From NCBI RefSeq assembly GCF_034531035.1, contig NZ_JAVRBY020000016.1, positions 34,521 through 98,520 of the forward strand: a stretch of 64,000 nt of DNA. Direction: 5' to 3'. Position 1 is the stretch's first letter. Every line of letters begins with the position of its first letter. Shown here piece after piece: positions 1 to 64,000 of this stretch. This DNA comes from Nostoc sp. DedQUE02 (lineage in GTDB: Bacteria; Cyanobacteriota; Cyanobacteriia; Cyanobacteriales; Nostocaceae). Both the position numbers and the translations under genes were made by a program. The notes below the pieces were generated by a model. That model made no database searches. It was not told where the DNA came from and saw only the letters and a list, made by a program, of their open reading frames with translations.

Positions 1-602
1 TTGGCGGCAATCACTTTCACGCCATCTTTTGCTAAGTCTGCCCAAGTATTGATACCTTTAGGATTGCCTTCACGGGTGACGATCGCAGCAACCGATTTAC
101 TAACAATACCATTTCTCGGAGCTTCGGTTTCCCAACCTGATTTAATCAAACCTGCTTGCTGAATTTTGCTGACATCCAGGGGAAGTGCCAAATGTACTAT
201 ATCTGCTTCTTGCGAACCGTTAATGACAGCAGCCGCTTGAGCGCCAGAACCTCCATAGCTTTGCTCAAATGTAACGTTTTGGTTATGTTCTTGCTTCCAC
301 TTTTCGATAAATTTGGGAATTATCTGGTCATGAGCGGCTTTGGTGACAGAGAAAGATACAAGTTTTAGCTTAACATCATTTTTGCTAGCTGAACTGCTTC
401 CAGAACAGGAGGCAACTGCTATACTCAAAAAAATACTTGTTAAAAACAGACTCACAAAGCTTTGTACACTGCGTCCATTCAACCAACTTTTAATTGCGTG
501 TTGATACCGGAGTTGTATACTCTGCAAAGCTTTCATGACATAAGGCTGTATTCCTTCACTTAGAAATTTACTTAACTGTGTCGGTTGTTGCGACTTGCTC
601 AT
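1..602 (-). CDS. sbp: Sulfate ABC transporter substrate-binding protein; its 3' end lies beyond the left edge of the window
   Basis: Manual minus-strand translation from ATG 602 (alternative ATG 536) reads ...VASCSGSSS...LVSFSVTKAAHDQIIPKF...FEQSYGGSGAQAAAVING...IVTREGNPKGINTWADLAKDGVKVIAA. These are typical Sbp/CysP motifs with a lipobox-like Cys. The ORF track misses it because it runs off the window. Confidence 0.92.
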   Translation of the reverse strand, partial: MSKSQQPTQLSKFLSEGIQPYVMKALQSIQLRYQHAIKSWLNGRSVQSFVSLFLTSIFLSIAVASCSGSSSASKNDVKLKLVSFSVTKAAHDQIIPKFIEKWKQEHNQNVTFEQSYGGSGAQAAAVINGSQEADIVHLALPLDVSKIQQAGLIKSGWETEAPRNGIVSKSVAAIVTREGNPKGINTWADLAKDGVKVIAA

Positions 603-936
603 TAGAATCACCCCTAAATCTACGGTATTTCTACATGCATACCGTGATTAGGAGAATTATAGGGTATATAGAATAATATTTATCATCTGGATTAATTTTT
701 TTTTACTCAATGAGCAATTGACGATCAAAACTAGCAAATAAATCTGATTTACCAAGGCATTGTAGAAGACAGTTTTTTTGCTGGATAGCAAAACAATCTG
801 ATTGCATACATAATATTTGCTAAAAAGATGTGATTATTAATACAAAAAAATATTGGAAGAGCGATCGCCTCTATTGTGAGAATATATAATCAGGCGATCG
901 CTGACTTGTAGAAATACTTATACAGCTTTTTTGCTA

Positions 937-1326
937 CTATAACCAGTTCTCTAATTGCAAATTAAGTATATTTTCAAAATCTTTGATATTGTTTATAACC
1001 AAAATATCATTACGAGAACGGACAACAGCAGCAATTAGTGCATCTACTTCTCCTGTTGGTCTACCAATTTGCCTCAATTCACTTTGGATTTTACCAAATT
1101 CTCTGGCAGCATCTATATCAAATGGCTCTATAGGTAATAGTTCAGTTAGTTGTGCTAGTGTTTCTAAATTTTTTTCAACTTGTTTAGAACAGTAAACACC
1201 TTTGTAAAGTTCTGAAACTACTATTGTAGATAGATAGCATTGGCTGAAATAGCGATTGAATACAGGTATTACTTGGGAATTCCCGTTAAGCAGTGCAATA
1301 CAAATGTTAGTATCTAAGAGATACAT
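937..1326 (-). CDS. vapC: PIN-domain (VapC-like) toxin of a type II toxin-antitoxin pair
   Basis: MYLLDTNICI N-terminal PIN motif, acidic residues in VVSELY and GEVDALIAA, 129 aa. Confidence 0.92.
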   Translation of the reverse strand: MYLLDTNICIALLNGNSQVIPVFNRYFSQCYLSTIVVSELYKGVYCSKQVEKNLETLAQLTELLPIEPFDIDAAREFGKIQSELRQIGRPTGEVDALIAAVVRSRNDILVINNIKDFENILNLQLENWL

Positions 1327-1337
1327 TAGTCTTTATT

Positions 1338-1613
1338 CTATTTATCTATTGAGTTTATTACCCTTCCTTGGTAAGTATGACGCTGCTGGTTAATTTCAGC
1401 AAAGATATCTATCAACTCTGTTTGTTCTTGCCAAACTCCAAATAATTGATTCAATTTTGCTAGTCTCTGTTCATCTGTTAAGTCTAGTTTTGCTACTACA
1501 GGTTCAGTAGCAGGTAGTTCTAGATTAACGATTATTTCTGCCCCATCAGGAATACTGTGAATTTGCTCTAATAATTCAATAGTTTGGCCACGTTTGATTC
1601 CTCTAATTTGCAT
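1338..1613 (-). CDS. Putative antitoxin (small protein directly upstream of vapC)
   Basis: Ends 11 bp before the vapC start. Probable start is MQIRGIKRGQTIELLE at 1613; the ORF track extends it to 1646. The antitoxin role is inferred from position and size. Confidence 0.65.
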   Translation of the reverse strand: MQIRGIKRGQTIELLEQIHSIPDGAEIIVNLELPATEPVVAKLDLTDEQRLAKLNQLFGVWQEQTELIDIFAEINQQRHTYQGRVINSIDK

Positions 1614-1764
1614 TATCTGCTTACTCCTGTAATCTTTACTATTCAAATCTTAGATATTTTCTCATTACTTAATCTTAACTGATTAACTGATGTAGCGTAG
1701 ACGTGTAGCTATTGGTCGCCAGACATCGCCTTTATTATGAGAACATATAATCAAGCAATAAGGT

Positions 1765-2394
1765 TTAGGCACCCACCAACTGAGTCAGGCGTTTCAATAT
1801 ACGTAACACGTCGTACAATTCATTTCCAGGGTTACGCATCAAAAAACCCTTTGATAAAGCATAACGTGGTGGATTTCCTTTCACTAATTTAACGAAAATA
1901 AACTCGCTTCCCGTGGCAATCATACCAAAACTAGGTTGATCGTTATCTCGATTTCCTAACAGATAAGCAAGAATTTGTGCGAGTCCTTGTTCCACTGAAA
2001 ACGAAGCTCTTTTAGACTCAATAATCATTAGCCAAAATTGCTCTTTTAAAACTAAGGTATCTATTCTACCTTTGATAATTACATCTTCATCTGGCACAGC
2101 AATATCTATAGATTCTTCTGATTTTACATAATACGGAGCTAGATAAAAATCCCCAATAAAAAGCAATGGGTCTACAACTGCCATTCTGACTACATCTTCT
2201 AGTAAAGGTGGGTAATTAAGAAGATTAAAATAACCCGTTTTTACTTTATCTAAAAGTTGTTTATCTAAATCATTAATTTCTGGTAAATCTTCTTGCCATT
2301 CCCAAAAGAATGAGCCATCCAAAACTAAGTCAATACCAAAGTTATCAATTAAATAACGTAAGTCGATGGCCTTTGCTGGGATTGTTTGCGTCAT
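1765..2394 (-). CDS. Stand-alone HsdR-N-like PD-(D/E)XK domain protein (cyanobacterial family)
   Basis: KGRIDTLVL...MIIESKR nuclease-type motif followed by QILAYLL and GMIATGSEFIF. Confidence 0.75.
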   Translation of the reverse strand: MTQTIPAKAIDLRYLIDNFGIDLVLDGSFFWEWQEDLPEINDLDKQLLDKVKTGYFNLLNYPPLLEDVVRMAVVDPLLFIGDFYLAPYYVKSEESIDIAVPDEDVIIKGRIDTLVLKEQFWLMIIESKRASFSVEQGLAQILAYLLGNRDNDQPSFGMIATGSEFIFVKLVKGNPPRYALSKGFLMRNPGNELYDVLRILKRLTQLVGA

Positions 2395-2517
2395 ATATTT
2401 TGGAGAGTGGAAAATAGGGCTTACACAAAATACCTGTAAAACTCTGATTTATCCGTGCCCTTTGCGCCTCTGCGGTTTGTTATTCCATAATAATTGTTAA
2501 TTACAAATTATTTTATC

Positions 2518-3771
2518 CTAGTCATTAGTTGCTGCTTCCAGCCAAACTTCCACTTCATCTGCTAGCAACTTTTGTGCTGCATCCATCATTGAAGTTGCGA
2601 TATCTTTAAGGTCTTCGCGGTTATTCAAGTAAGTTTTTAAAGCTTCCATTGGGTCGATGCTACTACTTGCGCTCAATTCAGGAATTCGGGGTCTGGCTAA
2701 TTGACTCACTAATTCTGCTTGAATGGTGTAGGTATGAGCGGGACTTAAAGCAGTATGTAGAGAGGAACTGTCAATTAAATCCATCTGTTCGGAGCGGAGT
2801 TTGTAAATTAGCCGCACAACAGCATCTTGAATATCATACTTGGCGATCGCTTTCATTAACACCGCTTGCGGCTCGTCTGCTTTTGAGACATCCACTTCAA
2901 TGGTGCGGAAAGTCCGAACTGTTAAAGGGCAAAATTCCCACTCAACGCTTCCCCGCTCCAGTTCTATCATCACATAGCCTTTGTCTTCTTTTTCTTCACT
3001 AAAATCTACCCGCTCAATACTCCCTGGATAAATCACCGGCGGGTTGTTAGATTTATTCAGATTTTGGTGGCGGTGGACGTGTCCCAATGCTACATAATCA
3101 AAACAAGGTCGCGTCAGCAAAGATAAGGGCAGAGTAAAGCCTTTACCCACCGCCAAAAATCTTTCTGCGCCCAAGCTAGCATTGTCAGCCATCAAGTGAG
3201 CTAAAAGGATAGTGGGTACATCTGGGTCAAGACGGCGAACTTCCCCTTCTAAAACAACTCGCAGACGTTCCGTTAATAGTTGGTTGACTTCCGCCAAAGA
3301 TAAACCTTCAGTCTCTTGGCGAGTCATCAAAGTCGAACGGGTCAGCCAAGGCAGGGTGATTACTTGCACTTTGCCATTACGGGTTTCGATACAGTGCGTA
3401 GTTAATGTATCGCCAACTACAAACCCTGGCACTCCCAAAGTGCGGTAAATATTTAAACTCGCTCCTCCCTGTCCTTGGGAATGTTGGTCGTGGTTGCCTA
3501 CCAACAGCACTGTCGGAATATTGGCATCCATCAGACGGCGAAACTGGCTAGCAAACGCTTGTTGTACATAAGGCGGTGGTGTCGCATCTGGGAAAGCATC
3601 GCCACCAAATATCACCATATCAACAGCATCTGTCAACGCTCGGTCAATACATATAGACAATGTATTGACAAAATCCTCCAATCGTGTGTTTAACCCAGTT
3701 GCCGGATTAATACGTCCGTGGGAGAAGCCGCTTCCCATGTGAATGTCGGAAAGGTGGAGAATTTTAATCAT
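2518..3771 (-). CDS. sbcD: Exonuclease SbcCD subunit D
   Basis: Metallophosphoesterase motifs HLSDIH, GGDAF, GNHD, LGHVH and YPGSIERVDF. Confidence 0.95.
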   Translation of the reverse strand: MIKILHLSDIHMGSGFSHGRINPATGLNTRLEDFVNTLSICIDRALTDAVDMVIFGGDAFPDATPPPYVQQAFASQFRRLMDANIPTVLLVGNHDQHSQGQGGASLNIYRTLGVPGFVVGDTLTTHCIETRNGKVQVITLPWLTRSTLMTRQETEGLSLAEVNQLLTERLRVVLEGEVRRLDPDVPTILLAHLMADNASLGAERFLAVGKGFTLPLSLLTRPCFDYVALGHVHRHQNLNKSNNPPVIYPGSIERVDFSEEKEDKGYVMIELERGSVEWEFCPLTVRTFRTIEVDVSKADEPQAVLMKAIAKYDIQDAVVRLIYKLRSEQMDLIDSSSLHTALSPAHTYTIQAELVSQLARPRIPELSASSSIDPMEALKTYLNNREDLKDIATSMMDAAQKLLADEVEVWLEAATND

Positions 3772-4024
3772 ACATTTATCTCAAGTATTAACTGGCTATT
3801 TGATGTTAAATTGCCCATGCCAATCATAATATCGCCTACGGCATTTTACGTTTCAATAATATGTAACGTCGTTACATTGAGATTTTTCTAAGGTGTAGTC
3901 CAAACAAACGACAACCCTTATATCAGCAAATTGTAACAAATGATAATATTTATCAGAAATATTACTTATAATAAAAGTATTAAAACAGAAGTTAATTGCT
4001 GTACAGCACTGTAATTAAAAGCGA

Positions 4025-7000
4025 ATGAGTATTTCGGAACCTCAGAAAATCGAAGACAAAATCAATTATTGGAAGAAAAAGCTGATTGGTGAATCCAACA
4101 AAAATCCATTAGTTGATTTACGCCAAAATCAAAACAGATTAGTTCCTCTTTTAAGAGATCCTTCATTTTTATATGATCATTTTACAGGAGATGAGCCTGA
4201 ATCATTACCAATTAGTGAACTGGAACCTAAGCAGACTGATGAAGACCCGTTAAAGCTTTTAGATGAACTTCGTAAAGAGGCTAAATCAACCATTGAAGAA
4301 AAGGGTTTTAATAGTCTTTTTTTAGTCATTAATGCCTTAACATGGTTTAATACCGAAAATATTCATGAAAAATATGTTTCTCCTATTCTGCTTATTCCAG
4401 TGAGATTAGAAAAAATAGGTAGAAAGTCATTAGAATTTACTCTTCACCCTATAGATGATGATATTACTGTTAACTTTACTTTAGTCAACAGGTTACGGGA
4501 TTATGGTATAACGCTGCCTGACAGTGACAGGATTAAAGAATTGAGCTATGAAGATTTTTTCAATGAACTTCGTAGTGCCATCGCTGCTAAACAATCTGAG
4601 TGGAAAGTAAAAGAAACAGCACACATTACTTTGTTTCCAGACGCAAAAGCAGCAATGATTCAAGACCTGGAACAAAATCAGGAAAAGATAGCTAATCATC
4701 CCATACTGAAGGCTTTGGCTTCAAAAGAAACATCGAACAATATCAAGAGTACCACCATTTTTGAAGAGCCAGAACTTGATCAAATAGACCCTTCATTAAT
4801 TTATCAGATACTTGATGCAGACTCCAGCCAGCAAGTAGTTATAGAAGCTGTCAAGGCAGGTTCTAATTGTGTTATACAGGGGCCTCCTGGTACAGGAAAA
4901 AGTCAAACTATTGTTAACATCATCACTGAGTTAATTGGTCAAGAAAAAAAAGTCCTTGTAGTTGCAGAAAAGCAAACTGCCTTAGAAGTTGTTTTTAAAA
5001 GACTAAAAAAAAGCCAATTAGAAAATATCTGTCTGAATTTACATCATGAAGTGACAAAAAAAGCCAAAGATTTATTCAATCAGCTAGTACAAACTTACGA
5101 TGAGCTTTCAGAAAGTAATGAAGCACAACAGGAAGATTGGGAAACCTTCTTTAAACCTTTACGCGACTATCGACAATTTCTCAACGATCATACAAAAGGT
5201 TTGCATGATAAAAAGCAACCACTAAAAAAGTCTGCTTTTAATTTGTATGGCGAAATTCGTAGGTTAGAAAGAGAAGACAAAGATATTCCTCAACTAGAGT
5301 TTAATTTCTCTAATTTGCAAGATTGGCCAGAAACTAAATTGTTAGATGCAAAAAAATTATTAGAAAAACTTGGCCAATTTGAGGCTATATTCCGGGGTAG
5401 ACAAAAAACCCTATGGTCAAGTAGTCCCGTAAAATATCCTTGGTCGTCTGCTATATATCAAGATTTGCGTAGAAATCTTGACAGTTTTAGCGCTGGCATA
5501 AAACTGGCTCAGAATACTGTATCTTCATTGGTACAACTACTAAATATCAACGAAACAATTGAAAATTTGTATGATTTAGAAGAGTTACAACCAGCAGTTA
5601 ATCATATCCTTAATGCTCCATCAAACATTGAAACTTGGTCATTGCCAACAGATTTAGATGATTTGGCACAGTTGTATTTAAACTTAGAAACAGACATTAG
5701 GAATTATCAATCAATTAGTTACGATCTCAATTCCAAGTATGTGCGAGATTTTTTTACTTTCGATTTATTAAAAATAAGGAAAATTTTTGCAAGAAGATTT
5801 ACAGGGATCTTTCGCTTTATTAAACCAGCTTATTTGAAATGGCTATATGATAAGAGGCGCGAACGTCAACGTCTCATCGCTCTTCGACAAGACCACAAGC
5901 GCATTTCTGAGCAAGAGTTAATGGCAGATATTGAAAATGCACTTGAGCGTCAACATATTTTAATTAAATTACAAGACCGCAACTACCAAGCTCGTCAGGT
6001 TTTTGGTTCTTCCTTCCAGAAAGAAATGACGAATTTGCAAAATATCCAGCAAGGTCTTGAATGGTTGGAAAACCTAAATAAAAATCTTCTATTAGATAAA
6101 GAAACAGTAGCCGCAGTTCTTACTTCAAGAGAACGCTATGAACAACTAGGAGAATTATTCAAATCTTTGGAAGTATCTTTAAACAAAATTCAAGACGGCT
6201 GCAAATTCTTAAATAAACACTTCCCTAAAGAAAGACTAACAGCATTAGATGTATTAAAGAGAACACCTTTAAATGAAATTGAAGATTTCCGAAGACAAGC
6301 CTATAATGAGCTTGATCTATTCCAACAGTGGTTGGACTGTCAAGAAATTGTACATAAATTAGAAGCTATTGGAACAGAGGAATTTTTAGCTAAACTACGA
6401 GACACCGACATTTTACCAGATAAGTGGTATTCTGTTTTACGGAAAGGCTTTTATGAAAATTGGCTGCGACACATACATGATGATAATTCTAAGTTGCGAA
6501 AGTTTAGCCAGAATTTGCACGAACAGAGAATAAATGAATTTTCAGAAAAAGATAAACAACAGTATGAGGTTGCAATAAAACGGTTGAGACAACTCCATGC
6601 ACAACGTTGCCAAGATTGGTTAAAGCAGCCAGAAGCACAGGCACAAGTAAGCAATCTCAAAGGGGAAATCAAAAAGAAAAGTAGACAACAAAACATCCGT
6701 CAATTTATCGAGAAGAATGCTCAAATTGTTACTACTCTTAAACCATGTTGGCTGATGAGTCCTTTAGGGGTTTGTCAATATGTAGATGCAGACGCAGTGG
6801 AGTTTGATGTTGTTATCTTTGACGAAGCTTCTCAAGTTCGTACTGAAAATGCAGTATCGTCTATTATGCGAGCAAAGCAGCTAATTGTTGTAGGCGATAG
6901 CAAGCAGTTACCCCCTACAGCTTACTTTGAAAGTGCAGGAGCCGATGATAGCGACGATGAAGAGGAAGAAGTTTATGAAAATTTGCTAGATGAGTGTTCT

Positions 7001-8041
7001 AAATTATCAATTATGATCACTCGTACTTTAAGTTGGCATTATCGTAGTCAAGACGAAAGCCTAATTGCCTTCTCAAACCAAGAATTTTACGGGTCAAAAC
7101 TTATTTCTTTCCCTAACCCTGCAAAAGATGTTAGCAGAGGCGTACATTTCCATTTTGTTGAAGGGGGAATATATGACCGTGGTGGTCGCGGAGATAATAT
7201 TCGTGAAGCTGAAGCAGTCGCACAGCTAACAGTCCAGCATTTTAAACAACAGTCTCAGCAATCTTTGGGTATTATTACCTCAAGTAAACAACAAGCAAAA
7301 GCCATTCAAGAACAAATAAAACAAATAACTATTCAACATCATGAAATAGAAGAATTTTGTCAAGAAAACTCTGATAAGTTTTTTGTTAAATCAATTGATG
7401 ATGTTCAAGGTGATGAACGAGATGTAATTTTCCTAAGCTTTGGCTTTGGTTTTGATAATAAAAATCCGGGTAAGTTGAATCACAGCTTTGGCTACTTCAG
7501 TAAAAAGTAGCAAGATTTAGGTAAACGAAGATTAAACGTTGCAATAACTCGCGCTAAATACAAGTTTGTATTAGTCGCTTCGATTAAACAGGAGAATATT
7601 AACCCCGAAGTAAGTCCACAAGCTGCATTAATTAAGAAGTATTTTACATACGTTCAAAGTGGCGGTCAAAAACTAGATGAAAAGCGTGATGATGACCTGT
7701 CTCACTTAAACTTACCTTTTGAAGAAGATATATATCAGGCTTTAACAGAAAAGGGATACGCAGTTAAGAAACAGGTAGGTCGTTCAGCTTATCCAATCGA
7801 CTTAGTTGTGATGGATAATTCCAAACCCGAAAATGAAGAGTCTCTTCTGGGGATTGTGTGTGATGGCGGAACTTATAATAAATATCCTACAGCACGCGAT
7901 CGTGATCGCCTCCGCCAAGAAGTCTTAGAAAAATTAGGCTGGCGCATTTACAGAATTTGGTCTCGTGAGTGGGATCGCAACAGGGAAGAACAAATTAATA
8001 GGCTCATAGCGCATATAGAAAATCTCCGCAACCAGAAATAA
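4025..8041 (+). pseudogene. DUF4011 / SF1 (Upf1-like) helicase / Vsr-DUF559-like protein (Gao Hhe-like architecture), interrupted by an in-frame TAG at 7508-7510
   Basis: Motifs GPPGTGKSQT, FDEASQ, VGDSKQLPPT, HYRSQDESLIAFSN and VQGDERDVI precede the stop. The same frame continues for 176 codons with helicase motif VI (RRLNVAITRAK) and TARDRDRLRQEVLEKLGWRIYRIWS up to TAA at 8041. Confidence 0.88.
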
Positions 8042-8091
8042 ATACAATTAGTAATTTACTGTTGAAAATAGGAATTTGAATAAGACTTGGA

Positions 8092-9993
8092 TTGCCTATG
8101 ATAATAGCCAAAATTGAAGAACTGTTAACTAAAATTCAACAGTTACAATCAATTATGATTGCGGTATCAACTGATTCATATCGTAATCCCATTAGAGAGA
8201 AAGAAAAATTATACACAAAACTATATAGAGAGATTGTTGACATCATAGAGTTTCTTGCAGAAGAAGGGGTATTAATCGAAAATCATAATCCTTGTAAGTC
8301 TCTTTCAGATTGGCGCGATCGCTGGTCATCTTTAGAAAGGGGATATGCATTAAAAGGACGATATGTTCACGACCTATACACTACCTCTTTAAGTCAAATT
8401 GATCTTGTTTTATGTCAGCACTATGTTGAAGACAAATCTCATCAACAGCTAGTTGAAAATTGGCAAATATCACAATTTGAAGACCTAATAGCAAAAATTA
8501 AAAAATTGAAGGGAATCATGATTTCGGTTGCTATTCAGGGAGACCCTGTTTATTTAATTAAATCTGAGGATGAGGATTATAGAAAACTCTACCGAGAGTT
8601 GACATTACAAATAAGTATCCTTCGGCAAATAGGTATACCTATTCTACATCCCAACAATTTTAGATCGCTTTGGCAGTGGTATCATTACTGGTCAATGAAT
8701 CTAGAAAAATCGTATGATGTACGAGAGAGATATATTGATGATCTCTATGAAAATATTCTTAAACCAATTGAGAGAGCCTTGAAGAAATATCATCTACAAT
8801 CAACTTCTAGTGAAGAGTTTATTCAAGATTTGCAGCGTCGTTTTAAACAAAAGATATCTATTCAACCTATTATTACTACGATAGTTAGTACAGAATTTAG
8901 TGATACACTACAAGAATATACTCCTAATTTAGAAGATTACAAGCAGCCAGAAGCTTTAGAGAATATTCCTAATTCATTATCAATTGAAAGAACTCAAGCT
9001 GTTAACAATTTTCTTTCTACAAATATAGATTTCAATTTAAATTGGACACCTGAGAGCGTAATGAATCCTGAAATATTTTTAGAGCAAAATGATGTTGTAT
9101 ATTTAGAGAATAGTCTAGAAAAATTCTTTGCTACAAAGTTTGATAATGCAAGTAGTTGGAGAAGCGTATTTAGCTCATCAGGTGTTGAAGATTCGTTTAT
9201 TAGACCTCTAATTTTTATTAACAATCCTGTAGAATTCAGCAACAGAGTAGTAGCAAAATTTAAAAATTATAAAGTCTCTAATCAGCGAATAGATCATCAC
9301 CCGATGGTGAAATTCTTACAGTATCTACTCAATCGAAAAGAAAGTTATGAGTTTGAAGACCAAGATATAGAATTATTCACTAAATTAGCTGAACGAGGTC
9401 GGGAAAATCTCAACGCTTTAAAGGCTTGTAACACTGTTTGCAGAATCGAATCACCCAAAGGAATGGGTATTGGGACAGGAGTATTGATAGGTAAAAATTT
9501 ATTACTAACCTGCAATCACATTTTTAGCAAAACTCAAGTTAGACAAGCTTGGATACGTTTTAACTACAATGCTCACAGCCGTCAGTTAGACAATAATTTA
9601 TTTGAACTAGATATGACTTTTTTGAGCTATCATAATCGCCCTGACTACGCTTTAGTCAAAATAAAAGATAATCCTCAGCAACAAAAAGCTATTTTTATTA
9701 ATGAAACATCTATATTAGATAGCGGTCAAGATGTTCGTATTATCCATCATCCACAAGGAAACCCAGTTATAATTTCCGATTTTGGACAAATTACACAAGT
9801 AGGAGAAGATTACATTGACCATAATGTGAAAACTGATGATGGTTCCTCTGGCGCACCAATTTTTAATCGTCAATGGGAATTGATTGCAATTCATCAAGGA
9901 AATCCCGGTATAGGACGTACCGTGATTCCAGGTTCAACAGGTGGTATTCCTATCCGTGCTATCTGGCCTCAAATTTCATCATATTTAAATTGA
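8092..9993 (+). CDS. Multidomain protein: tandem ~97-aa N-terminal repeat, EAD-like adaptor, C-terminal trypsin-like serine protease
   Basis: Intact catalytic triad in TCNH, PDYAL and GSSGAP. Internal duplication at about aa 8-104 and 129-227. A helical region from MNPEIF (ATG 9061) resembles effector-associated domains (inference). Confidence 0.85.
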   Translation: MPMIIAKIEELLTKIQQLQSIMIAVSTDSYRNPIREKEKLYTKLYREIVDIIEFLAEEGVLIENHNPCKSLSDWRDRWSSLERGYALKGRYVHDLYTTSLSQIDLVLCQHYVEDKSHQQLVENWQISQFEDLIAKIKKLKGIMISVAIQGDPVYLIKSEDEDYRKLYRELTLQISILRQIGIPILHPNNFRSLWQWYHYWSMNLEKSYDVRERYIDDLYENILKPIERALKKYHLQSTSSEEFIQDLQRRFKQKISIQPIITTIVSTEFSDTLQEYTPNLEDYKQPEALENIPNSLSIERTQAVNNFLSTNIDFNLNWTPESVMNPEIFLEQNDVVYLENSLEKFFATKFDNASSWRSVFSSSGVEDSFIRPLIFINNPVEFSNRVVAKFKNYKVSNQRIDHHPMVKFLQYLLNRKESYEFEDQDIELFTKLAERGRENLNALKACNTVCRIESPKGMGIGTGVLIGKNLLLTCNHIFSKTQVRQAWIRFNYNAHSRQLDNNLFELDMTFLSYHNRPDYALVKIKDNPQQQKAIFINETSILDSGQDVRIIHHPQGNPVIISDFGQITQVGEDYIDHNVKTDDGSSGAPIFNRQWELIAIHQGNPGIGRTVIPGSTGGIPIRAIWPQISSYLN

Positions 9994-10013
9994 TTTAACA
10001 GGGTCATATTTTT

Positions 10014-11126
10014 ATGGGTATTTTCCAAAATGTATCTGAAACTTTCAGCCGCGAGGCTAAAAAATATACAACTATTTTCCTACCAAAACATCGAGTTGAT
10101 AAAGACTACGATGATACACCTATTCGTGCAGGTGAAGCCTATTGTCGCATCTGGCTAGAGGATATGAATTTAGCTAAAGATGTAGACTGGTTTAAACAAC
10201 GATATCCAGTTGTTAATGCTGCTGTCCGTTTCCATTATGACTCTAAGTTAGTAACTATTCCTTTTTTAGCTGCGCCCGGTCAGTTAAAAGATTTGGGAAG
10301 CAACAATTTAGATAAAGTCATTCTAGAGAGATGTCCTCTTACGCCTTTATTTCCCTTTAATCAAGGTTTAGTAGAATTTGAAGCTGGCTTATTTAGCATG
10401 GCTGCGAGTGACTCCATCGGCAAATTTATCGAGACAATGGGAAGATTTGCCAAATTGTTACCTACGCCTCAACTTTCAACTGTGTTGAATCTAGCAGAAC
10501 CCGTATATCGGGGAATAGAAGATTTACTTGATATTGGAGAACGCCGGCTAGAGTTAGGTTATCGACAAACTTTTTCTGATGCTGACGGTGGTAGTAGTAA
10601 TTTCCTTAGAGAGGGGTACTTTGCCGTAATTTTGGCGGAAGAACGAGAGATTCAGATGGAAAATCTTTGCGTTGTCAAAGATAACCTACGGCTTGGCTCT
10701 CCGGGAAATACTAAAGTATTTCTCCGTGATAGTAAGCCTTTTAAGGGTTTCAGCTATATGTTATTTCGCATAGAAAAGCGCAAACAGCAAGATTGGGAGT
10801 CGTTAGAAACTATAAAAGAGCTAGTTACTCAAGCTCAAAATGCTATTTATTCAGGAGAATATGACAAGGTAAAGAAATTTATTTTACCTGCTATTGAAAT
10901 AGCTATTCTTCAAAGTCCTGATGTAGCTAAAGCTGACCGACGCAATATGATCTTAAAAATTGGAGAGGAATTGAAGGAAGTTGGTTTGCAATCTACAAAA
11001 GTGCAAAAGCGATCACTGTATTCAATTATGCAGCGACCTTTGCCAGAGATTGACGCAGCTACAGAAGCTGAATTAGCTTCTCTAGAGCAGCTTTTCCAGC
11101 AAAATGGTCAAGAAATTAGCCTCTAA
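10014..11126 (+). CDS. Uncharacterised 370-aa protein, co-oriented and 20 bp downstream of the protease gene
   Basis: Long ORF with ATG start and no signal peptide. The N-terminal part looks beta-rich with an amphipathic helical insert; the C-terminus looks helical. No family recognised. Confidence 0.8.
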   Translation: MGIFQNVSETFSREAKKYTTIFLPKHRVDKDYDDTPIRAGEAYCRIWLEDMNLAKDVDWFKQRYPVVNAAVRFHYDSKLVTIPFLAAPGQLKDLGSNNLDKVILERCPLTPLFPFNQGLVEFEAGLFSMAASDSIGKFIETMGRFAKLLPTPQLSTVLNLAEPVYRGIEDLLDIGERRLELGYRQTFSDADGGSSNFLREGYFAVILAEEREIQMENLCVVKDNLRLGSPGNTKVFLRDSKPFKGFSYMLFRIEKRKQQDWESLETIKELVTQAQNAIYSGEYDKVKKFILPAIEIAILQSPDVAKADRRNMILKIGEELKEVGLQSTKVQKRSLYSIMQRPLPEIDAATEAELASLEQLFQQNGQEISL

Positions 11127-11238
11127 ATTTGTTGTCTAACACTGTTATCTAACAGCAAAGGCGCAGAGTAAGGAAGGTCGGGGGAAATTTTTCTTTTCTT
11201 CTATTCCCCACTCTCCAATCCCTACTCCCCACTCACTT

Positions 11239-11964
11239 TTAAATATGAATTCCACATTCTGTTTTATCACTTCCTCGCCAGCGTCCGGCGCGTTCGTCTT
11301 CGCCTTCGCCTACTTTGGTGGTGATGGGTTGGTCGCCGATGCTGGGATAACCTTGGTCGTGGAGAGGGTTGTAGATGACTCCATGTTCAGCCACATAAAC
11401 CCAGCTGTCTTGACGAGTCCAAGTAGCTATGGGATTTACTTTCAGCCGACCTTTATTATCAAATTCAAATATGGGCATATTTGCACGGGTTACTGCTTGG
11501 TCACGGCGGCGTCCGGTAATCCAAGCAACGCTGTTGAGTTCGTCTAAACCCCGTAGTAGTGGTTCAATTTTTGTAATGTGGTGGAATTTGGCAATATCCG
11601 TATCCCAGAGTTTGTCGCCGTATTTGGCTTCAAAGGCTTCGCGGGTGTCTAGGTCTGGAGTTTTGAAAGTTTGCAAATCCAGGTTGTAGATTTGTTCAGC
11701 TTTGGCTACTAATTCTAGGCTTTCAGGGAAGTGGTGCAAAGTATCGAGAAAGATTACAGGAACGGGATGCTTCAGTTCGCTGTAAAGAATATGGGTAATT
11801 ATCATGTCATCCACGTTAAAGGCGCTTGTTTGCACCAGTCCCGTTGGGATATTCTCTATAGACCATGCCAGTATGTCTTTAGGACTGGCAGTTTCAAATT
11901 GCTCGTTTAATTTGTCTAAGTCAAAAGCGATCGCTTGGTTTCTAGATGCCGTGGAGACTGTCAT
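11239..11964 (-). CDS. cysH: Phosphoadenosine phosphosulfate (PAPS/APS) reductase
   Basis: FLDTLHHF, WITGRRRDQ, YNPLHDQGYPSIGD and the C-terminal ECGIH motif. Confidence 0.96.
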   Translation of the reverse strand: MTVSTASRNQAIAFDLDKLNEQFETASPKDILAWSIENIPTGLVQTSAFNVDDMIITHILYSELKHPVPVIFLDTLHHFPESLELVAKAEQIYNLDLQTFKTPDLDTREAFEAKYGDKLWDTDIAKFHHITKIEPLLRGLDELNSVAWITGRRRDQAVTRANMPIFEFDNKGRLKVNPIATWTRQDSWVYVAEHGVIYNPLHDQGYPSIGDQPITTKVGEGEDERAGRWRGSDKTECGIHI

Positions 11965-12373
11965 GATAATCTTCTATTCAAATATTTCTACCTTGATTAA
12001 TATCGATCTTACCCCATCAAGACACGTATTCCGCTCGGAGATAAGGTAATTATTTTGTGCGGAAATTACTACATTTTGAAAATGGGGAATGGGGACAAGA
12101 AAAATAAGGGACTTCCAACTAAAAAAATAATCAATCGTTTTGGAAGGCAGGGGGAGAAAAAATTGAATAGTAACGTTGGATGTAGGAATTGAGTAATTTA
12201 ATTCTTGGATGTCCCTAACCACACGCAATGCCAAGTAAAAATTATTACATAAGCATAAATGAAGTATTTACTAAGAAAGTTTAAGGTAATTTAAGTTTTA
12301 TAATACTTTTATAGATATTTATACTGATTTTGATATGGTTAAGGAACTATTAATAAAAGGGATTTTACTTACA

Positions 12374-12478
12374 ATGAACAACGCAAAATTCAGCAATCCA
12401 TTAGGCCAGTCTATAATTATGGGCGCTTTAATGATGTTAACCAGCGTTGGGGTTATTACAATCATGAACTTTTTCTAA
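12374..12478 (+). CDS. Putative 34-aa single-transmembrane small protein (47 aa if it starts at ATG 12335)
   Basis: Reads MNNAKFSNPLGQSIIMGALMMLTSVGVITIMNFF. An AAGGGA motif lies upstream of ATG 12374 and a terminator-like hairpin follows. Below the ORF-track size cutoff. Confidence 0.45.
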   Translation: MNNAKFSNPLGQSIIMGALMMLTSVGVITIMNFF

Positions 12479-12516
12479 GATTTAAGATTTCTCATTTTAG
12501 AAATAAGACTTCATAT

Positions 12517-12550
12517 AGTCCCGCTCAAAACTGAGTGGGACTTTTACTTT
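12517..12550 (+). terminator. Intrinsic terminator-like hairpin
   Basis: AGTCCCGCTCA-aaac-TGAGTGGGACT followed by TTTACTTT. Confidence 0.6.
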
Positions 12551-12622
12551 TATGATGCATATATAGTGTAGATTAAGCCTCTTCTGTGACTTTCAGCAGA
12601 GAAAAATTCCGGGCTTACGCAT

Positions 12623-12800
12623 TAGACATCTCCGAAAATTAATGTCTGACCCCTCTCCAAACCTCTCCCCGTTGGCGTCAGCCTGCCGTTAGGCAAGCAA
12701 AGAGAGGCTTTAATTCCCGTTTCCCTTGAAGGGAAGGGGAGTAGGGGGATTAGGTCTGCGCGTAAATTTAAAGTTTCTAAATCTTTTCCGGAGATGTCTA
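12623..12800. mobile_element. 178-bp MITE-like element with TAGACATCTCCG terminal inverted repeats
   Basis: TAGACATCTCCGAAAA at 12623 and TTTTCCGGAGATGTCTA ending at 12800. TA at both ends; the interior has C-rich and G-rich arms. Confidence 0.6.
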
Positions 12801-13055
12801 TTGACAGGAATTTGACTATTGTCCGATTTTGTAGATATCTCGGCTAAACCCCTGAAGAAAAAGAGCTTGCTTTAACAAATAACTAAGCTTAGTGCCATTC
12901 GCTCGTAGTTGAAGTGAGTTTTGTAGCCAGTTAGGGAAAACTATTGACAGCTATACATGGTATTTAATTAAGAGATTTTGGTGTTTCACTGATTTTCGCT
13001 TAACTAAGGGCCATTGATGCTTGTCCCATCTAAACATCGAGAGAATAACACTATC

Positions 13056-13592
13056 ATGGTTGACACATCTTCGCTCGACAACCAAATAAAATCCTTAGAA
13101 TTACCGATCGAGCGCGACCAGTTTCTGCGTACAATGATTCGAGAATTGGCTGGAACCCTACAAGATGTAGTTGGGATTGAACAGGCAGAAGGCTTTTTGA
13201 ATGTGGTCGGCTATCGAACAGGTCAACATGTCAATCAGATTTACCAAAACGCTTTGCAATTGTCAAATCTTTCTCGTGAACAGGTAACTGTTGTCCTCGT
13301 AGATTGGAAACGCCGGATTCAAGGTGACTTTTATGTGATTGAAGAAACCGATGAGAAGATCGTTTTAGGCAATCGCAAATGTCCTTTTGCAGAACAGGTA
13401 GAAGGACGCGAAGCTATGTGTGTTATGACATCAAACATTTTTGGCGCGATCGCAGCCGACAACCTCGGCTACGCTAGAGTCGAGTTACAAGACACGATTG
13501 CCAGAGGCGCACAAGAATGCAAAATCGTTATTTATCTCAAACCTAGCGAAGTATTAGACGAGTTTACAGCACAAGAATACTTCAAAGCATAG
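13056..13592 (+). CDS. V4R-like / methanogen output domain 1 (MetOD1)-type protein
   Basis: FLRTMIRELAGTL, GDFYVIEE, RKCPFAE...MCVMTSNIFG and IARGAQECKIVIYL give a V4R-type Cys pattern. Probable start is ATG 13056; the track starts at 13014. Confidence 0.75.
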   Translation: MVDTSSLDNQIKSLELPIERDQFLRTMIRELAGTLQDVVGIEQAEGFLNVVGYRTGQHVNQIYQNALQLSNLSREQVTVVLVDWKRRIQGDFYVIEETDEKIVLGNRKCPFAEQVEGREAMCVMTSNIFGAIAADNLGYARVELQDTIARGAQECKIVIYLKPSEVLDEFTAQEYFKA

Positions 13593-13846
13593 TAGCAGCG
13601 TTAAACGGGACATTTGCAGACTATCACCCTCTCCCTGTAATAATATGTCCCGGCTGAAGTTGATGCCCCAAAGCGTAGCTTATACCAGATTAGTACAAAA
13701 GGTATTATTTAAGATTTCTGAAGCAGCTTTGTGGTCAAAGCTTTTAATCCAAAATCTAAAATCGAAAATTAGTATTAGTCTCTTCACTTTTACCCCATCA
13801 GTGCTATGAGCAGTGGTAAAGATCCTCGCTTCAGTACCTCCAGATC

Positions 13847-15181
13847 ATGATACGCGATCAATTTTTAAAGTTTGCCCAGGTTTTACCAGAACCTCTGCTG
13901 CTTGTGACTAGCGCAGGTGAAATTTTAGCAGTTAATCAGCCTGCTGCCAGACTCTTTAACAAGACCAGTAAAGCACTGATTGGTCAATGTCTTACCGAGT
14001 TTGTTACTGATTCTTCAGAGAAAGTCATCGACTATCTTCGAGCTTGCTCTCAAAGTCGTCAAATGATTTTGGGAGCTTTAACTATCCAGCAAGCCCAAGG
14101 AGAGGAAATTGCTTGTCGTAGTCAAGGATCTTTGATCGAGCCGCGATCGCCAGAAAGCCCAGCCATTAATTTACTGCGGTTAGAAAAGCGAACAAGCGAT
14201 CAATTCGTTGTGCTTAACCAAAAAATTCATGCGCTGAGTAAAGAAATTCAACAACGCCAACGCATTGAGGCAGAACTCGCACAATCGAATGAAACCTTAA
14301 GACAGACTCTACTCAAACTGCAAAATGCTCTTGAAGCTGTGCAAACGGAAAAGATGTCTGGACTAGGACATTTAGTTGCAGGAATTGCCCATGAAATTAA
14401 TAATCCAATAAGCTTTATTTATGGAAATCTGACCTATGCGGGTGAATACTATAATGATTTGCTGAAACTGATTCAACTCTATCAGCAAGAATATCCTAAT
14501 CCGAGTCGAGTGATTCAGCAGGAAATTAAAGCCCTGGATCTTGATTTTATGCAAAAGGATATTAAAAAATTACTCCAATCAATGCAGACAGGTTCCGAGC
14601 GGATTAGCGAGATTGTTAAATCTTTGCGAAACTTCACTCGATTAGACGAAGCAACATTCAAGGTGGTTGATATTCATGAGGGTTTAGAGGCTGCATTGAT
14701 GATTTTACAAAGTCGCCTTAATCCTAGCGATCGCTATTCTGGTATTGAAGTGATTAAGGAATATGGAGAATTGCCTTGGCTTTCTTGTTCTCCTGGGCAA
14801 CTCAATCAAGTGTTTATGAATCTCCTGAATAATGCGATCGATGCTTTAGAAGAAGCTGAACAAGTGCGATTGTCTGCGACAGACCGTAGATCATCGCCAG
14901 AATTAATACGAAATTATCCCAGTCGCATCTGGATTCACACGGAGAAACTAAACGATCACTACATTAGAATTCGCATCAAGGATAATGGTAACGGAATCCC
15001 CGCCCAGATTCATCATCAGATATTTAATCCCTTCTTCACCACCAAGCCAGTCGGCAAAGGTACAGGATTAGGATTATCGATTTGTTACCAAATCATTGAG
15101 AGCCACAATGGTCGAATTAATGTGATATCTGATCCAGATTGGGGAACTGAATTTAGTATTGAGTTACCCATTGTTTACTGA
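13847..15181 (+). CDS. PAS-domain sensor histidine kinase
   Basis: N-terminal PAS ([10 protein letters not shown]), H-box [11 protein letters not shown]-box [14 protein letters not shown]-boxes DNGNGI and GKGTGLGL. Confidence 0.93.
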
Positions 15182-15193
15182 GCAAAACTGAAG

Positions 15194-15386
15194 TACAGGA
15201 CTCATATTTGATTTCTGAAAACATTCAGTACAGCTCAAAGAGGCTTCTTGCCTATTACCTATTACCTATTGCCTATTGCCTATTGCCTATTACCTATTGC
15301 CTATTGCCTATTGCCTATTGCCTTCTACACAAATAAGTATGGCTACGCTCCCGTGAGGGATACAGAAATCAAATCGGATTGCTATA
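15194..15386. mobile_element. MITE-like element (family A, copy 1) carrying an STRR array
   Basis: Ends are TACAGGACTCATATTTGATTTCTG and CAGAAATCAAATCGGATTGCTATA. The same ends occur at 25073, 26516 and 38593. Confidence 0.7.
15249..15323. repeat. STRR heptamer array T(G/A)CCTAT, 10 copies plus a partial copy
   Basis: Counted directly in the sequence. Confidence 0.95.
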
Positions 15387-15454
15387 TACGTATTCATCCG
15401 TAATTTTGCCATCAGAGTATTTAAAATAGGGAGGCGATCGCTATTTCCTTGAAC

Positions 15455-17044
15455 CTAGTGACCGACTGGCGCTTTCACTCCTGCACCACCTTTGCCCAGG
15501 AATAATAATAAGGGTAATGAGCAAAGAAATCCTATGCCTACGACTCGAAAACAATCTGCATAAGACAAAACAGCAGCTTGAGTATCTACTGTTTGACTTA
15601 ATAAAGCTAGTGCTTGTTGTTGCGCTGTTGCCGCATCCATGCCTTGGCTTTGAAGTGCCCCATTGAGCAAGTCGAGACGTTGACTGGTTTCTGGGTCATA
15701 AGGGCTAAGTTTTGCTAACAGGATATCTCGATGAAAAGTCTGTCTTTGGTCAAGCAGAGTAGTAAGTAGGGCAATGCCGATACTACCACCTAGTTGTCGA
15801 GTCAGGTTGTAGAAACCAGAACCAGCAGAAATATCTTTTTTGGGTAGCGGCCCTAAAACTGCCAAACTCAAAGGGAGAAACATAAATACAGTAAAAGCTC
15901 CGCGCCATACCAATGGCCAAAATAAATCGTCTGTGCCGCTTTGTGGGGTAATTGCTGCCAATTGAAACATGACTCCAGATGAGCCGACAGCGCCGATCGC
16001 AATTAAAAATCGCGCATCAACTATACTAGTCAGCTTGCCTAATAAAACCATACCGATCGCAGACGCTAAAGCCCCAGGTGCTAATAATAGTCCTGTTTGT
16101 GTTGCCGTAAATTGCAGCACGCTTTGAGCAAATATCGGCACAGCAAACAGTGCGCCATAAAGCCCCATACCCACCACTGCTGAAAGAATGCTTCCCGCAG
16201 CTAAAGAACGGTGACGCAAAACTCTCAAATCCACAGCCGGGTGATCTGTTTTCAGTTCTCGCCAAATAAACAACCCCAAGCCGATAATACCAAGGATAGT
16301 CAGAGAGACGATGAAACTAGAGGAAAACCAGTCGTCTGTTTCCCCTTCTTCTAATACAGTTTGTATGCTACCCACGGCCACGATTAAAAAGCCAATTCCC
16401 CACCAATCAACAGCTTGGTTCTTTGTATCGCTCTTATCCTTATTTTTTGGCAAAAACGCCAAAGACATCGCGACTGCAACGATCCCAAAGGGAATGTTAA
16501 CGAAGAAAATCCAGCGCCAGCCTAAACCATCTACTAAGAATCCTCCTAAGGTTGGGCCAATTGCTGGCCCAGCAATTACACCCACGCCAAAAACTGCTTG
16601 CGCCAAACCTTGTTCAGCTGGGGGAAAAGTCTCGAACAAAATTGCTTGGGCTTTCGCTAGCAATCCGCCACCGCATAAACCTTGGAGAATTCGAGCCGCA
16701 ATCAACATCGGTAGATTGAAGGACAGCCCACATAAAACAGAGGAAATCGTAAAACCAACTAGCGAGAAGATAAAGTAGGTTTTACGCCCAAAGTAATCTC
16801 CCAACCATGCAGATAAGGGAATTAAGACGACGTTAGCGATCGCATATCCGCTAACTACCCAACCTACCTCACTCACAGTTGCACCCAAGGTAGCTTGGAT
16901 ATCAGTGAGAGCGACGTTGACAATACTAGTATCAATTACTTCTAATATTGCACCCAGAGAAGCCGTAAATGCGATCGCCCACTTCAATGGCCCGTGGACA
17001 TAACCAAATTGGTCAATACTAGAACTTTTAATGTTGGTAGCCAT
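15455..17044 (-). CDS. DHA2 family (EmrB/QacA) MFS efflux transporter
   Basis: LEVIDTSIVNVAL, ARILQGLCGG and GPAIGPTLGG motifs; about 14 hydrophobic segments. Confidence 0.93.
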   Translation of the reverse strand: MATNIKSSSIDQFGYVHGPLKWAIAFTASLGAILEVIDTSIVNVALTDIQATLGATVSEVGWVVSGYAIANVVLIPLSAWLGDYFGRKTYFIFSLVGFTISSVLCGLSFNLPMLIAARILQGLCGGGLLAKAQAILFETFPPAEQGLAQAVFGVGVIAGPAIGPTLGGFLVDGLGWRWIFFVNIPFGIVAVAMSLAFLPKNKDKSDTKNQAVDWWGIGFLIVAVGSIQTVLEEGETDDWFSSSFIVSLTILGIIGLGLFIWRELKTDHPAVDLRVLRHRSLAAGSILSAVVGMGLYGALFAVPIFAQSVLQFTATQTGLLLAPGALASAIGMVLLGKLTSIVDARFLIAIGAVGSSGVMFQLAAITPQSGTDDLFWPLVWRGAFTVFMFLPLSLAVLGPLPKKDISAGSGFYNLTRQLGGSIGIALLTTLLDQRQTFHRDILLAKLSPYDPETSQRLDLLNGALQSQGMDAATAQQQALALLSQTVDTQAAVLSYADCFRVVGIGFLCSLPLLLFLGKGGAGVKAPVGH

Positions 17045-17321
17045 TATTTAGCACAAATAATATTTGGGAGATGTTAACCAATGCCAAGGCTAAAATTAAA
17101 TTTTGTATACATACGCTACGGTAGCGTATCATATAAAAATGGTCAAGAGAGTTATCTATGAAAAGTGGCAGAAATACTTATGCTAAAGATGGATGGTCAT
17201 TGCTGCTGTTTTAGTGCATGAAAATTGGGTTATAAAGCTTATTTGTTTCCCAGAAGCGATGTTCTGTGCCCAAAGGTAGGAGCAAATGACCAAAAAGATA
17301 TTGCTTGGGGATGATATTTTT

Positions 17322-17918
17322 ATGAGTAAGCAAATCAACAGCACCTCTGGACGCCCGCGCAGCATCCACGCCGACCAAGCGATTCTGCGAGCGACTTTGG
17401 ATTTGCTTGCAGAGATAGGATATGAAAGCATGAGTATAGAAGCGATCGCTTCTCGTGCTGGAGTTGGTAAAACAACCATCTATCGGCGTTACACTTCCAA
17501 AGAAGAACTAGTTGCAGACGCGATAGAAAGTCTCAGAGATGATTTAGCGATCCCCGATACCGGCAGCTTTTGGGGAGACATGGATATTCTGATTAAGAAT
17601 GCCGCCAAAAAAATTGATAGTCCCCTTGGCCGTCAGACACTCGCACTGATTGTTAGTACAGCGTCTAGCAATCCTCAGTTTGCCGAGGTCTATTGGACAA
17701 AATATACAAAACTCCGACGTGAAGCCTTTGCGAAAGTACTTGAGCGTGCCAAGTCCAGAGATGAAATTCACAAGGACGCAGACGTAGACCTAATTATCGA
17801 CCTTGTGAGCGGTTCACTATATTATGCACTGATTTTCAAACCCACAACCGAGCCAGTAGAAGCCTATATGCGCCGCACTATGAATCTTCTCCTTAAAGGT
17901 ATTGGGAATGGGGCATAG
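17322..17918 (+). CDS. TetR/AcrR family regulator, divergent from the MFS gene
   Basis: HTH SIEAIASRAGVGKTTIYRRY. Probable start is ATG 17322; the track starts at 17286. Confidence 0.92.
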   Translation: MSKQINSTSGRPRSIHADQAILRATLDLLAEIGYESMSIEAIASRAGVGKTTIYRRYTSKEELVADAIESLRDDLAIPDTGSFWGDMDILIKNAAKKIDSPLGRQTLALIVSTASSNPQFAEVYWTKYTKLRREAFAKVLERAKSRDEIHKDADVDLIIDLVSGSLYYALIFKPTTEPVEAYMRRTMNLLLKGIGNGA

Positions 17919-17920
17919 AG

Positions 17921-18070
17921 AGACAAGGGAGACAAGGGAGACAAGGGGAATAACAATCCCAAATCCCCAGTCCCCAGCGATGCACTGAGCGCAGTCGTTG
18001 TGTCCCCAGCGATGCACTGAGCTTGTCGTTGTGAGTCGAGATTCAACTACCGCACTGTCGAAGTGTCCCC
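17921..18070. repeat. 9-mer AGACAAGGG x3 plus a composite small dispersed repeat (family B, reverse orientation)
   Basis: Contains GATGCACTGAGC twice and GTGAGTCGAGATTCAACTACCGC, the reverse complement of the core at 31044 and 38652. Confidence 0.8.
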
Positions 18071-18154
18071 ATTTCCAACTTGTTGCAAAAATAACTTTTC
18101 ATGAACGGTTGTAAATGAGATGATGGAGAAATTAGAGAAAAAGGTGAACAATTG

Positions 18155-18508
18155 TTATTTTTCTCCTTCCGCTTCTGGTTGCAGAATGGCATCACAATAT
18201 TGAATGAGGGTTGTCAAGCGATCGCTAATCGTTTGAAGTCTCGTTTGTGCAGTAGATGCTTGCCGCGCTCCTTGGAAAAACCTTACATCCATTTCCAACA
18301 GGCGCAATTGCTTGCTCATCTCCGTTTGATAAGACTGTACTCGCCAGTTTTCATCAGCCAAAGGCACAATCTGCTGCCCAAAGAATTGCTGCAACGAGGC
18401 TACACGCTGCCGCAGTTCGGGCGCAACGATTTGGGTAGTTGTGGCATCGGAGCGTAATTGCTCTAATAAGGTTACAAATGCCAGATATTTCTCACGGTTT
18501 AAAGACAT
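18155..18508 (-). CDS. patD: Probable heterocyst frequency control protein PatD
   Basis: Sequence (…QSYQTEMSKQLRLLEMD.FFQGARQ…) recognised from memory as the PatD family. It lies head-to-head with rel. Confidence 0.65.
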   Translation of the reverse strand: MSLNREKYLAFVTLLEQLRSDATTTQIVAPELRQRVASLQQFFGQQIVPLADENWRVQSYQTEMSKQLRLLEMDVRFFQGARQASTAQTRLQTISDRLTTLIQYCDAILQPEAEGEK

Positions 18509-18802
18509 CCAGTGCTAGTTAAGATAGTATTAATGTCAAGTAATTTTTCTTCTACAATAAACTTTCTTAAAGACTTATCAACATTAAAAGCCTCAAACGA
18601 TGATTTAAGGCTTTGTTTGCCATCAATGGATTTTCTTTTTTATGATCCTTGAAACTCAAACTGGATGACTACCATAGCAATTGGAAAATCATCCTGACAC
18701 TGTTTTTTCTACCCTTCTCTGGGTGACAGCATCTTCTTCGGGCGATGCTGCCAGTTTTATTTATCTTTCACTTATCTACCGAGCCACTCTAAACCCAATT
18801 GT

Positions 18803-21070
18803 ATGAGCAGCATAGCTATAAATTCATCAGTTGATCTTGCCATTCCGGAATGGTTAAAAAAATGTTTGAAGGAGTCATCGACAATTAGCGGCACAGTGGA
18901 AGATGACCGAAGATATAGTGATGCAATCTTAATTGGTCGAGCATTTGAATTTGCTTACCAACTGCATCAGGGTCAATACCGCAAATCGGGAGAACCATAC
19001 ATTGCTCATCCCATTGCTGTGGCTGAATTGCTGCGTGACTTGGGAGGTAGTGCTGCTATGATAGCAGCTGGATTTCTCCACGATGTAGTTGAAGATACAG
19101 AAGTTACAAGTGAAGAAATAGAAGAACGCTTTGGCCCAGAAGTGCGGCAATTGGTCGAAGGTGTCACCAAGCTTTCTAAGATCAATTTCACCAGCAAAAC
19201 CGAAAGCCAAGCCGAAAACTTCCGGCGGATGTTTTTGGCTATGGCGCAAGATATTCGGGTAATTGTGGTGAAATTGGCAGATCGTTTGCATAATATGCGA
19301 ACTTTACAATACATGTCAGAGGCTAGCCGCCGCCGCAGTGCCCAGGAAACACGAGATATTTTCGCGCCTTTAGCTAATCGCTTGGGCATCTGGCGAATTA
19401 AATGGGAACTAGAAGATTTGGCTTTTAAGTATTTGGAACCAGAAGCTTTTCGCCAAATGCAAGAGCATGTTTCTGAAAAACGGACGGCACGAGAAGAGAA
19501 ATTAGCCAAAGCTACAGACATTTTGCGGGAACGTTTGCAGCAAGCCGGAATCCACTTTCAGGATATCAGTGGTCGTCCCAAGCATCTTTATAGCATTTAC
19601 CAAAAAATGCACCGCCAGCAAAAAGAATTTCATGAAATTTACGATTTGGCTGCGCTGCGGATTATTGTTCAAACTAATGAGGAATGCTATCGGGCTTTGG
19701 CGGTGGTTCATGATGCTTTTCGTCCAATTCCTGGGAGATTTAAGGACTATATTGGACTGCCAAAGCCTAACCGTTACCAGTCGTTGCATACTGGGGTGAT
19801 TGGATTAACTGGTCGTCCTTTGGAAGTGCAAATTCGGACAACCGAAATGCATCACATCGCCGAGTATGGGATTGCCGCCCATTGGAAGTACAAAGAAACA
19901 GGAGGTTCTAGTATTAGCCATTTGACAGCGACAGATGACAAGTTTACTTGGCTGCGGCAGCTACTGGAATGGCAAACTGATCTCAAGGATGCCCAAGAAT
20001 ATCTTGATAGCGTAAAAGATAATTTATTTGAAGATGATGTCTATGTCTTCACCCCTAAGGGGGATGTTGTTCCTTTAAGCCCCGGTTCTACAACTATAGA
20101 CTTTGCTTATCGGATTCATACCGAAGTGGGAAACCACTGTTCAGGGGCGCGGGTGAATGGGCGAATGGTGCCATTGTCAACGCGGTTGCACAATGGTGAT
20201 ATTGTAGAGGTTTTAACCCAAAAGAACTGCCATCCGAGTTTGGATTGGTTGAACTTTGTCAGAAGTTCGGCGGCGAAATATCGGATAAAACAATGGTACA
20301 AGCGATCGCGCCGGGAAGAAAATATCACCCGTGGACGAGAATTGCTAGAAAAGGAACTTGGTAAAACTGGTTTTGATAGTTTGTTAAAGTCGGATGCGAT
20401 GCAGATTGTCGCCGAAAAGTGTAATTACCACAGCGTAGAAGATTTACTGGCTGGTTTGGGTTATGGAGAAATTACGTTGAACTTAGTGCTAAATCGCTGG
20501 CGAGAAGTAGCGAAGGGACAACAACCAGCTGCCACTGTGCCTCTATTTATCCCCAAAGAACCAAGTTCAAAAGCTTTGCGAGATGCACCTCCAACTACCT
20601 CACGCTCCACTGATTCGCCAATTTTTGGGGTAGAGGGGTTGGTATATTATTTAGCTGGGTGTTGTACCCCGATTCCTGGCGAACCAATTATTGGTGTGGT
20701 GACGCGAGGTAGGGGGATTTCAATTCATCGCCAAGGCTGCCATAATCTGGAGACTGTGGAGTATGAGCGCTTAGTACCAGTTAGGTGGAACCCAGCCGCC
20801 GAAAATAGTGGTCGTCCGCACACGTACCCCGTAGATGTTCAAATTGAAGCCCTGGATCGCGTAGGGGTGTTAAAGGATATTTTGTCACGCTTGAGCGATC
20901 AAGGGATCAATGTCCGCCATGCCCAGGTGAAAACCTCTACTGGTCAACCTGCATTGATGGACTTAGGAATAGATATACGCGATCGCTCTCAATTAGAGCA
21001 AGTCTTTGTCCAAATTAAGAAAATGAGCGACATTTTAAATATCCGCCGCGTTGGTCAAATTGACGAGTAG
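18803..21070 (+). CDS. rel: Bifunctional (p)ppGpp synthetase/hydrolase (RelA/SpoT)
   Basis: HD motif LHDVVEDT, KLADRLHNMRT, GRPKHLYSIY, PKPNRYQSLHT, TGS (DFAYRIHTEVG) and C-terminal ACT domain. Confidence 0.97.
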   Translation: MSSIAINSSVDLAIPEWLKKCLKESSTISGTVEDDRRYSDAILIGRAFEFAYQLHQGQYRKSGEPYIAHPIAVAELLRDLGGSAAMIAAGFLHDVVEDTEVTSEEIEERFGPEVRQLVEGVTKLSKINFTSKTESQAENFRRMFLAMAQDIRVIVVKLADRLHNMRTLQYMSEASRRRSAQETRDIFAPLANRLGIWRIKWELEDLAFKYLEPEAFRQMQEHVSEKRTAREEKLAKATDILRERLQQAGIHFQDISGRPKHLYSIYQKMHRQQKEFHEIYDLAALRIIVQTNEECYRALAVVHDAFRPIPGRFKDYIGLPKPNRYQSLHTGVIGLTGRPLEVQIRTTEMHHIAEYGIAAHWKYKETGGSSISHLTATDDKFTWLRQLLEWQTDLKDAQEYLDSVKDNLFEDDVYVFTPKGDVVPLSPGSTTIDFAYRIHTEVGNHCSGARVNGRMVPLSTRLHNGDIVEVLTQKNCHPSLDWLNFVRSSAAKYRIKQWYKRSRREENITRGRELLEKELGKTGFDSLLKSDAMQIVAEKCNYHSVEDLLAGLGYGEITLNLVLNRWREVAKGQQPAATVPLFIPKEPSSKALRDAPPTTSRSTDSPIFGVEGLVYYLAGCCTPIPGEPIIGVVTRGRGISIHRQGCHNLETVEYERLVPVRWNPAAENSGRPHTYPVDVQIEALDRVGVLKDILSRLSDQGINVRHAQVKTSTGQPALMDLGIDIRDRSQLEQVFVQIKKMSDILNIRRVGQIDE

Positions 21071-21082
21071 ATACGCCAGTAG

Positions 21083-21108
21083 GGTGCGTTACACTGCGTT
21101 AACGCACC
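21083..21108. repeat. Small palindromic repeat GGTGCGTTA...TAACGCACC (a related copy is at 29235-29260)
   Basis: Inverted repeat seen directly, between the convergent rel and kinase genes. It may act as a terminator. Confidence 0.7.
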
Positions 21109-21162
21109 AATTTAAGTTGCGTTCTCTCAAGTTTTAAATTTGGAGTTATGGCAAAGCCACAA

Positions 21163-22359
21163 TCATACCTGAGCGATGGCTTCTAATGGGAAAATTACTG
21201 TAAATGTAGACCCCTTTCCTAGCTGTGAATCTACTTTAATTTCACCATCCATTAACTGAACCAATCGCGAGACTATCGCTAAACCTAATCCTGTACCATC
21301 AGAACTTTTGACTTGGGGAGCAGTTACTTCCCGAAAATAGGGATTGAAGATTTGTGCTTGAGCATCAGGAGAAATACCAATACCACTATCAGTAACAGAG
21401 ATAGCCCACTGCTGTCGAGATATCGTCCAGCACTCCAAATGAATTGAACCAGATTCTGTGTAGCGAATTGCGTTACTCAGCAAATTTGTCAGAATTTGCT
21501 GAAGCCGAAGCGGATCTGTGGTAACTTGACTTGGAGCGCGTTCGCATTCAACAACTAAAGATAATTCTTTAGTACGGGCTAATGGCTCAACCATCTCTAA
21601 AACAAAGTTGATTAAACTACGCACATCGGTTAAAGTAGGCTGCAATTTCATCTGTCCGGCATCATAACGCGAAATTTCCAGAGTATCGTTAATTAACCGG
21701 ACAAGAAGTCTACCACTCTTAAGAACTCGCTCGATACTTTCAAGATTTGCATAGGTATCTTTGAGTTCTGATTGTTGACGCTGCTGGCGCAGAAATAAGT
21801 CTGCGTAACCAATGATTGAAGTCAGAGGCGTTTTCAGTTCATGAGCCAAATGAGAGAGGCTATCTTTATTGGCGCGAACCAAACGAGTTAGTTCTTGGTT
21901 AGTCAACCGCAACTGACTTTGGAGTTGTTTAAGCTCTTGTAATCGTCCTTGAGTATAACTGTTAAAACAACGAGCGATCGCTTCATCAATTACTGTATCA
22001 ATCAGGCGAACAGCCCTTAGCACATCTTGTGCAGATCCCTGTAATAAATCTTCTTCTAAAAAGGAAAAAATTACAAACCGCAGTAACCGATACTCTCGTG
22101 CAATTTCTGATGGTTCAAATCCTTGTTGGGCGCGAAGTGTGCCGTGTTCTAAACTTGCATCTACAACTGTCTGCAAATCGCTCGTTTCTGATTCAGAAAG
22201 TACTGTTGCTAATGCTTTTAAAACGCGGGGTAAGCTATCCCGTACAGCTTTGAAAGTAAGTTCATTAGTAGCTTCAATTTGTTGATCCTGGTAAACTGCT
22301 TCTACCCATTGATCAAGAATGGCATCACTTTTTGCAATTAGAGTCTGACTAAAATCCAT
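21163..22359 (-). CDS. Histidine kinase with an RsbRD-N-like helical N-terminal domain
   Basis: ILDQWVEAV...EHGTLRAQQGF..SEIAREYRLLR, H-box LAHELKTPL, QILTNLLSNAIRYT and DSGIGI. Probable start is ATG 22359. Confidence 0.88.
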   Translation of the reverse strand: MDFSQTLIAKSDAILDQWVEAVYQDQQIEATNELTFKAVRDSLPRVLKALATVLSESETSDLQTVVDASLEHGTLRAQQGFEPSEIAREYRLLRFVIFSFLEEDLLQGSAQDVLRAVRLIDTVIDEAIARCFNSYTQGRLQELKQLQSQLRLTNQELTRLVRANKDSLSHLAHELKTPLTSIIGYADLFLRQQRQQSELKDTYANLESIERVLKSGRLLVRLINDTLEISRYDAGQMKLQPTLTDVRSLINFVLEMVEPLARTKELSLVVECERAPSQVTTDPLRLQQILTNLLSNAIRYTESGSIHLECWTISRQQWAISVTDSGIGISPDAQAQIFNPYFREVTAPQVKSSDGTGLGLAIVSRLVQLMDGEIKVDSQLGKGSTFTVIFPLEAIAQV

Positions 22360-22794
22360 CTTTTGCTCAACCAAACACAGCGAAGCCTCTTCCACTAGAG
22401 GTAGATTAGTACGTTTGATGTTAGTTCGCACCTAGCATAAGATAGAAATTAGTGAAAAGACAGATTCTTTCACCATCAACGCAAGAGCGATCGCTTCACA
22501 AAACGGATTGCGTGACAGAAATAATACAACAATTCAATACCACTAAAATTGTGATTTTATATAGATATTTTTAGTAGAGATGCGATTAATTGCGTCTTTT
22601 CAATGTCTAATGAAAAATAATATTACCTGTCTTAATTTTCTTGCCTGCATACCCTTTTAACTTTGTTCAGAAACTTTCCGTTCTGCTTTTGTGGCTTGGC
22701 GGCAACTGATAAAGTTCCTCCCACCGATGTACTATATACCTCGGTAATGATGGATGATTAATATTGATTAGTGTAACTATAAGTTCCAATTCCC

Positions 22795-23511
22795 ATGCAA
22801 AATGTATTTCCCGGAGAAGTATTCGCTAACACGGCTGATTTTGACCTTGGGATTCGCCAACTGTTACCGCGATACGATGAGATGTTGGAGGTAATTGCTC
22901 GTTGTCTAAATTCCACAAGTCAGCGTATTTTAGAATTAGGCTGTGGCACAGGTGAACTTAGTCTCAAGATACTCAACCGCTTTCCAGATGCTCAAGTAAT
23001 TGCCCTAGATTACTCACCTCGAATGCTGCAATTTGCCCAAGATAAAATCACAACATCTGGATATCAACAACGCTGGACTGGCATACAAGCAGACTTTGGC
23101 GACTGGGCAAATAATCCAGAGAACTTGGATATTGGTAGCGAATTTGATGCTTGTGTCTCATCCTTGGCAATTCACCATCTCCAAGATGAAATGAAATTGA
23201 AGTTATTTGAGCGAATTGCTGCTAGCCTTACTCAAGACGGCTGTTTTTGGAATGCCGACCCCACATTACCAGAATCACCAGCCTTAGCAGAAGTTTACAA
23301 GGCGGCACGAGAGGAATGGTCAGTTGAACAGGGAATTAGTTTAACAGAGATTCGCGCTAAACGTGGCATCAGCACTACCCAAGGTTACTCCAGTCAAGAC
23401 CAGCTAGCTACCTTGGATGCTCATTTACAAATGTTGAGCAAAGCTGGATTTAAGACAGTTGCAGTACCTTGGAAATATTATGGTCTGGCGGTGTTTGGTG
23501 GCTGGCTGTGA
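22795..23511 (+). CDS. Class I SAM-dependent methyltransferase
   Basis: ILELGCGTG, ALDYSPRML and SSLAIHHL motifs. Confidence 0.9.
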   Translation: MQNVFPGEVFANTADFDLGIRQLLPRYDEMLEVIARCLNSTSQRILELGCGTGELSLKILNRFPDAQVIALDYSPRMLQFAQDKITTSGYQQRWTGIQADFGDWANNPENLDIGSEFDACVSSLAIHHLQDEMKLKLFERIAASLTQDGCFWNADPTLPESPALAEVYKAAREEWSVEQGISLTEIRAKRGISTTQGYSSQDQLATLDAHLQMLSKAGFKTVAVPWKYYGLAVFGGWL

Positions 23512-23924
23512 AAATTTGAGGTTTTGGATGTCTAGATTTGGAATTCGCCTGTCTCTTATGGGTATTTATAGCATTAACAGCTTGATAGTAACAAAACAGC
23601 AATAAATAAGATTATTTTTCTTGATCGGAACTAATATATAAACGCATTAGGTCTGTAAAGGAGGTCTTGCTAACTCACGCAAAGTTTTTAGCTGAAATTT
23701 GCGTTAATTAAGCTAGCTTTGTGTTGTTATACAATATTTCCCCATCAGAAGTACCCGTGAGGGTACTATCAATCCTCCACAGACCTATCCGAAAATACAG
23801 AGTAGAAAATTTTATTCTTAAAGAAACCAGGGACACGCAATTTACATTAGTTTTTCTGCTCGTTTCAAAAGTGGAGTTAAAGCCACTGTAAGAATCACTT
23901 AATTTCAAAAGGAGAATATCTTGG

Positions 23925-25004
23925 ATGGCTCGAAATAAAAAGAAATCAGCCGGGTTCAAATATGAGCATTCGCTTGACTCAAGATGTCCTATTTGTTGTA
24001 TTGTCCCACCGCATATACTTAAAAATGTCGTGGTGAATGGCAATCCCCAGCAACGTACTTGGGCTTTTCATACATTAAATATTTCGGCGCAATTTTTGGG
24101 GCGAAGAAACGTCGTAGGTAATGTGTCGTTTGCGCCTTCTCCAGGCGAAAAGCGCCGCACCATTTACGATGCAAAATATGGTCAGCAACTTCCTGGTACA
24201 CTAGTGCGTGGTGAAGGAGATCCACCAAGCAGTGATGCAGCAGTGAATGAAGCTTACGATGCTGCTGGTGCTACTTATGACTTATTTCATGAAATATTCG
24301 ATCGCAATTCCGTTGACGACAAAGGACTACGTTTAGACTCCACCGTGCATTATGGCGTTAAATATGACAACGCCTTTTGGAACGGCGACCAAATGGTTTA
24401 TGGTGATGGCGACGGAGAAATATTTCAACGCTTCACGACATCAATTGATGTGATTGGGCATGAGCTAACTCATGGTATAACCCAATATGAAGCGGGTTTA
24501 CAGTATTATGGTGAATCAGGAGCATTAAATGAATCATTTTCTGATGTTTTCGGTTCTCTGGTGAAACAGAAGACCAAAAATCAGACTGCACAAGAAGCAG
24601 ATTGGCTGATTGGCGAAGGTCTTTTAGTACCGACTGTCAAAGGTGTTGCTCTGCGCTCAATGAAAGCACCAGGAACAGCTTATGATGACCCAGTACTGGG
24701 TAAAGATCCCCAACCAGCCCATATAAAAGATAAATATACAGGTACTGATGATAACGGCGGGGTGCATATCAACTCAGGAATCCCTAACTATGCCTTTTAT
24801 CTGGCGGCTGTTGAGATTGGTGGCTATGCTTGGGAAAAGGCTGGTAAAATCTGGTACATAGCTTTGCGCGATCGCCTACGTGCCAAAGCAGATTTTAAAA
24901 AAGCTGCTAGCGTCACCATTCAAGTCGCTGGCGAACTTTACGGTAATGATAGTGATGAGCAAAAAGCTGTACAGAATGCTTGGAAAAAGGTAGGAGTTAT
25001 TTAG
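23925..25004 (+). CDS. M4 family metalloprotease (protealysin-like)
   Basis: Short propeptide with CCIVPPHIL, zinc motif HELTH, GALNESFSD and GGVHINSGIPN. Confidence 0.95.
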   Translation: MARNKKKSAGFKYEHSLDSRCPICCIVPPHILKNVVVNGNPQQRTWAFHTLNISAQFLGRRNVVGNVSFAPSPGEKRRTIYDAKYGQQLPGTLVRGEGDPPSSDAAVNEAYDAAGATYDLFHEIFDRNSVDDKGLRLDSTVHYGVKYDNAFWNGDQMVYGDGDGEIFQRFTTSIDVIGHELTHGITQYEAGLQYYGESGALNESFSDVFGSLVKQKTKNQTAQEADWLIGEGLLVPTVKGVALRSMKAPGTAYDDPVLGKDPQPAHIKDKYTGTDDNGGVHINSGIPNYAFYLAAVEIGGYAWEKAGKIWYIALRDRLRAKADFKKAASVTIQVAGELYGNDSDEQKAVQNAWKKVGVI

Positions 25005-25072
25005 AATTAGGAGTTAGGAGTTTTTTCATAACTTCTAACTCCTAATTCTTAACTCTTAACTTTTAGATGTAC

Positions 25073-25197
25073 TATAGGACTCATATTTGATTTTTGAAAA
25101 ATCTCAGTACAACTAGGGAGCCTTCTTTCCCGTTGCAAGAGTGCCTATTGCCTATTGCCTGTCTACACAAATCACTTCAGAAATCAAATCCCAACTA
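25073..25197. mobile_element. MITE-like element (family A, copy 2; right end degenerate)
   Basis: TATAGGACTCATATTTGATTTTTGAA ... TGCCTATTGCCTAT ... TTCAGAAATCAAATC. Confidence 0.65.
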
Positions 25198-25221
25198 AGT
25201 AGCACAACGGAGAGCAAAAAA

Positions 25222-25521
25222 ATGCGGATATCGTTTGAACGCACAGGCGGCTTTGCTGGGATTACCAAGAAAACAACCGTTGATACAGATACTCTCTTGC
25301 CAAACGAAGCCAGCACACTTCTCCGACTGGTTGAGGCTGCTGATTTATTTAGGCTACCTGAAGTAATTACTTCGCCAAATCTCCAGAGCGATCGCTTTCA
25401 ATATAAATTAACAGTAGAAGATAACGGTAAGCAGCATACGGTGACTGTCAGCGAATCAGCATTACCAGGAACCTTAAGACCCCTGATTGAATGGCTGCAA
25501 AATATAGCACAAAAAAGGTAA
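25222..25521 (+). CDS. Emfourin (protealysin inhibitor)-like protein
   Basis: MRISFERTGGFAG...DRFQYKLTVED pattern, located just after the M4 protease gene. The track's start at 25141 lies inside the MITE. Confidence 0.88.
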   Translation: MRISFERTGGFAGITKKTTVDTDTLLPNEASTLLRLVEAADLFRLPEVITSPNLQSDRFQYKLTVEDNGKQHTVTVSESALPGTLRPLIEWLQNIAQKR

Positions 25522-25604
25522 TTTGCTGAATTAGCAATTAAATTTTTAGATAAAAATCCAGTCAATGCTATCTAAAATTAAATATCCCAGGAGAATGTAA
25601 AGTC

Positions 25605-26507
25605 GTGGGCGAAGAGAATGTAAATTTTAATTCCACTGAAGAAAACCAAACCGATGATTTTTTGCATATAGCATCTGTAAAAGAGGATTGGGGTGGAGAT
25701 GGAAGAGGGCGCATGAATCTATCAGGAAGGCGCACAGCAATCTCCAAAGAGTATGTACCTCGCCAGTACCAATACTTTGATACGAATACGGCGCTAGAAG
25801 AACACGTATGGCGCATTAGTGGAATGCCAGAAAATGTAGTAGCTGGAAGCCGTCGATTACTTACTTGGCATGACAATGGTGCATCAACGTCAAGAGTTGT
25901 AATACCAAGACAGTTTGAACTACCATCTGGCTTCTTTACTTCTGATTTGGAGATTTTCGTACTTAGGGGTGCAATCCAAGTGGGAGAGTGGCAGCTAAAC
26001 AAGCATGGCTACTCCTTTATTCCCGCAGGAGTCAGAGTAGGCCCTTGGAAAGTACTAGGTGATGAAGAAGTGGAAATCCTTTGGATGGAAAACGGTTCTC
26101 TCAAGTATAAATATTCACTAAATAATCATCCAGATGCTAGGTTAAGTGGTTTTATCCCAGCATTGGATAGCAAATTAATACCGTGGGGCAATACAGTAAC
26201 AGCTCAATTTATAGAAGCAAATAAAAAGTGGCTAAGGAAAGATAATAACGGGGGTGGAGTCTGGCTGCTTGCTATCTTGCCACATTATGATGGTAAGTCC
26301 CCAATGATTCAATGTTATAACGAGGAAGGGTATTGTCTAGCTGGATACTGTGATATTGGAGATTACCGATTTATAAAGGATTATTTTGGCTATATTCCCA
26401 GCTTTACCATCTCTCCTTGGCACAGAACAGATGATGGTTGCTTATTCTTTATCCGAGTTGATAGGGATTTATCAGAAGTTTCAACAGTCTTGTCGTATGC
26501 ACACTAA
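25605..26507 (+). CDS. Double-cupin-like protein (DUF4437-like)
   Basis: Two cupin-like halves: LEIFVLRG...YSFIPAG and EEGYCLAG...FGYIPS. The true start may be ATG 25713. Confidence 0.55.
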   Translation: MGEENVNFNSTEENQTDDFLHIASVKEDWGGDGRGRMNLSGRRTAISKEYVPRQYQYFDTNTALEEHVWRISGMPENVVAGSRRLLTWHDNGASTSRVVIPRQFELPSGFFTSDLEIFVLRGAIQVGEWQLNKHGYSFIPAGVRVGPWKVLGDEEVEILWMENGSLKYKYSLNNHPDARLSGFIPALDSKLIPWGNTVTAQFIEANKKWLRKDNNGGGVWLLAILPHYDGKSPMIQCYNEEGYCLAGYCDIGDYRFIKDYFGYIPSFTISPWHRTDDGCLFFIRVDRDLSEVSTVLSYAH

Positions 26508-26515
26508 TAAACATA

Positions 26516-26672
26516 TATAGCAATCCGCTTTGATTTCTGTTCGCACAGCATGGCGTAGCCATAATTATTTGCGTAGGAGGTAAGAGGCAAGAGGTAAGAG
26601 GCAATAGGCAATAGTCAAGAAACCTCTTTGAGTTGTACTGGATTTTTTCAGAAATCAAATATGAGTCATATA
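26516..26672. mobile_element. MITE-like element (family A, copy 3; opposite orientation to copy 1)
   Basis: TATAGCAATCCGCTTTGATTTCTG ... heptamers ... CAGAAATCAAATATGAGTCATATA. Confidence 0.7.
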
Positions 26673-26806
26673 AGGAGGTTGGCGTAAATAATTATCGTTG
26701 AGATAATGCAGGGGGCAGGAAGAAAAGAGTTTGAGCCTTATTGACTTTTCGCCACACAGTTTAGTTTTATTATGTCAACTTATTAAGTTTTTAAATAGCA
26801 AGATTT

Positions 26807-28303
26807 CTATGTTGACATTTTAGAAGGTCTTTTTAAATAGCGCCCAATTGGTGAACCTAGAACCTCTCCATTGTTGTAAATCAAATTACCACGTAAAAAG
26901 GTACTTTTTACCCTTCCACTTAATTCCATTCCTTCAAAAGGTGTATAACCTTGTTGTGATTCTGACTCAGCAGCACGTACCACAAAGGTTTCATTAGGGT
27001 CTACTAATACCAAGTCAGCGTCATAGCCAATAGCAATATCGCCTTTTTCTAACAAACCAAAACGCCGCGATGGGTTCCAAGATAGCAATTTAGCGATATG
27101 GTTGTAGGACATTCCCCGCTTGCTACCTTCACTAAATACACCAGAAAGTAAATATTCTGTACCACCAAAACCAGACTTTGCTAACCAAATATTATTCGGG
27201 TCTTTAGCACTTCTTTTTTGTTCAGCAGAACAGCAAGCATGGTCACTAACTATCCAATCTACTTGATTGTTAAGTACTGCTTGCCATAAATATTCCACAT
27301 CGGCACGAGGACGAATAGGAGGATTGACTTTTGCCCAAATTGTATTGGGAGTATCGACATCTAATAACAAATGTCCGACAGTAACTTCTCGCCGAAAATT
27401 TATATGAGGAAAAGCAGTTTGCATAGTCAAAGCTGCTTCCATTGCTTTACGCGAACTTAGGTGCAACAAATTGATATTTGCACAATTAGTCTCGGATGCT
27501 AAATAAGAAGCAATGCAAATTGCTAAACCTTCGGAATGAGGTGGACGCGCTGCACTGTAAGCGTGTAATCCACTAAGACTAGAATCGTTTGCAACTATTT
27601 TGGTATAGGCGTTGAGAATTTCTGCAACTTCACAGTGTAAACTCAAGCTGATAGTATCTCGCGCTTCTGGATGTTTTTCCATCAAACGAGTTAAACCGCG
27701 CATAATAAATTCAAAATGGGCGAAATCGTACCGTTCGTCTTTATTAATCATCAAAAAGAGGTTTTGCTGGTCTGATAAACCATGCAATCCATATCCGCCA
27801 TAAAACATGAAAATTTTAAACGAAGAGACACCGTGTTCCTCAAACAATAAAGGTATTTCGTCGATATGCTGGCTAGCTATAGGTGCGATGTGATAGGCGT
27901 AATCTACAAAAAAATTACCTGCGGATAAAGCCAAAACCTCTGGAAAAAAATCGCGGTAGGAGCCGCCTTTGTTAAGATAATACTGCCCTGTACGGATGTA
28001 ATTTAAGCTAGTAGTCACACCTCCCATTGCAGCTGCTTTGGTTTCAGTCACAGCATCTTTGTCAAGGGGTTGATAAATACCGATGTGCATGTGGGCATCT
28101 ACGACCCCAGGAAAGCCCAGCAAGTTTTTGCCATCAAATACCTCTTTGCCTGTGTCTGGGCTAATATTAGGGGCAATCTGAGCAAATTTTCCATCCTGAA
28201 TTCCTAAATCAAGTAGTTCGATTACATCCTGATGGGGACGAACTACTCGGACATTTTTGATAATTTGATCTAATACAGGAGTTTCAGACACGGTAGACCT
28301 CAC
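26807..28303 (-). CDS. Cyclic amidohydrolase (dihydroorotase/allantoinase/hydantoinase family)
   Basis: PGVVDAHMH, AAAMGGVTT, LHCE, LLHLS, KVNPPIR, SDHA and GYDADLVLVD motifs. Confidence 0.9.
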   Translation of the reverse strand: MRSTVSETPVLDQIIKNVRVVRPHQDVIELLDLGIQDGKFAQIAPNISPDTGKEVFDGKNLLGFPGVVDAHMHIGIYQPLDKDAVTETKAAAMGGVTTSLNYIRTGQYYLNKGGSYRDFFPEVLALSAGNFFVDYAYHIAPIASQHIDEIPLLFEEHGVSSFKIFMFYGGYGLHGLSDQQNLFLMINKDERYDFAHFEFIMRGLTRLMEKHPEARDTISLSLHCEVAEILNAYTKIVANDSSLSGLHAYSAARPPHSEGLAICIASYLASETNCANINLLHLSSRKAMEAALTMQTAFPHINFRREVTVGHLLLDVDTPNTIWAKVNPPIRPRADVEYLWQAVLNNQVDWIVSDHACCSAEQKRSAKDPNNIWLAKSGFGGTEYLLSGVFSEGSKRGMSYNHIAKLLSWNPSRRFGLLEKGDIAIGYDADLVLVDPNETFVVRAAESESQQGYTPFEGMELSGRVKSTFLRGNLIYNNGEVLGSPIGRYLKRPSKMST

Positions 28304-28381
28304 ACTAAAATGAGTTTAGTCAGGAATTCCAACATCGAATCGAGACAAAGACAAAATCCTATTATTATATAACGGTTTTTT

Positions 28382-29203
28382 ATGAAATCATCTTCAGGAG
28401 AAAAGACAATGGAAAGTTTTAATGAGTATCATATAGACCCAAAGGAATTTCCTTTTCTCAAAAGTTTTCAAGATAACTGGCAAGTGATTAGAGATGAGTT
28501 TACACGCTTTATTAAACAGGCATCTAATGAAGAGTTAAAACTAGCTTACGATATTCTCGGCCCTAAAAGTAAAACGATTAAAACCAAGGGTGATGCCAAA
28601 TACAGCGCTTTTGGGATTTTATTTCAAGGGATGTTTATTGAAAAATATATTCAAGTGCATCAAATACAATATCCTGACTATGCCCCAGATGAAGCATCAC
28701 AAAAAGCACTTGCATTAAGAGAGAAATATTTCTCAAATTTGGCTCAAGTAATAGAAAAAGTCAACTTGAGTAATGATAAAATTATCAGAAATGTGTATTT
28801 TGGTACATTCCATCCAGGCTTGGATATCAAGTTACATGTGAACTATAACCCTCATACAAATCGTGGCTATCTAGGATTGATTGTACCAGAGGGAGATGTG
28901 GCTATGAAAATCTGCCATGAGCAACTTTATTGGCATGAAGGAAAATTTCTGGTTTTAGATCACAGCTATCCACACTGCCCGCATAATTACACCAATTATG
29001 ATAGAACTGTTTTGGTTGTAGACTTTTTTAAACCAGATAAACCTAGAGAAGAAGTTATCCAATTTGAGAAAGAACAAGTCAGCCAACGTATGCAAGATAA
29101 TCCTTACAGCTTAGGTGTTTTTGGTAAAAGCGATAAAGCAAAAGTAGAAGATTTTATCAAGTATGGTTTAGCTCATCAATTAGAGTGGGATAAAGCTTTA
29201 TAA
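28382..29203 (+). CDS. Aspartyl/asparaginyl beta-hydroxylase-domain (2OG-Fe) protein
   Basis: LKSFQDNWQVIRDEF, PGLDIKLHVN, WHEGKFLVLDHSYPH and RTVLVVD. Confidence 0.85.
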   Translation: MKSSSGEKTMESFNEYHIDPKEFPFLKSFQDNWQVIRDEFTRFIKQASNEELKLAYDILGPKSKTIKTKGDAKYSAFGILFQGMFIEKYIQVHQIQYPDYAPDEASQKALALREKYFSNLAQVIEKVNLSNDKIIRNVYFGTFHPGLDIKLHVNYNPHTNRGYLGLIVPEGDVAMKICHEQLYWHEGKFLVLDHSYPHCPHNYTNYDRTVLVVDFFKPDKPREEVIQFEKEQVSQRMQDNPYSLGVFGKSDKAKVEDFIKYGLAHQLEWDKAL

Positions 29204-29278
29204 ACTTACTATAATTCACGTGAGATTGTTGATGGTGCGTTATGCTTTCAGCTAACGCACTCTAAATTTATCAAAATA

Positions 29279-29448
29279 GAATTCAGGAGTCAGGAGTCAG
29301 AATTCAGTATGAATTCTGTACGACTGGCTCCTGAATAAGTGGGTTTAAGACCCCCACCAAATTGAAAATTTGGTGGTCAACTTTCGTAGTGGTGGGTCTG
29401 AATCCCCCACTAATTGATTCTGACTCCTGAATTCTGACTTCTGAATTC
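29279..29448. repeat. Dispersed element bounded by inverted heptamer arms (CAGGAGT/CAGAATT versus TTCTGAC/CTCCTGA)
   Basis: GAATTCAGGAGTCAGGAGTCAGAATTCAG ... CTGACTCCTGAATTCTGACTTCTGAATTC. Confidence 0.7.
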
Positions 29449-29502
29449 TTCTTCAAATTTATTAATATAGTTTTAAATATTTGCGCCCATTTACTTCTAC
29501 CA

Positions 29503-30510
29503 ATGAATTTAAAAACTTACAGAAAATTAACGGTCAAACAACTGAATCAGAATTTTAAATCAGCCATTGAAATTGTCGAAATTCCTATTTCCAAACCTGC
29601 TGTTAATGAAATTTTAATTCAAAACAAATTTGCTGGCGTTAACGGTGGTTTTGACACCTTACTTTGTCGTGGTGATATTCCATATATTAACTTAATTCCT
29701 CCCTTTGATTTAGGTGTGGAAGCTGTGGGAAAAGTTGTCGATATAGGTGAAAATGTCAAAGATTTTCAAATAGGTGATGCTGTAGTAACTACCGTCCGTG
29801 GTGGCGGCTATCGAGAATATCAAGTTATCGATGCAAACTTAGCAGTGAAGGTGCGCGAAGCAACGGCAGAGTTGCTAACACTAATGCCTACAGGTGTATC
29901 AGCTTTGGTGGCACTGGAACAAGTGGGGGAGATGAAAAGTAATGAAGTGGTTTTAGTGACAGCAGCAGCAGGAGGAACTGGTCATATTGCGGTGCAATTG
30001 GCAAAGCTAGCTGGGAATCATGTCATTGGTACTTGCAGTTCTGAGGCGAAGGCAAAATTACTCAGAGAATTAGGGTGCGATCGCATTATCAACTATCGTA
30101 CAGAAAATCTCAATCAAGTCCTCAAGCAAGAATACCCCGATGGGATTAATTTGATTTTTGAGTGTGTAGGTAAAGCAGTATTTGATACCTGCATTGAAAA
30201 TTTAGCAGTGCGGGGACGTTTAGTAGTGGTTGGTTTTATCTCCGAATACGCAAAAAATGTAGAAGAAATTACACAACCACGTCTTTATCACCAACTATTT
30301 TGGAAAGCAGCTTCTGTCAGAGGCTTTCTCATGGCTCATTATAAAGAGTATATGTCAGAGGCAGGCGATCGCCTCTTAAACCTGTTCTACACAGACAAAC
30401 TTAAAGTTGCCGTTGATCCAACACAGTTTCAAGGCATAGAATCAATACCCGATGCTGTACAATATCTCCTCAGTGGTCAGAATTTTGGCAAAGTGGTTGT
30501 GAGGTTTTAA
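29503..30510 (+). CDS. MDR-superfamily NADPH oxidoreductase (quinone/alkenal reductase type)
   Basis: FAGVNG, PPFDLGVEAVG, VLVTAAAGGTGHIAVQLAK and GRLVVVG. Confidence 0.9.
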   Translation: MNLKTYRKLTVKQLNQNFKSAIEIVEIPISKPAVNEILIQNKFAGVNGGFDTLLCRGDIPYINLIPPFDLGVEAVGKVVDIGENVKDFQIGDAVVTTVRGGGYREYQVIDANLAVKVREATAELLTLMPTGVSALVALEQVGEMKSNEVVLVTAAAGGTGHIAVQLAKLAGNHVIGTCSSEAKAKLLRELGCDRIINYRTENLNQVLKQEYPDGINLIFECVGKAVFDTCIENLAVRGRLVVVGFISEYAKNVEEITQPRLYHQLFWKAASVRGFLMAHYKEYMSEAGDRLLNLFYTDKLKVAVDPTQFQGIESIPDAVQYLLSGQNFGKVVVRF

Positions 30511-30548
30511 GTAAAACGCTATTAGCTTATATCCAGTTGGGAGTGAGA

Positions 30549-30947
30549 ATGACACAAGATTCAGAAAATACTTTAAAAGTTGCTCGGCAAGCATTTGATA
30601 ATCTGACGCACGGTATGGCAACTGGAGAGTGGGAAGCTTTATTAGATATGCTCACAGAAGATTTTACCCTTTGGTTTCCAATGGGTAAATTCCACGGTTT
30701 GAATGTGGGAAAAGAGCGAGCTAGAGAGTTTTTCGAATACGTTTTTGAATCCTTCAATCCTGGGTTAAAACTGACTAGTCTAGACCATGTTACCAGTAAT
30801 GAAACGACTGCTGTCTTTGAGTTTCGGGACGAGGGGCCTTTATTCGGACAGCCTTACAAAAATCGGGTAGCAGTTTCTTTTGATGTGCGTGGAGACAAAA
30901 TTTGTGGCTATAGGGAATACTTTGGCAGTGATGGTAAATCGTATTAA
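30549..30947 (+). CDS. NTF2/SnoaL-like domain protein
   Basis: WEALLDMLTEDFTLWFP...YKNRVAVSFDVRGDKICGYREYF. Probable start is ATG 30549. Confidence 0.85.
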   Translation: MTQDSENTLKVARQAFDNLTHGMATGEWEALLDMLTEDFTLWFPMGKFHGLNVGKERAREFFEYVFESFNPGLKLTSLDHVTSNETTAVFEFRDEGPLFGQPYKNRVAVSFDVRGDKICGYREYFGSDGKSY

Positions 30948-30948
30948 A

Positions 30949-31139
30949 TAATTCGTAATTCGTAATACTTCTCTACGAGAGGCTGCACTTCTCTACGAGA
31001 CGCTCCGCGAACGACTACGCTCTGTTACCACGCCAACGGCTACGCGGTAGTTGAATCTCGACTCACTTCGACGCCGCTCAGTGCAAGTCGCTCGATTACC
31101 GCGTAGTCGAAACTCAGTACAAGTTCGTAATTCGTAATT
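30949..31139. repeat. Composite repeat: TAATTCG heptamers flanking the family B core (31044-31102)
   Basis: The 59-bp core GCGGTAGTTGAATCTCGACTCACTTCG.CGCCGCTCAGTGCAAGTCGCTCGATTACCGC is nearly identical to 38652-38710. Confidence 0.85.
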
Positions 31140-31162
31140 ATGAATTATTTAATTTAGTTTTG

Positions 31163-31648
31163 TTAGTTACTTTCGGGGTTGAGTTCGTTGATTTCTCTGC
31201 ACTTAGCTTCTGCGGCTTGATATGCTGCTAAATAGTCTTGACCACCCAACATTACATCACCATAATATTCATAAGGTGGGTCGCCATAAATTGGCAATGG
31301 ATCATCTTCGGGATAATCTTCTTTCGATTCTTCAATGATGGCTTTCAGCTTTTTAACAGTCAGACTATGTGCTGCAAAATACCAGAGTTCTTGGGGGTTT
31401 TTGTTTAGATAAGGTAATGTAGGATCGATAATGCGGACATCAGAGGCATCACCTAGCTCAATCCAACTGTGTTCAATCGGTCTGTATGGCTTACCAGCAA
31501 AAGCTAAAAATCCCTGAATATATCTTGCTCCTTCAGTGGACAGTGCGGCTTTGTAAGCATTGTCAAAGGGAGTGCTGGCTCTGCTGTTTATCTGTTCAGC
31601 AATTTTGATTGACAGCGTTTCATCCAATAGTTTGTTCATTAATAGCAA
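31163..31648 (-). CDS. Hypothetical protein with HSW and IIDPT motifs
   Basis: 161-aa ORF with plausible composition; no function recognised. Confidence 0.75.
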   Translation of the reverse strand: MLLMNKLLDETLSIKIAEQINSRASTPFDNAYKAALSTEGARYIQGFLAFAGKPYRPIEHSWIELGDASDVRIIDPTLPYLNKNPQELWYFAAHSLTVKKLKAIIEESKEDYPEDDPLPIYGDPPYEYYGDVMLGGQDYLAAYQAAEAKCREINELNPESN

Positions 31649-31743
31649 GGATTAGAGCAGCCATGAAAACATATTACCACTGCTACTTACCATTTTGCTT
31701 GGGTATTGGACATTGGTTATTCACTAATGACTAATGACAAACT

Positions 31744-34140
31744 CTACTTTGTACTAATCACCATTTGTAAATTTCTTAACAAGTCGCTTGAGGTGTAGGG
31801 TTTGGACAAAAGGGTTTTGACATTATTACCAAGGTTTTTAATCATTTCATGATTGAAGGCTAATCCACTAACACCAATAATTTTGATGTCTGGATTAATT
31901 TTTTTCAAAACATTGATCGTTGTTGGCCCATCCATATATGGCATCATCATATCAACCAACACCACGCTAATTTCTTGTTGATGTTCTGTATATAGTGCGA
32001 TCGCATCAATACCATCATTAGCTACTAAAACTTTATAGGCATTTTTTTCTAACCAGGTTTGAGTTACCTCTCGAATTGAATCTTCATCATCAACAACAAG
32101 AATCAATTCTCCATGCCCTGCTGGTAAGTCCTGCTCTCTGGCCAGTTTCTCATCTGTATCGATTGTCTGCGTTACAGGTAAGCAAACTTGGAACTCTGTA
32201 CCTTTGCCCACTTCAGTAACTACATTCACAAAACCACTATGACTTTTGATAATACCAAGCACTGTTGAAAGACCAAGCCCTGTGCCTTTACCCAGTTCTT
32301 TTGTTGTAAAAAATGGCTCAAAAATTCTATCTACTATATCTCTGGTAATTCCTGTACCTGTATCAGAGACGCTAATCATCACGAAAGAACCCATCTTAGC
32401 ATCAATATTCATTCGGGCATAGTGGCTATCAACCCAGAAATTTTTTGCAGAAATCTTAAGGATACCGCCATGCGGCATAGCATCACGCGCATTAATACAG
32501 AGGTTCATCAACACTTGGTGTAGCTGAGTAGCATCGCCAAAAATATTCCATAGGTTTTGCCCAGGAACATCAATGCGAATTTCAATCGCTCTGGAAAATG
32601 TTTGCTTGACAATATTTTCAATTTCTGAAATTAAATTCCCCACCTGTAAGGTTTTAAAGTTACCTACAGAACCGCGTGAAAACCACAGCACTTGTTTAAC
32701 TAAATCTGCTGCACGTTTAACATTTGTTTCCATGATTGTCAGCCATTGCTGACTTTTTTCATCGGGCAGCTTTGCCTCTAAAAGTTGTACTGTCATCATT
32801 ATGGGAGTCAGTGCATTGTTGAGATCGTGGGCGATGCCACTTGCCAGAGTGCCAAGACTTTCCATACGCTGGGCCCGGAGAAACTGTGCTTCGAGTTGTT
32901 TTTTCTCTGTAATGTCAGAGTTGACAATCAGGATAGATTTAGCTTGTCCCTCATCATCATTTACTAGTGTCCAACGGCTAGCAACAATTATCTGTTTGTT
33001 TTGTTTTGTGACTTGATGTAACTCACCTTGCCATGAACCACTCTCAGCTAAAGTTTTCTGGATGTTTTTCAGTTCGCCAAAACTTGGCTTTCGATACAAA
33101 AGCTGATTGGCATTTTGGCCTACTGCTTCTTCTGCCATCCAACCGTAGAGATATTCAGCGCCTTTATTCCAAAATTGAATTTGGTGTACCAAATTTTGAA
33201 CAATAATTGCGTCTGTGGTGATGTCAAGCAAAGCCGCTTGCTCACGGATTTTCTGTTCTGCTTCTTTACGTTCGCGCAGCGCAGCTTGTTGTTCGGTAAT
33301 ATCAATTACAAAGCCCGCCATTCGAGCAACTTTTCCTGTAGAGTCTAAAAAGATATACCCGTTATTCTCAACTGTAATGTAAGTTCCATCTTTGCGACAT
33401 ACCCGAAATTCAAGATGGAATCGCTTTTTTGTGGCTAAAACACGGTTAATCTCTTCGTTAAAGAAGTTTCTATCATCAGGATGAACCAACTCTAACCAAC
33501 GATTCAAACCTCCTAACATCTCAGCCATAGAGTAACCTAATATTCCCTCTACATTCCCACCATATTTAATATCGTTGGTATGTAAATGCCAGTCATAGAG
33601 AATCTGACCACTCGCTTGAATTAGTGCTTGATACCGATTATTCCACTCATCTAATGCATCTGAATGACATCGCAGTTTTTCCTCTATTTGCTGGCGCTCC
33701 AAGATTTCCATCTCTAAACGTTTATTTTGCTCTGTGAGTTTTTTTGTCAGGTTTCGTAAACGTAAATGCGTATTTATTCTAGCTAAAACCTCTTCATGCT
33801 CTAGAGGTTTTGTAATATAATCTACTGCGCCAAGATTCAAACCTTTGACTTTATCCACCTTGTCACTCATAGCAGTTATGAATATTACGGGAATATCTAG
33901 AGTGGCTGGATTTATTTTCAAAAGTCTACAAGTTTCAAAACCATCGATCCCTGGCATTAATATATCTAGCAAAATCAGGTCTGGTAAGGCATATTCTGCC
34001 ATTTTTACGCCACTTTGACCGTCTTCAGCTACTAAAACTTTAAAACCGTAGTGTTCTAATAAATCAAATAATATTTGTAAATTAATAGGAGTATCATCGA
34101 CTATTAAAATTACATGTTTTTCGTTTTTGTTACAATTCAT
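31744..34140 (-). CDS. Hybrid histidine kinase (REC-PAS-PAS-HisKA-HATPase-REC)
   Basis: ILIVDDTP and DLILLDILMPG, PAS WLELVHPDD, H-box [16 protein letters not shown], and C-terminal ILVVDDE. Confidence 0.95.
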   Translation of the reverse strand: MNCNKNEKHVILIVDDTPINLQILFDLLEHYGFKVLVAEDGQSGVKMAEYALPDLILLDILMPGIDGFETCRLLKINPATLDIPVIFITAMSDKVDKVKGLNLGAVDYITKPLEHEEVLARINTHLRLRNLTKKLTEQNKRLEMEILERQQIEEKLRCHSDALDEWNNRYQALIQASGQILYDWHLHTNDIKYGGNVEGILGYSMAEMLGGLNRWLELVHPDDRNFFNEEINRVLATKKRFHLEFRVCRKDGTYITVENNGYIFLDSTGKVARMAGFVIDITEQQAALRERKEAEQKIREQAALLDITTDAIIVQNLVHQIQFWNKGAEYLYGWMAEEAVGQNANQLLYRKPSFGELKNIQKTLAESGSWQGELHQVTKQNKQIIVASRWTLVNDDEGQAKSILIVNSDITEKKQLEAQFLRAQRMESLGTLASGIAHDLNNALTPIMMTVQLLEAKLPDEKSQQWLTIMETNVKRAADLVKQVLWFSRGSVGNFKTLQVGNLISEIENIVKQTFSRAIEIRIDVPGQNLWNIFGDATQLHQVLMNLCINARDAMPHGGILKISAKNFWVDSHYARMNIDAKMGSFVMISVSDTGTGITRDIVDRIFEPFFTTKELGKGTGLGLSTVLGIIKSHSGFVNVVTEVGKGTEFQVCLPVTQTIDTDEKLAREQDLPAGHGELILVVDDEDSIREVTQTWLEKNAYKVLVANDGIDAIALYTEHQQEISVVLVDMMMPYMDGPTTINVLKKINPDIKIIGVSGLAFNHEMIKNLGNNVKTLLSKPYTSSDLLRNLQMVISTK

Positions 34141-34610
34141 AGTTGCCCCTTATTAAAATAGTTTTAAAAGTTGTCGAATTTATTTGCCTTTAAAAAAAAT
34201 ATTTGGTAAGTTGGTAAACGGCACTGTATCACCTACTTATTGTTGAAATGGCAAAAAAATTTGCTAATTAGACTATCTCTTAGCTGATTTCTCTTAGCTG
34301 ATTGGTATATTATATTTTCGGCAAATTTTTGTAGATATATACGAATTTGGGAATAAAAAGCAAAAAGATTTAATTTAAAGTAAACTATCTCCAGGAAATG
34401 CCTACATCTATCTATAAAGTAGAGCTTATAGGTAAGAAATATAAGCATCAGCTATGCATGTAAAAAGTAGATAAGCTCTGAGTTAGAGCATTTCGATCTG
34501 AAACTTCGATGTTGGTGTAGCCTGAGAGCTATGCCTATGCGTGGCGATCGCACTTTTATTTCCTTTTCCAAAAGCACGCGTAATTAATTTCACCAGATAT
34601 CTAATAAATA

Positions 34611-34636
34611 GGGGCACACAGCTAGCTGTGCGCCCC
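34611..34636. terminator. GC-rich hairpin (small palindromic repeat or terminator) downstream of wcaF
   Basis: GGGGCACACAGC-TA-GCTGTGCGCCCC. Confidence 0.55.
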
Positions 34637-34656
34637 CAATATGTTTATCTATAAAA

Positions 34657-35238
34657 TCAGGGAGTTGTGGGAGGATCAAGTTTTATCCTAACCGTCTTGG
34701 GACGACAGGGACTTCCCCAACAAACCTGCCCAGAGGGCATATTAGTAAAAACACTACTACGAGCGCCAATCACAGCATTAGCCCCGATTTGCACTCCCGG
34801 CCCAACAAAACAATCTGCTGCTACCCATGCACCATTGTCAATGGTGATACTTGCTGTTTTCAAACCAAAGGCAGGATCTTGGAGATCATGACTACCAGTA
34901 CACAGGTAACTTTTTTGGGAAATTACGCAATGTTCACCGATGTGGATCTGATCGAGGCTGTATAAAACTACGTTATCTCCAATCCAACTGTAGTCACCAA
35001 TCGTAACTTTCCAAGGGTAAGTGAAGCGGGCAGTAGGTCGAATTAATACACCTTTGCCGATACTAGCGCCAAACAACCGTAGCAGAGCGCAACGCAGGAT
35101 ATTTAACGGTTGAGGAGTAAGAGGAAAGGCGATCGCTTGTACAAACCACCATAATAAAACATACCAACTTGGACGCCCCCGATCAAACCAAGATTGGTCA
35201 TATTTGCGTAAATCTACGAAAGGTTGGTCATTTGTCAT
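34657..35238 (-). CDS. wcaF: WcaF-family polysaccharide O-acetyltransferase
   Basis: LLRLFGASIGKGVLIRP...YPWKVTIGDYSWIGD...LCTGSHD plus hexapeptide repeats. Confidence 0.9.
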   Translation of the reverse strand: MTNDQPFVDLRKYDQSWFDRGRPSWYVLLWWFVQAIAFPLTPQPLNILRCALLRLFGASIGKGVLIRPTARFTYPWKVTIGDYSWIGDNVVLYSLDQIHIGEHCVISQKSYLCTGSHDLQDPAFGLKTASITIDNGAWVAADCFVGPGVQIGANAVIGARSSVFTNMPSGQVCWGSPCRPKTVRIKLDPPTTP

Positions 35239-35352
35239 TCAATTTTAGATTTTAGATTCTAGGCTTTTGCGTGGCGCTCAATCGAACTATTTTAGATTTT
35301 AAATTTTTCCTTAAATCCAAAATCCAAAATTCAAAATCTAAAATTGGCAAAG

Positions 35353-36357
35353 TTAGGAATCAATGGTCAATAGCTTTCCCTCTGTTCCTTGGTCACTGAG
35401 TTTAGCCTGAGCGGCGTCGAAGGGCGTAGCCGAAATGCTGCTCCCCTGCTCTCCTACTCCTTCCTTCGGGGTAGTTGCAGTATTTAAGTGACCACCACAG
35501 TTACGTAATTCGTAAAGTTTAACGCCAATTTGATATTCATATTGACTTAGCAAGCGTGCATAAATATATCCTGCTTTGCCATCCAAAAAACCACGTTGAA
35601 TAATATAAAACAAAACAAACCGCAAAATGGGTTTAAATGGCAAGTGTACCCACACTTTTTTCAAAAAGCGCTTGCGTTGTACGGCATCACCAAATAGATT
35701 TGCGCCAATAGTACCGCTCTCGTCTTTACCTGTGAGAATATTAAAATAAACACTGGCTTCCCAATTAGAATAACGGTTGTGTCGTTCTAACCAGTGGTAA
35801 AGGTCGCGGAAATCCTCGTGGAGCATATCATTTTTGAGATATCCAACTTTCCCCTGTAAAATCACGTGTTCGTGAACTTCGTTATCACCAGTATTCGGAA
35901 TATCTTCTGTATTTAGATTTTCGTAGCGACCTTTTTTATGTTGAAACAAACGTAGATTCCAATCAGGATATTTCCCACCATAACGAATCCATTTTCCTAA
36001 GAAAAATACGCGGCGATTGAGATAATAACCGGTATATTCCTCGTTGTGAATTGCTTGTTCAATTTCTTCCCACAGTTCCGGGGTAATGCGCTCATCGCAA
36101 TCTACAATTAGTACCCATTCGTTACGGAAAGGAAGATTATCTAAAGACCAATTTTTCTTTTTGGGCCAACGTCCATTAAAGTTAAATTGAACGACATTTA
36201 CACCGTGATTTTTAGCAATTTCAATGCTGTTGTCAGTACTTTGAGAATCTACTACAAATATTTCATCTGCTCTACTAAGACTAGCAAGACAGGCAGGCAA
36301 GTTTACTTGTTCATTTTTGGCTGGAATTAGTACTGAAACTGGTATTTTAGATAGCAT
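35353..36357 (-). CDS. Glycosyltransferase family 2
   Basis: VLIPAKNE, VVDSQSTD, WVLIVDCDE and RHNRYSNWEA. The C-terminal tail is repeat-derived. Confidence 0.92.
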   Translation of the reverse strand: MLSKIPVSVLIPAKNEQVNLPACLASLSRADEIFVVDSQSTDNSIEIAKNHGVNVVQFNFNGRWPKKKNWSLDNLPFRNEWVLIVDCDERITPELWEEIEQAIHNEEYTGYYLNRRVFFLGKWIRYGGKYPDWNLRLFQHKKGRYENLNTEDIPNTGDNEVHEHVILQGKVGYLKNDMLHEDFRDLYHWLERHNRYSNWEASVYFNILTGKDESGTIGANLFGDAVQRKRFLKKVWVHLPFKPILRFVLFYIIQRGFLDGKAGYIYARLLSQYEYQIGVKLYELRNCGGHLNTATTPKEGVGEQGSSISATPFDAAQAKLSDQGTEGKLLTIDS

Positions 36358-36380
36358 AGGAGTATAAATTATGTTATTGG

Positions 36381-37313
36381 CTATTTTTTATTTGATGTAG
36401 ATAAAAGGCCCTGAATAGCAGCATTTAAGTAACCAATCTGACCATAAGCATAAACAAGTTTGTCAAACCGTTCTGCTGGATCAGAGAAATATTGCAATGC
36501 CTTATACAAGCCACGCACAAACCGTTCACTACCTCGCTGCAATTGAGCGATTCCAGCTTTACCAGCGAGTTGTTCTCGATAACATTCACTGATACCTTGC
36601 CACCAGCCTCGGTTCAAAAACCAGGAGCGTTGGAGGCGTTCTGGGGCTACATTGTGAGCGACTAGCGCTTCAGGAAGATAAGCGACTTGCCAACCACGCT
36701 GTAGGGCAAATTCAGTCATTAGAAGTTCTTCATTAGATAATAAATTTTTTCCCACTCGACCGAGATTAGGATCAAAACCGCCAATTTCTTCTAGGAAACT
36801 GCGGCGGATGGAGTAATTTAAGCCTCTAGGTGTTGAGCCAGGTTGCTCGATGTAGATGGTATTATCACCTAAGTCGTATGCACCCAGATTTGCAGCTAGC
36901 CCTGGAGATAGCCACCGTGGTTGTTGAATTCCTGGGGGCCACAGGAGAGTGACTTTGCCACCTGCGATCGCTAGTTTAGAATTATTGTAATAGGCAGAAT
37001 ATAAAACTTGCAGCCAGCCCTTACTGGCAACGGCATCGTCATCCAGATAAGCAAGAATATCACCACTGGCTATTCTTGCACCCGTATTACGGGCTACAGA
37101 TAAACCAATGGTGGGTTCAAAAACATACTTCAGGCGCTGATTGTGGGTTCTTTCTTCTACAACCTCACGAGTGCGATCAGTAGATCCATTATCAACTACC
37201 ACAATTTCAAAGTCAGCAGCAAAATCCTGTGCTAAAAGACTATCAATTGCAGCCCCTAAATAGGTATCTCGATTGTAAGTACAGATAATGGCAGAGATTT
37301 GTGTGTCTGGCAT
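36381..37313 (-). CDS. Glycosyltransferase family 2
   Basis: AIICTYNR, VVDNGSTD, ARNTGA and AYLDDDA. Probable start is MPDTQ at 37313; the track's N-terminal extension lies in a repeat. Confidence 0.92.
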   Translation of the reverse strand: MPDTQISAIICTYNRDTYLGAAIDSLLAQDFAADFEIVVVDNGSTDRTREVVEERTHNQRLKYVFEPTIGLSVARNTGARIASGDILAYLDDDAVASKGWLQVLYSAYYNNSKLAIAGGKVTLLWPPGIQQPRWLSPGLAANLGAYDLGDNTIYIEQPGSTPRGLNYSIRRSFLEEIGGFDPNLGRVGKNLLSNEELLMTEFALQRGWQVAYLPEALVAHNVAPERLQRSWFLNRGWWQGISECYREQLAGKAGIAQLQRGSERFVRGLYKALQYFSDPAERFDKLVYAYGQIGYLNAAIQGLLSTSNKK

Positions 37314-37339
37314 AGATTTAATTTTGGATTTGAGATTTG

Positions 37340-37480
37340 GGACTTCGGCTCCTTTCGACTTCGCTACCTCGACTTCGGCTCCATCGAGCGACTTGTACTG
37401 AGTTTCGACTACGCTCAACTACCGCGTAGTCGAAGTAAGTCGAGATGCTCGGCACAAGTCAAGGCTAGTCGCTCAGTCGA
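37340..37480. repeat. Degenerate composite family B repeat
   Basis: TCGAGCGACTTGTACTGAGTTTCGACTACGC and CAACTACCGC are reverse complements of the 31044-31120 element. Confidence 0.75.
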
Positions 37481-37589
37481 ACGATTTTAGATTAAAATCT
37501 TAAATCCAATGCATAACTGCTGAAAGTTAATCTAAACCAAAAGTTACCGACCTACCAACCGAGTTTCTTCGGAAATAATCTTTAAAACT

Positions 37590-38402
37590 TCACGTTTGTT
37601 GAATATGACTGTGTAAAACTACAAGAGTTTGAGCGAGTTGACTCAGGCGAGTTTCCAAAGATTGCTTGCGCCCTAACAGTTGACGTAACTTTTGGTAACG
37701 AGCGATCGCCATACTAACATTGGGAACCTGATCCGGTGGACATGGGCGCGACCAGACTTTACCAGCATCGTCTAAACCACAGAGGCGATAGCCAGTAATA
37801 GATGATTGATAAGATACTTTTCCACCAGTGGCGCAAATTTCTTCTACGTAGTTCATTAAGCGGTCAACCTCTGCATGACGCAGTGTCGCGGTTCCTGCTG
37901 GTTCTGGTTCGCTGGGATTGGATTCTAACCAGCCATTGACAATTGGCCCTTCTAAGTAAATATCCTGAATTTGCTTCAAAATATTTTGCAATTCTGTTTG
38001 CCAACCAGCGACAGTTTCCTGAATTTCTTGCAATAGATTCATCGCCAATGCTGGATTCGCACCGTGGCGATGACTACTAAAGCTCGGAGTTTTCAACTTG
38101 GGTAGGCTGGGTGTTCTGTTACCATTCTCTTCTGTTTGAAAGGTCTGTACAGAGTCATGGTGAGGAAAGAAATTTTGTTCAGATGAATAATCACTCTCAG
38201 TCTCTTTGCCCAATTCAACGAGTTTCTCATCCTGAGAGGATGGAATTTGTGTACTTTCTGTGGATTCGTTGGCTCCGACGCTGATTCTAAAAGAGAAAGG
38301 CCGTTTTGTCGTCGTCGAATCACTTGTTTCGGCAGTAGAGGCAGTGCCGCGATTCCCTAAATCGTGTAGAGTTGCTTCAATGCGTTTTAAGCCTGCGTTC
38401 AT
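37590..38402 (-). CDS. Hypothetical protein (low-complexity N-terminus, globular and coiled C-terminus)
   Basis: EGPIVNGWLES...GYRLCGLD...WSRPCPPDQ...AIARYQKLRQLL. Probable start is ATG 38402. Confidence 0.8.
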   Translation of the reverse strand: MNAGLKRIEATLHDLGNRGTASTAETSDSTTTKRPFSFRISVGANESTESTQIPSSQDEKLVELGKETESDYSSEQNFFPHHDSVQTFQTEENGNRTPSLPKLKTPSFSSHRHGANPALAMNLLQEIQETVAGWQTELQNILKQIQDIYLEGPIVNGWLESNPSEPEPAGTATLRHAEVDRLMNYVEEICATGGKVSYQSSITGYRLCGLDDAGKVWSRPCPPDQVPNVSMAIARYQKLRQLLGRKQSLETRLSQLAQTLVVLHSHIQQT

Positions 38403-38592
38403 AAAAGATATCCTAAAGTTTGCTTTCCCCAGTGGTATTGAATAATTGAGAATGGGATTGTTGGGATTTTTGGCTTTTGCCAGTTGTGGCATCAATGATG
38501 CTGGTGCTAATTTTATCCCTTAAAAGTTATTTGAAACCAAAAATCTCACCCATGAAGTAAAAAACTGTGGTGATAAATTGCAACAGTCGTAC

Positions 38593-38884
38593 TATAGTAA
38601 TCCGATTTGATTCCTGAATTAAGGAGTGAAAACCGGGGACACAACGACTGCGCGGTAGTTGAATCTCGACTCACTTCGGCGCCGCTCAGTGCAAGTCGCT
38701 CGATTACCGCCAAGCGGTGCACTGAGCTTGTCGTTGTGTCGAAACTCAGTGCAAGTCGCTCGATTACCGCCAAGCGATGCACTGAGCTTGTCGTTGTGTC
38801 GAAACTCAGTGCATCGCTGGGGACTGGGAAGAAGGAATAAAAGTGTACTGAGTTTTTTTCACGCAATCAAATATGAGTCCTATA
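38593..38884. mobile_element. MITE-like element (family A, copy 4) containing family B repeats, including a 60-bp tandem duplication
   Basis: Ends are TATAGTAATCCGATTTGATTCCTG and CAATCAAATATGAGTCCTATA. The duplicated units are 38685-38744 and 38745-38804. Confidence 0.7.
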
Positions 38885-38909
38885 TTGTTAAAATACTCAG
38901 TAAAAAACT

Positions 38910-39485
38910 TTGGGTAAAATCATTTTAATAACAGGGCCAGCACGATCTGGTAAAAGTGAATGGGCAGAAACTTTAGCTATGCAGTCAGGAAAAGCAGTTG
39001 TTTACGTAGCAACAGCCACCGATAACCCAGACGATCGAGAATGGCATCAACGCATTTTAGAACACCAACAACGTCGTCCCCAAGACTGGGTAACTCTATC
39101 TGTACCCGTGGAACTGTCTGCTACTCTCGCCGATGCCAAACCCTATACCTGCCTCTTGGTTGATTCTTTAGGAACTTGGGTTGCTAATCTCCTGGAACAA
39201 GACGAATCTAGCTGGGGAAACATTGTTACAGAGTTATTAGAGACGGTGGAACTGGTTGCTGCTGATATGCTGTTCGTAGCAGAAGAGGTGGGTTGGGGCG
39301 TGATACCAGCTTATCCCCTTGGGAGGGCATTCCGCGATCGCCTCGGTTCTTTAGTACGCCAGGTAAGTACACTCAGCGAAACTGTTTATTTAGTGACTGG
39401 TGGTCATGTCCTCAATCTCAGTGTCCTTGGTTCGCCATTGCCAAATAGAGGGGATGCTGGAACATTCAGAAGTCAAGATTCTTAA
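38910..39485 (+). CDS. cobU: Bifunctional adenosylcobinamide kinase / cobinamide-phosphate guanylyltransferase
   Basis: LITGPARSGKSEWAE, YVATA, RILEHQQRRP, LVDSLGTW and EEVGWGVIP. Confidence 0.95.
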   Translation: MGKIILITGPARSGKSEWAETLAMQSGKAVVYVATATDNPDDREWHQRILEHQQRRPQDWVTLSVPVELSATLADAKPYTCLLVDSLGTWVANLLEQDESSWGNIVTELLETVELVAADMLFVAEEVGWGVIPAYPLGRAFRDRLGSLVRQVSTLSETVYLVTGGHVLNLSVLGSPLPNRGDAGTFRSQDS

Positions 39486-39535
39486 TTAGATTCAAATTAA
39501 TCCAAAATTTAAAATTTAAAATCTAAAATTGTAAT

Positions 39536-39955
39536 ATGGCAACCAAACAAGAAGTTAGAGGATACCTTGCCTACTGGTTTCAGTTGGGTAAGAAAGTGAT
39601 TACGGGCAACGGTAAGGCAAGCTTTTTGCCCCAATCGGTGCTAAATGGCGATCGCTATAGTGAAGAATTTGAAGAGTGCTGGCAGAAAATTATCTCGCCG
39701 GAATCAGGTGATTGTTACCTGGAGGGTACATCCGAAACCATTGCTGAACTGTTGACACCAGCATGGGATATGCTGCCTTGCAGTCGATGCAGTATGCCGA
39801 TAGCCGCACGAGACGTCGGAATGCCCGCGTTGTTATGTCCCTGCAATGATTTACCTAACTGGCCGAATACTGAATTGCCAGCACCGCGAGAGCCAATTAA
39901 GACTCAAGACCAACTCAAAACAATCCGCGATCGGCTTGTAAATAATATTACATAA
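39536..39955 (+). CDS. Hypothetical protein with CxxC and CPC motifs
   Basis: YLAYWFQLGK, YLEGT..TIAELL, CSRC and LCPCNDLPNWPN. Confidence 0.8.
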   Translation: MATKQEVRGYLAYWFQLGKKVITGNGKASFLPQSVLNGDRYSEEFEECWQKIISPESGDCYLEGTSETIAELLTPAWDMLPCSRCSMPIAARDVGMPALLCPCNDLPNWPNTELPAPREPIKTQDQLKTIRDRLVNNIT

Positions 39956-40306
39956 ATAAACAAGCAATTTATCAATCTGACAACTTTCTTCTAATTTTCT
40001 AATTATTTGATTATTTTAATTTCTCCTGTAGTGTTCTTGAGTCTCACTACAGAATTTTTGTATGCTTGTACTAGCTAAGGAAAAATAACTATTGGTTATT
40101 AATACCATTTTGCAATTATATGTAGTATTTCTTCCTCTGCCTCCCCTGCTTCCCCTGCTCAAGAACAGCCTGTCAAAACTAATATTTTTGAACGCAATTT
40201 GGTATAACTATGCCCAATCCCAAAAATCCTAAATATTTTACTCATTAACCGTGCCACTATAGAAAATAGAGCTGCAAATTGAGCAATAGGAAGACTAAAG
40301 AACACT

Positions 40307-41266
40307 GTGCAGATAACATTCTTAGGGACGAGTTCCGGTGTACCCACGCGATCGCGCAATGTTTCCAGTGTCGCTCTGAGATTACCCCAAAGGGCAGAAC
40401 TGTGGTTGTTCGATTGTGGTGAAGGTACTCAGCATCAAATTATGCGGAGTGAACTGAAAATCAGTCAACTCTCCCGAATTTTTATCACCCACATGCACGG
40501 CGACCATATCTTTGGCTTGATGGGACTTCTTGCTACTTGCGGCTTGGCTGGCAATGTGGAGCGAATTGATATATATGGGCCACCTGGATTAAATGATTAC
40601 ATTCAATCCGCCTCACGTTATTCCTACACGCACTTTTCTTACCCAATCAAAGTTCATGCCATCCGTCCAGGGATAATTTATGAAGACGATGACTTCACCG
40701 TTAGTTGCGCTAATTTACACCACCGCATTACAGCTTTTGGCTACCGCGTAGCCGAAAAAGACCGATCCGGACGCTTCGATGTGGAAAAAGCCAAGGCGTT
40801 GCAAATTCCTCCTGGTCGGGTTTACGGTCAACTTAAGCGCGGTGAAACAGTTACCCTTACTGATGGACGGGTGATTGATGGCACTCAATTATGCGGCCCT
40901 ACAGAAATTGGTCGAAAGATTGCCTATTGTACGGACACAATTTATTGTGATGGTGCAGTGGAATTAGCTCATGATGCAGATGTATTAATTCACGAAGCAA
41001 CCTTTGCCCATCAAGATGCAGATATGGCTTTTCAGCGATTGCATTCCACAACCACAATGGCAGCGCAAACAGCTTTAGCTGCTGGGGCACATCGACTGAT
41101 TATGAGTCATTTCAGTCCCCGCTATGCTCCTGGAAATACTTTAGAATTGAAGGATCTCCTCAAGGAAGCCCGTGCTATTTTTCCCCGTACTGATATGGCT
41201 TACGATTTTATGATTCATGAAGTACCCAGACGACGGGAAGTAGAGCTAACCAAGATAGGCGTTTAA
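40307..41266 (+). CDS. rnz: Ribonuclease Z
   Basis: FLGTSSGVPT, FDCGEGTQ, ITHMHGDH, HEATF, HST and HFSPRY. Confidence 0.97.
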   Translation: MQITFLGTSSGVPTRSRNVSSVALRLPQRAELWLFDCGEGTQHQIMRSELKISQLSRIFITHMHGDHIFGLMGLLATCGLAGNVERIDIYGPPGLNDYIQSASRYSYTHFSYPIKVHAIRPGIIYEDDDFTVSCANLHHRITAFGYRVAEKDRSGRFDVEKAKALQIPPGRVYGQLKRGETVTLTDGRVIDGTQLCGPTEIGRKIAYCTDTIYCDGAVELAHDADVLIHEATFAHQDADMAFQRLHSTTTMAAQTALAAGAHRLIMSHFSPRYAPGNTLELKDLLKEARAIFPRTDMAYDFMIHEVPRRREVELTKIGV

Positions 41267-41904
41267 ATTTTAGATTTTGTGGAAAGTCTGAAGGTCGGTT
41301 TTGAAGTTCGCGGACTCCTTGGCGCATCCCACCGCAGCCATCACAACTTTGCAAGACAGATTTTATATTGAACCCTTCTAATCTAAAATCTAAAATTAAC
41401 CAGGATCTATCTTAAAGTTTTGTAGTCAAACTGATAACGTCCAGCAAATAGATAGCAGCTAACTTTTACGAATAAGTCAACTAGTTAACCATGAATTTAG
41501 ATTAACTAAGTGTATCAAAAAGGTAGAAGTACTATGCTTTAAATATTTATCTTAATGTGTTTCTTGGATTACAAGTGATAAAAATAACTTCTAGATAAAG
41601 TAATGTTTGTAAATTAGATAATTTATTACTCAAATACTTAAGAAAAATAATTAATTTTTCGTCAAGATTTTTATTCCTTAAATAAAATATTTATTAAAAA
41701 TTTATTCTTCCAACACTGATTAAGAATTTATATGCATGAATTGATGAACATGAAAGCGCCAGTTGGCATAATATTATGCCAAATTAGCTTGTCATTGTTG
41801 GAAGAAGAATTAAGTATGCTCTTGCAGCTATTAGGTGTAAAAAAATCATTTCACATTTCTCATAAATCTTCCAGATAAATATAGTGTTTCGATATTAGAG
41901 GAGT

Positions 41905-44118
41905 TTGATAGTGGCTAAGACTAGTCTGAATCAAGAGCAACAGGTTACTACTTCAGCACAAGGCGTAGTTGACATCAGACAACTATCTACTATTTTGCTT
42001 CGCCGACGCTTTCTGATCTTGGGGGTTTCCTGTGTAGTGATGTCAGTTGCTAGCCTCCTGGCTGTCACTGTCAAACCTACTTACCAGAGCAATATGCAGA
42101 TATTGGTGAGTTCCAATTCATCCGAAGGGGCACAGTCAAATAATATCCCAGTTGGGGCAGATACTCAGGTTACTGATTCCAATTCTCAAGTTGTTGATTC
42201 CACTACTCAGATGAAACTTATGCTGAGTTCTAAGTTGCTTCAGAAAGCTGTAGATTTACTTCATTCTGATTATCCTAATATTACTTTACAAGATATCAAT
42301 GGTCAAAAAGGACATCAGACAAAAGCCGCTCTAGAAATAACTCCAGAAGAGGGAGGTATAGGAGCTAATAAAGTTTTTAATCAAGCATTTAAAGTTTCTT
42401 TCAATGATGACGATCCAATAAAAGCACAAAAAGTACTTCAAGCTCTAGAGAAAGTCTACCAAAACTACAACAAGCAGCAACAAAAAGAACGTCTGAATCA
42501 GGGATTAGCTTTTGTAAACACTCGCCTACCTGAGATAAAAAAAGAGGTGAGTAAAGCTGAGAAAAATTTGGAACAGTTTCGCAAGAAACATAAATTACTT
42601 GATCCCGAAGTCCAAAGTAAAATTCTGCTAGAATCTCTAGCCGATGTTCAACAACAGCTACAAACCGCTCGTGCCAATCTTAAGGATGTAAACGCTCGCT
42701 ACGATAATTTAGAGCAGCAAATAGCGTCTTCATCTCAACAGAATACACTAATTTCTTCTCGTTTAAATCAGTCAAGTCGCTACCAAGCACTATTGAGTGA
42801 AATTCAAAAGACGGAACTAGCATTGGCTAAAGAGCGGCTGCGCTATACAGACGATTACCCATCGGTACAAAAACTAAAGCAGCAACGCCAAAGTGAACTG
42901 TCTCTATTAAGAGAAGAGGTGAAAACTATTACTAATAGTAAGGAAAAACCTTTATTCAAAGGACAAATTCTAGGAGTTGATCCAACGCTATTAGACGAGT
43001 TTGTTTTGGTACAGACAACTGTTTTAGGACTAACTGCCAATGAAAAAAATCTAACCGAGTCAGAACAGCAAATCCGTTCTGAGCTAAACAAATATCCAAG
43101 TTTAATAGCAGAATATAATAGTCTGCTGCCAAAGGTAGAAACTAGTCGCAAAACCCTTGAACAACTACTTCAGGCGCAACAGTCATTAGGACTAAAAATT
43201 GCTCAGGAAGGATATAGCTGGCAAGTTTTGGCAGAACCTTCTCCGGGTATTTATATGGGTAACAACAGATTGTTACTTTTAGTCGGAGGAGCAGTGATTG
43301 GGCCGATTTTAGGTATCTTAGCAGCTCTGATTTTAGAAAAGTTTAATGACGCTATTTATTGTGCCGGAGATTTAAAGAAACTGACGAACTTACGTGTACT
43401 GGGGTCAGTGCCAAAACTATCCTCGCGTAGTGCCAAAAAGCGGCGGCTAGGTCTGCCTTGGAATGGTCGAGGAAGCTCAGATTCTGTAATAGAAGCCAGT
43501 ACTAAATTGCCCGTCCATGAAACCCTGGACATGATCTACCAAAATATTCAAATATTAAAATATCCCTTACCGTTCAAGTCGCTGATGTTTACTTCAGCAT
43601 TACCAGGGGAAGGAAAGACAACCTTAGTATTAGGGCTTGTAGCTAGTGCTACTCGAATGCATCGACGGGTATTAGTAATTGATGCGAACCTACATAATCC
43701 TAGCCTGCACAAAATCCTGGAAATATCCAATGATTGGGGACTATCTCTGTTATTAGTTGATGAGACAACTACTCATTTTCAAGATTACATCCAACCCATT
43801 CATCCCTCTATTGATATTTTGACTGCTGGGCCGGAACCGGAAGATACGGTAAAGTTGCTCAGTTCTCAACGGATGAAAGAACTAATAGAGTTGTTTGAGC
43901 AAAGTTATGACCTAGTACTGATAGATGCTCCACCTATTTTGGGCACGGTTGATGCCAGGATTGTGGCATCTTTTTGCAATGGTATTGTGATGGTAGAGCG
44001 TATGGGAAAAGTGACTCGAACTGAATTGACTCAAGCAACAGAAATTTTGAGTAAGTTGAATTTAATCGGAATTATCGCTAATGAAGTCAGCAATTCTCAA
44101 AAGGTATTGGCATCGTAG
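41905..44118 (+). CDS. GumC/Wzc-like polysaccharide co-polymerase with BY-kinase domain
   Basis: Two TM segments flank a coiled periplasmic region, followed by Walker A TSALPGEGKTT, VLVIDANL and LVLIDAPP. Confidence 0.9.
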   Translation: MIVAKTSLNQEQQVTTSAQGVVDIRQLSTILLRRRFLILGVSCVVMSVASLLAVTVKPTYQSNMQILVSSNSSEGAQSNNIPVGADTQVTDSNSQVVDSTTQMKLMLSSKLLQKAVDLLHSDYPNITLQDINGQKGHQTKAALEITPEEGGIGANKVFNQAFKVSFNDDDPIKAQKVLQALEKVYQNYNKQQQKERLNQGLAFVNTRLPEIKKEVSKAEKNLEQFRKKHKLLDPEVQSKILLESLADVQQQLQTARANLKDVNARYDNLEQQIASSSQQNTLISSRLNQSSRYQALLSEIQKTELALAKERLRYTDDYPSVQKLKQQRQSELSLLREEVKTITNSKEKPLFKGQILGVDPTLLDEFVLVQTTVLGLTANEKNLTESEQQIRSELNKYPSLIAEYNSLLPKVETSRKTLEQLLQAQQSLGLKIAQEGYSWQVLAEPSPGIYMGNNRLLLLVGGAVIGPILGILAALILEKFNDAIYCAGDLKKLTNLRVLGSVPKLSSRSAKKRRLGLPWNGRGSSDSVIEASTKLPVHETLDMIYQNIQILKYPLPFKSLMFTSALPGEGKTTLVLGLVASATRMHRRVLVIDANLHNPSLHKILEISNDWGLSLLLVDETTTHFQDYIQPIHPSIDILTAGPEPEDTVKLLSSQRMKELIELFEQSYDLVLIDAPPILGTVDARIVASFCNGIVMVERMGKVTRTELTQATEILSKLNLIGIIANEVSNSQKVLAS

Positions 44119-44318
44119 GCTGAAGAAGTACGGAGCATTGGGTATTGGGAAGAGGCAGAGGAATTCTCGCTATACCCTCTTGAACTGATTTCTACCTGAT
44201 AGCTAAAGCAAAATGCATAATTAGTAGGAGGTGGCAACCTCCTGCGTTGGAGAACTGTCTCATCTTAAAGTAGTAGGCGCCATAATCCAGAGCGTCAATT
44301 AGATACTAGTGTGATTAG

Positions 44319-45473
44319 ATGATCAGCATGAAATTCCAACTTTATTTAGGCTCTTTATTTTCGCAAATTAAAGTACGTCATTGGTGGGTAAGTATTTTTT
44401 TGTGGATAGCTTTGGTTGCCCCAGCCCAAGCGTCTGTAATCCTGCGCGTGGCAATTGAGAGGGGTGTTAATCAGGTAAAAGTGGGCAGTTCCACCACTGG
44501 GATCGTGAAGGATAGTACTGGCCGGACTCTCGGACAGTTACCAGCGATGAGTGCATATTACGCCCAAGCCGTTCCTGGCGGAGTTGCTTTAGATAAGTGG
44601 CAGTCTGGTTTATTTTGGATTGAGCCAACTGGCAAGGGATTTGTTTATATTGGCGATCGCTGGTATCGAGGCAGAACTTTGGTTGTCCCCACAGACAAAG
44701 GCTTAACGGCTGTTAACTGGGTTGATGACCAAGAATATCTCTACAGCGTTCTCGGTGGCGAAATGGATGCTAGCTGGCCTCAAGAAGCTTTAAAAGCCCA
44801 AGCGATCGCAGCCCGCACTTACGCCCTCTACGAACGAGAAAAACAACGGAATAATCCCGTTTATGATTTAGGCAATACCCCCGATCGCTGGCAAATTTAC
44901 AAAGGTGTCATTAGTGAATCTCCTGCTACTTATGCCGCAGTGGATTCTACTCTAGGGCAGGTACTAACTTACAAAAACCGGATTATTCTCTCAGTCTTCC
45001 ACGCTTGTTCTGGGGGACACACCGAAAACGTGGAAGATGTTTGGGGAAGTAGCGAACCTTATCTACGTGCTGTTCAAGACTACGATCAAAATATCCGCGA
45101 GTGTAATTGGGTGAAAACCTTCTCGCCCAGTGAAATTAGCGCTAAATTTCCTGAAGTGGGCAGCGTGACGGCGATGATTCCAGAGACGTACTCACCTTTT
45201 CGCAGTGTTAAAGTTTTAAAAATTGTCGGCAATAAGGGCACGAAGGTGCTACAGGGGGAAGAAGTGCGAACAGCCCTCAAGTTAAAAAGTACCCGCTTTA
45301 CTGTCGCCAAGGGAGGCGATGGTAGTTTTGTACTACAAGGGCTTGGCTATGGTCATGCTTTAGGTATGAGTCAATGGGGCGCGTACAATCTGGCTCGGCA
45401 AGGAGTGAACCACCTACAAATTTTGGGACATTATTATCAAGGTGTAGCCCTAACGCCAATTCAGGCGAAGTAA
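44319..45473 (+). CDS. SpoIID/LytB-domain peptidoglycan lytic transglycosylase
   Basis: YLYSVLGGEM, EALKAQAIAARTYA, FHACSGGHTEN and GYGHALGMSQWGA. Confidence 0.93.
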   Translation: MISMKFQLYLGSLFSQIKVRHWWVSIFLWIALVAPAQASVILRVAIERGVNQVKVGSSTTGIVKDSTGRTLGQLPAMSAYYAQAVPGGVALDKWQSGLFWIEPTGKGFVYIGDRWYRGRTLVVPTDKGLTAVNWVDDQEYLYSVLGGEMDASWPQEALKAQAIAARTYALYEREKQRNNPVYDLGNTPDRWQIYKGVISESPATYAAVDSTLGQVLTYKNRIILSVFHACSGGHTENVEDVWGSSEPYLRAVQDYDQNIRECNWVKTFSPSEISAKFPEVGSVTAMIPETYSPFRSVKVLKIVGNKGTKVLQGEEVRTALKLKSTRFTVAKGGDGSFVLQGLGYGHALGMSQWGAYNLARQGVNHLQILGHYYQGVALTPIQAK

Positions 45474-45590
45474 TTGGGGATTGGGGATTGGGAAAGGGTA
45501 AGGGGAAAAGGGTAAGGGGAAAAGAGGAAAGATTAAATTTATTCCTTTTCCCTTTAACCTGGTTGGTGAGCTTGCCGAACCATAACCTTT

Positions 45591-45760
45591 TCCCCTGCTC
45601 CCCCTGCTCCTCGGTCACTGAATCTCGACTTCGCTCGATTTCCGCGTTGGTCATTGAATCTCGACTCACTTCGACTGCGCTCAGTGCAAGTCGCTCGATT
45701 ACCGCGTAGCCGAAATGAGCCGAAGTGCTGCTCCCCCTGCTTCCCCTGCCCCTCTACTTC
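45591..45760. repeat. Composite family B repeat flanked by CCCCTGCT units
   Basis: Core TTGAATCTCGACTCACTTCGACTGCGCTCAGTGCAAGTCGCTCGATTACCGC at 45654-45705. Confidence 0.85.
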
Positions 45761-47059
45761 CTATTCCCCACTCCCACGTTCTAAGCGCCGTTGCCATTCA
45801 GCGTCAATTTTTGCAGAACGCTCAACTTCTTGGTCTAGTAAGTCAGTTTCGCTAGAGTACACTAAATCTTCGTTGCCAATGACTTTTTCTGTTGCAAATT
45901 GTTGAGCATAGTTGATTTTTTGTTGCAAAGGTGAATCAGGACTTGCCAATAGCCTTGCTCTGGAAATGCGATCGCGGTTGCGATCGCCTATTTTGCGATT
46001 ACGCCACTGAATCCAGAAATAACGCAATAACGGTATACCTAAAAAACCTGCTCCGTAAGCCAATAGCAGCCAATAAATTCCTTGTACAAAAGCTACCAGT
46101 CCGCCTAATTGGATGGCAACAGTTCCATCTCTCAACAAACTTCCCAGTACTAAAGCACCAACAAAATTTAGTATCCCTAACCCAGCACTCAGCATAATTT
46201 GCCCGGAACTTGCGGCACTAAAACGCCAGGGAAATTCTTCCAAGTGATCTGATATTGCATAACGGCGCTTTTTAACTGCACTCACCTGCAACTCTGGGAA
46301 GTAATAAACAATTTGACCTTCTGGACTTACCCCTGGTTGCCCATTAAATCGCGTCAGAACGGGCAACATATAATCTTCGTATTCTCTTGTGTATCCCTCG
46401 CCAATATCATCCAAATATGGGGTAATTTGTTCTGCTACCACTGCACCACGGTTATTCCGAATCACTGTAGCAATTTCTTGCCAACGGCGTTCTTCTAAGT
46501 TGGCGTTAGGATTACCATCGCCAAACAAAAATGAAAACACAGCTTCAAAGAAATTCAGATTGCTTTCTTCTTGGTTTCCACGCCGCCGTTCCTGGTAGTG
46601 GGTGTCATAATTTGGGCTAAGATACCAGAATAAATTTGGAAAATAGAAGAAGCCCCCACCACCGGAATTACTGCCCCGATTGTCGCCGTCACGATCTGAA
46701 TTGGCAGCAGTAATGATCATGAAGATGGTAACAGTTATCAAGACGATGGAAATAGTTAAGAAAATTCCAAAAGAAATGCGAATCAGGTAAAACAGAACAC
46801 TCCAGACTTTTTTCCACCATTCCTGCAATCGTAATTGGAAGTATTTATTACGCAAAATTGCTCGAAAATTTTGTGGAAAAAGGAAAACTATATCACCTGA
46901 ATCCGCTACCTGTAAATGTCCGCCAGCATCAGATGCCAGGGCTAACAAGCTTTGATTAGCTTCAGCTACATTCAATCCTGCCTGAGTTGCCACATCACCA
47001 ACGGTGACACGGTAGCCCAGTTGTTCCACAGCTTGCATGATGGTGGGACTGGGAGCCAT
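45761..47059 (-). CDS. Membrane protein of unknown function
   Basis: N-terminal wHTH-like segment VTVGDVATQAG, several TM segments and FFEAVFSFLFGDGNPN. Confidence 0.85.
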   Translation of the reverse strand: MAPSPTIMQAVEQLGYRVTVGDVATQAGLNVAEANQSLLALASDAGGHLQVADSGDIVFLFPQNFRAILRNKYFQLRLQEWWKKVWSVLFYLIRISFGIFLTISIVLITVTIFMIITAANSDRDGDNRGSNSGGGGFFYFPNLFWYLSPNYDTHYQERRRGNQEESNLNFFEAVFSFLFGDGNPNANLEERRWQEIATVIRNNRGAVVAEQITPYLDDIGEGYTREYEDYMLPVLTRFNGQPGVSPEGQIVYYFPELQVSAVKKRRYAISDHLEEFPWRFSAASSGQIMLSAGLGILNFVGALVLGSLLRDGTVAIQLGGLVAFVQGIYWLLLAYGAGFLGIPLLRYFWIQWRNRKIGDRNRDRISRARLLASPDSPLQQKINYAQQFATEKVIGNEDLVYSSETDLLDQEVERSAKIDAEWQRRLERGSGE

Positions 47060-47248
47060 TGCTCTCCCCTCCTGTTAAAACTTATTCCCTTTTCTTAAGT
47101 ATAAAGTTTTATTTTGAGCAACTTGCCAGGGGTAGAAATAAAGCATGAATGAAATAGACCTCTTGCGTAAATCAACAAATGGACTAACACGCAACGTGTT
47201 ATAATTGTTTGCCTCAGCTTGGTTAACCAGCAAATTTTCTGCTCAAAT

Positions 47249-47728
47249 ATGGTTCAGTATACTCTCGCTCAAAGTCCAGAAATTATCCTTACTGTTTCTG
47301 GAAAAGATTCAGCCAAAGCCCGTGATAAGGCAATGGATCAGTTAATGGAACTGATGGATGCAGGTAAGTTACCCACGGAATTGGAAGAAGGATTTGGCCC
47401 TCAACAATTAATTGAGGTTAAAGAGTCAACTATTGATACTGCTAGCGGTGAGGATACAATTACACAAGCTGTCCAGGTTCTGAGTAACCTGGCGACACTC
47501 AAGTTGAAAGTTCAGGAGTCACGAGCCGAAGCGTTGGAAATTCGCAAAGCGGTTGATGTTCTGTTCACCGATGAGTCTGTGACTGAAGAGGAAATTACTC
47601 GACTCAAGGAAGGTTTTAAAGTTCTCAAAAATTTTGCCCAAGCCAATGTGCGTTACCAGGAAGCGCGAGCTAAAGCAGAACAGGCTCGGCAGACTCTCGA
47701 TCAAGCTCTCAAATCGCCTGACAAGTAA
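47249..47728 (+). CDS. Hypothetical helical / coiled-coil protein
   Basis: GKDSAKARDKAMDQLMEL... Probable start is ATG 47249. Confidence 0.8.
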   Translation: MVQYTLAQSPEIILTVSGKDSAKARDKAMDQLMELMDAGKLPTELEEGFGPQQLIEVKESTIDTASGEDTITQAVQVLSNLATLKLKVQESRAEALEIRKAVDVLFTDESVTEEEITRLKEGFKVLKNFAQANVRYQEARAKAEQARQTLDQALKSPDK

Positions 47729-47783
47729 TATTTACAGAGTTGGATGCATTGAGATGTATCTGAAAAATGTATTAAATACTTTA

Positions 47784-47809
47784 AAAGACAGGCTGTTATA
47801 CCTGTCTTT
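47784..47809. terminator. Bidirectional terminator-like hairpin between the convergent CDS and tRNA-Gln
   Basis: AAAGACAGG-ctgttata-CCTGTCTTT. Confidence 0.65.
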
Positions 47810-47816
47810 AGATTAA

Positions 47817-47888
47817 CTGGGGCGCTAGGATTCGAACCCAGGGATGGCGAGACCAAAACCCGCTGCCTTACCACTTGGCGACGCCCCA
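47817..47888 (-). tRNA. trnQ: tRNA-Gln (anticodon UUG)
   Basis: Reverse complement folds with acceptor TGGGGCG/CGCCCCA, anticodon loop TT-TTG-GT and T-loop TTCGAAT. CCA is not encoded. Confidence 0.96.
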
Positions 47889-48200
47889 ACAATTTCACTA
47901 TGCATAATATAGCATTTAATCCTGGGTTAATGTCAAGTATTTTAATAGTTAATTTCAGATAAGGGGTTTTTACAGTAGGACGTTGATTGGTCGGAATCGT
48001 TGCAATTAGACTTTTTCATCACTTTGAGGTGAACCTTTAAATTAAAGTTTGGCGGTCGTCGTCGAACTCACGTTAATTTCTCCGATAGTTATGAAAGAGG
48101 TAAAAGCAGAAAATTTCGCGATCGCGATTCCTTGGCATTCAAAATATGCTTGACTAAAGGATCAATGCCTTAGAGCCAGTCTCACCCTATTTATTTTTCT

Positions 48201-49016
48201 TTACTCCCCAGTTTCGTGAAGGAAGACTGCTGCAATACGACTTGATGATAGGAGTTGCTTCGTTGCCAGCCATATAAAGAGTGGAATAGTCTTAGCATAG
48301 CGGCTGCAAAGTCGACGCGGTTCTTGAATCCATCGATACAGCCATTCAAGCCCTAAGTCTCTAACTATGCGGGGTGCCCGTTTATGAATTCCTGCATAAA
48401 CAGGGAAAACTCCTCCCAGTCCAATCATTACAGCTTGTATCTTGCCCTTATGTTGAGCTATCCAATTTTCTTGTTTGGGACATCCCAGAGACACTAAGAC
48501 GGTGCTGGCACCACTAGAATTAATCTTTTTAACCAAAGCTTCGTCTTCAATGTCAGTCAAGGGACGAAAGGGTAGAGGTTCCATCGCCGCAATCTTCACC
48601 TGCGGAAATTCCTTCTCTAACCTTTTTCGCATCTTAGAAAGAATTTCCGTTTGGGAACCTAGAAAGAAAATACTCAGATTTTGTGTTTGAGTTAGCTGAC
48701 ACAATGCTAAGAAAATATCCATTCCTGCTACACGGTCTTGGTAAAGCGCTCCCATTTTTCGCATCATCCATACAAGAGGCATACCATCAGGAGTAACTAT
48801 ATCTGCATTTCGTAATACGGTAGCAAACTCTGGATTCCAATGAGCTTCAATGAGCATGTGTACATTTGCTACATATACAGTTTTACTCTCACGCCTACTC
48901 GCCCACCTAAGTATTGTTTGTATCTGGTCGTCAAAGCGTAAAGCAGTAATAGAAAAATCAAGCACTTTTTTAGTAGGTAGAAGCACTCTCGCCACCTTCA
49001 ATAACTCCTGTGTCAA
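48201..49016 (-). CDS. WecB/TagA/CpsF family glycosyltransferase
   Basis: YVANVH, VTPDGMP, RVAGMD, LGCPKQE, RAP...GLEWLYR and QEPRRL. Confidence 0.94.
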   Translation of the reverse strand: MTQELLKVARVLLPTKKVLDFSITALRFDDQIQTILRWASRRESKTVYVANVHMLIEAHWNPEFATVLRNADIVTPDGMPLVWMMRKMGALYQDRVAGMDIFLALCQLTQTQNLSIFFLGSQTEILSKMRKRLEKEFPQVKIAAMEPLPFRPLTDIEDEALVKKINSSGASTVLVSLGCPKQENWIAQHKGKIQAVMIGLGGVFPVYAGIHKRAPRIVRDLGLEWLYRWIQEPRRLCSRYAKTIPLFIWLATKQLLSSSRIAAVFLHETGE

Positions 49017-49592
49017 AGAAAAAAATCCATAGATTACTTAGATCAATCAGAATATTGATTAATTCAGATTGGATCACTCCTGACTTTTATGTAGGCTTCT
49101 GTCATCATTGGAAGTTAACACATGGAGATGCAATTGCCTTCTTAGTATACTTTTGACTTAATCAGTAATACTATAATTATTTAACTGCTGTGTTCTAGCT
49201 TACTGTTTTAAGCTAGAGATTTTAGACGCTGTGTGACAAAATTCATACTTCCTTTATAATTAATTTTTCATTGGTTCATGTAAGCATTACAATTGCGACA
49301 AATTCCCAGATGTATTTTCTACACTGAGTCTCGCAAGCTACTTATGTATTTAAATAGTAAAGAAAAATGCCAGTCACTTAGTCTGGCAATTTTGATACGT
49401 AAGTATACGCTAGTATACGCTTAATAGGTTTAATTAAAATTAACTATATTTAAAATAATGTAAAATAATTTTTTATTATCACTTTCCCAATCTATTAGAG
49501 ATTTAATTAGCGTTGCAGAACAGGGAGATAAATTTGGATGGAATTTTAGAAGTTGTCAAATCATCCCGCTTTCTTTGCAATGCCATTTAATA

Positions 49593-50742
49593 TATAGCAA
49601 TCCTATTTGGTTTGTGAGAAAATACGTAAGAGGGTTGAAGGTATAATTAGTAGCCATTACAGGGGAATATCAATGTGGATGCGATCGCTATCAGAGTTTA
49701 TCGAAAATAGCCAAGACAAGCGAGAAATTCAACGGGCACTCGCAGTCAAGATGCTGCTAGAAGGATACACTCATGTTGCTATCCAATCGATATTGGATGT
49801 TTCATCAGGATTTATAAGTAAGTGGAAAAAGGCATTTTTCACTTTTGGAGTAGAAGGCTTAAAGCTTAGATACAAGGGAAGTCAGGGATTTTTGAATCCA
49901 CAACAGCGTGCAGAAATAATTGAATGGCTCAAAAGCAAGGATAAGTGGAATTTAAGCGAACTAGAATACGAGATAGCATCTTTGTATGGGGTAGTGTTTG
50001 AATCGAAACAGAGCTACTACGACTTATTTGATACAGCCGGGATTAGTTGGAAGAAAACTCAAGCTCACAACCCCAAGTATGACGAAGAACTAGTAGCATC
50101 AAAAAAAAAGAAATCTGTGAGTTACTGGAAGCGAGACGTTCTGAAATCGAGCGGAGCCGGAGACGCTCCGCCTCCGGTCAGGAAAGTTAGTGGTATTCAT
50201 GGTTGATGAATGTCATCTGTTGTGGGGTGATATCTGTGGATATGTTTGGGGAAAAACTAGCGAACGCATATCAGTTCCAGTTGTAAACGCTCGTGATAAG
50301 CAAACATATTTTGGTGCTATAGATTACAAAACCCACGAATTTATAACTTACGCAGCTAAAAAAGGAGACTCCCAAAACACGATAAATTTCTTGGAATATC
50401 TTCAATCACAGCGTCCAGGAGCTAATTTTTTAATAATTTGGGATGGAGCTTCTTATCATCGTTCTAATGCAATTCAAGACTATTTAGACTCTTTGAATCG
50501 TCAGCTTAAGCAAGAACAATGGTTGATAACTTGTAAACGGTTTGCCCCAAATGCTCCACAACAAAATCCCGTAGAAGATATTTGGTTACAAGCGAAAAAA
50601 TTGATTAGAGAGTTTTATTTTTTCTGCCATTCTTTTTCTGTAGTTAAAGCATTATTTGAGCTAGCCGTCAATGGTCAAATTTTTGACTTTCCTAAGCTAA
50701 ATGAGTATGGTAATTTCTCACAAATGATTTAGGATTGCTATA
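49593..50742 (+). mobile_element. IS630-family insertion sequence
   Basis: Imperfect TIRs TATAGCAATCCTATTTGGTTTGTGAGAAA and TTTCTCACAAATGATTTAGGATTGCTATA, TA at both ends, enclosing HTH and DDE ORFs. Confidence 0.93.
49673..50732 (+). pseudogene. IS630 transposase, probably inactivated by a short insertion
   Basis: The HTH ORF ends at an A9G slippery run (50101-50110). The -1 frame (EICELLEARRSEIE) hits TAG at 50188-50190. The DDE ORF (VDE, WDGASYH, NPVED) is in the third frame. Confidence 0.8.
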
Positions 50743-50987
50743 GTCTCTTGTATTGAAAAATCCCCAAATTTTATTTTTTTCTGAGATAAAATCACAAAAA
50801 ATAAGGGGAAGATAAACTTATCTTCCCCTTCTCTGTCGTTTCGGTTATTTTCTGGCTTGTTACTTTCCTTTAATCGTTGCCGTAACATTTGCCTTTGCTT
50901 TTTGAGTTGCCGCTTCCTGGCAGAACCGCCTCTACCTTTGTCATTCCTGCCTTCTTTACGGGGAGATTCCCATCTTTTCAGGCGCAT
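50718..50987 (-). CDS. Small basic hypothetical protein; its stop codon lies inside the IS630 right end
   Basis: MRLKRWESPRKEGRNDKGRGGSARKRQLKKQRQML..., located downstream of tRNA-Leu. Confidence 0.6.
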   Translation of the reverse strand: MRLKRWESPRKEGRNDKGRGGSARKRQLKKQRQMLRQRLKESNKPENNRNDREGEDKFIFPLFFVILSQKKIKFGDFSIQETIAILNHL

Positions 50988-51027
50988 AAGTTTTTTACCT
51001 CTCTGGTAATTTTTGATTGTTTGGTAG

Positions 51028-51111
51028 TGGGCAGGAGGAGAATCGAACTCCTATGACCGTAAGGCCGCCACATTTTGAGTGTGGTGCGTCTACCAATTCC
51101 GCCACCCGCCC
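51028..51111 (-). tRNA. trnL: tRNA-Leu (anticodon CAA)
   Basis: Reverse complement GGGCGGGTGGCGGAATTGGTAGACGC, anticodon arm CCACA-CTCAAAA-TGTGG, long variable arm and TTCGATT loop. Confidence 0.96.
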
Positions 51112-51222
51112 ATATATCCAACCTTAACTAGTATACTCTAATTAAGTGATTTTGTAACAAGTCTGAAAATTAATTCTCAAAATTTTGCTGGAATAAATAG
51201 ATAGTTCTAAGAAGTCTCTAGC

Positions 51223-52347
51223 TTAAAAGCGTGGCAGGGTCAATAAACTACGGTCGATATCCTGTAGCTTGGCACAGCCGCTAAGTGCCATTCCCACATT
51301 TAACTCATCTTGTAGGAGTGAGATTACATGAGAGACGCCGATTTGTCCTCCTACCGCTAGTCCCCACAAAATAGGTCGTCCAATTAGTACTGCTTTTGCC
51401 CCTAATGCCAGAGCTTTGAGAATGTCTGTGCCCCTACGAATGCCTCCATCCAAGAGGACTTCGATTTTACCATCCACTGCGGCTACTATTTCAGCTAGAG
51501 CATCTAAAGAAGCGATCGCACCATCGAGTTGCCTGCCTCCATGATTGGAAACAATAATTGCTTTAGCTCCATATTCTACAGCCCGCACAGCATCATCTCC
51601 CCGTAAAACTCCTTTGATAACTAAAGGTAATGGAGATAAAGACTGCAACCATTCTAAATCTTGCCAACTGACTCCTGGGTTTAGCTGTTGGGCAAAATAG
51701 GTAAATAGCCCAGATTCGCCTTTTTCATGGGAAATATCTAATCCTGAGATGCTAGCAAGATTAGCCAGATGTAAGTCTTGGGGTAAGGCAAACTCATTAC
51801 GTCTATCTCTCTCGCGCTGTCCAAGAACGGGTGCATCTACAGTTAGACAAAGTGCTTTGTAGCCTGCATTATAGGCTTTTTCTACCAAAGCACGAGTTAA
51901 TCCTCGGTCTTTATGAATGTAAAGCTGGAACCATCGCAGAGAATTTGGAAACTGATTACATGCAGTCACCACTTCTTCAATGCTCTTTGTTGCCATTGTA
52001 CTTAAAACCATGCCCACGCCAGCTGATGCAGCAGCTAAAGCCGTGGCAACTTCTCCGTCTGGATGAGCTAGACATTGAAAAGCCATTGGTGCGATTAACA
52101 ATGGTAGTTGCAGGGGTTGTCCTAAAATAGAGGTAGTGAGATTGCGATCGCTCACATCGACTAATATCCGAGGTCGCAGCTTGACTCGCTCAAAAGCAGC
52201 ACGATTATCTCGCAATGTGATTTCGTCCCAAGCACCACTGCTATAGTAATCAAGTGTCGTTTGAGACAGATACTCTCTTGCTAGTTTTTCGTACTCAAAA
52301 AGGTTAATGGGTTGAAAGCGATCGCCGTTGGATAAGTAGGTAGACAT
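51223..52347 (-). CDS. FMN-dependent alpha-hydroxy-acid oxidase (lactate/glycolate oxidase family)
   Basis: LIAPMA, WFQLY, LTVDAP, LVIKG, SNHGGRQLD and DGGIRRGTD. Confidence 0.95.
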   Translation of the reverse strand: MSTYLSNGDRFQPINLFEYEKLAREYLSQTTLDYYSSGAWDEITLRDNRAAFERVKLRPRILVDVSDRNLTTSILGQPLQLPLLIAPMAFQCLAHPDGEVATALAAASAGVGMVLSTMATKSIEEVVTACNQFPNSLRWFQLYIHKDRGLTRALVEKAYNAGYKALCLTVDAPVLGQRERDRRNEFALPQDLHLANLASISGLDISHEKGESGLFTYFAQQLNPGVSWQDLEWLQSLSPLPLVIKGVLRGDDAVRAVEYGAKAIIVSNHGGRQLDGAIASLDALAEIVAAVDGKIEVLLDGGIRRGTDILKALALGAKAVLIGRPILWGLAVGGQIGVSHVISLLQDELNVGMALSGCAKLQDIDRSLLTLPRF

Positions 52348-52569
52348 AATTAAATGTAGTAGTGAGCAATTTATTGCTCTGCATAAGATTTTAAATGGCT
52401 AGAGCCGTTTACTAGGAGTTTTGATTTAATTAAGCCTTTCTACTTACAACTGTTATGGTAGTGAGTATAAGTTAACTAATAGGATGTTTTTTAATTTGAT
52501 TGAACAGGCTTAAGTAATGATTGATTTATTAGTCAACCTGGACAAGCCAGTATCTTCGGCACAGTTGTT

Positions 52570-53502
52570 CTAGAGGAACCTATTTAATAGTTCTTCTCTG
52601 GATAGTTGCAGCAATAAAGGAGTAAATTCCGCCGGAGATAATGCCAACAAAGGTTCAATAATTACTCTTAGTTCTGCATCCAAAGAACCAAAGCGAACTC
52701 GCAATAAATTCTCTATAACATTACGACGTTCTGCTTGGATTCCTTCTTGGATTCCTTCTTGGATTCCTTCTTGAATTCCTTCTTGAATTCCTTCTTGTTT
52801 AACTGCTGCTAATTTTTGCTCGTAAATGGGTGATAGGCGCATAATTAAATCTCTGTCTTCCTCGTCTATATTTTGATTGAATTCTAAGGTAGTCTTTAAA
52901 TTCAATAATAAATCAATTGCTTTGGAACGTAAGGGATGATTTTGGGGAAGCGCTTCTAGTTCATCTATAGCTTGTTGTTGGACTCTTCCCTTACCTAAAA
53001 TTCTCAATCATAGTGTTTCTTCTGTAGAGGGTAATTGATGAATTGCCACAATTGCCGTTCTCAAATAATCAGCTAAAAAATGTACTCCTGTTCCCCAATT
53101 TTGATCATTTAGCTGAGTTCTAAAACCATCCAATATAGATTCTGACGCTGTAGGTGAAAAAATCCATAATCGTGGTAAATCTGATTCTGTAATCCGACTT
53201 TTATCAACTTTACTCTGACGCTTTACTTCAGCGAAAATATCAAAAAGCTTATTCATACAGCTACGGATTTCTGCAATTGTAGCCGCATTTCTAAATGGTT
53301 CAATTAATGCAGGTTCAGCCGCAAATTTTCCTAGCAGTCCTAATTGTATAGTATCGCTTGCCGATTCGAGTGAAGGGACAAAATAAACATCAACCTCTCG
53401 GATTTCCGCCGGAACTTTCCGACTTGTTTCAACTTCTCCCAATGGTTGTAACAATTCTTTAAGATAATCTTTTGCAAACTGGTCGTAGGGAAACCTGGTC
53501 AT
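52570..53502 (-). pseudogene. Rpn/DUF4351-like cyanobacterial protein interrupted by an in-frame TGA at 53008-53010
   Basis: The two track ORFs are in one frame and read ...STEETL*LRILGKGRVQQQAI... The start is YDQFAKDYL and the C-terminus has QEGI repeats. Confidence 0.85.
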
Positions 53503-53681
53503 TAGCTAATTTTTTGGCTGTACCAATATTTTACATAAGTCTGTAGACGCACACTTATAGGTTCAAACAAGCTACGAGAAGCGGCTTGTTGCCAGACATT
53601 GCATTTATAATATTGACAAATATATTAATTAATGCATAAAACTACTTCTAAAGTTTTACTAATATTCTGCATTTCTGGTGA

Positions 53682-53787
53682 AAAAGAATGTAGAGACGTA
53701 GCATTGCTAAAAGAATGTAGAGACGTAGCATTGCTACGTCTCTACAAGGATTCTGGATAATGCATATTTAATTTCTGGAAACGTCTA
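53682..53787. repeat. Palindromic dispersed repeat GTAGAGACGTAGCATTGCTACGTCTCTAC with a 27-bp tandem duplication of its left half
   Basis: AAAAGAATGTAGAGACGTAGCATTGCT occurs at 53682 and 53709. The full palindrome is at 53717-53745. Confidence 0.85.
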
Positions 53788-53849
53788 GTGGATGAGGAGA
53801 ATCTCGTTTTCCCTTCTACAAAGTATAAAAGTGATTGCGATTAATAACT

Positions 53850-54728
53850 CTACCAATTGCGCCACCCACCTTTGGGTGCAACTTCATTATTAGTAGACTT
53901 CAATCCATGACTTTGCAACAGAGTTTGATATTCTGTGCTACTTGCCCAACGGTCAATTTCTCGTGCCCGTAGCACTGGTACTGGATGAGTTAATTGGGCT
54001 GTGCGGGCGGCTTTAACCATTTCGCCTAGTTCTGTCTTACTAATATCATCGTAAGCGTGGGCTTGGGCAATAAAAGCATCAAGATTCAGTTGTGGCGCTA
54101 AGGTGGGGGAACCACCCGCCAACTTCATCAACACTGACATGACAACTTTGGGGTCTTGGGTTGCTAGTAATGCGGCGCGATCGCAGGTAAACTCAGCACA
54201 ACGTACCCATTCCAAAAGTTGCGCCTGTATGGCTTGGGCAACGAAAGTACCGACATTGGGCACAATCGCCGCCGCTAATATAAGTAAATTTACAGGAGTC
54301 AAGTAAACGCTATGGTCGCACTTGAGATGTCCCAATTCGTGGGCAATTACTGCCTGTATTTCCTCCGGTGTGAGCATATCAATTAGGGAAGTGTGTAGCA
54401 CAACAAAGGGCTGCTTACTCCGCATAGCAAAAGTATAGGCGTTGGGAGCCGGATGTTGCCGGACGTACAACTGGGGAGGATCTATATCCAGGGTTTTACA
54501 GGCATCTAACAACAATTTGTGTAAATCGGGCAGTTGCTTTTCACCTACCAGAACACTGGAGGCAATATTTTCCACATAGAAAACCTGCTCTGCCATTGGG
54601 CCAAGCCAGTTTCGCACCAACATATCTATGCCTGGTATCTGCTTGAGCGCTCTGGTAGCTTCCAGGTCTAACGGATGACGAAATGAGTCAGCTTTTAAAC
54701 CAATTAGCGGGGTTTTGAAGAATGACAT
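53850..54728 (-). CDS. M48 family zinc metalloprotease
   Basis: PNAYTFA, AVIAHELGH and AEFTCDRAA. Probable start is ATG 54728. Confidence 0.93.
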   Translation of the reverse strand: MSFFKTPLIGLKADSFRHPLDLEATRALKQIPGIDMLVRNWLGPMAEQVFYVENIASSVLVGEKQLPDLHKLLLDACKTLDIDPPQLYVRQHPAPNAYTFAMRSKQPFVVLHTSLIDMLTPEEIQAVIAHELGHLKCDHSVYLTPVNLLILAAAIVPNVGTFVAQAIQAQLLEWVRCAEFTCDRAALLATQDPKVVMSVLMKLAGGSPTLAPQLNLDAFIAQAHAYDDISKTELGEMVKAARTAQLTHPVPVLRAREIDRWASSTEYQTLLQSHGLKSTNNEVAPKGGWRNW

Positions 54729-54963
54729 AGTGCAACAAGCTATAAAAAAACACAACTATGGAATCTGGCTGGATAGATAAACAGCCTCCCACAGTTAGTA
54801 TAACGATTTCAGTTGAGGGTTTCGTTTCTTGCATACTCGTAACTTTTGGTATCACTGCTCATTTCACCCCTTTGCTGCATAAGCCTACCGAGCAAATCCT
54901 GTCCTTTAGTGTCCGTTGCAGTTAATCTTGATTGGACACACTAATTCACGCTCGGAGAATTGA

Positions 54964-55458
54964 ATGCGCTTTGGTTTTTTTACTTTATGTGTTCTCGCAC
55001 TAGCGGCAACAAGTGGGCACGCCGCTCAGTCTCCCAAGATCCCAGCACTGGTAATGACCAGCCCGGATTCGGCTGAGGCCAACTACGAAGATAAATGCAG
55101 CAACGGCGGCAACCTTGACCAGTTTAATCGCGATCGCTTTCTTAAACTTATGCTTGCTGATAAAAAATCAAAGCTATCTCAACTGAAAGTAGCTCTCCTA
55201 AATGAAATTAAACAGAGTGGTGATGAGCCACGAGGTGAAGGTGTCCATATTGGTGAATGGAATCAAACCTTTCATGACCGGAGTGGTTGTGGCACAAACA
55301 CTAACAGTTACTCAGCATTTGTTACTACCGTGACTGGTGGAAATGCAAACCATACGGTCGTGAAATACCTGGTAACAATTGATGACGACGATAACGCAGG
55401 CAAAAGAACCCTAAAGATCCGCGACATCCGCCCAATCAACCTACGAAATGATAACTGA
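54964..55458 (+). CDS. Secreted hypothetical protein
   Basis: Signal peptide MRFGFFTLCVLALAATSGHA and two Cys in the mature region. Confidence 0.75.
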   Translation: MRFGFFTLCVLALAATSGHAAQSPKIPALVMTSPDSAEANYEDKCSNGGNLDQFNRDRFLKLMLADKKSKLSQLKVALLNEIKQSGDEPRGEGVHIGEWNQTFHDRSGCGTNTNSYSAFVTTVTGGNANHTVVKYLVTIDDDDNAGKRTLKIRDIRPINLRNDN

Positions 55459-55616
55459 GCAAGCCACTTCTCCTCGCTTCCTAGTACCTGCTCTTGTAAA
55501 AATAAAACCTGCATCTTCAAACTGTGTACCGTATCCCCGAACAGTAGAAAGAGGGGTGAAATAAGCAGCTGTGCAGAAAGTTACGCGCTTTGACTTGATG
55601 AGGCACTTTGCCCGCT

Positions 55617-55784
55617 TTGTTAATGCGTCAGCCTGCATTGTTAATGCGTCAGCCTGCATTGTTAATGCGTCAGCCTGCATTGTTAATGCGTCAGCCTGCA
55701 TTGTTAATGCGTCAGCCTGCATTGTTAATGCGTCAGCCTGCATTGTTAATGCGTCAGCCTGCTTTGTTAATGCGTTCCCCTGCA
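55617..55784. repeat. 21-bp tandem repeat TTGTTAATGCGTCAGCCTGCA (6 perfect and 2 degenerate copies)
   Basis: Counted directly; there are no spacers. Confidence 0.97.
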
Positions 55785-55877
55785 TTAAAAACGCTATGCT
55801 TTTACGCAAAACTGTACTAAGCATGAAGCTACAATTAGTGGCACGATCAGAGGAAATCGTCTTTTTCTGTTGTCACT

Positions 55878-57098
55878 ATGAAGATACTGGTACTGAATGC
55901 CGGATCGAGCAGCCAAAAGAGTTGCCTGTATGAAATTGCAGATGAAGCTCTCCCCAGCCAAGCACCCGAACCCCTTTGGGAAGGGAAAATCAACTGGACT
56001 CAAGATCGGGCTGTGGCAGAAATTGAGGTGAAAACTGCTACGGGTGGAACGCTGCAAAAATCAATCTCTGGTGATTCTCCACAGGCGCACCTTACTTATA
56101 TGCTCAATACACTTAGTCATGGTGCAACCAAGGTAATCGATCGCTTGTCAGAAATCGATGTGGTGGGGCATCGGATAGTACATGGTGGAGAGGATTATCG
56201 AGATAGTGTGTTAATTACAGAGGATGTCAAAAAGGCGATCGCTGATCTGTCTAACCTGGCTCCAGCGCATAATCCAGTGGGTTTGGAAGGCATAGAAGCA
56301 ATTGAACAAATCTTAGGAGATGTCACCCAAGTAGCAGCCTTTGATACCGCATTTCATAGGACTTTACCTGATGCAGCAGCAATCTATCCCGGCCCATATC
56401 AGTGGGTAGAGCAAGGTATTCGCCGCTATGGGTTTCATGGTATTAGTCATCAATACTGTTCTCAACGTGCTGTCCAAATTCTCGGTGGAGATGTTGCATC
56501 TGAGCGGTTAATTATTTGCCATTTGGGTAATGGTTGCTCTTTAGCGGCGATTAAAAATGGTCGCAGTATTAATACCACTATGGGATTCACGCCCGTAGAA
56601 GGATTGATGATGGGTAGTCGTTCTGGTTCAGTCGATCCGGGGATTCTGATTTATTTGTTGCGCCACTGCAATTACTCTGTAGAAAAGTTGGATGAGTTAT
56701 TAAATAAAGCTTCTGGGTTAAAGGGAATTTCGGGTGTGTCTAGTGATATGCGTGAAGTAAGAGAAGCGATGGCTCAAGGTAATTCCCGCGCTCAACTAGC
56801 GTGGGATATCTACGTGCATCGCTTGCGTTCTGCGATCGGCGCAATGCTTACGAGTTTGGGGGGATTAGATGCTTTAGTGTTCACAGCAGGCGTGGGCGAA
56901 CACTCTTGGGAAATTCGCCAAGCCGCTTGTGAAGCCTTTGGATTTATCGGACTAAAACTTGACCTTGAGAAAAATCACCAGCAGCCTGTAGATGAGGATA
57001 TTGCTACACCCGATTCAGCAGTACGGATATTGGTTATTCATACTCAAGAAGATTGGGCGATCGCCGAACAGTGTTGGCAGTTGTTAAAACATACTTAG
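55878..57098 (+). CDS. ackA: Acetate kinase
   Basis: ILVLNAGSSS, GHRIVHGG, FDTAFH, YGFHGISH, HLGNG, MGFTP and VFTAGVGE. Confidence 0.97.
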   Translation: MKILVLNAGSSSQKSCLYEIADEALPSQAPEPLWEGKINWTQDRAVAEIEVKTATGGTLQKSISGDSPQAHLTYMLNTLSHGATKVIDRLSEIDVVGHRIVHGGEDYRDSVLITEDVKKAIADLSNLAPAHNPVGLEGIEAIEQILGDVTQVAAFDTAFHRTLPDAAAIYPGPYQWVEQGIRRYGFHGISHQYCSQRAVQILGGDVASERLIICHLGNGCSLAAIKNGRSINTTMGFTPVEGLMMGSRSGSVDPGILIYLLRHCNYSVEKLDELLNKASGLKGISGVSSDMREVREAMAQGNSRAQLAWDIYVHRLRSAIGAMLTSLGGLDALVFTAGVGEHSWEIRQAACEAFGFIGLKLDLEKNHQQPVDEDIATPDSAVRILVIHTQEDWAIAEQCWQLLKHT

Positions 57099-57201
57099 AA
57101 AGTCTGATTTAATTTGGGTAACATTGTTTGAATATGTCAACTACTTAATTTTTTTAAATAGTCTGTCACGAGTAATTTTTTCAATGCCTCATACCCAATT
57201 T

Positions 57202-58149
57202 TCAAGCTAGTAACCAACGCATGAAACCTTTACCAATTTGCCCCACTATAAAACTAAAAAACCTTTGTAATAGTGGCCCAAGCAGTGACAACAACAGTAA
57301 AAGTAAGAAATCAGTGGGAGTAAAAAGAAAAATACTAGAAGTGACACAAGTTACTCCCCACGCCAGCCAATTGCGATATTGAGAGTTAATAGAAGTCCAT
57401 CTCGGAAGTTGATTAACAAGCCAATAGCGAATAGTCGCAAATACAAAAGATGTTACTAGCCCAGTAAATATTGATAATGAAAGTGCTAAATTTAATTTCA
57501 AAACGAAAAAAGCAGCAGGAAATAGCGAAGCTAGCTCCCAAGCTAATAGATTTAATTTAGTCCGAAAACTGTTTAGTATTTCTTCAATAAGCCAATAATG
57601 CACATAAACAATATTTAAACACTCAGGATTTTGAATAAAATCACTCCTGATTTTGTGAATTATGTCGCCATAAAATAATATATTGCTTTGTAAAACAATA
57701 TCTTGTTCTTTCCAAAGATATAAAGCTGATATATCTTCTCTATAATAAGAATTAAAAGTAAGCCCATTCTGTAAATTCGATTTATTTTGTAATGATTTCC
57801 TCCAAAATAAATTTATAAAATTTACTAAAAAGCTATTATCAAATATTTTAAAGCTTTTTTTAGTAATTACTAATTTCTTGTATTGCATACTGTTCTTACT
57901 AAAGCAAATCTCATCACTAAAGCAGCTATAGTACCAAAGATAAGCTAGTAATTTTGGTGGAAGATACAGAGAGCAACCTATTTTTCGTGCTTGCTCAATT
58001 TGTTTTAAAATTGCATTGTTTAGATAAAAACTATACTGTGCTGACTCAACCTTAATTTCGAGTTCAATCGGAGTACCTTGAGGGATTTGCACAAAGAAAG
58101 ATAGTTGAACATCAGCTTGATGATCTGTGTGTGTTTTATAAACGTTCAT
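57202..58149 (-). CDS. Hypothetical membrane protein (C-terminal TM helices), third gene of an operon
   Basis: Hydrophobic C-terminal third and a SNILFYGDII...VHYWL motif. Probable start is ATG 58149; the track starts at 58185. Confidence 0.75.
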   Translation of the reverse strand: MNVYKTHTDHQADVQLSFFVQIPQGTPIELEIKVESAQYSFYLNNAILKQIEQARKIGCSLYLPPKLLAYLWYYSCFSDEICFSKNSMQYKKLVITKKSFKIFDNSFLVNFINLFWRKSLQNKSNLQNGLTFNSYYREDISALYLWKEQDIVLQSNILFYGDIIHKIRSDFIQNPECLNIVYVHYWLIEEILNSFRTKLNLLAWELASLFPAAFFVLKLNLALSLSIFTGLVTSFVFATIRYWLVNQLPRWTSINSQYRNWLAWGVTCVTSSIFLFTPTDFLLLLLLSLLGPLLQRFFSFIVGQIGKGFMRWLLA

Positions 58150-58975
58150 TTCGGGATAATTTGGCGATACTTTGTACAATACCAATCAGAAAATCTAGTG
58201 TTCCACGCCATTGTTTTTCTCCAGCCACTACCCCTTCATTATGTATTTTTAGGATTAAATCTCTATCTCCATCAGGTAATTGAAATAGGTTTTTATGGTA
58301 ACGACTGATAATATCTCCATCTAACTGCATCACAGTTTGAGCATAGATAATATCGATATCTACGCTAGTAATATTCCCACTATTAAGTGCAGCTTTTAGT
58401 TCAGACATTTTCCGCAGTGTGCGAATAAATTTATCATTATTCAAAAGTTCTTCAATCTCTCGCCATCTTTGCTGCAAACTTTTTTGATTATTATCTTCTT
58501 GATCTGCAACAGGAGTTGGAGCAGGCAATATTGGTCGAGCTAACTTTATGTATACCTCATCAGTTGGAACAATATTTGCTTTATGTTCCACCTGATATTT
58601 AAGACGCTCCTGATATTGTATTATCCTGGAATCTGGCTCACTAGTGTCATTACTTTGTTCAAGGAGAATGTAAAAATATTCTCTTTCAAGTTGCGAAAAT
58701 AGGCTAGTATAACGCTTGCGTAGCTCTTGAGCTTGAGTTTTTTCTGGTTCTGATAAATCGTCTGGATTTGGAATTCCTTTGCTATCAAAGTAGTCTTTGT
58801 CGTTTATTGAATAAATCTCTTCATACGCTTGCCAAGCATTAAACTTTGCACCTGTAATTTGCTCCACAACCATTGTATTTACTTCTAAAGCTGTAATATC
58901 ATCAACTAATCCATGTACAGATGAGACTACTTTTTCTAGCAAATCTTTGGCTTGCTCTTGAATTTTATTAGGCAT
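58136..58975 (-). CDS. Hypothetical protein with LEVNT and DGDI...H motifs
   Basis: 279-aa ORF that overlaps the downstream gene. Confidence 0.82.
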   Translation of the reverse strand: MPNKIQEQAKDLLEKVVSSVHGLVDDITALEVNTMVVEQITGAKFNAWQAYEEIYSINDKDYFDSKGIPNPDDLSEPEKTQAQELRKRYTSLFSQLEREYFYILLEQSNDTSEPDSRIIQYQERLKYQVEHKANIVPTDEVYIKLARPILPAPTPVADQEDNNQKSLQQRWREIEELLNNDKFIRTLRKMSELKAALNSGNITSVDIDIIYAQTVMQLDGDIISRYHKNLFQLPDGDRDLILKIHNEGVVAGEKQWRGTLDFLIGIVQSIAKLSRNERL

Positions 58976-59081
58976 AGTCAGAATTTCCTTGATTTCTCTA
59001 AAGCAAATTAACCTACAGGTTGGGATAAGCTCATATCCTGTAGGTATTTTAGTGTTACTATTAATTAATAAATATCAACTA

Positions 59082-59582
59082 TTATGGTCGGGATAGCAAT
59101 TGTTGTGAAGTTTTGCGAGATTTCATAATCTCTATAAAAAATCCATACAACTTATGCAAACTTTCTATATTTTTTTGCATAATCTCCCGACTTTCTTTTA
59201 TTTGACTGAGATGAAATTCACGAAGTTCTGTATATGGGCCACTGCCAACAAATTGACTACCAACTTCATTAGTTATATCACCATCAATTAGATTGATGAT
59301 AGTATGAATTCGATTACCTGTTTGAGCAATTTGTTGCTCTTGTGGTTGTTGATTGGAGGGGTCTGGAACCCAAGTTGTAATTTCTAGCTCTACAACTTCA
59401 ACTATTGCTGTTTTAATAGCATCAATAACATCATCAATATTGAATCCTTCTCCTCTAGTATTCAGATTCTTAACTTTTCTTTTAAATTCATTACTTGGTT
59501 TGCTAATTTGACTATTATTTTCCACGTTTTCGATGGACTGACCATTAATTTCTGTGTTTTCGTTAAAAGTATTATTTACCAT
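59082..59582 (-). CDS. Hypothetical protein with LEITT and DGDI...H motifs
   Basis: 166-aa ORF that shares motifs with its neighbour. Confidence 0.82.
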   Translation of the reverse strand: MVNNTFNENTEINGQSIENVENNSQISKPSNEFKRKVKNLNTRGEGFNIDDVIDAIKTAIVEVVELEITTWVPDPSNQQPQEQQIAQTGNRIHTIINLIDGDITNEVGSQFVGSGPYTELREFHLSQIKESREIMQKNIESLHKLYGFFIEIMKSRKTSQQLLSRP

Positions 59583-60102
59583 GACATTTTAGAGCTTAAA
59601 GATTTAAATATAAACAAAATACAATTTTAGATTATGTCAAAAGTTTTAAGGCTTTTACTAAAAAAAAGTAACTAAAGTCAAAACAACTTAATAATTTAAA
59701 AATGTTTTACTAAAAAAAAGTTATGATTTCCTAAAGTCAAATTTATCTTAGAAAAAGAATAATACCATTTTAGATTTTAGAGCTATTATGTTGCAGTGAG
59801 TCTAGCACTGCGGTAGGGTTTCCTCTTATCTTAATGTGACGTGATTTTGAAAGAATTATTTAATTAGCTTTTGAATACTTCGTTGCAATGAGGTATAAAT
59901 TAGCTCCTTTTAGTACATAAAATAAGCTAGATATATTTTTGAGCTAAAAAATATTAGTATAATTTTATACTTAAGTATTAAATAAATTTATTTTATCAAC
60001 TTATTTTTATTTGGACTAGCAACGCATATACGTGCTAGGGCTGACTTTTTTATACCACCATGTATACAATAATATGACTATAATGATCAAGACAAAGGAA
60101 AT

Positions 60103-60888
60103 ATGTTGTTATCTCGTCAAGCTTTTGCTACACCTTTTGTAATTTCTATGTGTATTTTAGGAGTTGGGTTGATTCAATTCCCCCAATTGCAAAAATTAAT
60201 AAATAGAAAACAATCTGCCTCTTTAGAAACTTTAAAAAAAGAAATAAAAGCTGAAAATATCCGTCTAAATTTTCTCGAAAAAACGCCTAGTTTTGGTTAT
60301 GATAACTTTGTTGCAGATTTGGTATATCTCAATTTTCTCCAATATTTTGGAGATGATGAAATTCGGGATAAAACAGGTTACAGTTTAAGTCCAGAATATT
60401 TTAAAGTTATTCTAGAACGCGACCCGCGATTTTTAGCAGCGTATCGCAGTCTTTCGATCAGTACTTCATTATATGCTGGTATGCCAGAACGGGCGATCGC
60501 AATATCAGAGAAAGGCTTAAAATCAATATCTCCCTCAGTTCCCAAAAAGTCTTATTATATATGGCGTTATAAAGGAGTTGATGAGTTATTATTTTTAGGC
60601 AACGCAAAAGCTGCTCAACAGTCTTTTGCAACGGCGGCAAATTGGGCAAGTAAATTTTCAGATCCAGAGAGTCAGCTTATAGCTAATACTTCCCAAAAGA
60701 CTGCGGAATTTCTGAGTCGAAATCCTAATAGTAAATATGCTCAAATTTCTACATGGTCAATGGTTTTAAATAATCATGCTGATGAAAGAACTCAGAAACG
60801 CGCAATTAGAGAAATCGAAGCTTTGGGAGGAAAAATAGTTACAACTCCTGAAGGCACAAATAAAATTATATTTCCCCCAAAGGATTAA
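60103..60888 (+). CDS. Membrane-anchored helical (TPR-like) hypothetical protein
   Basis: N-terminal TM segment followed by FLQYFGD, DPRFLAAY and alpha-helical repeats. Confidence 0.75.
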   Translation: MLLSRQAFATPFVISMCILGVGLIQFPQLQKLINRKQSASLETLKKEIKAENIRLNFLEKTPSFGYDNFVADLVYLNFLQYFGDDEIRDKTGYSLSPEYFKVILERDPRFLAAYRSLSISTSLYAGMPERAIAISEKGLKSISPSVPKKSYYIWRYKGVDELLFLGNAKAAQQSFATAANWASKFSDPESQLIANTSQKTAEFLSRNPNSKYAQISTWSMVLNNHADERTQKRAIREIEALGGKIVTTPEGTNKIIFPPKD

Positions 60889-60890
60889 AA

Positions 60891-60929
60891 TAATTCATAA
60901 TTCGTAATTCGTAATTCGTAATTCGTAAT
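60891..60929. repeat. STRR heptamer TAATTCG array
   Basis: Four perfect units at 60898-60925. Confidence 0.9.
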
Positions 60930-60946
60930 CTTTATGAACAATACTA

Positions 60947-61366
60947 ATGTCAATAAAAGTGGCAGAATCTGATTTTCAAATATTAGGGTGTTTTCCTGTT
61001 ATTTCTCAGTTGCGCCCGCACCTGGAGCAGGATAATTTTGTAGAACAAGTTCGATATCAAATGAAAGAAGGATATCAACTTGCATTCTTAGAGGTAGAAA
61101 AGCAAGTTGTAGCGATTGCTGGATTTCGTATTTCTCATTGTTTAGCATTGGGAAAGTTTTTATATATTGATGATTTAGTGGTTGATGAGTTGAAACGATC
61201 ACACAGCTATGGTCAACAATTACTTCAGTGGCTAATTGAATATGCCAGAAATCATCAGTGTAAACACCTGAGTCTAGATTCTGGCGTTCAGCGATTTGCA
61301 GCCCACAGATTTTATCTCATGCAGCGTATGAGCATTACAAGTCATCACTTTTCAATGGAGTTGTAG
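60947..61366 (+). CDS. GNAT family N-acetyltransferase
   Basis: FLYIDDLVVDELKRSHSYGQQLLQWL and LSLDSGVQRFAAHRFY. Confidence 0.92.
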   Translation: MSIKVAESDFQILGCFPVISQLRPHLEQDNFVEQVRYQMKEGYQLAFLEVEKQVVAIAGFRISHCLALGKFLYIDDLVVDELKRSHSYGQQLLQWLIEYARNHQCKHLSLDSGVQRFAAHRFYLMQRMSITSHHFSMEL

Positions 61367-61377
61367 CAACAAGCAAT

Positions 61378-62175
61378 TTGGTTGTGACAAATATTTTTTG
61401 GTATGACGGCAAATTAATTCACTCTCAAACCCTAGAATTAAACATTAACGATCCGGGTTTACTTTATGGGGCAACTGTTTTTACAACATTGCGGGTTTAT
61501 GAGAACTCCCTAGACAGTAATTTAACTCATTGGCAAGCACACTGCGATCGCTTACTCTTCTCACTACAATCTTTTGGTTGGCAGCAACCCGATTGGAACC
61601 GTCTGCGTCAAGGCGCTCAAATTCTTCTGGCACACTTCCCCGTTCTCAGAATCACCCTCTTTCCCGATGGACGAGAATGGATAACTGGGAGATCATTACC
61701 ACAAAATTTGACAGAAAAACAAAAGAATGGTATTTCATGCGCTGTTGCCAGTTCAGAATTTTCTCGCTCGCTCCCCTCTCATAAAACTGGAAACTATTTG
61801 AGTGCTTGGTTGGCAAAAACTAGCTCAGATGCTCAAGAAGCAATATTAGTCGATGCTCAAGGAAATTGGCTAGAAACCAGTACAGGCAACCTTTGGGGAT
61901 GGTGCGATCGCACTTGGTACACGCCACCAATAAAGGCCGGAATTTTGCCGGGAATTATGCGATCGCAACTTGTAAACTGGTTGCAAAACCACCAGCAGTC
62001 AGTGCGAGAAGAAACTTGGAGCGTCGAGTTAGTCCAGAGATTTGAAGCGATCGCCTACACTAATAGTGTGGTCGAAATTATTCCCATTCATACAGTTCAT
62101 CTGCCTTCAGGGTCGCTACAATGTAATCCCTACCATCAAAGTTTTCAGCTAATAAGGGAGCTTTTTTTAGTATGA
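61378..62175 (+). CDS. Class IV aminotransferase / 4-amino-4-deoxychorismate lyase-like protein
   Basis: GLLYGATVFTTLR, HCDRL, HKTGNY, LETSTGNLW and GILPGIMR. Confidence 0.9.
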   Translation: MVVTNIFWYDGKLIHSQTLELNINDPGLLYGATVFTTLRVYENSLDSNLTHWQAHCDRLLFSLQSFGWQQPDWNRLRQGAQILLAHFPVLRITLFPDGREWITGRSLPQNLTEKQKNGISCAVASSEFSRSLPSHKTGNYLSAWLAKTSSDAQEAILVDAQGNWLETSTGNLWGWCDRTWYTPPIKAGILPGIMRSQLVNWLQNHQQSVREETWSVELVQRFEAIAYTNSVVEIIPIHTVHLPSGSLQCNPYHQSFQLIRELFLV

Positions 62176-62288
62176 CAACCACACCAAATTTGTTATATCT
62201 TAAGATAAGTTAACATAAATCTTAATAATCACCTTTTCGAGCAGAGAAGCTAGGCGATTGCGCGAAAAATACCGGAGGATAGACCTTA

Positions 62289-64000
62289 GTGAATAAAAGA
62301 TGGAGAAATGCAGGGCTGTACGCGCTGCTGTTTATTGTCGTAATTGCGCTGGGAACAGCATTTTTTGACAAACAACCCCAAAGCAGAGAGACATGGCGAT
62401 ACAGTCGCTTTATTCAAGAAGTTCAGCAAGGCAGAGTAGAAAAAGTCAGTTTGAGTGCAGACCGCTCTACAGCACTGGTTACACCCAAATATGACCCAGC
62501 GAAACGGATTGTTACCTTAGTCAACGATCCAGACTTGATTAATACTCTGACTTCTAAAGGCGTTGATATTTCTGTTTTGCCCCAAACCGACGAAGGATTT
62601 TGGTTTAAGGCACTGAGCAGCTTATTTTTCCCTGTATTGCTTTTGGTTGGCTTATTCTTCTTACTACGTCGCGCTCAAAGTGGCCCAGGTAGCCAAGCAA
62701 TGAACTTTGGCAAATCAAAAGCCAGAGTGCAAATGGAACCACAAACTCAGGTGACATTTGGCGATGTCGCTGGTATTGACCAAGCCAAGTTGGAATTAAA
62801 CGAAGTCGTAGACTTTTTGAAAAACGCCGATCGCTTTACCGCCGTTGGTGCAAAAATTCCTAAAGGTGTGCTGTTAGTTGGCCCTCCTGGTACAGGTAAA
62901 ACCCTCCTAGCTCGTGCTGTAGCTGGTGAAGCAGGTGTACCCTTCTTCTCAATCTCCGGTTCAGAATTTGTGGAAATGTTCGTCGGTGTGGGTGCATCCC
63001 GCGTCCGCGATTTATTTGAACAAGCTAAAACCAATGCTCCTTGTATCGTCTTCATCGATGAAATTGACGCTGTAGGTCGTCAACGGGGTGCAGGTTTAGG
63101 TGGTGGTAACGATGAGCGGGAACAAACCCTCAACCAGTTGCTCACAGAAATGGATGGCTTTGAAGGCAACACTGGCATTATCATTATTGCCGCTACCAAC
63201 CGTCCTGATGTCCTAGATGCAGCCTTATTGCGTCCTGGTCGCTTTGACCGTCAAGTTGTGGTAGACCGTCCCGACTATGCCGGACGCAGCGAAATCCTCA
63301 AGGTTCATGCCCGTGGTAAGACCTTGGCGAAAGATGTGGACTTGGATAAAATCGCTCGTCGTACCCCTGGATTTACTGGCGCAGATTTATCCAACCTGTT
63401 GAATGAAGCCGCAATTCTGGCAGCACGCCGGAATTTGACTGAAATTTCAATGGATGAAATCAACGACGCGATCGATCGCGTATTAGCTGGGCCAGAGAAG
63501 AAAGACCGGGTAATGAGCGAAAAGCGCAAAACCTTGGTAGCTTATCACGAAGCTGGTCACGCTTTAGTTGGTGCTTTGATGCCAGATTATGACCCAGTAC
63601 AAAAAATTAGCATCATCCCTCGCGGTCGTGCAGGTGGTTTAACTTGGTTTACTCCTAGTGAAGACCGCATGGACACAGGTTTGTACAGCCGCGCTTATCT
63701 GGAAAATCAGATGGCTGTGGCTTTGGGTGGTCGGATTGCTGAAGAATTAATCTTTGGTGAAGAAGAAGTTACCACTGGTGCTTCTAATGACCTCCAACAA
63801 GTAGCACGGGTTGCTCGTCAAATGATTACCCGATTTGGCATGAGCGATCGCTTAGGGCCTGTTGCTCTTGGTCGTCAACAAGGTAACATGTTCCTCGGAC
63901 GAGATATCATGTCAGAGCGTGATTTTTCTGAAGAAACTGCTGCCGCTATTGATGAAGAAGTCCGCAAACTTGTAGATGTAGCCTATACACGCGCGAAAGA
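62289..64000 (+). CDS. ftsH: ATP-dependent zinc metalloprotease FtsH (FtsH3-like); its 3' end lies beyond the right edge of the window
   Basis: Manual translation from GTG 62289 gives [14 protein letters not shown], two TMs, [30 protein letters not shown] and AYHEAGH. Absent from the ORF track. Confidence 0.97.

What the first reader, a model, noticed from the sequence alone, without database searches (positions are those of the whole stretch)
4025..11126. Candidate novel defence island: Hhe-like helicase, repeat-EAD-trypsin protease and an unknown 370-aa protein
Seen: three co-oriented genes with gaps of only 50 and 20 bp sit between housekeeping sbcD and cysH. The block is visibly AT-rich, and I found only one HIP1 site in 7 kb (about 8314). 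Established: stand-alone DUF4011-helicase-Vsr proteins (Gao Hhe) are anti-phage, and trypsin-like proteases with adaptor domains act in bacterial conflict systems, including CARD-protease-gasdermin systems. Inference: the three genes form one module in which a nucleic-acid sensor/helicase works with a protease that activates or destroys the third protein. I do not know this combination as a named system.
Basis: partly seen in the sequence, partly recalled or inferred. Interest (0 to 1): 0.85.

Follow-up and report, generated by a model that had tools for sequence, protein, structure and literature searches.

The report
Helicase-linked protease and latent effector module
A Nostoc chromosome carries, inserted between two housekeeping genes, a three-gene conflict (probably anti-phage) module: an Hhe-like helicase-nuclease (broken here by a stop codon), a trypsin-like protease with a helicase-specific adaptor domain, and a protein from a large unnamed family that always travels with proteases.

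Summary
Window 4025-11126 holds three co-oriented genes between sbcD and cysH. The block has low G+C and few HIP1 sites.

- **Gene 1:** a DUF4011/SF1B helicase with an MTES_1575 nuclease. Its best match is the PADLOC candidate PDC-S37, and it is related to ProA and Hhe. A genuine CAG-to-TAG nonsense codon interrupts it.
- **Gene 2:** two copies of an unnamed helical domain, then EAD8, then a trypsin fold with an invariant catalytic triad.
- **Gene 3:** 370 aa with no hit in Pfam, NCBIfam, PADLOC or PDB.

Comparative genomics supports one module.
- The protease and gene 3 are adjacent in nearly all of 60 genome loci.
- The helicase is present exactly when the protease carries the N-terminal repeat (26 loci with both, 17 with neither, 0 discordant).
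- Without the helicase, the short EAD8-trypsin plus gene 3 pair sits next to MoxR-vWA, iSTAND or STAND-NTPase systems that carry a matching EAD8.
- Gene 3 belongs to a family of at least 1,386 clusters. All 11 of its tested members longer than 700 aa are fused to CHAT, caspase, C25 or subtilase peptidases.
- Close relatives have an empty cysH-sbcD junction, so the block is accessory.

Most likely mechanism (inferred, untested): the helicase senses foreign DNA, the protease is activated, and it cleaves gene 3 to release a death effector. I rate this a new variant of a known logic.

The parts
3772..4024 (.). Left border of the accessory block: the sbcD-helicase intergenic region, presumed to hold the operon promoter
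   Evidence: Similarity to the empty-site contig L061 stops at the sbcD start codon. The promoter scan found no more sites than chance, so no promoter is assigned.
4025..8041 (+). Gene 1: DUF4011 / Upf1-like SF1B helicase / MTES_1575 nuclease (1338 codons), a nonsense pseudogene in this strain
   Evidence: Pfam: DUF4011 1.8e-18, AAA_11 1.1e-20, AAA_12 1.1e-10, MTES_1575 3.2e-34. PADLOC: PDC-S37 1047+215 bits, Hhe 337+104 bits. NCBIfam: ProA 807+177 bits, Hhe 549+140 bits, both below their cut-offs. Nearest solved relatives are IGHMBP2, Upf1 and Sen1.
4091..4495 (+). DUF4011 domain (aa 23-157)
   Evidence: Pfam PF13195, 67.4 bits
4880..4903 (+). Walker A motif GPPGTGKS (aa 286-293)
   Evidence: Read from the translation
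6821..6835 (+). Helicase motif II, DEASQ (aa 933-937)
   Evidence: Read from the translation
7508..7510 (+). In-frame TAG (codon 1162), six codons before motif VI. It cuts off motif VI and the nuclease domain.
   Evidence: Orthologues have Gln here (GYFSKKQQDLGKRRLN). Contigs of 4 independent runs are identical.
7526..7555 (+). Helicase motif VI, RRLNVAITRA (aa 1168-1177), downstream of the stop
7718..8017 (+). MTES_1575 / DUF559 / Vsr-like restriction-endonuclease-fold domain
   Evidence: Pfam PF18741, 117 bits
8092..9993 (+). Gene 2: repeat-repeat-linker-EAD8-trypsin protease (633 aa from TTG 8092; 631 aa from ATG 8098)
8092..8466 (+). Repeat copy 1 of an unnamed all-helical domain (aa 1-125)
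   Evidence: BLASTP copy 1 against copy 2: 33% identity, E 2e-20. hhalign probability 99.9%. AF2 helical bundle with pLDDT about 90. No Pfam or PDB hit.
8467..8841 (+). Repeat copy 2 (aa 126-250)
   Evidence: As for copy 1. The domain is found only in loci that also have the helicase.
8854..9075 (+). Predicted disordered linker (about aa 255-328). The recombination breakpoint between the helicase+repeat block and the EAD8+trypsin block falls in or near it.
   Evidence: AF2 pLDDT 22-34. Identity mosaic across loci.
9091..9366 (+). EAD8 (effector-associated domain 8), aa 334-425
   Evidence: Pfam PF19961, 27.5 bits against a cut-off of 27. hhalign to the short-protease EAD8 gives probability 99.8%. 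Helical in the AF2 model.
9472..9891 (+). Trypsin_2 serine protease domain. Triad: His476 (9517-9519), Asp518 (9643-9645), Ser586 (9847-9849).
   Evidence: Pfam 71 bits. The triad columns are invariant in 58 homologues. Foldseek matches FAM111A, DegP, DegS, HtrA and V8 at probability 1.0. Positions.
10014..11126 (+). Gene 3: 370-aa member of an unnamed protease-associated family, the proposed latent effector
   Evidence: No Pfam, NCBIfam, PADLOC or PDB-sequence hit. 114 close clusters. 1,386 clusters at E<=1e-3. Fusions to peptidases.
10065..10781 (+). Gene 3 beta-rich N-terminal domain (aa 18-256) with an inserted helical hairpin (aa 133-174)
   Evidence: AF2 model: pLDDT 80.6, pTM 0.81. Only weak C2-domain, lysenin and pLGIC beta-sandwich matches in PDB.
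10806..11114 (+). Gene 3 C-terminal helical region (aa 265-367). It includes the loop GLQSTKVQKR (aa 324-333) and the conserved SLYSIMQ motif.
   Evidence: AF2. Invariant S334 and L335 and near-invariant I338, M339, Q340. In many family members and in all but one of the 11 peptidase fusions, the profile match ends near position 320, so the tail is clade-specific.
11127..11238 (.). Right border of the accessory block (gene 3-cysH intergenic region)
   Evidence: Similarity to the empty-site contig L061 resumes at the cysH stop codon.

Best explanation
Window 3772-11238 is an accessory three-gene conflict module, most likely anti-phage and acting by abortive infection. It is inserted between the otherwise adjacent core genes cysH and sbcD.

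Proposed mechanism:
1. The DUF4011/Upf1-like helicase-nuclease (PDC-S37, ProA and Hhe relatives) recognises or translocates on foreign nucleic acid.
2. The protease is docked to the helicase through its two N-terminal helical repeat domains.
3. Helicase engagement activates the protease. This may work by clustering, with EAD8 providing homotypic contacts.
4. The active protease cleaves the gene 3 protein, probably in its C-terminal helical or tail region.
5. Cleavage releases a toxic beta-rich domain, possibly membrane-active, that kills or arrests the infected cell.

What is shown: the gene content, domain architecture, co-occurrence, mosaic evolution, accessory status and decay of the locus.

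What is inferred: the sensing role of the helicase, docking through the repeats, cleavage of gene 3, and its toxicity.

In this particular strain the helicase carries a real nonsense codon before motif VI. The module is therefore probably inactive or only partly functional here.
For: **Defence-type helicase.** PADLOC PDC-S37 scores 1047+215 bits and Hhe 337+104 bits. NCBIfam ProA and Hhe are its best families.

**Protease plus gene 3 is a conserved pair.** They are adjacent, in the same order and 20-30 bp apart, in about 50 of 60 genome loci. These span cyanobacteria, Chloroflexota, Desulfobacterales and Ca. Vecturithrix.

**Helicase and repeat domain go together.** 26 loci have both, 17 have neither and 0 are discordant (Fisher 2.4e-12). 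Identity to the window co-varies at Spearman 0.90-0.94. EAD8 plus trypsin instead track sbcD and cysH at 0.5-0.78.

**The trio moves as a unit.** L018 and L027 lack both flanking genes within reach. L004 has the trio beyond cysH.

**The cassette serves other sensors when the helicase is absent.**
- MoxR-vWA with a third component bearing EAD8 (hhalign probability 95%, E 3e-8)
- EAD8-iSTAND
- EAD8-caspase-NB-ARC-WD40
- NB-ARC plus WD40
- NACHT-HEAT

**Gene 3's family is tied to proteases of unrelated folds.** All 11 tested members longer than 700 aa have a C-terminal peptidase: CHAT in 6, C25 in 3, caspase C14 in 1, subtilase S8 in 1.

**The protease looks active.** The catalytic triad is invariant.

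**The block is accessory and decays.** Empty cysH-sbcD junctions occur in 5 of 5 close contigs. G+C and HIP1 density are low. Copies are often broken: L009, L015, L030, L046, L054, L056 and the window itself.

**Precedent.** Proteolytic licensing of latent death effectors (Pepco/Trypco, EACC1, MBL, alpha/beta-hydrolase, gasdermin) is documented in PMC12642450. EAD-coupled trypsin effectors are described in PMC7159879 and PMC8195603.
Against: - No experiment supports any step. No phage-defence, toxicity or cleavage data exist for this trio or for gene 3's family.
- PDC-S37 is itself only a candidate system, and the helicase scores below NCBI's cut-offs for both ProA and Hhe.
- No sequence similarity links the repeat domain to any part of the helicase. 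Docking is inferred from co-occurrence alone. Simple physical linkage could also produce the co-variation, because the repeats lie next to the helicase 3' end.
- The loci are not phylogenetically independent, so the Fisher value overstates the support.
- Gene 3's fold has no characterised structural relative. Toxicity and membrane action are therefore analogies.
- No EAD8 partner is encoded in the locus or in the 64-kb window, so the role of EAD8 here is unexplained.
- Some apparent pseudogenes in MAG loci may be assembly errors.
Confidence: 0.6

Rival explanations
1. Two independent systems sit side by side. One is a single-gene Hhe/PDC-S37-type helicase-nuclease that restricts phage DNA on its own. 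The other is a separate protease plus gene 3 pair. They share a hotspot between sbcD and cysH but have no functional coupling.
For: Hhe, ProA and PDC-S37 are catalogued as single-protein systems. The protease plus gene 3 pair occurs widely without any helicase. Defence genes commonly cluster.
Against: The protease's N-terminal repeat domain is found only with the helicase, and every helicase locus has it (26/0/0/17). The helicase and repeat domain form one co-varying block whose breakpoint lies inside gene 2. The trio keeps the same order and spacing in other genomic contexts (L018, L027, L004). Elsewhere the short protease plus gene 3 cassette always sits beside a sensor or NTPase system, so a sensor-less pair would be unusual.
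Confidence: 0.2
2. Gene 3 is not the death effector. It is a regulator, inhibitor, chaperone or adaptor of the protease. The real effector is the helicase's own MTES_1575 nuclease (licensed by proteolysis), or it is other cellular proteins degraded by the protease.
For: Gene 3 has no recognisable enzymatic or pore-forming fold. The helicase carries a nuclease domain. Earlier papers treat the EAD8-trypsin protein itself as the effector (PMC7159879; 10.1101/2023.09.22.558884).
Against: Gene 3 accompanies the protease in systems that have no nuclease-helicase. Its family is fused or paired with four different peptidase folds. That is the pattern of known protease substrates such as gasdermin, Pepco and EACC1 (PMC12642450). 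It is not the pattern expected of a fold-specific inhibitor.
Confidence: 0.13
3. The block is a housekeeping or DNA-repair locus of Nostocales. In this reading the helicase-nuclease works with SbcD, and the other two genes have lineage-specific physiological roles. It would not be a conflict system.
For: About 20 Nostocales genomes carry it at the same chromosomal position next to sbcD. The helicase belongs to the Upf1/IGHMBP2/Sen1 clade, which also has housekeeping roles.
Against: Close relatives have empty sites, including one with 95% identical cysH and sbcD. Divergence is extreme relative to the flanks: helicase 50% against sbcD 97% in L005. Truncations, deletions and an insertion are frequent. 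Composition is atypical. The protease plus gene 3 pair is associated with STAND, MoxR-vWA and SIR2 genes elsewhere.
Confidence: 0.04

Closest known systems
Hhe (Gao et al. 2020), PADLOC candidate PDC-S37 and NCBIfam 'anti-phage protein ProA': DUF4011 helicase-nuclease defence proteins
   Same: The N-terminal DUF4011, the split Upf1-like SF1B helicase core and the C-terminal MTES_1575/Vsr-like nuclease are all present. Profile matches are strong: PDC-S37 1047+215 bits, ProA 807+177 bits, Hhe 549+140 bits.
   Different: These are catalogued as stand-alone proteins of 1550-1900 residues. This one has 1338 codons. It lacks about 450 N-terminal model positions of ProA and the last 110-200 positions of all four models. 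It scores below both NCBI cut-offs. It is always followed by the repeat-EAD8-trypsin gene and gene 3. In this window it is also a nonsense pseudogene.
EAD-coupled trypsin effectors of the vWA-MoxR / iSTAND / STAND 'ternary' conflict systems (Kaur, Burroughs, Iyer, Aravind 2020 eLife PMC7159879; 2021 eLife PMC8195603)
   Same: It has the same EAD8-trypsin protein and the same downstream gene 3. In 17 helicase-less loci this cassette lies beside MoxR-vWA, EAD8-iSTAND or EAD8-STAND proteins, exactly as the 'EAD principle' predicts. Like those systems, it is enriched in filamentous, multicellular cyanobacteria.
   Different: The window's locus has no MoxR, vWA, iSTAND or STAND gene adjacent and no second EAD8 copy. 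A helicase-nuclease takes the sensor position. The protease has gained an extra two-copy adaptor domain that is absent from the ternary-system versions.
Protease-effector modules with proteolytically licensed death effectors: Trypco/Pepco-trypsin, EACC1-caspase, MBL, alpha/beta-hydrolase, bacterial gasdermin (Evans et al. 2025, PMC12642450)
   Same: A protease gene is tightly paired with a small-to-medium non-enzymatic protein. The pair is attached to many alternative sensors. The partner family is associated with trypsin, caspase/CHAT and subtilase folds, as is reported for gasdermins (this last point is from my own knowledge).
   Different: Gene 3 matches none of these families. Pfam, which has Trypco models, gives no hit at E<=10. 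No gasdermin appeared among the 50 listed Foldseek matches, and nothing in PDB scored E<=1e-3. At 370 aa it is larger than Pepco or EACC1. Cleavage and toxicity have not been demonstrated.
Hachiman (HamAB), a helicase sensor controlling a separate effector (PMC12278908)
   Same: The concept is the same: a helicase surveys DNA and controls a partner effector encoded next to it.
   Different: The proteins are unrelated. HamB is a different helicase family and HamA is a nuclease. Hachiman has no protease step. Here, helicase loss appears to be tolerated while protease and gene 3 stay intact (the window, L015, L030). That argues for activation by the helicase rather than restraint by it.

Membership tests
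Hhe (DUF4011 helicase-Vsr anti-phage protein) | N-terminal DUF4011 domain | tested here: met
   PF13195, E 1.8e-18, aa 23-157
Hhe (DUF4011 helicase-Vsr anti-phage protein) | SF1 helicase core (AAA_11/AAA_12) followed by a Vsr/DUF559-type nuclease | tested here: met
   AAA_11 1.1e-20, AAA_12 1.1e-10, MTES_1575 3.2e-34, DUF559 3.4e-4
Hhe (DUF4011 helicase-Vsr anti-phage protein) | Score above NCBIfam equivalog cut-off (NF042953, 2000 bits) | tested here: not met
   549 + 140 bits for the two halves
Hhe (DUF4011 helicase-Vsr anti-phage protein) | Acts as a single-gene system | tested here: not met
   Every locus with this helicase clade also had the repeat-bearing protease, usually with gene 3 still present (26 of 26 loci with enough upstream sequence). 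Function itself is not testable here.
ProA (NCBIfam NF058533) | Score above equivalog cut-off (1500 bits) over the 1903-position model | tested here: not met
   807 + 177 bits. Only model positions 450-1709 are covered.
PADLOC PDC-S37 (candidate single-gene system) | Full-length match to the PDC-S37 profile | tested here: met
   1047 + 215 bits over model positions 90-1344 of 1550. The C-terminal 200 or so positions are absent. The tool shows no cut-off.
PADLOC PDC-S37 (candidate single-gene system) | Intact open reading frame | tested here: not met
   TAG at codon 1162, before motif VI and the nuclease
EAD-coupled effector of vWA-MoxR / iSTAND / STAND conflict systems (Kaur et al.) | Effector protein carries an EAD (here EAD8) fused to a peptidase | tested here: met
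   PF19961 at 27.5 bits against a cut-off of 27 in the window. Homologues score 40-53 bits. hhalign probability 99.8%.
EAD-coupled effector of vWA-MoxR / iSTAND / STAND conflict systems (Kaur et al.) | A second copy of the same EAD on an adjacent core (sensor/NTPase) component | tested here: not met
   The helicase against the EAD8 profile gives probability 0.1%. No other EAD8 ORF exists in the 64-kb window. The feature is met in helicase-less loci: c10, L026 iSTAND, L020 STAND. The rest of the genome could not be searched.
EAD-coupled effector of vWA-MoxR / iSTAND / STAND conflict systems (Kaur et al.) | Adjacent MoxR AAA+ and vWA genes, or a STAND NTPase | tested here: not met
   The neighbours are sbcD and cysH. 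The MoxR-vWA pair is present only in the helicase-less loci.
Trypco1/Trypco2 (Pepco) trypsin-co-occurring proteins | Match to the Pfam Trypco models; small protein | tested here: not met
   No Pfam hit for gene 3 even at E<=10. It is 370 aa.
Bacterial gasdermin | Gasdermin fold | tested here: not met
   Foldseek of a confident model (pTM 0.81) against PDB found nothing at E<=1e-3. No gasdermin was among the 50 listed matches. The profile found no PDB sequence at E<=1.
Bacterial gasdermin | Encoded next to, or fused with, caspase-like, trypsin-like or subtilase proteases | tested here: met
   Adjacent to trypsin in about 50 loci. Fused to CHAT, C14, C25 or S8 in 11 of 11 long members. This is a shared context, not membership.
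Proteolysis-licensed death effector (functional class, PMC12642450) | Cleaved by the cognate protease, and a cleavage product is toxic | not testable with these tools
   This requires co-expression toxicity tests and in-vitro cleavage assays.

The most novel reading that the evidence does not exclude
Gene 3 founds a large, unnamed family of protease-licensed death effectors: at least 1,386 clusters at 50% identity, a new beta-rich fold with a helical tail, and even a giant-virus homologue. The trio would then be the first defence system in which a DUF4011/Hhe-type helicase signals through a dedicated docking domain to a protease, rather than acting only through its own nuclease. The helicase plus docking domain would form a swappable, diversifying specificity cassette.
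Probability: 0.4. Interest if true: 0.8.

Novelty: new variant of a known kind. Interest (0 to 1): 0.68.

Why it matters
- **A new sensor class for proteolytic immune signalling.** If the model holds, proteolytic signalling in bacteria extends to a helicase-nuclease of the Hhe, PDC-S37 and ProA group, whose own mechanism is poorly understood.
- **A new effector family.** Gene 3's family would join gasdermin, Pepco and EACC1 as a protease-associated effector. It is large and absent from Pfam, NCBIfam and PADLOC.
- **A new adaptor domain.** The unnamed repeat domain appears to be a helicase-specific adaptor.
- **A natural experiment in modular immunity.** The sbcD-cysH locus in Nostocales shows three recombination blocks with different histories, presence/absence polymorphism and frequent decay.
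- **Practical use.** The two unnamed domains and the trio could be added to defence-annotation tools, which currently report only the helicase.

Tried and rejected
1. **Literature on 'ProA' and 'PDC-S37'.** Four searches found no paper describing either. Their names rest only on the NCBIfam and PADLOC tables.
2. **Literature on DUF4011 with a protease.** The search was uninformative.
3. **A hidden copy of the repeat domain or of EAD8 in the helicase.** BLASTP and hhalign gave nothing (probability 1.4% or less). I therefore rejected a homotypic 'EAD-principle' link between helicase and protease.
4. **EAD8 hidden in gene 3.** Rejected (probability 0.5%).
5. **Pfam at E<=10 for the repeat domain and for gene 3 split into halves.** Only noise.
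6. **PDB sequence searches for both.** Nothing.
7. **Foldseek of the full gene 2 model.** Trypsin-fold hits filled the list, so the fold of the repeat domain could not be compared.
8. **Gasdermin-like fold for gene 3.** Not supported.
9. **Promoter and terminator scan of the block.** Counts did not exceed chance, so it gave no information on the operon.
10. **Protein search with the N-terminal 330 aa of gene 2.** It returned only 6 proteins, apparently a limitation of the word index. The full-length query was needed.
11. **Mobile-element signatures.** No integrase or transposase ORF of 60 aa or more lies inside the block, and I saw no target-site duplication when comparing its borders by eye with the empty site.
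12. **The metagenome scan with cysH.** It gave mostly distant non-cyanobacterial loci. Only L061-L065 were informative.

Full report
**1. What is in the sequence**

Between sbcD (2518-3771, minus strand; TIGR00619, 243 bits) and cysH (11239-11964, minus strand; TIGR02057, 333 bits) lie three plus-strand genes.

- Gene 1 runs from 4025 to 8041 and is interrupted by one in-frame TAG at 7508-7510.
- Gene 2 runs from 8092 to 9993. The database gene call starts at the ATG at 8098.
- Gene 3 runs from 10014 to 11126.

The block has 35.5% G+C against 40.2% for the window, which puts it in the lowest 1% of 7.1-kb windows. It holds one HIP1 site (8315) against a median of five per 7.1 kb.

**2. The stop codon is real**

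Orthologues read GYFSKKQQDLGKRRLN where the window reads GYFSKK*QDLGKRRLN. This is a CAG-to-TAG change six codons before helicase motif VI. Contigs assembled from four independent public runs, from three studies, carry exactly the window sequence at assembler word depth of up to about 596. In this strain gene 1 is truncated before motif VI and before the nuclease domain. Genes 2 and 3 are intact.

**3. Gene 1**

Pfam finds DUF4011 (aa 23-157), a split AAA_11/AAA_12 SF1 helicase core and, after the stop, the MTES_1575/DUF559 nuclease fold.

| Library | Family | Score (two halves) | Cut-off |
|---|---|---|---|
| PADLOC | PDC-S37 | 1047 + 215 bits | none shown |
| PADLOC | Hhe | 337 + 104 bits | none shown |
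| NCBIfam | anti-phage protein ProA | 807 + 177 bits | 1500 |
| NCBIfam | Hhe | 549 + 140 bits | 2000 |

Gene 1 is thus a relative of both NCBIfam families but passes neither equivalog cut-off. It lacks the last 110-200 positions of all four models. The nearest solved structures are IGHMBP2, Upf1 and Sen1. I found no paper describing ProA or PDC-S37.

**4. Gene 2**

- The first 250 residues are two copies of a domain of about 120 residues (33% identity, E 2e-20; hhalign probability 99.9%).
- The AlphaFold2 model gives two confident helical bundles (pLDDT about 90), then a disordered linker (residues 253-326, pLDDT 22-34).
- A helical EAD8 domain and a trypsin fold follow.
- EAD8 is just above the Pfam cut-off in the window (27.5 against 27 bits). 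It is clear in homologues and by profile comparison.
- His476, Asp518 and Ser586 are invariant in 58 homologues.
- Foldseek matches FAM111A, DegP, DegS, HtrA and V8 proteases.
- The repeat domain has no Pfam or PDB-sequence relative.

**5. Gene 3**

- It has no hit in Pfam (even at E<=10), NCBIfam, PADLOC or PDB sequences.
- The model is confident (pLDDT 80.6, pTM 0.81). It shows a beta-rich domain (18-256) with an inserted helical hairpin (133-174), followed by a C-terminal helical region (265-367).
- Foldseek against PDB gives nothing at E<=1e-3. There are only weak beta-sandwich resemblances to C2 domains, lysenin and pLGIC ectodomains. No gasdermin is among the listed matches.
- Against predicted viral structures there is a single hit, an uncharacterised Hokovirus protein (E 1.3e-7).
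- The family is large. There are 114 close clusters, mostly cyanobacterial. A profile search found 1,386 clusters at 50% identity with E<=1e-3, of which 298 have E<=1e-30.
- All 11 tested members longer than 700 residues have the gene 3 domain at the N-terminus and a peptidase at the C-terminus. The peptidases are CHAT (6), C25 (3), caspase C14 (1) and subtilase S8 (1).
- A family that pairs with trypsin as a neighbour and fuses with three other peptidase types behaves like a protease substrate or effector.

**6. Comparative genomics of the trio**

A scan of one genome per species returned 60 loci. The protease gene lies immediately upstream of gene 3 in about 50 of them. These include Chloroflexota, Desulfobacterales and Ca. 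Vecturithrix.

Among loci with enough upstream sequence, 26 have both the helicase and the N-terminal repeat domain. Another 17 have neither, and none is discordant (Fisher 2.4e-12). The loci are not phylogenetically independent.

The trio also occurs outside the sbcD-cysH context. L018 and L027 lack both flanking genes within reach. L004 has the trio beyond cysH, with a gene 3 remnant left at the old site.

**7. What replaces the helicase elsewhere**

In helicase-less loci the protease is short (about 310 aa, EAD8 plus trypsin). The pair lies beside one of several systems:

- MoxR (AAA_5) and vWA (CoxE-like) genes. These come with a third component of about 365 aa whose N-terminus is EAD8 (hhalign probability 95%, E 3e-8), often followed by an FGE-sulfatase-domain protein.
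- An EAD8-iSTAND protein (L026).
- An EAD8-caspase-NB-ARC-WD40 protein (L020).
- NB-ARC plus WD40 (L036).
- NACHT-HEAT (L040).
- In L035, where the protease is not adjacent (about 7 kb away on the opposite strand), the gene downstream of gene 3 is SIR2-like.

These are the vWA-MoxR, iSTAND and STAND conflict systems, and they follow the 'EAD principle' of Kaur et al. (PMC7159879, PMC8195603). Other EAD8-trypsin homologues carry HEAT, beta-propeller, lectin or receiver domains at the N-terminus.

The protease plus gene 3 pair is thus a portable output cassette that plugs into different sensors. In the window's type the sensor position is held by the helicase, and the link is the repeat domain rather than a second EAD8. 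The helicase has no EAD8 (probability 0.1%). No other EAD8 ORF exists in the 64-kb window.

**8. Mosaic evolution**

I compared identity to the window across 20 trio loci.

- The three helicase segments and the repeat domain co-vary (Spearman 0.84-0.94).
- EAD8 and trypsin track the flanking sbcD and cysH (0.5-0.78).
- Gene 3 follows neither.

For example, L005 has sbcD at 97% and cysH at 95%. Its helicase is only 50% and its repeat domain 46%, while trypsin is 90% and gene 3 is 78%. The unit 'helicase plus repeat domain' is therefore exchanged or diversified as one block. Its breakpoint lies inside gene 2, near the disordered linker. This fits a specificity module (sensor plus its adaptor), although plain physical linkage could contribute.

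**9. Accessory status and decay**

Five of five cyanobacterial metagenome contigs with a close cysH have cysH followed directly by sbcD, 35-416 bp apart. One of them, L061, has 95% identity in both genes. Alignment with L061 places the borders of the block at the sbcD start codon and the cysH stop codon. I saw no direct repeats or mobility genes there.

Broken copies are common:

- Internal helicase deletions or splits: L015, L054, L030, L009.
- Split proteases: L005, L029, L018.
- Gene 3 interrupted: L046.
- A large deletion: L056.
- The window's nonsense codon.

Roughly half of the well-covered trio loci are intact, though some breaks in MAGs may be assembly errors.

Helicase-defective copies, including the window, keep an intact protease and gene 3. 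That suggests the helicase activates the output arm rather than restraining it (inference).

**10. Mechanism**

The best-supported reading has four steps:

1. The helicase-nuclease senses or translocates on foreign nucleic acid.
2. The protease is tethered to it by its repeat domains.
3. Engagement activates the protease, possibly by clustering through EAD8.
4. The protease cleaves gene 3 protein to release a toxic domain.

Candidate cleavage regions are the loop GLQSTKVQKR (324-333), just before the invariant SLYSIMQ motif, and the conserved basic stretch EKRKQQDWE (254-262). In many family members, and in all but one of the 11 peptidase fusions, the profile match ends near position 320. The tail is therefore the clade-specific part, as expected if it matches the cognate protease.

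All of these steps are inference by analogy with Pepco, EACC1 and gasdermin (PMC12642450). None was testable here.

**11. Rivals**

- Two independent neighbouring systems (confidence 0.2). The perfect helicase/repeat-domain association and the breakpoint inside gene 2 argue against it.
- Gene 3 as a regulator, with the nuclease or bulk proteolysis as the effector (0.13). Its association with four peptidase folds and with nuclease-free systems argues against it.
- A housekeeping repair locus (0.04). Empty sites, decay and divergence argue against it.

**12. Novelty and verdict**

The logic of sensor, protease and latent effector is known, and so are the helicase family and the EAD8-trypsin protein. 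Three things appear to be new:

- the coupling of an Hhe/PDC-S37-type helicase to a protease arm;
- the unnamed repeat domain that marks this coupling;
- gene 3's family as a large, unannotated protease-associated family.

None of these was found in Pfam, NCBIfam, PADLOC or the papers I could read. I rate the finding a new variant of a known kind, with interest 0.68. In this particular strain the module is probably disabled by the nonsense codon, so an intact orthologue should be used for experiments.

Noticed in passing
window 937-1646 (- strand): A VapC-type PIN toxin (937-1326; NCBIfam VapC 7.8e-33) is followed by a 102-aa ORF (1338-1646) with no family hit, presumably its antitoxin. This is a type II toxin-antitoxin pair just upstream of the sbcD side of the block.
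   Followed up: partly
window 1765-2394 (- strand): A 209-aa ORF between the VapBC pair and sbcD has only a weak match to the N-terminal domain of type I restriction R subunits (HSDR_N, E 0.0026, below cut-off). The low-G+C stretch 1-2500 may be further accessory DNA.
   Followed up: no
window 13014-15181 (+ strand): A MetOD1-domain protein (13014-13592) is followed by a PAS-HisKA-HATPase histidine kinase (13847-15181). This looks like ordinary signalling genes downstream of cysH.
   Followed up: no
gene 3 model against BFVD (A0A1V0SF49, Hokovirus HKV1): The only significant structural match of gene 3 anywhere is an uncharacterised 323-aa protein of a giant virus (E 1.3e-7, probability 1.0, TM about 0.45). 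It may be a captured effector or decoy, or contamination in the viral assembly.
   Followed up: no
L004 (Scytonema sp. PCC 10023) 1-11098: A C-terminal remnant of gene 3 (residues 299-364) sits between sbcD and cysH. A complete helicase-protease-gene 3 trio lies on the other side of cysH. This suggests loss at the old site together with relocation or re-acquisition.
   Followed up: partly
L046 (Nostoc sp. NIES-4103 'plasmid1') 8203-10753: Gene 3 is split by about 1.4 kb that contains a 442-aa ORF on the opposite strand, probably an insertion sequence. The whole sbcD-trio-cysH region is annotated there as lying on a 170-kb plasmid.
   Followed up: no
L061 10724-10801 (empty site) and window 11170-11235: The 78-bp cysH-sbcD spacer of the empty site consists of short tandem heptamer-like repeats (TTTGTCC / AATGACA types). 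The window's gene 3-cysH spacer has CCCCACT-type repeats. These are Nostoc short repeat elements at the junctions.
   Followed up: no
homologues of gene 2 (P0340, P0342, P0368, P0369, and the class of about 682 aa, P0344-P0367): EAD8-trypsin proteins carry other N-terminal modules: HEAT repeats, a ricin-type lectin, a PQQ beta-propeller, a CheY-like receiver, and an unannotated region of about 380 aa. The protease N-terminus is therefore a general attachment point for sensors or adaptors.
   Followed up: partly
gene 3 family members P0144 and P0136: Two mid-sized family members carry non-protease C-terminal fusions: an MC1 chromosomal-protein domain and TPR repeats.
   Followed up: no
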